Origin: a virus
Taxonomy: Duplodnaviria > Heunggongvirae > Uroviricota > Caudoviricetes
DNA length: 24,929 nucleotides
Virus record (IMG/VR): IMGVR_UViG_3300042923_000186
Coordinates: 64,001 to 88,929 of that record
Direction: 5' to 3' (one strand)
The translations under genes were made by a program, and so were the position numbers. Positions 1-24,929 of this stretch are shown here, one piece after another. How positions within the stretch are numbered: the first letter of the stretch is position 1; every line of letters begins with the position of its first letter. The notes beneath the pieces were generated by a model, which saw only the letters and a list, made by a program, of their open reading frames with translations, was not told the DNA's origin and made no database searches.

Positions 1-362
1 GCCACGAACTTGATCATGGCCCCGTTAGGGAAGTGCCATTCGAGCGGTTGAACTTTCCACTCCGCTCCGAACAGGCTGTAGATTTGCTGCGATTCGTCCA
101 CCAGACCACCAATCGCTTTCAGCACTGGATATGTCAGACGGACGATTAGAACCCGTGCTGCCGGGTCTTGACAATACTTCAGCGCCTTTAGCAACGCTAG
201 ATAGCTCTTGCCTCCACCAGCACCGCCGCCAATTAGCAGGATGTCGGTAGAATGGTCTTGCAGTACGAGTCTTTGTTTCGGTGAGCACGGGCCGAGTACG
301 ATAGGCTTTTCTTCTTCTTCGTCATATGCCTGCGCTACCGGATTTTTTCTGGGTCTTCCCAT
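1..362 (-). CDS. terL: terminase large subunit, N-terminal part (truncated by window edge)
   Basis: Manual translation from ATG 362-360 (RBS AAGGAG upstream): MGRPRKNPVAQAYDEEEEKPIVLGPCSPKQRLVLQDHSTDILLIGGGAGGGKSYLALLKALKYCQDPAARVLIVR. It has the Q motif, the Walker A GGGAGGGKS and the following hydrophobic strand typical of TerL ATPases. Not in the ORF track. Confidence 0.92.
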   Translation of the reverse strand, partial: MGRPRKNPVAQAYDEEEEKPIVLGPCSPKQRLVLQDHSTDILLIGGGAGGGKSYLALLKALKYCQDPAARVLIVRLTYPVLKAIGGLVDESQQIYSLFGAEWKVQPLEWHFPNGAMIKFV

Positions 363-380
363 GAAATCTCCTTTAACGCG

Positions 381-414
381 AAAAAGCCCCGTAACCATTC
401 AGATCACGAGGCTT
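381..414 (-). terminator. intrinsic terminator just upstream of terL RBS
   Basis: Transcript AAGCCUCGUGAUC-UGAAU-GGUUACGGGGCUU (13-bp stem with GU pairs) followed by a U-run. Confidence 0.75.
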
Positions 415-580
415 GTATAAATTATCAGCGGAATGTCAGCTACCAACCGATGCTACATTCACTCTCAGGGCTTGCTCCCTGCCCTCTCCATCATTGACAG
501 CCACCTTCTCCCACGGCCAAGGCCCAAAGGGGTGAAACTGCCATCTTGTCGCCAGCGTTGCACTGGCTGAAGTCTTTACT
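381..580 (-). ncRNA. putative ~200-nt structured small RNA / terL leader
   Basis: Lies between a consensus promoter (586-614) and a terminator (381-414); several hairpins; no convincing ORF. Confidence 0.55.
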
Positions 581-585
581 CTGCT

Positions 586-614
586 ATTATACTACCTAGC
601 TAGGTTCCTGTCAA
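586..614 (-). promoter_or_regulatory. sigma70 promoter
   Basis: TTGACA-ggaacctagctaggtag(17)-TATAAT. Confidence 0.9.
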
Positions 615-635
615 GTGATGGTTAGGTAGTTAATA

Positions 636-712
636 TGGCACGCCCGGTACGGAGTTGCACCTACCACAGCAAGGTTTGGAGCCTCGCTCGCCTCTACGGG
701 ACATTCGGACGC
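636..712 (-). tRNA. trnW: tRNA-Trp(CCA), atypical
   Basis: Acceptor GCGTCCG/CGGGCGT, loop CT-CCA-AA on a 7-bp stem, T-loop TGCAACT, GCCA end; A at position 8, short D arm. Confidence 0.75.
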
Positions 713-718
713 ATTTGT

Positions 719-1126
719 TTAATTTCCTGTTCGCTTGTAACGCTCTCTTCGGGAACTCGCTGTGTATCTACCTTTATAGGTATCCGAAGCGGCAGATTTA
801 CATCCTGTGCATCTACACCCTCTTTCGTAGTTTGCCCTAGTTCCGCAACCACTTACAGGTCGCATCCTACGTGATGCAACGTTACATGTTAGATGGCTAA
901 ATGAGATGTTATCTATGTCGAAGTAAAGCCCTACGGGGTCTTCGCTATCCAGCCAAGGAGTTTTATGTTCTACAGAAAACGTATCTCTTGACATGTTCTT
1001 TCCACACTTATAACAGTTATTATTTCCTGTGGTAACTACGAAGTTATATAGCAAATCTCGTGTCAATCTTTGACTTGCAGTGCTAGGATTCATACCTAGT
1101 TGCGTCTGTTTCTTTTCTTGGCTCAA
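719..1126 (-). CDS. HNH endonuclease
   Basis: CYKCG...SVEHKTP...NISFSHLTCN HNH core, C-terminal CGT..Y.RGCRC..C motif; TTG start with AAGGA RBS. Confidence 0.85.
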   Translation of the reverse strand: MSQEKKQTQLGMNPSTASQRLTRDLLYNFVVTTGNNNCYKCGKNMSRDTFSVEHKTPWLDSEDPVGLYFDIDNISFSHLTCNVASRRMRPVSGCGTRANYERGCRCTGCKSAASDTYKGRYTASSRRERYKRTGN

Positions 1127-1156
1127 TGATAGTCCTTAGACATCTATTAACATGTT

Positions 1157-1231
1157 TGGCAGAGGGTAGGCGGATCGAACGCCTCTTCTTGCGGTCAAAG
1201 CGCAATGTCATCACCAGATGACAAACCCCCA
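1157..1231 (-). tRNA. trnQ: tRNA-Gln(TTG)
   Basis: TTGCG-CTTTGAC-CGCAA anticodon arm, T arm AGGCG-TTCGATC-CGCCT, GCCA end; U1:U72 mismatch. Confidence 0.9.
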
Positions 1232-1238
1232 TCTGTTC

Positions 1239-1313
1239 TGGTAGTGGAGGATGGGAACGATCCATCGACCTAACGCTTATCAAGCGTTTGCTCTGCCACT
1301 GAGCTACACCACT
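1239..1313 (-). tRNA. trnI: tRNA-Ile(GAT)
   Basis: AACGC-TTGATAA-GCGTT, D arm TAGCTCAGTGGCAGAGC, T-loop ATCGTTC, ACCA end. Confidence 0.9.
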
Positions 1314-1511
1314 ATTGAAATCCAGTTTACTATTCCCACTGGCTAAAAGTCATGCACATTAGTGCCATCACGCCGTTCTTCGTCACCCTTGTACTTCGGG
1401 ATTGAATCTACGGCCAACCGACAGTTTGTAAGCGACTAGAACTATCTCTAGGGATGAGGCTTACTGACAAGTCCCTTTCGGGGAACGCTTACAGGCCTCT
1501 AAGGGCGATTA

Positions 1512-1608
1512 TGGCGGAGACTGTGAGGCTCGAACTCACACACCGGCTACTAACCGGCCTTCGATTTTCAAGATCGCTGCCGCTAGTCCTCTCTCGGCTA
1601 AAGTCTCC
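1512..1608 (-). tRNA. trnS: tRNA-Ser(TGA)
   Basis: Acceptor GGAGACT/AGTCTCC, loop CT-TGA-AA, long variable arm, GCCA end. Confidence 0.92.
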
Positions 1609-1696
1609 ATGTTCTGTAGCCTGCTTTACGTGCCGGGCTAATTCATCGTCTGGTTGCTCGTAGCCTAAGCAGGACCGTACCAGCAATTCACTCTCT

Positions 1697-1785
1697 TGGC
1701 GGAAGACTGACATCCCGACTGCCATGCGCTTTCGCACACCAAGTGATTAGCAATCACCGCTAGCGCCCCGGCTAGTTAATCTTCC
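1697..1785 (-). tRNA. trnS: tRNA-Ser(GCT), atypical T-loop
   Basis: Acceptor GGAAGAT/GTCTTCC, GGTGA-TTGCTAA-TCACT, long variable arm, T-loop GTCGGGA, GCCA end. Confidence 0.8.
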
Positions 1786-1790
1786 ATATC

Positions 1791-1862
1791 TGGACCCCAA
1801 TGCCCGAGTTGAACGGGCCAATCAGCGTTCGTAGCGCCGGAACCGAATCCGTCGGATCGGGG
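1791..1862 (-). tRNA. trnR: tRNA-Arg(ACG), collapsed D arm
   Basis: Acceptor CCCCGAT/ATTGGGG, CGGCG-CTACGAA-CGCTG, T arm GCCCG-TTCAACT-CGGGC, TCCA end. Confidence 0.8.
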
Positions 1863-1863
1863 A

Positions 1864-1934
1864 TGGTGGAGAATAAGGGACTCGAACCCTTCCTACCGCA
1901 GTGCAAGTGCAGCGTCTAGCCCTCTAGATTCCCC
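1864..1934 (-). tRNA. trnA: tRNA-Ala(TGC), collapsed D arm
   Basis: Acceptor GGGGAAT/ATTCTCC with G3:U70 identity pair, loop CT-TGC-AC, T arm AAGGG-TTCGAGT-CCCTT, ACCA end. Confidence 0.85.
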
Positions 1935-1942
1935 GTTGTTTC

Positions 1943-2018
1943 TGGTAGTTGGTGACGGGATCGAACCGGCGACAGCCTGTGTGTAAGACAGGTACTCTAC
2001 CTACTGAGTTAACCAACT
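1943..2018 (-). tRNA. trnV: tRNA-Val(TAC)
   Basis: Canonical cloverleaf, CCTGT-CTTACAC-ACAGG, ACCA end. Confidence 0.93.
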
Positions 2019-2024
2019 ATTATA

Positions 2025-2100
2025 TGGAATACCATGCGGGACTTGAACCCGGCATCTTCAGATTGAAAGTCTGACGTGCTGACCTTTGCACTAATGGTAT
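2025..2100 (-). tRNA. trnE: tRNA-Glu(TTC)
   Basis: Acceptor ATACCAT/ATGGTAT, TCAGA-CTTTCAA-TCTGA, TCCA end. Confidence 0.88.
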
Positions 2101-2174
2101 ATTGTTTGGTTTCAGGCGAGGCAATATCTAGCCTCCTTGGAACACGATACTTACACGCATCGAACCCTACTACT

Positions 2175-2260
2175 TGGTGCAGTGACTAGGATTCGAACCT
2201 AGACGGACTAGCCGACCACGGGGTTACAGCCCGGTACCCTTCCGAACGGGTGTTCACTAC
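2175..2260 (-). tRNA. trnY: tRNA-Tyr(GTA)
   Basis: Acceptor GTAGTGA/TCACTGC, loop CT-GTA-AC, long variable arm, T arm CTAGG-TTCGAAT-CCTAG, ACCA end; A8. Confidence 0.9.
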
Positions 2261-2270
2261 GATGATTCTG

Positions 2271-2330
2271 CACGGGAGACACCCCGTGGCAGGACTCGAA
2301 CCTGCGACGCTAGACGTACTCGTCTCACGG
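2271..2330 (-). ncRNA. mini tRNA-like element (T arm plus acceptor-like stem, no anticodon arm)
   Basis: CCGTG...GTC-GCAGG-TTCGAGT-CCTGC-CACGG...CCCGTG. Confidence 0.5.
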
Positions 2331-2337
2331 CAATGAT

Positions 2338-2421
2338 TGGTAGGCCGGGAGGGATTCGAACCCTCAAAAGCACGGTTTCTAAGACCGTTAGGTGTACCAG
2401 ATTTCCATCAGCCACCAGCCC
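2338..2421 (-). tRNA. trnL: tRNA-Leu(TAG)
   Basis: Acceptor GGGCTGG/CCGGCCT, ACGGT-CTTAGAA-ACCGT, T arm GAGGG-TTCGAAT-CCCTC, ACCA end; short variable region, enlarged D region. Confidence 0.88.
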
Positions 2422-2490
2422 ATTGTTCTGTCCGTTTCTTGTGGAGGCACGGAGTAGCCTCTATCTAAGGTAGCGAAACTCTAGATAACT

Positions 2491-2564
2491 TGGAGCCCCC
2501 AGAGGGAATCGAACCCTACTCTGCGATGCTTGGAAGGCATGCGGCTCACCTTGAGCTTGGACGC
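2491..2564 (-). tRNA. trnG: tRNA-Gly(TCC)
   Basis: Acceptor GCGTCCA/TGGGGGC, loop CT-TCC-AA, TCCA end; only 1 nt between acceptor and D stem. Confidence 0.85.
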
Positions 2565-2719
2565 ATTTAAATCTAAACGCACAATCTAGCGTCTCCTTCG
2601 TTTCGAGCGTTAGCGAGAAATTACTATTGACGACTTGTGCGTAAACATAAAGCGACTCAGAGACATAGGCAACGCACTTGCCCTGCTCCCGAGTGCGATT
2701 CGTTAAATCGCTTTATGTT

Positions 2720-2798
2720 TGGCTGGCTACCTCGGAATCGAACCGAGCTATTCATTGATTAACAGTCAAGTCCTTGCACCTTGCTTGGATTCTAGCCA
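2720..2798 (-). tRNA. trnN: tRNA-Asn(GTT)
   Basis: Loop CT-GTT-AA, T arm CTCGG-TTCGATT-CCGAG, GCCA end; A8. Confidence 0.88.
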
Positions 2799-2933
2799 AT
2801 TGTTCTGTATTCTAGTCCCGGCTTGCATGTGATCCCGGTTTGTAAGACGACACGCTAGTCTCCTCGTGTCGAATTCGCGTCGAGTTTTCGGCTTGCAAAT
2901 GCTACCGACAGGCGTGACGCGCACTTCCTATTC

Positions 2934-3006
2934 TGGTTGCGAACGCCGGAATCGAACCGTCCTGTGAGCTTATGAGACTCACATGCGCCACTACATCTCT
3001 ATCGCA
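2934..3006 (-). tRNA. tRNA with CAT anticodon (Met/fMet/Ile2 identity unresolved)
   Basis: GTGAGT-CTCATAA-GCTCAC, T-loop TTCGATT, ACCA end; mismatches in acceptor and T stems. Confidence 0.72.
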
Positions 3007-3073
3007 ATTGATCTTTCACACTTCAGGCGCTTTTATTATTAGCGCGGAGTCGTCTATCTGCCACTGGAACGAC

Positions 3074-3102
3074 ATATTATCATAGCTACCTACGTTTGTC
3101 AA
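3074..3102 (-). promoter_or_regulatory. sigma70 promoter inside tRNA array
   Basis: TTGACA-aacgtaggtagctatga(17)-TAATAT with extended TG. Confidence 0.75.
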
Positions 3103-3124
3103 TAGCTAGCTACAAAATTTATTC

Positions 3125-3211
3125 TGGTCTGTGTGGGTGGCTTCGATCCACCAAGGGTTTCCCACTCGCTTCCAAGGCGAGGCCGCTACCTGATTACGGG
3201 GCTACACACAG
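3125..3211 (-). tRNA. trnP: tRNA-Pro(TGG) with long variable arm
   Basis: Acceptor CTGTGTG/CACACAG (C1-G72, A73), CTCGC-CTTGGAA-GCGAG, variable arm TGGGAAACCCT, T-loop ATCGAAG. Confidence 0.88.
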
Positions 3212-3352
3212 TTAAAAGAGTTTAACGACATCGTTTGTTGGTCGGACCTTTAACGTTCTCTTCGGACGTACACACTATCTCCCCGTGTGTAATGGGATTT
3301 GATACTAACGACGCTTGCGTCACTACCCGCACCCTGCGCTTTCTCAGGCTCG

Positions 3353-3428
3353 TGGTTCCGGTTGCAGGACTTGAACCCGCCACCTGACGATTACAAATCG
3401 CCTGCTCTACCAGATGAGCTAAACCGGA
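3353..3428 (-). tRNA. trnT: tRNA-Thr(TGT)
   Basis: Canonical cloverleaf, GGCGA-TTTGTAA-TCGTC, ACCA end. Confidence 0.95.
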
Positions 3429-3429
3429 A

Positions 3430-3780
3430 TTGTTCGGTCCCGCTTACTGATACGGGGACACCTGTTGGCACGGTGTCAGGACCCACCACGGTCAAGGAGA
3501 AACATTTACAACTTACTGCCGCCTTTCGGCGTTTATAGCTGCCCGGCCTCTAACAAGCCACGAAGGCACAATAGACTATTGCCGGGACTTACTCTGAAGG
3601 GTAGCTGCCGTATAAGCTAATCGGAGCAACCCGTAACTAGCTTATTTCGGGGACAGGATATTACGCCGGGAGCGATGCAACAACGCTCCTTCGAGATACG
3701 ATCACCTCCTTTCGGTAGGTCAATCAAGACTCGGCAGCTACCCAAACTGTACTACTAATTCTGCCCTGAATCTCTCAGGT
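3430..3780 (-). ncRNA. putative ~350-nt structured RNA / leader of tRNA operon
   Basis: Starts at promoter 3787-3815; perfect 12-bp stem (3599-3610/3732-3743) and many nested hairpins; no supported ORF. Confidence 0.6.
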
Positions 3781-3786
3781 AAAGCG

Positions 3787-3815
3787 AGTATAACCGACGA
3801 TCCTGCATTTGTCAA
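3787..3815 (-). promoter_or_regulatory. sigma70 promoter of tRNA operon
   Basis: TTGACA-aatgcaggatcgtcggt(17)-TATACT; GTAGCTAGCTA directly upstream of -35. Confidence 0.85.
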
Positions 3816-3841
3816 TAGCTAGCTACCTAAATACCGTCAGG

Positions 3842-4183
3842 TTATACTTCCTGCAAGTTGTCGAAGTCGATAGACGGGCCTTGCTTCTTCTGTGTACCAC
3901 CAGCAGTTGATAGCTGGGGAATCATCCCCTTAGCCTTAATCTCTGCTACTTGCCGTAGCAAGCCATCCTTAGACACTACCTCTGCCACCTTGACCTGAAG
4001 GTCAATCAGCTTCTCTGCGGCTGTACGCCGCTCTTTCAGCGACAATTCCTCGTTGTTCATCGTTTGTACAAGAAGGTCTACGGCAGCAGGCGTAGCCCGC
4101 TCTAGGCTCTTGTACAGGTCAGCCAGTTCATGCTTTCGTTTCACGAAAACCGGAGACTCTACGGCCTCCACTACCTTGCTCAT
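3842..4183 (-). CDS. hypothetical helical protein, candidate terminase small subunit
   Basis: 113-aa ORF with RBS GGAG and its own promoter; helical, disordered C-tail; upstream of and co-oriented with tRNAs and terL. TerS call is positional only. Confidence 0.75.
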   Translation of the reverse strand: MSKVVEAVESPVFVKRKHELADLYKSLERATPAAVDLLVQTMNNEELSLKERRTAAEKLIDLQVKVAEVVSKDGLLRQVAEIKAKGMIPQLSTAGGTQKKQGPSIDFDNLQEV

Positions 4184-4209
4184 TGTACGTACTCCGGTAA
4201 ATAACTGAG

Positions 4210-4238
4210 ATTATACACTATCTAGCTAACTATGTCAA
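4210..4238 (-). promoter_or_regulatory. sigma70 promoter
   Basis: TTGACA-tagttagctagatagtg(17)-TATAAT. Confidence 0.9.
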
Positions 4239-4244
4239 CCCCAC

Positions 4245-4410
4245 ATGCTAATGTGTAGTACACTACTTAGTTGTACACTACATGTAATGTGTTATATAAC
4301 TATAGTATATAACTAAGTTGTACTACTAGGTTCTTTCTCTCTTTAAAGGAGAGAGAAAGGAGGGTATATAACAGAGTTGTACTACTTAGTTATATAACAT
4401 AGTACTACTG
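4245..4410. repeat. AT-rich array of short palindromes and direct repeats
   Basis: GTTATATAAC (x2), TAGTACTA, TATATAAC-NN-AGTTGTACTACT (4307-4328 and 4365-4386), central 10-bp inverted repeat CTTTCTCTCT/AGAGAGAAAG (4333-4359). Confidence 0.8.
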
Positions 4411-4421
4411 CTTTTAAAACC

Positions 4422-4450
4422 ATTATACACGCTACCTACGTTCCTGTCAA
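4422..4450 (-). promoter_or_regulatory. sigma70 promoter (leftward, reads through the AT-rich array)
   Basis: TTGACA-ggaacgtaggtagcgtg(17)-TATAAT. Confidence 0.85.
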
Positions 4451-4465
4451 GCCCGGCGAAGGTAG

Positions 4466-4494
4466 TTGACAGCTAGGTAGGTAGCTAGTAGACT
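4466..4494 (+). promoter_or_regulatory. sigma70 promoter (rightward, back-to-back with 4422-4450)
   Basis: TTGACA-gctaggtaggtagctag(17)-TAGACT. Confidence 0.85.
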
Positions 4495-4529
4495 GCGGCC
4501 TCCTACCAACTTCCACAAGGAGAACTTAA

Positions 4530-5288
4530 GTGAATATTGTATTATCTACCACAAACGGCGTGGCAACCATGTCATCCCTTGAGATGGTCGCGTACATCAA
4601 CGCTACGCGTGAGCCGGGCAAGGCCGAGCTTCGCCACGACAGTTTCATGGCTAAAGTGCCGACTGTACTCGGGCAGGAATTGGCTCCAAAATTTATTGGA
4701 ACCAATCAGTACACCAGCGGAAAGGGTGGAACGATGACCCGTGCGATCTACAACTTCCCTAAGCGCGAAGCCTGCCTGATGGCGATGTCGTACAGCTACG
4801 AGCTTCAGGCCAAGGTGTTCGATGCATGGGTGGAGGCGGAAGAGAAGCTTGCCAAGCCCGTCACAGTGCTTCCGAACTTCGATGACCCTATCGCAGCAGC
4901 CAGAGCTTGGATCGAAGCCCGTGAAGCAGAGAACACAGCCAAGGCCCAGCTAGCTATCGCCACTACCGCAATCGTTCAGGCTCAGCCGAAGGTGGAATTC
5001 CACGACGCAGTTGTAGCAGGAGATACTGTGTACTCTTTGAACGATGCAGCCAAGCTGCTTAAAACGGGCCGTACCAAGCTTTTCGCGTACCTGCGTAAGC
5101 ACATGTACCTTCAGCACAACAACGTGCCCTATCAGCGCGTAATCGAGGCTGGGTGGCTGGAGTCTGCATTCAATAGCTACAAACTCCCTGACGGACGGGT
5201 AGCTCCGCCCACTACGTACATGACTAGCAAGGGCTTAGCCTACTTCCAACCAAAAATAGCACTTGCGAAACAGGAAGGAAGCTTGTAA
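4530..5288 (+). CDS. phage antirepressor-like protein (Rha-like N-terminus, KilA-C/ANT C-terminus)
   Basis: TMSSLEM...RHDSFMAKV...YNFPKREACLMAMSYS; LPNFDDPIAAARAW; QPKVEFHDAV...AAKLL..GRTKLFAYLR...PYQR.IEAGW; RBS AAGGAG. Confidence 0.88.
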   Translation: MNIVLSTTNGVATMSSLEMVAYINATREPGKAELRHDSFMAKVPTVLGQELAPKFIGTNQYTSGKGGTMTRAIYNFPKREACLMAMSYSYELQAKVFDAWVEAEEKLAKPVTVLPNFDDPIAAARAWIEAREAENTAKAQLAIATTAIVQAQPKVEFHDAVVAGDTVYSLNDAAKLLKTGRTKLFAYLRKHMYLQHNNVPYQRVIEAGWLESAFNSYKLPDGRVAPPTTYMTSKGLAYFQPKIALAKQEGSL

Positions 5289-5345
5289 GATAGCGTTACT
5301 ACCTCGGAAACGGGGTTAGACAACCAACCTAACTAGGAGCCTAAA

Positions 5346-5540
5346 ATGAGCCGTACCATGAACTTCGATGACATGCCTACCCGTGTGAAAACCAGCCCAG
5401 CCCGCCGTGATGGCCGTGCTCATGCATGGGGTGAAGACGATACACGGGCTAGCTACCGTAAGCAGCCGAAGTGGAAGGAGGACCGCCACCGTATGAACCG
5501 GGAGCGCATGGGTGAACAGATGTACGCAGCGGAGATGTGA
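5346..5540 (+). CDS. hypothetical protein (basic)
   Basis: 64-aa ORF, RBS GGAG. Confidence 0.75.
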   Translation: MSRTMNFDDMPTRVKTSPARRDGRAHAWGEDDTRASYRKQPKWKEDRHRMNRERMGEQMYAAEM

Positions 5541-5737
5541 TCATGGCGTTCTACTTACCTAGTATCCCGCCCGCCCCGACTTCCTTCAACGTGTATTACC
5601 GGAATAAGGAAGGCAAACTGGGTCAACTCGAAGCAAGCAAGGTAGAAAGCCACACTGAGGCTATCAGCTTGGTAGCGGCTTACCTGAAGGATGAGAAAGG
5701 GCCATTCTTGGCCGTGATCGAAGGAGGAAAGAAATGA
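5537..5737 (+). CDS. hypothetical protein
   Basis: Start overlaps the previous stop; stop overlaps the next start. Confidence 0.75.
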   Translation: MIMAFYLPSIPPAPTSFNVYYRNKEGKLGQLEASKVESHTEAISLVAAYLKDEKGPFLAVIEGGKK

Positions 5738-6051
5738 CAATCGAACCACATAGCATTGAAGTTAGCGAAAGAACAATGCCAGCGTTCGTAGAGGCCGTGG
5801 TGCAAAAAGCGCTGGATGGTTACGTAGTTGACACGGTGACAAATCCGGGCGATACGAATATTTTCGGCAATGTTTTCTCTGTGGCAATGTACCGAGACAA
5901 CAGTACTGTGGAGAAACTTCGTAGTACTATCGGCAACGTTTCAGAAAAGCCAAAGATGTCCCGTGCAGAGACGCTGGCTGTTGCCAGAGACGCCAAACGC
6001 CTTAAGGCGAGGGGTGCAGTACTGGATGAATGTACAGTACAGAAAAGTTGA
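5734..6051 (+). CDS. hypothetical protein
   Basis: 105-aa ORF, RBS GGAGG, ATGA overlap. Confidence 0.78.
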   Translation: MTIEPHSIEVSERTMPAFVEAVVQKALDGYVVDTVTNPGDTNIFGNVFSVAMYRDNSTVEKLRSTIGNVSEKPKMSRAETLAVARDAKRLKARGAVLDECTVQKS

Positions 6052-6224
6052 TGGGTGTCAACTAGTGTGTGCGGAAACAACAGAAAAATATTTTCAGTAA
6101 TATTTCCGAAAAACACTGGATTTCCGTAAAAGTACGTATATAATTCGTTTCGTTGACTCGCCGCAAGAGCTTAGCAACGATAACTAAAAACCTTCAAGAC
6201 AATTTAAATAGGAGTTCCCACACC

Positions 6225-6599
6225 ATGAAAAACGCTACTCTGCAATCCCTGATCGCCCGCAACGCTGACACGATCACAACCCTCGACGCGGCAGTCGGCC
6301 ACGCCAAAGACCGTGCCCTGAACTTCAAGGCCACCGGCGAAATTTCCTTCTCGATTCAGGAGTACAAGGTTGTCAGTAAACTGAAGGGCAAGCTGAAAGC
6401 CGCCCACGCCCTCCAGATCGACCTGTACGCCGAGATGAAGTCCAACCAACTCCGTGAGCAGTCCGTTGCGCGGTTGATCGCTATGGGCCACGCTGCGCTC
6501 GTCCCGGCCAACCTGACATCCTTCGAACTGGCTGCGCTCGCTGACACTCTGGCTGAAGCGCTGCCAGCCAACGAACCGGAAATTGCGAAAGCAGCATAA
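6225..6599 (+). CDS. hypothetical helical protein
   Basis: Start reassigned to ATG 6225 after RBS TAGGAG; 124 aa. Confidence 0.8.
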   Translation: MKNATLQSLIARNADTITTLDAAVGHAKDRALNFKATGEISFSIQEYKVVSKLKGKLKAAHALQIDLYAEMKSNQLREQSVARLIAMGHAALVPANLTSFELAALADTLAEALPANEPEIAKAA

Positions 6600-6614
6600 C
6601 ATCGCAGAATTCTC

Positions 6615-6659
6615 TTGACCGTTGTTGATTTACTCGGTATGATGACTAAATCAACAACG
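6615..6659 (+). promoter_or_regulatory. sigma70 promoter overlapped by a perfect 13-bp inverted repeat
   Basis: TTGACC-17-TATGAT (6615-6643); arms CGTTGTTGATTTA (6620-6632) and TAAATCAACAACG (6647-6659). Confidence 0.8.
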
Positions 6660-6675
6660 CATCAGGAGAATTCAA

Positions 6676-7383
6676 ATGTCCAAGAAAATCGTCGGCTACG
6701 TTCGCGTTTCCACCAAAGAGCAAGGCAAGTCTGGTCTGGGTCTTCAGGCCCAGCGTGAAGCACTCCAGCAATGGGCTGCTGCCAAAGGCTACGACCTTGT
6801 ACACGTCTTCGAAGAAGTGATTAGCGGTGCTGTGCCAGTTGATGGTAGGATCATGCTCTCGCGTGCGTTCAAGCTCGCTGCAAAGCACAAAGCGACCGTA
6901 GCAGTTAACCGTCTTGACCGTCTCAGCCGTGATGCGGAAGTATTGCTGCACCTGAGTAAAGCAAAAACGCCTATCGTCGCCCTGAACCTCGGTGAAGACG
7001 TAGACAAGTTCATGTTTGGTATCCACGCCGTGGTAGCTGAGCGAGAGCGTGTCCTTATCTCCATCCGCACGAAGGAAGCCCTTAGCGTGCTCAAGGCTCA
7101 AGGTAAAAAGCTGGGCAACCCGAACATCGAAGATCGCATCACGGATGATGGCCGAGTGGTCAAGGGCATCCACACGTCTCTAGCTATGGCTCGTACGAAG
7201 GTTACTTCCGACGCTGACGACTTCGCAAAGAACATGCGCCCTGCTATCGAGCGTATGCAGCGTCAAGGCATGTCCCTGCGGAAGATTGCAGCCGAGTTCA
7301 ACGCAAACGGTACGAGAACCGCACGGGGCGGTGACTGGACATCTACGACGGTGAAGAACATTACGGCCCGTTGGGCCGAATAA
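6676..7383 (+). CDS. serine recombinase (resolvase/invertase catalytic domain with C-terminal DNA-binding domain)
   Basis: GYVRVSTKEQ catalytic Ser motif, EEVISG, DRLSR, ER..ISIRTKEAL...K.QGKKLGNP, C-terminal TARGGDWTSTTVKNI. Confidence 0.93.
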   Translation: MSKKIVGYVRVSTKEQGKSGLGLQAQREALQQWAAAKGYDLVHVFEEVISGAVPVDGRIMLSRAFKLAAKHKATVAVNRLDRLSRDAEVLLHLSKAKTPIVALNLGEDVDKFMFGIHAVVAERERVLISIRTKEALSVLKAQGKKLGNPNIEDRITDDGRVVKGIHTSLAMARTKVTSDADDFAKNMRPAIERMQRQGMSLRKIAAEFNANGTRTARGGDWTSTTVKNITARWAE

Positions 7384-7394
7384 AGGAGAAACGC

Positions 7395-8135
7395 ATGAGC
7401 AAGGAATTGAAAGAGGCTATGGGCATTATTGCAGGGATTCCAGCCTCGTCCATCGGCGTTAAGTTCATGGAACGGGCAACGCCTGAAGCAAAGCCATCTG
7501 CCAGCGCTGCGCCGGGGAAGACAATCCACAGCCGTGAGTTCCACGAGCTTGCAATGCAGTACCGGGCGGCACGGCCTTTCGGGGGCGCTTCCGGTGCGTA
7601 TAAGCAGATGACCGACCACATCGACGCCGCCATTGCCGCAGCACGGGAAGAGGCGCGGGAGGACGGAGACGCGGCCATCAACGCCATGGCGACAATCGCC
7701 GTCCTGCTTGGCAAGACTGGCGGCCCTGACGAAGTTGTCGCCGACCTGCGCGCCCGTCTCGCTGCGCCAGAGGGTGAAGCCGTGGCTGAGGTGGTGGGCT
7801 GGGAGCGCTTCGGTGCAGGGTACGGCAACACATTGAAATGGCTCACGGACGAGCGGCTGCCAGAAGGTACAAAGCTTCATGCTGTGCAACCACAAGCCAA
7901 AGCACCGCAGCAGCCTGCATGCGATTGCGCTACTGGCGACGCCTTCAAGCCGTATGGCTGCAATCTCTGCAACCCGGACTTTGCCACACCACAGCAGCCA
8001 CCTGCGGGCGAGGAGACTGAGAAGGTGACTTGCGCAGGCTGCAAAGGGACAGGCGAAGGCGTCATCAATGCCTACTCCGAAGCGGGTGGGTGCTCCGACT
8101 GCAATGGAAAGGGCTACGACTGGGAGCCGAAATGA
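7395..8135 (+). CDS. mosaic hypothetical protein with C-terminal CxxCxGxG zinc finger
   Basis: Start ATG 7395 after AAGGAG; CAGCKGTG...CSDCNGKG; also CDC...CNLC. Confidence 0.8.
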   Translation: MSKELKEAMGIIAGIPASSIGVKFMERATPEAKPSASAAPGKTIHSREFHELAMQYRAARPFGGASGAYKQMTDHIDAAIAAAREEAREDGDAAINAMATIAVLLGKTGGPDEVVADLRARLAAPEGEAVAEVVGWERFGAGYGNTLKWLTDERLPEGTKLHAVQPQAKAPQQPACDCATGDAFKPYGCNLCNPDFATPQQPPAGEETEKVTCAGCKGTGEGVINAYSEAGGCSDCNGKGYDWEPK

Positions 8136-8221
8136 GCTGGCACTACTGCCTACTCAGCCCGCCCGTGTGGTGGCCGCTGATCTCGCTGGCGCAGATACTC
8201 TACCGAAAATTGAAGGGATGA
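8132..8221 (+). CDS. 29-aa hydrophobic peptide
   Basis: MSWHYCLLSPPVWWPLISLAQILYRKLKG; ATGA overlaps with both neighbouring genes. Confidence 0.55.
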   Translation: MSWHYCLLSPPVWWPLISLAQILYRKLKG

Positions 8222-9270
8222 TCATGGAAAACACGAACGACAAGACGGCTGTGCAGATGCCACGGCCAGCGGGATACCTGTACGAACTAACATTCGACGG
8301 GCACACGAGCACTGCATTCACGATGATCACGATTGCGCAGCCGGGTCAAGAAAATCGCCGAGCCGTGTTCACGCAAGATCAGGTTGACGCCGTGGCCGCC
8401 GCCCGTGCGGAAGAGGCGCGGCGGGAAGAAGCCGCCATTTACGATCCGATAATCCTTGATCTTCGCAAGGAAATCGCGCGGCTCGCTCTCAATGCCACCC
8501 AGCGCACGGCGGGCGGGGAACTGGTCTACCAGATGCGGCCTTCCAAGGGCAGCCAAGCGGGCGGCCAGTGGTACACAACCGATGTAGACGGCCCGACCAG
8601 CATTGCGCGGAATCCGCAGTGGGCTGACCTGTACGAATTCCGCACACTGCGCGTGGTTCAACCAGTGGCAGAGGCAGCAGCGCAGGCGTATGACGTGCTA
8701 GTGCCTCGCAAGCTGCTAGAGTGGGCGCAGCAGAATATCGATTGCATCGAGGATCAAGATGAACGGGAAAGGGTCAGTGCTGAGATATCGAAGTATCTCA
8801 CCGCGCCCACAGCACAGCCGACGACAGAACAGCAGGCTGAGATCAATGCCGCACTGGATCGCGCTGACGCCGAAGACGCAGCACAGCCGCCGCCGGATGA
8901 CATCGGTGACGTGCATGACCGTGCCTACTTTGATCGCGCCTTGGCCGCTGCGCCCACAGCACAGCCGACGCCAGAATTTGCCCACGACATGCAAATGCTT
9001 GCCGAGGTGATCCCCGGGCCGGGTCCGGACGGCATTCACCCGTCTGCCGCTGGCCGTGCAAAGGTGGTGCAGGCGATGGCAGCACAGCCGACGCGGCAAC
9101 GCTACACCTGTATCGGCAAAGGTGGCTCCTACGTTCTTCTGGGCCTCGCAAAAGGCTCTGGAACGTCAAAGCTGCTTGACGACTTGATGGTGTACCAAGA
9201 CACGGCCACGGGAGCCCTGTATTTCCGTACGCCTGATGATTTTAATAACAGAATGGAGGTGACACTATGA
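8218..9270 (+). CDS. mosaic multi-module hypothetical protein with C-terminal DUF1653-like domain
   Basis: Start reassigned (ATG 8218 or 8224); repeated APTAQPT linkers; C-terminal RYTCIGKGGSY...LMVYQD..GALYFRTPDDF..RM. Confidence 0.78.
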   Translation: MIMENTNDKTAVQMPRPAGYLYELTFDGHTSTAFTMITIAQPGQENRRAVFTQDQVDAVAAARAEEARREEAAIYDPIILDLRKEIARLALNATQRTAGGELVYQMRPSKGSQAGGQWYTTDVDGPTSIARNPQWADLYEFRTLRVVQPVAEAAAQAYDVLVPRKLLEWAQQNIDCIEDQDERERVSAEISKYLTAPTAQPTTEQQAEINAALDRADAEDAAQPPPDDIGDVHDRAYFDRALAAAPTAQPTPEFAHDMQMLAEVIPGPGPDGIHPSAAGRAKVVQAMAAQPTRQRYTCIGKGGSYVLLGLAKGSGTSKLLDDLMVYQDTATGALYFRTPDDFNNRMEVTL

Positions 9271-9785
9271 AGGCCCAGATATTCGCTATGGCCGCTCATG
9301 CGGCTGTCGGCCAGACCCGGAAATACTCCGGCCTTCCCTACCACGTCCACCCGGAGCAGGTACGTCAACTCCTTCTGGATCACGTCCCATACGTGTCCCA
9401 GTCGATGCTCGACGCGGCCAGCCTGCATGACGTACTGGAAGACACAGACGTACCAGCGTGGATGATCGAACACGAGTTCGGCCCGGAGGTCGCCCGGCTT
9501 GTACAGGGCATGACCAAACGGGAGTGGAACACGAAGCCCGCCCCTCCACGCGAATTCCGTTTCCGGTCTGAGGTAGCTAGGCTAGCTAGATGCTGCCCAA
9601 CGGTGAAGACGATTAAGCTTGCCGATAGCTACGCTAACATGTTAGACTACGTAAAAGACGACGTAGAGTACGCCAAGAAAGTGTACCTGCCGGAGAAGCG
9701 CATCCTCTTGGACGAGGCACTGAAGGAAGGCGACAAGACGCTCTGGAACATGTGTGACCAACTTATCAATGAAAATTTAAGGTAA
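9267..9785 (+). CDS. HD-domain hydrolase, RelA/SpoT hydrolase (Mesh1/small alarmone hydrolase)-like
   Basis: AHAAVGQTRKYSGLPYHVHP..V, ASLHDVLEDT, VARLVQGMTK, IKLADSYAN. Confidence 0.9.
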   Translation: MKAQIFAMAAHAAVGQTRKYSGLPYHVHPEQVRQLLLDHVPYVSQSMLDAASLHDVLEDTDVPAWMIEHEFGPEVARLVQGMTKREWNTKPAPPREFRFRSEVARLARCCPTVKTIKLADSYANMLDYVKDDVEYAKKVYLPEKRILLDEALKEGDKTLWNMCDQLINENLR

Positions 9786-9790
9786 ACGTA

Positions 9791-9889
9791 ATGTTATATA
9801 AAATGTACTACTCTAATATTATTACTTGCCGATTTTGTGGCTGGGTGCAATCTACGCCAACTGTTTACTGCCCTTATTGCAAACGGTAA
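9791..9889 (+). CDS. 32-aa zinc-ribbon-like microprotein
   Basis: MLYKMYYSNIITCRFCGWVQSTPTVYCPYCKR (CxxC-x10-CxxC); weak RBS. Confidence 0.5.
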   Translation: MLYKMYYSNIITCRFCGWVQSTPTVYCPYCKR

Positions 9890-9943
9890 GTATATTAAGC
9901 GCCAATATGTTCGACGAACTTAAACAAATGAACGGAGAAGAAA

Positions 9944-10060
9944 ATGACACAAGAACAACTAGCTACCTTCTACGCTATCTTGGAAACCAAGAATAGCTGG
10001 GGCAAGAACGAAGTGAAGACGCTACTGCTGGAAGTTATCGCCGGCATCCGTACGAAATAA
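9944..10060 (+). CDS. 38-aa hypothetical protein
   Basis: MTQEQLATFYAILETKNSWGKNEVKTLLLEVIAGIRTK; RBS GGAG; stop abuts rtcB RBS. Confidence 0.75.
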   Translation: MTQEQLATFYAILETKNSWGKNEVKTLLLEVIAGIRTK

Positions 10061-10070
10061 GGAGAAGAAA

Positions 10071-11303
10071 ATGACCCAACAAAACACCACGGCCAAGCAA
10101 GTTATCTACGAAACCGGCTCCAAGCCTATCAAAATCTGGACGGATGATGTAGAGCCAGATGCTTTGCAGCAGTTGAAAAACATCGCCCGTCTACCTTTTG
10201 TGGCTAAGACTGGCATTGCTGTAATGCCTGATGTCCATCTTGGTAAAGGTGCAACAATAGGTAGCGTAGTTGCGACTACCTCGGCCTTAGTCCCAGCCGC
10301 CTGTGGAGTTGACATCGGCTGTGGCATGGTAGCGTGCCGTCTGTCGCTGAAAGCGTCCGATCTGCCCGACTCCCTGTCCCGGCTTCGCTCTGCCATCGAG
10401 CAACGTGTTCCTGTGGGCGCTGGACAACACAAGACCCGAGACATCCCGGATAACTGGGGTGCAGGCGTGCTAAAGGGAGGGTACGCGTTCGATATCCCGT
10501 CCTCTGTTCTTAACGTGTTCGACGGGGATGTAGCCAAAGCTGCGACAAAAGGAGCACACCAACTAGGTACGCTTGGTAGCGGCAACCACTTCATCGAAAT
10601 CTGCATTGATGAGAACGAAGATGTCTGGGTGATGCTGCATTCCGGCTCCCGTGGCATCGGCAACATGATTGGTAGTTACTACATCGACAAGGCCAAGGAA
10701 CTGATGGAGCGATTCCATATCAAGCTGCCTGACGGCGACCTCGCCTACCTTCCACAAGGTGATGACCTGTTCGATGACTACGTAGCTGCCGTGGCATGGG
10801 CACAGGACTACGCGATGGAGAATCGCAAGACCATGCTAGCCGCCGTGCTGGAAGCTATGAAGCAAGAAATCCGAAAGGAATTCAGCATTACCGAAGAGGC
10901 AATTAACTGCCACCATAACTACGTAGAGAAGGAGAATCACTTTGGACAGAACCTTTGGATCACTCGCAAGGGCGCTATCCGGGCACGAGAAGGCGACTTG
11001 GGCATTATTCCCAGCGCTATGGGTAAAACCAGCTTCATTGTACGAGGCAAAGGAAACAAGGAATCATACTGTTCATGCAGCCACGGTTCCGGCCGTAAAA
11101 TGTCCCGGACGGCAGCGCGTAAACAGTTCACCGTCGCAGACCTCGTGGAACAAACGAAGGGCGTAGAGTGCCGGAAGGACGATGCTGTACTGGACGAGAT
11201 TCCAAGTAGCTACAAAGACATCGAAGTAGTGATGAAGAACCAAGAATCGCTGGTGGACATCGTTCACCGCCTTCGTGCCGTCCTGTGCGTGAAAGGAGCT
11301 TGA
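10071..11303 (+). CDS. rtcB: RNA 2',3'-cyclic phosphate/5'-OH ligase RtcB
   Basis: MPDVHLGKG, GVDIGCG, LGTLGSGNHFIE, LHSGSRG, NCHHNY, RKGA, SHGSGR, DEIP..YK motifs. Confidence 0.96.
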   Translation: MTQQNTTAKQVIYETGSKPIKIWTDDVEPDALQQLKNIARLPFVAKTGIAVMPDVHLGKGATIGSVVATTSALVPAACGVDIGCGMVACRLSLKASDLPDSLSRLRSAIEQRVPVGAGQHKTRDIPDNWGAGVLKGGYAFDIPSSVLNVFDGDVAKAATKGAHQLGTLGSGNHFIEICIDENEDVWVMLHSGSRGIGNMIGSYYIDKAKELMERFHIKLPDGDLAYLPQGDDLFDDYVAAVAWAQDYAMENRKTMLAAVLEAMKQEIRKEFSITEEAINCHHNYVEKENHFGQNLWITRKGAIRAREGDLGIIPSAMGKTSFIVRGKGNKESYCSCSHGSGRKMSRTAARKQFTVADLVEQTKGVECRKDDAVLDEIPSSYKDIEVVMKNQESLVDIVHRLRAVLCVKGA

Positions 11304-11304
11304 C

Positions 11305-11529
11305 ATGTTTGCAATACTGTACGTAATCGGACTGATTGGCTGTATCGTGACAGCCACATGGTTCGTGCAAGAGTCAAAGTCCCGCCTCGGGATGATTTCG
11401 TCGGACTGGAGTGTGATGGTGGTAGCTGCATTCGGCTTTTCAGTCTTCCCTTTCCTGAATGTCCTAGCAGCACTAGCTATGGCGTATGGCACTATGGATT
11501 GCATGGAAAAGTACAAGAAGCATGGCTAA
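11305..11529 (+). CDS. small membrane protein (2 predicted TM helices)
   Basis: 74 aa, two hydrophobic stretches, RBS GGAG. Confidence 0.75.
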   Translation: MFAILYVIGLIGCIVTATWFVQESKSRLGMISSDWSVMVVAAFGFSVFPFLNVLAALAMAYGTMDCMEKYKKHG

Positions 11530-11728
11530 CGACAAACCAGAGCCGTACAAACACGTCGGCCATCGTTTCGACGCCGTAGCTAAGGGTACAGGTAAGCGCT
11601 ACTGTACTGGCTGCGGCCTAGTGGCCCTGAACAACCCATTCACAGAATGGAGCGTACGTATGGGCTGCAACCACAAAGATCACCCTTCGTACGCTAACAA
11701 GCGATTTGAGTTGACAAGGCTTATGTAG
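11522..11728 (+). CDS. hypothetical protein with CxxC and C/H residues
   Basis: Start reassigned to ATG 11522; YCTGCG...GCNH..H. Confidence 0.72.
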   Translation: MANDKPEPYKHVGHRFDAVAKGTGKRYCTGCGLVALNNPFTEWSVRMGCNHKDHPSYANKRFELTRLM

Positions 11729-11739
11729 CTAGGTAGTAT
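11711..11739 (+). promoter_or_regulatory. sigma70 promoter
   Basis: TTGACA-aggcttatgtagctagg(17)-TAGTAT. Confidence 0.75.
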
Positions 11740-11762
11740 AACCCAATTTAAGGAGAAACCAA

Positions 11763-12182
11763 ATGAACACCATGCAATATGAATTCGACCAAGTAGTGGC
11801 CCACCTGTACAAGCAAGGTCGCCCGGCTACCGCTAATGGCAACTGCCTGTACCGGGCAGAAGTAGACGGCCAAACGCTGTCCTGTGCTGTTGGTTGCCGC
11901 ATCCCTGACGATGTGTACGTACCGGATATGGACGTAGCCACGGGTGACTGCGGTACAGGCGTGAGCGGCATCCTACTCCGCTTCGGTGATGTCCTGCCGC
12001 CTGAAATTAAAGCTTACCATACCATGTTCGAGCATATTCAAAGTGCGCATGACTACTTCAGCGGAGAGGCCAGCTTCGCTGATTGGGAAGGCTCTACTGA
12101 ACGGCTGGACAGTCGATTGAAAAAGATTGCCGAGATTCATGGCCTGACCTTCACCAAGCCGGAAGTTAGCAATCATGGCTAA
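11763..12182 (+). CDS. phage hypothetical protein
   Basis: RBS AAGGAG; HLYKQG...CLYR...CAVGCRIPD..Y motif resembles a common phage family (from memory). Confidence 0.85.
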   Translation: MNTMQYEFDQVVAHLYKQGRPATANGNCLYRAEVDGQTLSCAVGCRIPDDVYVPDMDVATGDCGTGVSGILLRFGDVLPPEIKAYHTMFEHIQSAHDYFSGEASFADWEGSTERLDSRLKKIAEIHGLTFTKPEVSNHG

Positions 12183-12447
12183 GTATCAAGTAGGTGAACG
12201 CCTCATCGTAGAAGGGGTAGAGTGGCCTCCTGATGTCAAATACAACGGCATGGAGGTAGTGGTGACGAAGTATAAAGGGTTCAATCCGGTGCTTCCCGCT
12301 AGCTACCAAGTTGTCTTCATCGACACGGGAGAAATATCGCTGGCAGCAGAACAATACCTGCATCGCAAGCAACCTGTACGTGGCGACTTAGATACGGTTG
12401 TTAGCTGGGAAACAGTGGGTTGGAAACCAAACAAGGAGGAAAAATGA
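12175..12447 (+). CDS. hypothetical protein (possible SH3-like fold)
   Basis: 90 aa, overlaps both neighbours; KYQVGERL N-terminus. Confidence 0.75.
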   Translation: MAKYQVGERLIVEGVEWPPDVKYNGMEVVVTKYKGFNPVLPASYQVVFIDTGEISLAAEQYLHRKQPVRGDLDTVVSWETVGWKPNKEEK

Positions 12448-12599
12448 AATACATTAAATCCCTGTCAATTGCTATCCTCGTGTTCGTAGGGCTCTTGGCA
12501 CTTACAGGAGTGCTTGGTAAAGTAGCATTCGGCCTGACGCTGTTGTCCATCCTGTTCGCTCTCATCTGGGGGATGGTTTACGGATGTCTATACGGATGA
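12444..12599 (+). CDS. 51-aa membrane protein (2 TM)
   Basis: MKYIKSLSIAILVFVGLLALTGVLGKVAFGLTLLSILFALIWGMVYGCLYG; RBS AAGGAGG; ATGA overlaps. Confidence 0.8.
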   Translation: MKYIKSLSIAILVFVGLLALTGVLGKVAFGLTLLSILFALIWGMVYGCLYG

Positions 12600-12823
12600 A
12601 CGGCCTCCCTTACAAGGAAACCTTCGCCGCCAAGGGCAGTGAACTCTACCGAGCCCTGACCGAAGGCCCGGAGGGCGAACGAGCTACGAACGCTAAGAAG
12701 GTGTACACATTCACAACAGCACGTAGCAAGGCTACCTTACTCGGCGTACCTCCACCTAAGCAGGTGGTGGATGAGAAGGGAAAGACAACCATCGTCTGGC
12801 ATGACGGCTCAGTTTACAAATAG
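12596..12823 (+). CDS. hypothetical protein
   Basis: ATGA overlap at 12596 (alternative start 12584). Confidence 0.75.
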   Translation: MNGLPYKETFAAKGSELYRALTEGPEGERATNAKKVYTFTTARSKATLLGVPPPKQVVDEKGKTTIVWHDGSVYK

Positions 12824-12836
12824 ATAAGGAGGTAAT

Positions 12837-13202
12837 ATGTATTTTCTAGTGGCGGGAGTGGGACTGGCTTTTCTGGTCTGGGGACTCTACAAGGAATGGA
12901 TAATCTCTATATTACTGGGAGGTATTATTCTAGTGGTAACAGGTATTGTTGCATCAGAGAGCTCGGACTGGAATAAAGAGCAACGTGCCAAGCACCGTGC
13001 CGAGCAGATAGAGGACGCCAAACCTCGCCCCTACAGCACGTCTGGGGATGGCTGCACTGTGTACACGTTCAAGACGGATCGCTGGCAATTCTTCACTCGA
13101 TGCGACAGCACCACAACTACGGACAATAGCTACAAGAAAAGCTGCGGTAAGAATTGTAACAGGATGGTGGAGGAAAGCATCACCACGGAGAATAAGCAAT
13201 GA
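12837..13202 (+). CDS. membrane-anchored hypothetical protein
   Basis: RBS AAGGAGG; two N-terminal hydrophobic segments, Cys-containing soluble domain. Confidence 0.82.
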   Translation: MYFLVAGVGLAFLVWGLYKEWIISILLGGIILVVTGIVASESSDWNKEQRAKHRAEQIEDAKPRPYSTSGDGCTVYTFKTDRWQFFTRCDSTTTTDNSYKKSCGKNCNRMVEESITTENKQ

Positions 13203-13501
13203 CAACTGTTAGCTACGGCTCAGATATAGTAAAGTCGGTTAGTACTTTGAAGGTTGGAGATAAGGTGCATGACATCGGAGACACATTTGAGATGGATTTT
13301 CGCCTCGTAGGAAACGGAGTGGTCACGTCCACTACGCCGGAGTCCGCGACAGTATCCTTCGAGGTAGGGAAACCTTATACTTTTACGGACGATGACGTGA
13401 AGTACCTGTCCAGAGGTCATTTCGACTATGCGGAGGCAAAGAACAGGATTGCCGAATTATACGGCAAAGGTGCTGCCGGGCATGTACCAGTTCCGCAATG
13501 A
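13199..13501 (+). CDS. hypothetical protein
   Basis: 100 aa, ATGA overlap. Confidence 0.75.
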   Translation: MTTVSYGSDIVKSVSTLKVGDKVHDIGDTFEMDFRLVGNGVVTSTTPESATVSFEVGKPYTFTDDDVKYLSRGHFDYAEAKNRIAELYGKGAAGHVPVPQ

Positions 13502-13596
13502 CCTGTCCCAAGCCTCCTAGCAACGTCTGGGCATGGGCCGCAGGCGTCATCATCCTCACCTTCTCACTGGCTACCCTAGTAGCTGTCAACATCTGA
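13498..13596 (+). CDS. 32-aa single-TM peptide
   Basis: MTCPKPPSNVWAWAAGVIILTFSLATLVAVNI; ATGA overlap; terminator follows. Confidence 0.6.
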   Translation: MTCPKPPSNVWAWAAGVIILTFSLATLVAVNI

Positions 13597-13599
13597 ATG

Positions 13600-13622
13600 G
13601 CCCCGCCTTGTGCGGGCTTTTT
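13600..13622 (+). terminator. intrinsic terminator ending plus-strand block
   Basis: CCCGC-cttgt-GCGGG-C-TTTTT. Confidence 0.8.
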
Positions 13623-13624
13623 CT

Positions 13625-14849
13625 TGTCTAGCAATAATACCTAAAAATAAAAAATTAGCAGCTACCTTGACGGCATACCTAGTTGTAAATCTGGAAATAT
13701 ATCTGGAGTAGAGCTACTGGAGTCGTACTACATTAGCAATATGACATTGGCAGGAGGTCGCAATAACGGTAGCGGTTCTTAACAGGCCCACTCCCCATCG
13801 GGCAAGGGGTCTAGGATCGCTCAAAATATCTGTAGGAGGCGTCGTTAGGGACGGGTAAGGGGTAGACAGCCTAACACATACAAACGGCCTATAAACGCTC
13901 TATGAGCGTCTGAGGGGCTATGAGTAAATCCACAACACCCGTTATAGTCTTACTCGGTGGTGTACTGGAAGGTGTGTAAGTCCTTGATTTGCAAGGGGGA
14001 ATGTGCCTTATTGCGGGGATGCTGGAGGCGGATGATTTAGGTAGTGCACTATTGTTGTTAGAATACAACAGAAACGGCCTTGGCCGTGGTTGTAGCTAGA
14101 AAACAACGATATCTGATGTGACTAAATAGCCAACGGCTGCCGGTGAATTGTTTAGAACTAACCAGCATATTGCTGTTTTACAACAGACAAACAACAGGCT
14201 TCGTGTCCTCTCGGACCCTCGCCTTGCCCTTGCCTATGCCACCCGGTGCGCTCGTGTAGTATTGCTTATGTAGTACTACTTATGTCATATGCTTATGTTA
14301 TATTATTATGTTATATATAACATAGCTACGCTATGTAGTACGTGCCCTTATCAGGGCTTATGTATGTGTCATTAGCATGACGGATACAACCATTGAACGC
14401 CCTATAGGGGCGTGAGGGTGTTGTGTAGTGGGGTAGTGGTGGAGGGTAGCCGCTAGGCTGTGATACGCATGGCTGATGCCATGTAGACGCTATGCCCGTG
14501 GGCATGTAGATATGACATGGCTAGGCGCCATGTAGTACGTCTGTACTGCATTGCTTGATCCGGCCAAGGGTGGACGTACAGGGCAGGGGTATTGCTTATG
14601 CGTGTTCTTATGTAGAATAGAGGTGGGGCAGCAGTAGAGGGTAGCTCTCCCTCGCGTGACTTCCTACATCCCCGTTGCTTTGTCTGGATGTTATTCGGAC
14701 GATGTGACGTGGAAGCCACTTGCGTAAGACCCCGCCATATACAACTAAGGCTTGCGTATAGCCTCTACAGGGCGTTATCAGGGGCAGGGTAAGGGGTAGG
14801 CTAGGGTAGACGTAGAAAACGCCTTAGAAGGGCTGTGCTCTGAGACGTG
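13625..14849. other. ~1.2-kb gene-free region between convergent terminators (candidate terminus/packaging region)
   Basis: No supported ORF; GGGTAAGGGGTAG at 13853-13865 and 14787-14799; AT-rich palindromic patch 14255-14345. Confidence 0.6.
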
Positions 14850-14872
14850 AAAAAGCCCGCACTAAGCGGGCT
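14850..14872 (-). terminator. intrinsic terminator ending minus-strand block
   Basis: AGCCCGC-ttagt-GCGGGCT-TTTT. Confidence 0.85.
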
Positions 14873-14876
14873 GTTG

Positions 14877-15092
14877 CTATTCTTGCGGCTGTTCAGGATC
14901 GAAGGGCCATTTCAGGTAACGGCCTACGTTCTCTCGATAGCACACAGTTATTGTGTATCCTTCACTTTCCGGGAACAGTTTACAGAATTGACTGTACATG
15001 GACTTGGCTTTTACTTCATCCGTCAAGCTGCGCTCTGCTGTGGCGAAGTGGTGATTACCATCTTTTGCAACGTTGATTTCGTAGTAAGGCAT
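14877..15092 (-). CDS. phage hypothetical protein
   Basis: RBS AGGAG; YEINVAKDGNHHFAT...FPESEGY. Confidence 0.82.
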   Translation of the reverse strand: MPYYEINVAKDGNHHFATAERSLTDEVKAKSMYSQFCKLFPESEGYTITVCYRENVGRYLKWPFDPEQPQE

Positions 15093-15107
15093 TTTATTCT
15101 CCTGTTG

Positions 15108-15212
15108 TCATAACGGGGAGGGCGATGCTAACCATTCGTCATACGTCACCGGCTGGGTGTTGTTTAGGCAGCACTGGTCTACGTATGCAAGGTAGAGCTT
15201 ATGCTTATGCAC
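15108..15212 (-). CDS. 34-aa hypothetical peptide
   Basis: GTG start overlapping upstream stop, AGGGG RBS: MHKHKLYLAYVDQCCLNNTQPVTYDEWLASPSPL. Confidence 0.5.
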   Translation of the reverse strand: MHKHKLYLAYVDQCCLNNTQPVTYDEWLASPSPL

Positions 15213-15450
15213 GGTTGGCCCCTGTCAGCATTGCTGTTTCATATTCAGCAATCTTATCAAGCGTGATCCATTCCGGTTTTACTGGAAGGGTGTTGTAAAT
15301 CTCTCGCATCTTGGCTATCTGATCTGGCACGTTCCCGGCCCACAGATGCTTTTCGCTCCTGCTGCCGAAGTTGAGGAAGTAATCACAGTCCTGTTGCAAG
15401 CGGCCTAGCAGCATGTAATCGAAACTGGTAATCGTGTCTGATGTGGACAT
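15205..15450 (-). CDS. stand-alone LPD11 (large polyvalent protein-associated domain 11) protein
   Basis: FDYMLLGRLQQDCDYFL..G.R..KHLWAG....QI.KMRE.Y..L..KPEWIT...I..YE..M matches the LPD11 pattern as I recall it. Confidence 0.8.
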   Translation of the reverse strand: MSTSDTITSFDYMLLGRLQQDCDYFLNFGSRSEKHLWAGNVPDQIAKMREIYNTLPVKPEWITLDKIAEYETAMLTGANRA

Positions 15451-15458
15451 GGCAGCCT

Positions 15459-15689
15459 TTACAGGAAATTGAACGATTCAGGGGATGGCAGCAAATACAG
15501 GGCCGGGTCTACTTCGTTGAACAGGAACGTATAGGCTTCATCAAGCGCTTCGCTGTACGTGAAGCATTTGACGGTGAATGCTTCGGGGTCAGCCGCGATG
15601 TAGGCTGAGACAGGGCCAGCGCCCGTTATCACGTAGCCGAAAGCGGCAAGAATTTCGGCACGGCTTGCATTTTGTAAAGATGTGTTCAT
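15459..15689 (-). CDS. hypothetical protein
   Basis: 76 aa, RBS AAGGA. Confidence 0.75.
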   Translation of the reverse strand: MNTSLQNASRAEILAAFGYVITGAGPVSAYIAADPEAFTVKCFTYSEALDEAYTFLFNEVDPALYLLPSPESFNFL

Positions 15690-15759
15690 TATGTTTCCTT
15701 AGATTCGGTGGATACGGGTAATCGGGTTACTACGTCTGAATGCCTCGCCCTTGCACAAT

Positions 15760-15954
15760 TTAGAGGGAGGTATAAACGCGGCACTCAATAGAGCACACTT
15801 TAATGAATGCCACTTTTTGCCCTTTGCTCTTGCGGTAGGCTTTTTCTTTTGCCTTCTTATCTGCCAGTTGCTCAGGGGTATTAGCAGTAATTACGCCGTT
15901 CAGGTAGTAGCATTCCCCTTTGATGATCCGGGTTCCGTTGGCTGATTTAGTCAT
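15760..15954 (-). CDS. hypothetical basic protein
   Basis: 64 aa, RBS GGAG, own promoter. Confidence 0.75.
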   Translation of the reverse strand: MTKSANGTRIIKGECYYLNGVITANTPEQLADKKAKEKAYRKSKGQKVAFIKVCSIECRVYTSL

Positions 15955-15985
15955 GGTTGGCTCCGTTGCGCTGGTTGATGTAGAG

Positions 15986-16014
15986 ATATTACGCTACCTA
16001 GCTAGCTAACGCAA
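15986..16014 (-). promoter_or_regulatory. sigma70 promoter
   Basis: TTGCGT-tagctagctaggtagcg(17)-TAATAT. Confidence 0.75.
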
Positions 16015-16028
16015 GCACCTTTTAGGAT

Positions 16029-16745
16029 TTATTCTCGTTGTATTTTTGCAACGTCCATGCTGTCAAGGCGACGGCGGGGAACAGCCACGGTGACATCGTG
16101 TGAGATGGGCACAAGACGCAAGTTGTAGCGTCTGAGAAACGCCGGGGCACTGGCCCGCATCTTCGCCCGCTCATCCTCGCTTAGCACGCCCCATGTCTTT
16201 ATCATGAATTCGACAACCCTTGAATACTGGGATGCGAAGTCTGCATTGGCAATGCTGGCGATCATGCGCTTCTTTCCTGCTGTAGCTTGTATCCTCAACA
16301 GATTCTTTCCGACAGGAAGCCCTAGAGTCACATGTTTTAATGTTCCGTCTTTGTTGAAACCAACTACGCCCGACACGCGTTCAATAGCAGCATTGGCAAA
16401 GAGCTTTGCCACTTGGGGATGCTGTTCTATTTCATTTGGTGCTAGCTTATTGGCGGGGAAGGATGGAGTTTCGTTTAATCCGTACCGTGTTATAAAATGG
16501 GCTTCGGTGCCTTTCAACCGTGTTAGCTCGATTTCATCTTTTATATGATACTGCTGGGCAATAAAAGCAACTGCCTTTGCATATTGAGTATTAAAGTCAA
16601 CCCTGTGAAGATAGAGAGTGGATGTCTTGCCGTTTACTCTGGCCTGTATTCTTCGGGGATAACGGCCTAGTGGCTTTAATAGCACTACGTCCTTAAGTGT
16701 GCCGTCGTCCCTGTACTCAGGAGAATTGGGTAATTGATTTCTCAT
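16029..16745 (-). CDS. hypothetical protein with two tandem homologous domains
   Basis: DGTLKDVVL..P.G...RIQA...DF..QY...V.F...E...RY.L repeated twice; no clear RBS. Confidence 0.78.
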   Translation of the reverse strand: MRNQLPNSPEYRDDGTLKDVVLLKPLGRYPRRIQARVNGKTSTLYLHRVDFNTQYAKAVAFIAQQYHIKDEIELTRLKGTEAHFITRYGLNETPSFPANKLAPNEIEQHPQVAKLFANAAIERVSGVVGFNKDGTLKHVTLGLPVGKNLLRIQATAGKKRMIASIANADFASQYSRVVEFMIKTWGVLSEDERAKMRASAPAFLRRYNLRLVPISHDVTVAVPRRRLDSMDVAKIQRE

Positions 16746-16768
16746 GATTTAGCGGGAAATGTTAAAAG

Positions 16769-16839
16769 AGGGGCATGCATTGTGCGGCCATCCCGTGAAG
16801 ACGCGCAGACCCTTGAGCTTGAGTCTTAAGCATGCCCCT
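16769..16839 (-). terminator. branched hairpin followed by U-tract (terminator or attenuator-like)
   Basis: 10-bp inverted repeat AGGGGCATGC/GCATGCCCCT enclosing two small hairpins, then CTTTT. Confidence 0.45.
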
Positions 16840-16849
16840 TAAACTTGTG

Positions 16850-17050
16850 CTAAGCCGTGCGGCTGTCGATCACGAACCGGATTATAGCCGCTTCCAATTC
16901 TGCTGCACGGTCGTCTGTGGCTGCGGAGAGACTTGAGCGTGCCATAGCCTGATAAACGCCCGCCATGGCGTCAGCCACTGTGGAGCGCTCCACGGGCGGT
17001 AAATTTTCCCGTAAGGCCATATAAAGCCGGGCGTCTGCTGAGAGGGTCAT
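16850..17050 (-). CDS. hypothetical protein
   Basis: Start reassigned to ATG 17050 after GGAG. Confidence 0.75.
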   Translation of the reverse strand: MTLSADARLYMALRENLPPVERSTVADAMAGVYQAMARSSLSAATDDRAAELEAAIIRFVIDSRTA

Positions 17051-17052
17051 GA

Positions 17053-17757
17053 TTATTTCTCCGTCCAACGTGTGCCGAGTTCGTTAACATGGCGACGTGT
17101 AACGGAATACAACGCATCGGAATACTTAGGTGGCTCACTGCCAATGTCCACAAGGATATTTTCCATATCCCCTCGACGTTTTGCATTCCTTGCCACAGTA
17201 TGCGCCTGATTAACGCTGGTGCATTCGATAATGAATATCGCTTGCTTTTTGTCCGCTTGTTTCAAACGGGACATCATAATGTCCCGCATGCTGACGAATG
17301 CGACAGGGGCAGGCTTTCCGTCTTGAATGACGAAGGGATCAATTACGCCACCGTTTCCGCCGTTGTCGTCATTCAGGGGTTGGCCCAGCAGGGATGCGGG
17401 CTGTTCTGTTACGGCTTCGGTAGGCAAGTGGGACAGGTCGGAGAACGAATCGCCCAGCAGCATAACATCGGGCTCGATAGGAGCCGCTACAGGCGGTTCT
17501 GTGGCGTCGTGGCCCTCTCGTACCAGAGCGGCTATTGGAGGGGCGCTATGGGCTTCTGCTGCCGTCTGCTGGGCATTGTCACGTTCGGACAGTTCGTATC
17601 CGGCTTGGCATGCTGCGATTACCTGACGACCCGTGAGTTTCAGGTCTTTACCGACAGAAATACTGCCTTCACCTTTACTCATTCGCAAAAATACTTCTTT
17701 GCATTTATCCTCACCATAGGATTTGATTGCGCGTTTGGTGCTGTCTGAGAGTTTCAT
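17053..17757 (-). CDS. two-domain hypothetical protein with Pro/acidic linker
   Basis: Start reassigned to ATG 17757 after GGAG; 234 aa. Confidence 0.78.
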   Translation of the reverse strand: MKLSDSTKRAIKSYGEDKCKEVFLRMSKGEGSISVGKDLKLTGRQVIAACQAGYELSERDNAQQTAAEAHSAPPIAALVREGHDATEPPVAAPIEPDVMLLGDSFSDLSHLPTEAVTEQPASLLGQPLNDDNGGNGGVIDPFVIQDGKPAPVAFVSMRDIMMSRLKQADKKQAIFIIECTSVNQAHTVARNAKRRGDMENILVDIGSEPPKYSDALYSVTRRHVNELGTRWTEK

Positions 17758-17758
17758 T

Positions 17759-17959
17759 TTAAGCTCCGTGGCAGGCTTGATTGACGATTTGAATTGCTCT
17801 TGCTGCTGATGCGGCAATTGCTTCAGGTGATGCACCGTGACGGACATACGCCGCCAGTTCATTTAACGCCGTCGTCATCTGAGAATAAGTCGGCAATACG
17901 GCGTTATTCAAATAGGCGTCAGCTTGTTCGATTGCTTCGGTTTGGGAGTCGTTCAACAT
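17759..17959 (-). CDS. hypothetical protein
   Basis: 66 aa, RBS GGAG, LPTYSQM motif. Confidence 0.78.
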   Translation of the reverse strand: MLNDSQTEAIEQADAYLNNAVLPTYSQMTTALNELAAYVRHGASPEAIAASAARAIQIVNQACHGA

Positions 17960-17995
17960 TTTAGTTCTCCAGAGGCGCCCGAAGGCGCGGGGTTG

Positions 17996-18148
17996 TTAGG
18001 CGGTCTTTCCCTTGTAATGCAGCTCGCACGCGAGGCCGTCGCAGGCCAACGCGGCGTCGTCCAGACAGACGAATTCACGTGCCGATCCGTCGGGGAATTG
18101 CACGAGATATTTGCCGCTGCTTTCGCTGAAATGCGCCAGTGCTGCCAT
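17996..18148 (-). CDS. 50-aa hypothetical protein
   Basis: MAALAHFSESSGKYLVQFPDGSAREFVCLDDAALACDGLACELHYKGKTA; RBS AGGA. Confidence 0.7.
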   Translation of the reverse strand: MAALAHFSESSGKYLVQFPDGSAREFVCLDDAALACDGLACELHYKGKTA

Positions 18149-18188
18149 GATCCTGCCCTTTCAGTTCTCGCCCCGAAGGGCGTTGTTA

Positions 18189-18350
18189 TTAGATGGCTTC
18201 GATTTTGTCGGCAAAGAACGTCGGGCCGACAGATTTGCCACCGCGAATTTCTTGCACGACGGTTTTACCGTTACGAACTTCCACGACAACGACGTTAAAA
18301 ATCATGGCGCCGCTAGTGGTGAAAATCGTTGCTTTGTGCGTTGCTTTCAT
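18189..18350 (-). CDS. 53-aa beta-rich hypothetical protein
   Basis: MKATHKATIFTTSGAMIFNVVVVEVRNGKTVVQEIRGGKSVGPTFFADKIEAI; RBS AAGGGG; first gene after promoter. Confidence 0.72.
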   Translation of the reverse strand: MKATHKATIFTTSGAMIFNVVVVEVRNGKTVVQEIRGGKSVGPTFFADKIEAI

Positions 18351-18404
18351 GGTGTTACCCCTTTGTTCTCTGCCGCTGCGCCTATCGCTGCGTCCATGAG
18401 TAGA

Positions 18405-18433
18405 ACTATAACGGTTAGCTACCTAACTAGCAA
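18405..18433 (-). promoter_or_regulatory. sigma70 promoter with upstream A-tracts
   Basis: TTGCTA-gttaggtagctaaccgt(17)-TATAGT. Confidence 0.78.
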
Positions 18434-18529
18434 GTTCTTTTTGAATTTATTTTTAGGGCATCCGCTCTAATTATTTCTGTGGTAATATGTCATTGGTGGA
18501 ACTCCGTCCGCTCTATGGCACTCAGTCCT

Positions 18530-18557
18530 AAAAAGAAGCCTGCGGGGCGGCAGGCTT
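18530..18557 (-). terminator. intrinsic terminator
   Basis: AAGCCTGC-cgcccc-GCAGGCTT-CTTTTT. Confidence 0.85.
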
Positions 18558-18716
18558 TAAAGTGTATCTTCAAGGCAATCATTCCCACTTGCAACGCTAG
18601 GGGACTTACACAGCGCCCCCGGCAGAGTCCCATCACGTTCCCGCGTGACGGTACAAAGATGAGAATCCGAGTAGCTGAGAACGGGCTAGGAGTGCTCCCG
18701 TTCCGCTGATGCCCCG
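18530..18716 (-). ncRNA. putative ~185-nt small RNA
   Basis: Between promoter 18723-18749 and terminator; three clear hairpins; the only ORF starts inside the -10 box. Confidence 0.6.
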
Positions 18717-18722
18717 GAAGCA

Positions 18723-18749
18723 ATTATAGCAGAAGTGTAAGAATGTCAA
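18723..18749 (-). promoter_or_regulatory. sigma70-like promoter (short spacer)
   Basis: TTGACA-15 nt-TATAAT with upstream AT-rich tract. Confidence 0.6.
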
Positions 18750-18773
18750 AGAAATTATTTTGCAGGAATTATT

Positions 18774-18953
18774 TTACTCTGGAGCAACCCAGCTATCCCC
18801 GATGCGCTCCACCTTGTCATTTGTCGCCATGCACACAAGCCAGATGCCGTCAGGCAGGGCCGTGAAGATTTGCCCGGCTGGCGTATCGGCCTGCCAGTAG
18901 TAATCCAGCTTATCCGCGTTGAGCTTCGATACGATCGCTTCTTTAGTCAGCAT
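18774..18953 (-). CDS. hypothetical protein
   Basis: Start reassigned to ATG 18953 (MLTKEAIV) after GAGAG. Confidence 0.7.
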   Translation of the reverse strand: MLTKEAIVSKLNADKLDYYWQADTPAGQIFTALPDGIWLVCMATNDKVERIGDSWVAPE

Positions 18954-19179
18954 TGCTAGTCTCTCTCGCCACCTTGGCATATTGGGAGAGGCGTACTGCT
19001 AATTCGTCGGCCTCGTCAGCCGTCAGCAGGTGCTCTATTGCCAGACTGCGGCCAAGGCCCGATGTGTGAAACACGAGGGATACAGACGGCTTTCCGTCGC
19101 GGTAGACATAGCCAACACTGGCATACGTGGGGATAGATGCAGGCTTATTGCTATACAGGAATTTTTCAGCGGATAGCAT
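18943..19179 (-). CDS. hypothetical protein
   Basis: 78 aa, RBS GGAG, abuts upstream stop. Confidence 0.75.
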   Translation of the reverse strand: MLSAEKFLYSNKPASIPTYASVGYVYRDGKPSVSLVFHTSGLGRSLAIEHLLTADEADELAVRLSQYAKVARETSNAD

Positions 19180-19395
19180 TTATCCGTCTCCCTTGATGAT
19201 GTTTGCCAATTCCTGTAATTCTATGTGGTCTGTGCTGTTCGGATTCCCGGCCAGATAACGGCGGATAGCAAGCCTGTGATGATAACGTGCGGCCTCGTGG
19301 TTCAACGCCTGATTTAAAGCTGTCTCGTGATAGGTTCGATTATCTGCAATGGCAATCAGAATTTCAGAGAGGCGGAAGAATGGCAGCATGGTCAT
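19180..19395 (-). CDS. hypothetical protein
   Basis: Start reassigned to ATG 19395 (ATGA overlap). Confidence 0.75.
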   Translation of the reverse strand: MTMLPFFRLSEILIAIADNRTYHETALNQALNHEAARYHHRLAIRRYLAGNPNSTDHIELQELANIIKGDG

Positions 19396-19607
19396 GGAAT
19401 TCCCTTTGTTCTCACGCAAAGCAATGCGCACGGATATTTGGTTTTCATTTCAGCATGGCACGACATTATATCAGGGTTGTTCTGTGCCGTCTCCGTTACG
19501 TGCTCTGCCTGTAGCCTGTCGGCAAACACCGGGCTTACCATCACTTCGTCTATCTCCTGTAGGCTTGCCCAATCGAATACGACGAGGAAAGCGGCCCAAT
19601 GGTTCAT
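19392..19607 (-). CDS. hypothetical protein
   Basis: 71 aa, RBS GAGG. Confidence 0.68.
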   Translation of the reverse strand: MNHWAAFLVVFDWASLQEIDEVMVSPVFADRLQAEHVTETAQNNPDIMSCHAEMKTKYPCALLCVRTKGIP

Positions 19608-19622
19608 TATCGGGCCTCTGTG

Positions 19623-20177
19623 TTACAGGACGGCTACAAGGGCGTGAGGCTTAATCCAGATGGTACGGCCCTTTTCGTCTGTCAGTGCGATATAGCCGCT
19701 GCCGTCAGGGTCAGCGTGGCCGACAGTGAAAACGCCTTTCATCGGGGCGCCTGATTTATACAATCGGCTAACCGATTTACCGGCAGGTACGGTATTAATT
19801 TGGGCTGTTTTAGTTTCAGCCACGATAAGCGTGTGCATAGCCGCGTTCAGGGTTTTAACCGTTTCCTTGGCTTCTGCCTCAGTGTAGTAATACATGGGCA
19901 CATGCAATTGTCCGGGGACGGTTTGAACGTCCGCAGTAGTCCACATAAACTGTCGATTCTCGATCAACACCGTGTAAGGTGGAACGAATACGCCCCGGTG
20001 AGGGAATACAGACCATTCGGAACCATTATCCCGTTTCAGGACAATAATATCGCTTTCACGGCTGGCCGGGGATTCTTCGACGCGGATAACCGGGTAGACA
20101 CGGGGCTCGTCGCCCTGTCCGCATTCTTCCATCCATTCACGGGAGACACGGAAGAATTTCTTTTGAAAGTTGCTCAT
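19623..20177 (-). CDS. hypothetical multi-module protein
   Basis: Start reassigned to ATG 20177 after AGGAG; first gene after promoter. Confidence 0.8.
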   Translation of the reverse strand: MSNFQKKFFRVSREWMEECGQGDEPRVYPVIRVEESPASRESDIIVLKRDNGSEWSVFPHRGVFVPPYTVLIENRQFMWTTADVQTVPGQLHVPMYYYTEAEAKETVKTLNAAMHTLIVAETKTAQINTVPAGKSVSRLYKSGAPMKGVFTVGHADPDGSGYIALTDEKGRTIWIKPHALVAVL

Positions 20178-20225
20178 CGGGAACACTCCTAAAAGGGCGC
20201 CACACAATGCGACGCCACAGACAGA

Positions 20226-20254
20226 ACTATAACAGGTAGCTAGTTAGCTATCAA
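20226..20254 (-). promoter_or_regulatory. sigma70 promoter
   Basis: TTGATA-gctaactagctacctgt(17)-TATAGT. Confidence 0.78.
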
Positions 20255-20261
20255 GCGGTTT

Positions 20262-20654
20262 TTACAAGTCCTTGCGGCGTTGGACTTCCCGGCGGTCATA
20301 CGGCACATTTGCCACTTCCCGGAAATAGATTGTCGGGTGGCCGTTGTCGTGAGGCGGATACAGGGCCGGGAACAGGGCTGGCATGGCGTCGCGGATATCG
20401 TATTGCCATTGGTCGCGGCCCGATCCTTCAAACGTCTTGACGATGTTGCCGGTGTCAGCGTCCCGCAATTCGGCCTTGTAAATCATGCCACTGCCGCCCC
20501 ACCATTCACGGGCGGTAATCGTATGCGACGGCATAATAGCGAGGCTTCGAACTGGTTTGCCGTTTTCTTTGGCTGTGACGTATTCGTGTGGCAAGACAGT
20601 GTGCCAATCACCGTCAAGGAATGCTTGCCGGAAGATGAATTTAGGATCAGTCAT
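20262..20654 (-). CDS. hypothetical protein
   Basis: Start reassigned to ATG 20654 (MTDPKF) after GGAG. Confidence 0.75.
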   Translation of the reverse strand: MTDPKFIFRQAFLDGDWHTVLPHEYVTAKENGKPVRSLAIMPSHTITAREWWGGSGMIYKAELRDADTGNIVKTFEGSGRDQWQYDIRDAMPALFPALYPPHDNGHPTIYFREVANVPYDRREVQRRKDL

Positions 20655-20655
20655 T

Positions 20656-21018
20656 TTATTTACTCCAGTGGGGTTCATAAGCGAACGGCACATCATAAGA
20701 CAGTTCGCCGTTGATATTCGATTTGAACGTTGAAGAGTTCGATTGTTGCAACGGGAACCGGGACAGAATTTCAGTGGTCTTTTCCGTGACAGGGAAATAC
20801 AAATCGCTCTGCCAATTGGAGCACTCAACGCCAGCGGCGATAAGAGCTTGATACAACGTCAGTTCGGTGAATCGAGCAAAACTGATATGTTCCCATTTCT
20901 CGTAGAGCTTTAGATTTGCGGCCTCTTCGTTTTCCGCTACTACCACAGCGGATATCCAGTACGTGACACCGATAGCGCCTTTGGTTCGTCCATTAAATTG
21001 TACGTTGTAGGTTTTCAT
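20656..21018 (-). CDS. hypothetical protein
   Basis: Start reassigned to ATG 21018 (MKTYNV); 120 aa. Confidence 0.75.
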   Translation of the reverse strand: MKTYNVQFNGRTKGAIGVTYWISAVVVAENEEAANLKLYEKWEHISFARFTELTLYQALIAAGVECSNWQSDLYFPVTEKTTEILSRFPLQQSNSSTFKSNINGELSYDVPFAYEPHWSK

Positions 21019-21019
21019 T

Positions 21020-21211
21020 TTAAATCCCGATGAGTACATACCGACGTGCTTCCACAGACCAATTGCGCTTTGCCAAGAACCGGGCAGCAGCATAAAAGCC
21101 GTGGGCTTTGAACAGTTCGCGGGCCTGTTCTATTTCAGTTTTCCCGCTATTGTCCGTCTTATTCTTTCCGTCGATAATAACATCGACGGTTTTATCATAA
21201 TGGCCGGTCAT
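21020..21211 (-). CDS. hypothetical protein
   Basis: 63 aa, RBS GGA, tightly packed. Confidence 0.72.
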   Translation of the reverse strand: MTGHYDKTVDVIIDGKNKTDNSGKTEIEQARELFKAHGFYAAARFLAKRNWSVEARRYVLIGI

Positions 21212-21215
21212 GGCG

Positions 21216-21743
21216 TTACTTCCAGAGGTAATAACGCGGAGACGTGTCGCCGTAAATCGCTGCCTTGCGTTGTTTCCGGGTGCGTGGTTCCGGGCTCAGT
21301 TTATCGCTGTATGGCGAGCGGACATATTTACCGCCACGTTTTACGTGTCCGGCGCCTTCCCGTGCGTTACGGGACCGGGTGTCCGATGGATTCAGTTTGA
21401 AACCTCGATACGTCAACAGGGCAGCCAGCCTATTGACACGGGCCGGAACAGTCACGGCGGCGACATCGGCTTTCGGCTCTTCGGCGGTAATCTCTTTCGA
21501 CTTCTTCGAAAGGATGGTATTCAGAACGGCGGTATCTTTGGCGGGAGCCCCCGGCGTGACTTTCGCGTCTTGTGCATTGCAGTACTTCGTGATTGCGCCT
21601 TTGGCGTTATTCAGCGTGGAATAGCCGTCCGGGTTGAACTTGTCGCCGTCGATATAGAAGCGGGATTGTGCCGGGTCGGTAATCGTGCTGGCGACGGTGA
21701 CGCGTTCGGTAATCGTAAAGCCCTTGTATTCAGTGGTAGACAT
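21216..21743 (-). CDS. hypothetical basic protein
   Basis: 175 aa, RBS TAGGAG, first gene after promoter. Confidence 0.82.
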   Translation of the reverse strand: MSTTEYKGFTITERVTVASTITDPAQSRFYIDGDKFNPDGYSTLNNAKGAITKYCNAQDAKVTPGAPAKDTAVLNTILSKKSKEITAEEPKADVAAVTVPARVNRLAALLTYRGFKLNPSDTRSRNAREGAGHVKRGGKYVRSPYSDKLSPEPRTRKQRKAAIYGDTSPRYYLWK

Positions 21744-21796
21744 TTGGGAAACTCCTATTTGGGTTGGCCGGTTGGCCTGTCTGTGTTGATGTAAGT

Positions 21797-21825
21797 ATCT
21801 TAGCTAACTATCTAACTCTTTGCAA
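21797..21825 (-). promoter_or_regulatory. sigma70 promoter
   Basis: TTGCAA-agagttagatagttagc(17)-TAAGAT. Confidence 0.75.
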
Positions 21826-21838
21826 GCGTTTTTATCAA

Positions 21839-22060
21839 TTATTTTTGGCTTGCGTTGCTGTCGCGTTCTCGCCACACGCTGGCGCCTGTGCTGGCGTTCA
21901 TCCGGTAGGATGCCGGGGGCGGGGCTGTGTTGGCTGCAATCCAGTCGGCCACAGTCTTGCGGGATAAGCTCTTGAACTGTACTACGCCTAGCGGCCCGGA
22001 CGATAGAAGCCTAGTTAGCCACATACCGGCCTCCTTCTTTGGCTTGCTGTACATAAACAT
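21839..22060 (-). CDS. hypothetical protein
   Basis: Start ATG 22060 or 22054 after AAGGA. Confidence 0.6.
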   Translation of the reverse strand: MFMYSKPKKEAGMWLTRLLSSGPLGVVQFKSLSRKTVADWIAANTAPPPASYRMNASTGASVWRERDSNASQK

Positions 22061-22370
22061 TTCCTTTCGTGAAAGGGTGTTGCAGGTATTGACCGAGCGG
22101 CCACGACTCATTGCACGAACGTGCGTAATCCTCTCGATAGCCTAGACGGCCCTCAAGGGGAAAGAACGTGTTTTCGTACCACTCGATATCGGAGACGTAC
22201 GCCGGGGCTCTGTACAGGCCCGTACGCGGGATAGGCACGCCCGCATTTGCGGGCACATGCTCTAGGGTGAAACGATTGGGATATTGTAACTTGGCTTGCT
22301 CAAACGAAATGTTTCTTTTACGCATGATTGCTCTTTGGATAGTTGCCAGTTCAGTGACATTGCGCCACAT
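22011..22370 (-). CDS. phage hypothetical protein
   Basis: QYPNRFTLEHVP...APAYVSDIEWYENTFFP motif resembles a common phage family (from memory). Confidence 0.78.
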   Translation of the reverse strand: MWRNVTELATIQRAIMRKRNISFEQAKLQYPNRFTLEHVPANAGVPIPRTGLYRAPAYVSDIEWYENTFFPLEGRLGYREDYARSCNESWPLGQYLQHPFTKGNVYVQQAKEGGRYVAN

Positions 22371-22380
22371 GGGTAGACGT

Positions 22381-22410
22381 ATCTTACCTAACTAGCTAAC
22401 TATCCGTCAA
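22381..22410 (-). promoter_or_regulatory. sigma70 promoter
   Basis: TTGACG-gatagttagctagttagg(18)-TAAGAT. Confidence 0.7.
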
Positions 22411-22420
22411 GCGTTTTGTG

Positions 22421-23008
22421 TCATGCTGGCACAAGCCCGGCAGCCTTGCGAATTTCGGCCACTTGTGCAAGGAAATGTGCTTCTGCGGCTGCCAGCGCTT
22501 GAGCTACCATGTCCGGGGTTGCAGTCGGCAGGGCTTGCGACTCGATAGACTTAGCACGACCGCTGCCGCGTTTAGGGCCGGGCTTGCCTTTGGCTTTGCC
22601 GGTGTTCTTCGGCGGCGTCAGCATGCTAACAGTCGGCGTCACAGCAGGAAGGGTAGGAGCCGCCAGCGTGGCAGCGTTAGCGGCCTGAACGGATGGCAGG
22701 ACAACACTGTTTTCCGTGACCTTTGGACGCTTGAACAGGTCAGGGCGGTGTTTCTCGGTACGTGGCAGGCGGTGACGAATTTGTGCGTTCGCGTCGTTCA
22801 TGGCGACGGCGTAGCGCTCAGCCATTACCTTTTCATCGTTGGCCGACAGTGCTACAGTGCCGTAGTAGTACGTCATGGGAACGTCAATCAGTTCGTTGCT
22901 TCCTTGCGTCCACGCCTTGATAGTTTGGCTGTCCTTCGTCCACGAATCGACGTTGAACACGACAGCAGCACCTTGATTTGCATCCAGACGGCACAGAATT
23001 TGCGACAT
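22421..23008 (-). CDS. hypothetical protein with Ala/Pro-rich linker and basic KPGPKR patch
   Basis: Start reassigned to ATG 23008 after GGAG; 195 aa. Confidence 0.8.
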   Translation of the reverse strand: MSQILCRLDANQGAAVVFNVDSWTKDSQTIKAWTQGSNELIDVPMTYYYGTVALSANDEKVMAERYAVAMNDANAQIRHRLPRTEKHRPDLFKRPKVTENSVVLPSVQAANAATLAAPTLPAVTPTVSMLTPPKNTGKAKGKPGPKRGSGRAKSIESQALPTATPDMVAQALAAAEAHFLAQVAEIRKAAGLVPA

Positions 23009-23070
23009 GGTAATTTCTCCAGTAGATGGCAACAGTTGGTTGGGTTGCTTGTTAATCAGTACATGTAGAG

Positions 23071-23099
23071 ATAGTAAAGTAAGATTCGCTAGAGTGCAA
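23071..23099 (-). promoter_or_regulatory. sigma70 promoter
   Basis: TTGCAC-17-TACTAT. Confidence 0.7.
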
Positions 23100-23178
23100 G
23101 TGCAAATCGCTATCTTTTGTATGGATTCTGTAAAGATTTGTCTTGTCTCAATGTAGGAACCGTCCTACTCCTACGGGG

Positions 23179-23199
23179 AAAGCCCGCTCTGGGCGGGCT
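23179..23199 (-). terminator. probable intrinsic terminator
   Basis: AGCCCGC-ccaga-GCGGGCT-TT (short U-tract). Confidence 0.6.
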
Positions 23200-23203
23200 G
23201 TGG

Positions 23204-23404
23204 TCACGCTGCAATGGGTTCCTTGCTAGCGTACTTATCGCAAACTTCCTCGTATCGTCGGAGCGCTCGGAGCACTTCTAACGCGGCCTCGCGTTTCTCT
23301 CGGTGCTCACGTTCGTACAGCGGGACGGAGCGTTGTAGAGCGTTCGTATGGGCTTCTGCGGTAGTGGTCCAAGTCACGATATTGTCGTCAATGATGAGGT
23401 TCAT
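23204..23404 (-). CDS. hypothetical protein
   Basis: 66 aa, ATGA overlap. Confidence 0.75.
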   Translation of the reverse strand: MNLIIDDNIVTWTTTAEAHTNALQRSVPLYEREHREKREAALEVLRALRRYEEVCDKYASKEPIAA

Positions 23405-23598
23405 GGCAGTTCCATACCTTTCAAGTTAAAGTAAGTCCGTGCTTCGTCAAGTGTTGTAAAGTGCTGCCCGGCAGTCCCGTTGATGTAGCTCGCCCACGGG
23501 CGGGAAGGGGACCAGTCCGCCCGATATGTGACGCGTCCGCGTCCGCAAGTAGTGCGATAGGTATCGTATTCTACGGGCTTGTTTGGATCGGCTTTCAT
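23401..23598 (-). CDS. hypothetical protein
   Basis: 65 aa, ATGA overlaps on both sides. Confidence 0.78.
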   Translation of the reverse strand: MKADPNKPVEYDTYRTTCGRGRVTYRADWSPSRPWASYINGTAGQHFTTLDEARTYFNLKGMELP

Positions 23599-24317
23599 TC
23601 TTCGATACCTTCAGAATTGTTAGCAAGGCTGTTTTTCAAGCTGCGCAATACGGCGACTTCGACTGACAACTCAAAGCGGGCATCTGGGCCAAGGTCAGGA
23701 TGGTTCCGCAGTGCCCACAGACGTTTTATCCCTTCCTCGCCCGCTGCTATCTCACCTCGCAATTCTTTTACGGCACTATAGCGCTGCCCGTGCTCACGCT
23801 GATTTTCTGCATAGCGCCACGCTTCGCTGTCGGCAAAGATCGCGGCTTCATCTTCGGAGTGGCACACGTTCCCGAAATAGACGCGCTCGCCGCTGTCCGT
23901 CAGGCGGTAGCCAGCGATAAACAGGCCATGCGGCAACCGGCCAACGATGCCGATGCATTTTTCTAGCCCGTCCTCGTCGCAGTACCATCCGCGATGCTTC
24001 GGCCCGCCGTCAACCTCGTGGGCGTCACGTTCGTCCCGGAACTGTTCGCCAGTGTGGCAGTACCAGATAGGTACACGCTTTTCGTACCGCGTTCCGGCGT
24101 CCTTTGTGTTGTGACCCTGTTCAAGCGCTCCGCATGCCGTATTCCAGTTGTCGAATCCCCATTGCCGGGCTTCACGCCACGTCAACGCAACCATCGAAGG
24201 AGGCAAGCTCTGCGTCTGGTGTGCCCGGTGCCAGAGACGCGCCATGCGATACTGTACGCCACCTTTCAGCAGTCGCAGATAGTCGGGGGCGTCAGGAATC
24301 TGTGCAAAGTTAGTCAT
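23595..24317 (-). CDS. hypothetical protein
   Basis: 240 aa, tightly packed with neighbours. Confidence 0.8.
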   Translation of the reverse strand: MTNFAQIPDAPDYLRLLKGGVQYRMARLWHRAHQTQSLPPSMVALTWREARQWGFDNWNTACGALEQGHNTKDAGTRYEKRVPIWYCHTGEQFRDERDAHEVDGGPKHRGWYCDEDGLEKCIGIVGRLPHGLFIAGYRLTDSGERVYFGNVCHSEDEAAIFADSEAWRYAENQREHGQRYSAVKELRGEIAAGEEGIKRLWALRNHPDLGPDARFELSVEVAVLRSLKNSLANNSEGIEE

Positions 24318-24322
24318 GATAG

Positions 24323-24673
24323 TTACGCTTTCAAGAGGGTAATAAATTCGCCTGTCAAGCTGCCGTCATCGTTGAACACGGCAACCTCTTCATAGTCCAG
24401 CATCGCATACAGCGGCCACGGTTCCCGGCTGTTCATCGGGCGATACAGGCCAATCATGCGGGTGTCACCGTCTCCGCCTTTCATCAGTTCGATATTGACT
24501 ACCGTCGTGCTGCCGTCGTCTGGATTCTGCCACACATCAAACGCTTCGCCGCTGTGTTCCAGCAGCACGCCGGGGATGTTCAGTTCCTCCAGCTTAAGGT
24601 AAAGCTGTCCGTAGCACTTCAACAGGTTTGCTTCGTTGAACAGGTCACGCGGGATCACTCGATTGTAGGACAT
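24323..24673 (-). CDS. phage hypothetical protein
   Basis: RBS GAGG; YNRVIPRDLFNEANLLKC N-terminus resembles a common phage early protein family (from memory). Confidence 0.85.
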   Translation of the reverse strand: MSYNRVIPRDLFNEANLLKCYGQLYLKLEELNIPGVLLEHSGEAFDVWQNPDDGSTTVVNIELMKGGDGDTRMIGLYRPMNSREPWPLYAMLDYEEVAVFNDDGSLTGEFITLLKA

Positions 24674-24704
24674 GGTTGCCTCTGTTGTTCGTTTCAGTAT
24701 TGAT

Positions 24705-24733
24705 AGGTTACTAGCTATCTAACTACTTGTCAA
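24705..24733 (-). promoter_or_regulatory. sigma70 promoter
   Basis: TTGACA-agtagttagatagctag(17)-TAACCT. Confidence 0.75.
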
Positions 24734-24929
24734 CCCCACTTTTAATTTTTATTGGCCTCTTCGGGCGTGCCGTGAAACGGACCGTATAGCCGTCCAGAGT
24801 CATTTCAGAATCTACGCTATCCGCGTGGACGTACATAAAGCGAACAGCAGCGGCCACGACCGACGGAACTCGCCCACCTGTGCCAAATACCATCTCTCCG
24901 CCTGCATCGTTTGCGACTAGATCACAGGT
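24723..24929 (-). CDS. 3' end of a hypothetical protein (enters from window edge)
   Basis: Open frame from 24929 to TAG at 24723 (...DAGGEMVFGTGGRVPSVVAAAVRFMYVH...). Confidence 0.45.
   Translation of the reverse strand, partial: TCDLVANDAGGEMVFGTGGRVPSVVAAAVRFMYVHADSVDSEMTLDGYTVRFTARPKRPIKIKSGVDK

Follow-up and report, generated by a model that had tools for sequence, protein, structure and literature searches.

[quoted passage not shown] It has been shown that the two PAK_P3 small RNAs, sRNA1 and sRNA2, have no start site of their own, are processed from a longer transcript and are abundant late, and that sRNA2 sits between two tRNAs (PMC4933390; PMC10914365). In addition, sRNA2 carries a T-loop and looks like a tRNA. 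Non-initiating SD elements, on the other side, are known so far from only a few Gram-positive mRNAs. In the cry3A mRNA of Bacillus thuringiensis, the non-initiating SD named STAB-SD, located in the 5' UTR, binds the 30S subunit and blocks decay (Agaisse and Lereclus 1996, as reviewed in PMC4113751).

Here we analyse an RNA of an uncultured soil phage, encoded in what we call the window, i.e. the whole stretch of 24,929 nucleotides under study. It covers the final 24.9 kb of a viral record that is 88.9 kb long and has terminal repeats. On the minus strand of the window, a promoter is followed by approximately 350 nt of non-coding RNA ending at a tRNA-Thr gene (position 3428), which it abuts directly without a terminator, an arrangement that fits the layout of a processed RNA of a tRNA cluster. 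PAK_P3 sRNA1 and sRNA2 share this genomic niche, in or beside the tRNA array of a syntenic region, but do not match the RNA in sequence or structure, and the covariance model described below finds nothing in PAK_P3. The comparison with GOLLD and ROOL made in a first-pass annotation, which had been drawn from the sequence alone, was not borne out, since the core of the RNA has only 145 nt and a different architecture, and neither family was matched in Rfam 15 even at E<=10.

Results

Along the minus strand, an ORF of 113 aa (4183-3842), for which a search gave no relatives, is followed by an ORF-free region of 2.7 kb dense in tRNAs, an HNH gene (1126-719) and the gene for the large terminase. 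It shares 43% identity with the terminase of the PAK_P3 group of Pseudomonas phages, which have the same size and layout as our phage, likewise with tRNAs and small RNAs upstream of terL. RtcB is among the tRNA-repair functions that the phage carries. The spacers between the tRNAs had been suggested to encode additional non-tRNA RNAs; instead, at least four of them hold tRNA-like genes (two above and two below the threshold of the Rfam tRNA model) that are missed by ARAGORN.

The promoter predicted in the first-pass annotation at 3787-3815 is of the sigma-70 type, with the -35 box TTGACA (3815-3810), a 17-nt spacer and the -10 box TATACT (3792-3787), and agrees with the consensus at 11 of 12 positions; transcription probably starts near 3780. 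An 18-nt word around it had a single match, in an unrelated 48.7-kb phage (L002) that shows no homology to the RNA. The first tRNA of the array, tRNA-Thr (UGU), occupies 3353-3428, and its 5' maturation would set the 3' end of the RNA. As the minus strand showed no terminator-like site from 3786 to 3429, release by RNase P would be the natural outcome. The same arrangement, with a TTGACA-N17-TAnnnT promoter on the 5' side and tRNA-Thr on the 3' side, was found in all 11 contigs that cover those parts; in one of them (L022), the RNA and tRNA-Thr are separated by an inserted HNH endonuclease gene.

A search with the terminase yielded four related viral contigs, and scans with conserved blocks of the RNA gave further homologues in viral contigs and in one metagenome. 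Altogether, 12 distinct phage contigs (the window and 11 others) carry the RNA, with one copy per genome and always at the same location, and the TerL proteins of phages sharing it are only 72-73% identical. A covariance model (R1) was built from an alignment of ten relatives (A4) from which the window was excluded. This model recovered the window with 111 bits and E = 3e-32, as well as one additional contig, while it rejected as chance matches to the search pattern one metagenome sequence (L020), the MAG contigs L029-L031, and L032-L036 and L038-L042. No homologue was detected by R1 in PAK_P3, PaoP5, L010, L012 or L015, a first scan of prokaryote genomes for the RNA pattern gave no match, and blastn of positions 3100-3850 against cultured phages matched the tRNA-Thr gene only. 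The comparison with Rfam, named beforehand as a check, gave no family for the stretch 3429-3786 at the gathering threshold of Rfam 15, and relaxing the threshold to E<=10 produced only a 17-bit chance match to CC2171; ARAGORN found no tRNA or tmRNA in the same stretch. The RNA had been described as unrecognised, and this holds for Rfam; its core does, however, contain a motif that is widespread in phages (see below). The DNA is also present in public runs, which as contigs show presence and not transcription or RNA ends. Contigs approximately 90-93% identical to the window (runs X3 and X5) cover a 94-nt insert described below, and run X16, although labelled RNA-Seq, is probably DNA.

For the stretch of 357 nt, the calculated folding energy is -126.5 kcal/mol, which corresponds to z = -3.0 with respect to dinucleotide shuffles, none of which (0/100) folded as well. 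In a model-guided alignment (A5), standard pairs made up 93.5% of the cells, compared to 34-46% when the 3' partners were slid by 1-3 columns. Compensatory changes were found in 28 of the 48 modelled pairs, and the observed values were not attained in any of 500 column shuffles; the covariation check proposed at the outset, using a model from related phages, thus came out in favour of the fold. The changes are distributed over P0 (7/8 pairs), P1 (5/12, with 96.5% paired), P3 (5/5), P4 (7/7) and P7 (3/5), while P2 has none (0/9), its 3' strand being invariant and all changes being confined to the 5' strand. The frequent G-U pairs fix the transcribed strand. Within the core closed by P1, 42 of 71 unpaired positions are invariant versus 21 of 64 paired ones, and this higher conservation of the unpaired part suggests tertiary contacts or binding sites. 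Core indels are 1-2 nt long and scattered, which argues that nothing is encoded there. Candidates for a small ORF after the SD arm, with either an AUC start or a 42-codon TTG frame (3745-3617), were rejected because their frames are broken in relatives. These results indicate that the RNA is a genuine non-coding family and that the primary transcript of the tRNA operon starts with its 280-350 nt.

The RNA is modular and consists of the hairpin P0, a four-way junction of 145 nt (P1-P4), a linker and the leader hairpins P5-P7. Hence, the initial view of a structured RNA of about 350 nt is right in that the RNA is conserved, folded and non-coding, but not in that it would form one single fold. 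All helices initially proposed for the 5' half were found. The P0 hairpin, CCUGA/UCAGG, lies at 3779-3765; relatives have a different hairpin at this place and the window aligns poorly there. The conserved core (3599-3743) is closed by the 12-bp helix P1, formed by 3743-3732 with 3610-3599. It is followed by the GAAA-capped hairpin P2 (3725-3700), whose 3' strand (3712-3700) is what we call the SD arm and whose 5' strand (3725-3714) masks this arm. Next comes a part that would form a pseudoknot (3698-3669), comprising UAUCU (3698-3694), the segment S1a with the sequence CGA (3693-3691) and helix P3, or S2, in which 3689-3684 pair with 3674-3669 (GGAGCG/CGCTCC). The AUCU at 3697-3694 is invariant in 12 of 12 family members, and the loop of P3 (3683-3675) contains an invariant GUUG(CA) as the candidate S1b. 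The joining segment J3/4 (3668-3646) leads to P4, formed by 3645-3637 with 3619-3612, and the 17-nt loop of P4, L4 (3636-3620), is near-invariant and resembles the 16S tail. J3/4 is a possible partner of L4: the sequences are compatible with such a pairing, with changes on one side only.

In the window, the linker contains the insert of 94 nt (3595-3502), which holds the two hairpins CCCGGC/GCCGGG and CGCC-GAAA-GGCG noticed before. The insert is lineage-specific, as it is missing in all 11 homologues fetched, and no second copy of it was found in the genome or in the fetched loci. L022 has a small duplication at this same spot, and the linker is a hot-spot for insertions. The insert is followed by the single strand UUCUCCUUG (3501-3493), an anti-SD-like sequence able to pair with AAGGAGG, which is present in every family sequence examined and is invariant in the alignment, L010 included. 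Because L010 keeps it while lacking the SD arm, this linker motif seems to have a role of its own.

The 3' domain, the leader of the tRNA (3493-3429), consists of P5, P6, P7 and a 10-nt tail up to tRNA-Thr. P5 (3493-3480) has a GUGGUG loop in the window and a loop with UGGU in most relatives, P6 (3477-3457) is a GACACC/GGTGTC hairpin that varies in relatives, and P7 (3456-3439), CCCGU/GCGGG in the window, has a conserved 8-nt loop and no U-run after it. In most relatives, the minimum-free-energy fold shows this layout as well, with stems that differ in sequence. For this region, a junction had been proposed in which the latter two hairpins are enclosed by a GGTCC/GGACC helix. The hairpins were retained and the closing helix was discarded as a conserved feature, as it is specific to the window and relatives have the hairpins P5-P7 instead. 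The more distantly related phage L010, with 63% TerL identity, carries the promoter followed by the leader domain alone, and neither the junction nor any SD arm was found in its genome, which is 96% complete.

The SD arm reads AAAGGAGGUGAUC and is complementary over 12-13 nt to the free 3' tail of 16S rRNA, AGGAGGUGAUC, with a run of at least 11 consecutive complementary bases. In most relatives, an extra U after GGAGGU breaks the complement after 8 nt. No comparable complement exists elsewhere in the 88.9-kb genome, so that the P2 arm is the sole site. It is located approximately 70-80 nt from the predicted transcription start, there is no ATG, GTG or TTG at 4-12 nt downstream of it, and no ORF follows. 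The calculated energy of the P2 hairpin is -6.7 to -8.4 kcal/mol, and those of other pairings of the arm within the RNA are -4.9 to -6.2 kcal/mol with AUCUCGA, -8.9 kcal/mol with the linker UUCUCCUUG and -9.4 to -10.6 kcal/mol with loop L4. Pairing with the 16S tail would yield -14.3 to -20.7 kcal/mol, or -20.2 to -22.3 kcal/mol with a tail that is one base longer. As P2 is weaker than the pairing of the arm with the 16S tail, the arm is predicted to be masked and yet readily available to a ribosome. The pairings of the arm with the linker and with L4 are compatible with the sequences and involve invariant bases, without support from covariation.

Judging from their sequences, the SD arm and P3 of the junction are a diverged version of a motif found widely among phages. 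In this motif, 12-13 nt complementary to the 16S tail, (A)AGGAGGU(U)GAUC(C), are followed by AUCU and an H-type pseudoknot, without a start codon. In PAK_P3, the arm and AUCUC lie just after the annotated promoter_18 and ahead of an unannotated odd tRNA, and in PaoP5, another Pseudomonas phage, they lie within the tRNA array; both copies are located upstream of terL. Between the PAK_P3 leader and PaoP5, which belong to different genera, only the motif segment of 47-64 nt is conserved. A scan of the viral contigs of IMG/VR for the arm plus AUCUC gave at least 109 contigs. In none of the matches listed does a canonical start codon at SD spacing lead into a substantial ORF, three of them having a frame of only 27-29 codons. 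About 70% of these matches are intergenic, with the flanking genes on the same strand, and many sit within a few bases of the upstream stop codon, between late structural genes. Also among the matches listed, both stems of the H-type pseudoknot after AUCU covary freely, S1 appearing as CCC/GGG, CGG/CCG, CAC/GUG, CGC/GCG, CGU/ACG or CUCA/UGAG, and the strict pseudoknot was present in 21 of 84 distinct copies, compared to 1.7 in shuffles and 1 in a shifted register. When the requirement for AUCU was dropped in a second scan, it was nevertheless present in 33 of the 37 new copies, and the exceptions GUCU and ACCU can still pair with AGGU. Rfam gave no family at the motif in sixteen loci, and a literature search with the arm sequence returned papers on 16S PCR primers and no description of the motif. 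In the MAFFT alignment of the copies (A6), the variable stems are not in register.

The family fits this template in the arm, the short spacer, AUCU, S1a (CGA) and P3 as S2. In the window, AUCU follows GAUCC within 1-4 nt and is able to pair with AGGU. CGA(N) has its complement in the GUUG of the P3 loop, which makes S1 compatible with the sequences, and in L027 a perfect CGA/UCG adjoins S2a. According to the fit to the template, S1 pairing would account for the invariance of AUCUCGA and GUUGCA; as neither of its strands varies in the family, covariation there speaks neither for nor against S1. What the widespread motif has in common with the family is thus an arm without a start codon, a short spacer and AUCU, and a covarying hairpin (S2, which is P3) one base after an S1a of 3-4 nt, and with the PAK_P3 and PaoP5 copies the family also shares the position in the tRNA region upstream of terL. 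The differences are that only in the family the arm is masked by an upstream strand (P2), that S1 would be an invariant CGA:UUG in the family and is variable in the general motif, and that the loop between S1b and S2b is CAU or UUGCAU in the family and UUA/UNAA in the widespread motif. Furthermore, the family module is enclosed by the 12-bp helix together with a fourth arm, P4, and follows a promoter, whereas the widespread motif is usually found just past a stop codon inside an operon.

Discussion

A masked and near-perfect complement of the 16S tail in the core suggests that what this RNA most likely does is to dock small ribosomal subunits. Our preferred reading, tentatively held at a probability of about 0.38, is that an untranslatable tRNA precursor docks the 30S subunit through the arm in the manner of STAB-SD, and that this shields the RNA in cis. 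Host RNA polymerase would start at the strong sigma-70 promoter, and the nascent RNA would fold into P0, the four-way junction closed by P1 and the three leader hairpins, while a cut by RNase P at tRNA-Thr would set the 3' end. The complement would be closed off in P2, a hairpin weak enough by design for the 16S tail to displace it, and a 30S subunit would then be captured on an RNA that cannot be translated. The docked subunit may shield or mark the tRNA precursor against nucleases that depend on the 5' end, and possibly against Rho.

In support of 30S docking, the arm is invariant while its masking strand drifts, and its pairing with the 16S tail (-14 to -22 kcal/mol) is stronger than those with its competing partners within the RNA (-5 to -11 kcal/mol). 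Moreover, more than 100 IMG/VR contigs have the arm, AUCU and the pseudoknot together, with no canonical start codon at SD spacing leading into a substantial ORF. The motif is also present in the tRNA regions of PAK_P3 and PaoP5, the cultured phages most closely related to ours, and STAB-SD proves that a non-initiating SD can bind the 30S and stabilise an RNA (PMC4113751). However, the extra U interrupts the complement after 8 nt in most members, and S1 of the pseudoknot is invariant on both strands in the family. As regards stabilisation, a junction of 145 nt with approximately 40 invariant unpaired bases is more than a simple stabiliser needs, L010 runs its tRNA array without the junction or an SD arm, tRNA arrays, being highly structured, may require hardly any protection from Rho, and RNase J1, against which STAB-SD acts, may be missing from the host.

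The very strong complement of the 16S tail would also serve an RNA that acts in trans, in which the junction, released by RNase P and perhaps also by RNase E in the linker, accumulates, occupies the anti-SD tails of host 30S subunits and shifts the initiation on mRNAs. A compact and highly conserved junction is what would be expected of a stable particle, the 5' domain is separable, with the linker as the place of insertions, the ncRNAs of the syntenic PAK_P3 region are abundant late in infection (PMC4933390; PMC10914365), and phage tRNAs co-sediment with 30S fractions in phiKZ infection (PMC8545117). Even so, the product of a single gene copy would be needed to titrate ribosomes by the thousands, the phage genes in the window use SD sites themselves, so that a global block would hurt the phage, and the usual position of the widespread motif, inside operons just past stop codons, suggests action in cis; we regard this decoy as unlikely, although it comes next after 30S docking in our ranking. 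Close behind it, and also unlikely, we place a switchable ribosome trap, in which the RNA is cut by the host enzymes that process tRNAs and seizes a 30S subunit once P2 opens, with L4 and the linker setting the threshold. If this were true, the small pseudoknot motif would be the minimal form of a general and undescribed way in which phages handle the 30S. Somewhat less probable again is a conformational switch or base-pairing regulator, where the arm toggles between P2, AUCU, L4 and the linker UUCUCCUUG, either sensing a factor and tuning the processing of the operon or using its anti-SD-like loops to mask the SD sites of mRNAs in trans. Four alternative partners with similar energies (-5 to -11 kcal/mol) exist within the RNA, L4 and the linker are invariant and anti-SD-like, the linker motif persists in L010 without the SD arm, and highly conserved unpaired bases are typical of aptamers. 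Nevertheless, the RNA has no terminator, sequestered start codon or other expression platform and no Rfam riboswitch or T-box match even at E<=10, its alternative pairings involve invariant bases and none is backed by covariation, and no target of such a regulator was found.

That the junction sequence is conserved beyond the needs of pairing could equally be expected of a scaffold that binds proteins or resists nucleases, with an incidental likeness to an SD. Such a scaffold might lure away an RNase or a defence protein of the host, or it might stop exonucleases at the 5' end of the precursor, and the presence of RtcB among the tRNA-repair functions of the phage does suggest a conflict over RNA. 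Against this, the match of the arm extends over the entire free 16S tail in unrelated phages with hosts of very different G+C, for which a partner other than the ribosome would hardly account, and no candidate protein partner was found; we rate the scaffold a little below the switch. At the far end of the scale, the RNA could be a plain transcribed leader, a mere spacer from the promoter to the tRNA, given that L010 does without the 5' domain and that the window tolerates a 94-nt insert. The compensatory changes in P1, P3, P4 and P7, together with some 40 unpaired bases that are invariant across phages whose TerL proteins are 72-73% identical, make this very improbable.

If 30S docking is true, phages would use non-initiating SD elements generally on untranslated or intergenic RNA. 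An invariant strand of a helix, in a fold supported by covariation, is the exact partner of the tail with which the ribosome docks on mRNA, and this offers a concrete and testable handle. The short motif itself is spread over more than 100 viral contigs of unrelated phages and is absent from Rfam, and since the cultured phages PAK_P3 and PaoP5 carry its minimal form, it can be studied in the laboratory.

With regard to known systems, the RNA unites two kinds that have already been described, the non-initiating SD element and the non-coding RNA of a phage tRNA cluster, and there is a real chance that the underlying mechanism is new. The likeness to STAB-SD lies in an SD-like, non-initiating complement of 16S rRNA in the untranslated 5' part of a transcript. 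STAB-SD, however, is a short linear element of a Gram-positive mRNA that acts against RNase J1, whereas in the phage RNA the complement is 12-13 nt long, masked and embedded in a pseudoknotted junction, and the RNA to be protected would be a tRNA precursor.

tRNA-like genes in the spacers

The first-pass annotation had proposed that the stretches between the tRNAs of the phage array may encode non-tRNA RNAs. ARAGORN calls seven tRNAs in the window and no more, but the Rfam tRNA model also matches sequences within these spacers on the minus strand, above its threshold at 2178-2260 and 2341-2421 and below it at 2938-3005 and 2494-2564. In further spacers, at about 3135-3225 and 2700-2790, Pro(UGG)-like and Asn(GUU)-like cloverleaves were recognised by eye on the same strand. 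Atypical tRNA-like genes are therefore present in four or more of the spacers that had been taken for non-tRNA sequence, and the proposal is not upheld for them.

The tRNAs for class-I amino acids (Thr, Pro, Lys and Asn) measure 84-95 nt in the arrays of the related phage contigs L007, L008/L019, L009, L016, L022 and L027 and of the more distant relative L010, whereas the tRNA-Thr of the window is of normal size, with 76 nt. The extra length in the relatives looks like long variable arms. Such lengths and arms are unusual for bacterial-type tRNAs.

Promoters and neighbouring genes of the tRNA region

The 18-nt word TAGCTAGCTATTGACAAA spans the -35 region of two promoters of the tRNA region (window 3095-3112 and 3808-3825, minus strand), and an unrelated phage contig of 48.7 kb (L002, 651-668) has a single exact copy at one of its promoters. 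The interval from tRNA-Thr to the tRNA-like gene that follows contains GUUAAACUCUUUUAAC (3211-3230, minus strand), which is partially conserved in L019 and resembles boxA, an antitermination sequence of rRNA operons. A few kb away from the array, Pfam searches identified plus-strand genes for an RtcB RNA ligase (10071-11303; E = 1.7e-124), a serine recombinase (6676-7383) and a KilAC antirepressor (4530-5288).

Insertions and ends at the leader RNA

In L022, the leader RNA and tRNA-Thr are separated by an inserted HNH endonuclease gene (8407-8727, minus strand), and the 11-nt sequence CCAAGGAGAAC just upstream of this gene is a perfect complement of the invariant linker motif GUUCUCCUUGG. The segments L019 11513-11738 and L024 1-253 are the two ends of one related contig of 91.8 kb, whose terminal repeat, with about 180 nt common to both ends, lies inside the leader RNA. 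This repeat may reflect an assembly break, or it may mark where the genome truly ends, close to the tRNA operon.

Gene context of the widespread motif

The gene context of the widespread motif (16S-tail complement, AUCU and H-type pseudoknot) was followed at loci L085, L112, L120 and L050 and in the T7-like contigs L107 and L110. In several Firmicutes-like phages, it lies between a small gene ending in ...YPCKPDIFE..YE..E and a gene whose product carries the scaffold-like motif NLQ(F/L)FA near its start, while a capsid gene and a tail-tubular protein A-like gene flank it in the T7-like contigs. The sites in both groups are late-operon junctions.

Comparison with PAK_P3

Two regions of the cultured relative Pseudomonas phage PAK_P3 (L044), about 4065-4150 and 4345-4478, were inspected. 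A tRNA-Asn(GUU)-like gene that is missing from the annotation separates promoter_18 from tRNA-Tyr. The published sRNA2 of this phage is located between two tRNAs and, because its 3' end consists of a T-arm and a CCA-like sequence, may represent an unusual tRNA and not a regulatory RNA.

What the first reader, a model, noticed from the sequence alone, without database searches (positions are those of the whole stretch)
9267..11303. SAH-like HD hydrolase plus RtcB plus atypical tRNA array: a candidate tRNA rescue system
Seen: a SpoT/Mesh1-like hydrolase and rtcB in one operon, separated by two microproteins, a few kb from 16 tRNAs. Established: RtcB reseals 2',3'-cyclic-P/5'-OH breaks such as those made by anticodon nucleases. 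Some toxSAS toxins pyrophosphorylate the tRNA 3'-CCA or make (p)ppApp, and small alarmone hydrolases can reverse or remove these products. Inference: the phage may cover three attack modes on translation (replace, religate, unblock CCA or clear alarmones), with the microproteins as possible partners.
Basis: partly seen in the sequence, partly recalled or inferred. Interest (0 to 1): 0.7.

Follow-up and report, generated by a model that had tools for sequence, protein, structure and literature searches.

The report
Phage alarmone hydrolase beside RtcB ligase
An uncultured 89-kb phage co-transcribes an intact SpoT/Mesh1-type alarmone hydrolase and an intact RtcB RNA ligase next to its tRNA operon; both enzyme types are already known in phages, and their pairing is inherited gene order in one phage family rather than a demonstrated multi-part tRNA rescue system.

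Summary
The genes are real. Window 9267-9785 encodes a 172-aa small alarmone hydrolase (SAH) with every catalytic motif. Window 10071-11303 encodes a full-length, catalytically intact RtcB. SAH-RtcB adjacency is kept in 10 related ~80-92-kb phages. Two further relatives have the SAH but no RtcB at the locus, and one of these is a complete genome with none anywhere. Outside the family the pair is rare: 4 of 80 SAH loci and 2 of 75 RtcB loci have the other gene within 10 kb, never adjacent. phiCbK is the one independent close case I checked (2.5 kb, same strand). The two micro-ORFs have no homologue in 169 related loci, so they are not conserved partners. A more general pattern is that SAH genes lie 0-11 kb from the tRNA array in all seven tRNA-rich SAH phages examined. 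Phage SAHs are already shown to neutralise toxSAS toxins (Jimmy 2020). This scan has noted the same family and similar pairs on other DNA. Verdict: two independent, known translation-protection enzymes in an early accessory operon; ordinary.

The parts
636..3428 (-). Operon of 15 tRNA genes, in transcription order Thr, Pro, Met, Asn, Gly, Leu, Tyr, Glu, Val, Ala, Arg, Ser, Ile, Gln, Trp. All have an encoded 3'-CCA and many have degenerate D-arms. An HNH-like ORF (719-1126) lies inside the array.
   Evidence: ARAGORN finds 7 at default and 15 at -ps85/90. Rfam RF00005 finds 7-8 at or above 29 bits. The HNH match is weak.
4210..4494 (.). Divergent control region. Minus-strand consensus promoters at 4450 and 4238 (and 3815) point toward the tRNA operon. 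A plus-strand promoter at 4466 points toward the accessory operon.
   Evidence: Promoter scan: TTGACA-17-TATAAT at 12 of 12 matches on the minus strand, and 10 of 12 matches on the plus strand.
6615..6643 (+). Sigma70-like promoter (TTGACC-17-TATGAT) in front of the recombinase-SAH-RtcB unit.
   Evidence: No plus-strand terminator-like site was found until 13602.
6676..7383 (+). Small serine recombinase (235 aa), a conserved upstream neighbour of the SAH in this phage family.
   Evidence: Pfam Resolvase E 1.9e-25. Homologue present in 10 of 11 related loci.
7371..9270 (+). GC-rich (0.59-0.60) insert with two ORFs (254 aa and 400 aa). It is unique to this phage and is not part of the conserved backbone.
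   Evidence: Composition profile. No homologue in 11 relatives. Only the C-terminus matches phrog_12584.
9267..9785 (+). Small alarmone hydrolase (SAH), SpoT/Mesh1-type HD_4 domain, 172 aa, catalytically intact.
   Evidence: Pfam PF13328 and phrog_990. Invariant R18 K19 Y25 H28 H54 D55 E58 D59 D120 N124 across 29 homologues. The family profile hits Lmo0812, Mesh1 and Rel/SpoT hydrolase structures at E 1e-24 to 4e-26.
9791..9889 (+). Orphan 32-aa ORF with CxxC...CxxC.
   Evidence: A sub-threshold zinc-ribbon hint (E 0.0056). No homologue.
9944..10060 (+). Orphan 38-aa ORF with a GGAG ribosome-binding site.
   Evidence: No homologue in 169 loci or elsewhere in the genome.
10071..11303 (+). RtcB RNA 3'-phosphate/2',3'-cyclic-phosphate to 5'-OH ligase, 410 aa, catalytically intact.
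   Evidence: Pfam PF01139 positions 1-426 of 426, E 1.7e-124. Aligns to solved RtcB structures (2epg, 4dwr, 1uc2) with the MPDxH, DIGCG, GSGNHF, HSGSRG, HHN and CSHGSGR motifs kept.
11305..11529 (+). 74-aa hydrophobic small ORF, unique to this phage.
11522..11728 (+). Conserved small zinc-type protein ('o80', phrog_7020; invariant H, C, C, C, H). It follows RtcB in 8 of 11 relatives.
11763..12182 (+). The 'o139' family gene (phrog_17693). In four relatives it sits between SAH and RtcB. Function unknown.
   Evidence: AF2 model pLDDT 83.
13602..13616 (+). First plus-strand intrinsic-terminator-like site downstream of the operon.

Best explanation
This is an early accessory operon of an uncultured, complete 88.9-kb phage. 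It co-expresses two independent translation-protection enzymes and diverges from the phage's own tRNA operon.

The SAH is an Mn-dependent 3'-pyrophosphohydrolase. It most likely removes the 3'-diphosphate from (p)ppGpp or (p)ppApp, and/or from tRNA CCA ends pyrophosphorylated by host toxSAS effectors. RtcB most likely reseals tRNA (or rRNA) cut by host ribotoxins that leave 2',3'-cyclic-phosphate and 5'-OH ends.

The two genes are neighbours because one phage family inherited that order. They do not need each other, and the two micro-ORFs between them are lineage-specific filler.

Shown: gene identity, intact catalytic motifs, the likely single transcription unit, and the distribution in relatives. 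Inferred: the substrates, the counter-defence role, and early expression.
For: - Family assignments and intact motifs.
- Homology to the tested phage SAH PaSpo-SSU5 (H27/H28).
- No SAS/toxSAS gene in the phage, so the SAH is stand-alone and not an antitoxin of a phage-borne toxin.
- Promoters without an intervening terminator.
- SAH-RtcB adjacency is confined to one HD clade separated at 100/98 support: the window plus the P0003 contig, L002, L004, L006, L007, L090, L091, L092, L093 and L102.
- RtcB is dispensable. L003 has SAH followed directly by o80. L009 is a 100%-complete 90-kb genome with recombinase, SAH and tRNAs but no RtcB.
- The spacer between the genes varies from about 10 to 1040 nt and holds different genes in different relatives.
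- The micro-ORFs have no homologues.
- RtcB lies within 10 kb of only 4 of 80 other SAH loci, all one lineage and 6-7 kb away, where RtcB sits with RlaP and a ligase instead.
- RtcB is present in only 3 of 45 whole SAH-bearing records.
- An SAH lies within 10 kb of only 2 of 75 non-family RtcB loci.
- No RtcB lies near 80 bacterial HD_4 loci.
Against: - The pair stays together through heavy gene turnover around and between the two genes, and even where the recombinase has moved (L093).
- An unrelated lineage, phiCbK, also keeps RtcB and an HD_4 hydrolase 2.5 kb apart on one strand of a 216-kb genome. PHB04, L139 and the L030 lineage have them 5-7 kb apart.
- SAH genes lie 0-11 kb from the tRNA array in all seven SAH-bearing records with 16 or more tRNAs (distances 4.9, 8.8, 11.4, 1.4, 6.2, 0 and 6.5 kb). 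This hints at more than random placement.
- No substrate or phenotype has been measured for this protein.
Confidence: 0.65

Rival explanations
1. This is an integrated tRNA rescue system. The tRNA array, RtcB, the SAH and the small proteins were selected to act together against three kinds of attack on tRNA: replace, religate and unblock. The small ORFs would be partners or regulators.
For: - The genes are co-transcribed and share a divergent promoter region with the tRNA operon.
- Adjacency is kept in 10 relatives.
- Loose proximity recurs in phiCbK, PHB04 and the L030 lineage.
- SAH genes tend to sit near tRNA arrays.
- The known activities fit.
Against: - All adjacent cases are one clade.
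- RtcB is absent from the L003 locus and from the whole L009 genome.
- The micro-ORFs are orphans.
- Most SAH phages lack RtcB, and most RtcB phages lack a nearby SAH.
- No fusion of this SAH type with RNA-repair domains appears among the top 120 longer homologues.
Confidence: 0.12
2. This is host-physiology control rather than counter-defence. The SAH clears (p)ppGpp made during infection, so that the stringent response does not shut down stable-RNA-type promoters (including the phage tRNA operon) or translation. RtcB is general RNA housekeeping.
For: - The pocket motifs are canonical Rel/SpoT ones (GQxRK...PYxxHP, HD, ED, D, N).
- The gene sits beside a tRNA operon driven by consensus sigma70 promoters.
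- SAH proximity to tRNA arrays recurs in several lineages.
Against: - There are no data on alarmone levels for this phage.
- Homologous phage SAHs act on toxSAS products as well, so sequence cannot separate the two roles.
Confidence: 0.2
3. The two enzymes cooperate chemically on RNA 3' ends. The SAH would remove 3'-pyrophosphate-type blocks, for example CCA-pp or the RNA(3')pp(5')G intermediate made by RtcB. Together the pair would then convert dead-end 3'-phosphate ends to 3'-OH or to ligatable ends.
For: Only the adjacency and the chemistry of the two families, which is inference. An earlier scan note (e1-1853685) claims that SpoT-like hydrolases recur beside RNA-repair enzymes; I did not verify it.
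Against: - The SAH persists without RtcB in L003 and L009.
- No fusions were found.
- No biochemical precedent was found in the papers searched.
Confidence: 0.05
4. RtcB serves maturation of the phage's own atypical tRNAs (protein-dependent splicing or end joining) rather than repair.
For: RtcB is the tRNA-splicing ligase of archaea and animals. Several phage tRNAs here are unusually long or irregular.
Against: - ARAGORN with intron search finds no credible intron in the 15 tRNAs. The only 'intron' calls are implausible ones of 118 and 1418 nt.
- I saw no splicing endonuclease, but I did not search for one specifically.
- Relatives with similar tRNA arrays lack RtcB.
Confidence: 0.03

Closest known systems
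Stand-alone phage small alarmone hydrolases: PaSpo of Salmonella phage SSU5 and PbcSpo of phage PVP-SE1 (Jimmy et al. 2020, PMC7229694)
   Same: Single HD_4 domain of about 170-210 aa with the same catalytic motifs. It is encoded by a phage without a partner toxin. The window protein is 37.6% identical to the SSU5 protein over 85% of its length.
   Different: - SSU5 has no RtcB or tRNA genes near its SAH.
- The window enzyme is untested.
- It belongs to a separate clade of about 90-kb tRNA-rich phages.
RtcB RNA ligases (E. coli RtcB; P. horikoshii and T. thermophilus structures; phage RtcB, phrog_1075)
   Same: Full-length match with all metal-binding and guanylylation motifs. At about 410 aa it is the size of the bacterial type.
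   Different: The phage has no RtcA, archease, RlaP or Ro60. The in vivo substrate is unknown.
RtcB ... SAH accessory operon of phiCbK-like Caulobacter phages
   Same: RtcB and an HD_4 phosphohydrolase lie on one strand within a run of small genes.
   Different: - The genes are 2.5 kb and eight genes apart, in the opposite order (RtcB first).
- The SAH is only about 31% identical to members of the window's family.
- The host genome is a 216-kb jumbo-like phage.
Bacterial rsr-Y RNA-rtcBA RNA repair operon (Salmonella) and phage TROVE/RtcB sets (Iyer et al. 2021, PMC7824862)
   Same: RtcB is associated with RNA-quality-control genes and tRNA-like RNAs. Relatives L004, L009 and the P0003 contig carry a TROVE/Ro60 gene inside the tRNA operon.
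   Different: The window genome has no TROVE and no RtcA. In the Salmonella case the operon is cellular and stress-induced (from my own knowledge, not checked here).
T4 Pnkp/Rnl1 repair of PrrC-cut tRNA-Lys, and phage tRNA arrays that evade anticodon nucleases (PMC10264068)
   Same: The logic is the same: a phage repairs or replaces tRNAs attacked by host defence.
   Different: The enzyme chemistry differs: RtcB seals directly, whereas T4 heals and then seals. Neither an attack nor a rescue has been shown here.

Membership tests
Small alarmone hydrolase (RelA/SpoT-homologue hydrolase, HD_4) | HD_4 (PF13328) domain as the only domain, with no synthetase domain | tested here: met
   PF13328 E 2.1e-10 covering residues 4-126 of 172. 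No PF04607 anywhere in the genome.
Small alarmone hydrolase (RelA/SpoT-homologue hydrolase, HD_4) | Metal ligands H...HD...D, plus the catalytic ED and the RK / N substrate motifs | tested here: met
   R18, K19, Y25, H28, H54-D55, E58-D59, D120 and N124 are invariant in 29 homologues. They align to Lmo0812, Mesh1 and Rel structures.
Small alarmone hydrolase (RelA/SpoT-homologue hydrolase, HD_4) | 3'-pyrophosphohydrolase activity on (p)ppGpp, (p)ppApp or pyrophosphorylated tRNA | not testable with these tools
   Inferred only from homology to PaSpo-SSU5.
RtcB RNA ligase | Full-length RtcB domain with the Cys/His/Asp metal site and the guanylylated His | tested here: met
   PF01139 positions 1-426 of 426, E 1.7e-124. 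D81, C84, N172, H173, H190, H281/H282 and H338 are invariant in 15 homologues. Alignment to 2epg.
toxSAS-SAH type IV toxin-antitoxin module (FaRel/ATfaRel type) | An adjacent small alarmone synthetase toxin gene | tested here: not met
   No RelA_SpoT synthetase domain in the complete genome. The neighbours are unrelated ORFs.
rsr/Y-RNA/rtcBA-type or RtcB-RlaP-type RNA repair operon | RtcA cyclase, Ro60/TROVE or an RlaP nucleotidyltransferase encoded with RtcB | tested here: not met
   PF01137, PF05731, PF10127 and archease PF01951 are all absent from the genome. TROVE is present only in relatives.
Dedicated multi-gene 'tRNA rescue system' (SAH + RtcB as an obligate pair) | Co-occurrence and adjacency of the two genes in phylogenetically independent lineages | tested here: not met
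   - Adjacency occurs only in one clade.
- RtcB is absent in the clade members L003 (locus) and L009 (genome).
- RtcB is present in 3 of 45 SAH-bearing records.
- Looser proximity (2.5-7 kb) occurs in 4 other lineages.
Dedicated multi-gene 'tRNA rescue system' (SAH + RtcB as an obligate pair) | Conserved small partner proteins between the two genes | tested here: not met
   The 32-aa and 38-aa ORFs have no homologue in 169 loci. The spacer content differs in every relative.

The most novel reading that the evidence does not exclude
In tRNA-rich phages the SAH is a dedicated tRNA 3'-end deblocking enzyme, placed and expressed with the tRNA operon. In this family it works in series with RtcB on damaged tRNA ends: it removes CCA-pyrophosphate, or hydrolyses RtcB's RNA(3')pp(5')G intermediate to regenerate 3'-OH. 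The SAH, RtcB and tRNA array would then form a genuine three-layer tRNA protection unit.
Probability: 0.08. Interest if true: 0.7.

Novelty: new member of a known kind. Interest (0 to 1): 0.3.

Why it matters
If the pair really cooperated, it would be the first phage module that both repairs and deblocks tRNA, and a handle on how phages escape toxSAS (CapRel/FaRel2-type) and anticodon-nuclease defences together. As the evidence stands, it adds one more uncultured phage family to the list of phages carrying stand-alone SAHs and RtcB. The counter-defence role of both was already proposed or shown (Jimmy 2020; Iyer 2021). The one pattern worth a proper census is that SAH genes sit close to tRNA arrays in several tRNA-rich phage lineages.

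Tried and rejected
- Close relatives by exact peptide patterns of the SAH in IMG/VR: none found. The alignment-based scan worked.
- DNA-level relatives in the phage collection: only short tRNA and RtcB matches.
- Micro-ORF homologues by sensitive tblastn and blastn: none.
- Structured RNA in the SAH-RtcB spacer: none (z -0.11; no Rfam hit).
- Fold of the conserved neighbour o139 (pLDDT 83). Foldseek against the PDB gave nothing at E <= 0.001. VIA-align's best hit was Z 5.3, a helical arrangement only. No function assigned.
- Fold of o80 (pLDDT 68): best Z 2.7. No function assigned.
- Complex prediction of RtcB with o80: no verdict, score 0.00. This is not evidence either way.
- Longer (fused) homologues of the SAH: the top 120 are long Rel/SpoT proteins plus a few HD_4-only or HD_4+NUDIX forms, with no RNA-repair fusion. 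This is weak evidence, because long RSH proteins crowd the list.
- Bacterial genome scan with the SAH alignment: it mostly returned long Rel/SpoT genes, none with RtcB within 10 kb.
- SAH as antitoxin of a phage toxSAS: rejected, because the genome has no synthetase gene.
- RtcB as a splicing ligase for intron-bearing phage tRNAs: no credible introns.
- Burroughs & Aravind 2016 on RNA repair systems could not be retrieved, so nothing is cited from it.
- The statistics on SAH-to-tRNA-array distance were done by hand. They are rough: about five independent lineages, and accessory genes cluster anyway.
Full report
**What is there**

The window is the last 24,929 bases of a complete 88,929-bp virus record with direct terminal repeats.
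- ORF 9267-9785 (+) encodes a 172-aa protein that matches Pfam HD_4 (E 2.1e-10) and phrog_990 'metal-dependent phosphohydrolase'.
- ORF 10071-11303 (+) encodes a 410-aa protein that matches the whole Pfam RtcB model (E 1.7e-124) and phrog_1075.
- Between them lie a 32-aa ORF (9791-9889, CxxC...CxxC) and a 38-aa ORF (9944-10060, preceded by GGAG).
- The SAH start overlaps the stop of the upstream ORF (ATGA).
- Plus-strand sigma70-like promoters lie at 4466, 6615 and 11711. No plus-strand terminator-like site appears until 13602. So recombinase, SAH, RtcB and the following small genes are most simply one transcription unit.
- Three consensus minus-strand promoters (4450, 4238, 3815) point the other way, into the tRNA operon.

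**tRNAs**

- ARAGORN at default finds 7 tRNAs in the window, and Rfam finds 7 above its gathering score.
- With a relaxed threshold ARAGORN finds a contiguous minus-strand array of 15 at 636-3428: Thr, Pro, Met, Asn, Gly, Leu, Tyr, Glu, Val, Ala, Arg, Ser, Ile, Gln, Trp. Each has an encoded CCA end, and many have weak D-arms. Rfam run on the region alone gives 8 at or above 29 bits and 2 weaker hits.
- No credible intron was found.

**Are the enzymes intact?**

- In an alignment of 29 SAH homologues, R18, K19, Y25, H28, H54-D55, E58-D59, D120 and N124 are invariant. These are the Rel/SpoT/Mesh1 hydrolase motifs.
- The SAH family profile hits Lmo0812, Drosophila and human Mesh1, and Rel/SpoT hydrolase domains at E 4e-26 to 4e-24. 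It also hits known SAH and (p)ppApp hydrolase structures.
- The window protein is 37.6% identical over 85% of its length to the SSU5 protein. That protein is the PaSpo SAH shown to neutralise all tested toxSAS toxins (PMC7229694) and to remove the FaRel2 tRNA modification (bioRxiv 10.1101/2024.07.05.602228).
- RtcB aligns to solved RtcB structures and keeps the MPDxH, DIGCG, GSGNHF, HSGSRG, HHN and CSHGSGR motifs.
- The genome has no alarmone synthetase, RtcA, archease, RlaP or Ro60 gene. A PF09414-type ligase lies far away, at genome position 6868-7476.

**Linkage in relatives**

Exact-protein look-ups and IMG/VR scans recovered a family of about 80-92-kb phages with the same layout: minus-strand tRNA array, divergent promoter region, small serine recombinase, SAH, RtcB.
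- SAH and RtcB are adjacent in the P0003 contig, L002, L004, L006, L007, L090, L091, L092, L093 and L102. In L007 RtcB is split by a frameshift.
- The gap between the two genes varies from about 10 to 1040 nt. It holds nothing (L002, L102), an unrelated 101-aa ORF (L004), or one or two copies of the o139 family (L006, L090, L091, L092).
- The window's own micro-ORFs have no homologue in any of 169 fetched loci or elsewhere in the genome. They are orphans, not conserved partners.
- Two family members keep the SAH without RtcB at the locus. In L003 the SAH is followed directly by the small zinc-type gene o80. L009 is a 100%-complete 90-kb genome with recombinase, SAH, Ro60 and 16 tRNAs but no RtcB anywhere.
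- In the SAH tree all adjacent pairs fall on one side of a branch with 100/98 support. The adjacency is therefore one evolutionary event.
- The 1.9-kb GC-rich stretch between recombinase and SAH is unique to this phage.

**Linkage outside the family**

- Of 80 IMG/VR loci with the nearest other SAHs (39-48% identity), 4 have RtcB within 10 kb. All four belong to one lineage, with RtcB 6-7 kb away next to RlaP and a ligase. Replication genes and ClpP lie between RtcB and the SAH.
- In whole-record searches, 3 of 45 SAH-bearing records have RtcB. Among records at least 90% complete, 1 of 16 does, and there the two genes are about 23 kb apart.
- Of 80 loci with the nearest RtcBs (53-73% identity), the 5 best are the family itself. 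Of the other 75, only 2 have an SAH within 10 kb: PHB04 at 5.3 kb on the opposite strand, and L139 at 6 kb.
- No RtcB lies within 10 kb of 80 bacterial HD_4 loci.
- Following a lead from earlier scan notes, I confirmed that Caulobacter phage phiCbK carries RtcB and an HD_4 phosphohydrolase 2.5 kb apart on one strand.
- Jumbo Pseudomonas phages with both genes keep them 12 to more than 100 kb apart.
- So the pair recurs loosely in a few lineages but is not a rule. Accessory genes cluster anyway.

**A more general pattern**

In the seven SAH-bearing IMG/VR records that have 16 or more tRNAs, the SAH lies 4.9, 8.8, 11.4, 1.4, 6.2, 0 (inside the array) and 6.5 kb from the array. In the window the distance is 5.8 kb. 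By hand, uniform placement would give this only rarely: combined p is about 0.02 on conservative contig lengths. However, these are only about five independent lineages, and no control gene family was run. The pattern suggests that SAH genes belong to the 'tRNA neighbourhood' of tRNA-rich phages. It fits either deblocking of tRNA ends or relief of (p)ppGpp repression of stable-RNA promoters.

**Interpretation**

The best reading is two independent, already-known kinds of phage translation-protection enzyme, co-expressed early beside the tRNA operon. The idea that phage SAHs bypass alarmone- or toxSAS-based immunity is stated in Jimmy et al. 2020. HD-alarmone phosphodiesterases, RtcB and TROVE proteins in large phages are catalogued in Iyer et al. 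2021. The claim of a system with microprotein partners is not supported. Earlier notes of this scan describe the same phage family (e1-3273822, e1-1831378) and similar pairs in other phages, and they reach the same verdict.

**Side tests that led nowhere**

- The conserved neighbours o139 (confident model) and o80 found no structural relatives.
- A complex prediction of RtcB with o80 gave no verdict.
- Longer homologues of the SAH showed no RNA-repair fusions.

Noticed in passing
window 7371-9270: A GC-rich island (0.59-0.60 against about 0.51) with two ORFs lies between the recombinase and the SAH. One ORF is 254 aa and ends in Cys-rich CxxC repeats. The other is a 400-aa Ala/Pro-rich ORF whose C-terminus matches phrog_12584. 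The island is absent from all 11 relatives, so it is probably a recent insertion.
   Followed up: partly
window 11763-12182; L006:8624-9446, L090:9037-9411, L091:9583-9987, L092:9610-9987, L086:7493-7885: A roaming small-gene family (phrog_17693; invariant Cys28, Cys41, His96, Asp97). It sits between SAH and RtcB in four relatives, and 2 kb from a distant SAH in L086. The AF2 model is confident (pLDDT 83) but has no PDB match.
   Followed up: partly
window 11522-11728: A conserved zinc-type protein of about 66 aa (phrog_7020; invariant H, C, C, C, H) follows RtcB in 8 of 11 relatives. In L003, where RtcB is missing, it follows the SAH directly. Fold and function are unknown.
   Followed up: partly
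L004:1874-3256 (-), L009:2109-3407 (-), P0003 contig: Relatives carry a TROVE/Ro60 gene inside the tRNA operon, and the window genome has none. Ro60 together with RtcB recalls the bacterial rsr-rtcBA repair operons, so a Y-RNA-like partner could be sought among the irregular tRNA-like genes.
   Followed up: partly
window 6676-7383: A small serine recombinase (235 aa, catalytic Ser motif present) is conserved just upstream of the SAH in a lytic-looking phage family. Its role is unknown. In L093 it has moved downstream of RtcB.
   Followed up: partly
IMG/VR records behind L009, L026, L030, L034, L055, L061, L063: In all seven SAH-bearing records with 16 or more tRNAs, the SAH lies 0-11 kb from the tRNA array. 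In L061 it lies inside the array. This is worth a controlled census.
   Followed up: partly
window 719-1126 (-): A 135-aa ORF with a weak HNH endonuclease match lies inside the tRNA array. Homologues sit at the same place in L002, L003, L009, L091 and L092.
   Followed up: no
genome C1:6868-7476 (outside the window; L252): A second ligase of the PF09414 (Rnl2/RNA_ligase) type lies in a 400-aa frame, unlinked to RtcB.
   Followed up: no
P0003 contig (no DNA available): The closest relative with context (SAH 69% identical) has its RtcB called as 718 aa, which may mean an intein or a fused domain.
   Followed up: no
window 11305-11529: A 74-aa ORF with two hydrophobic segments lies directly after RtcB and is unique to this phage.
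   Followed up: no
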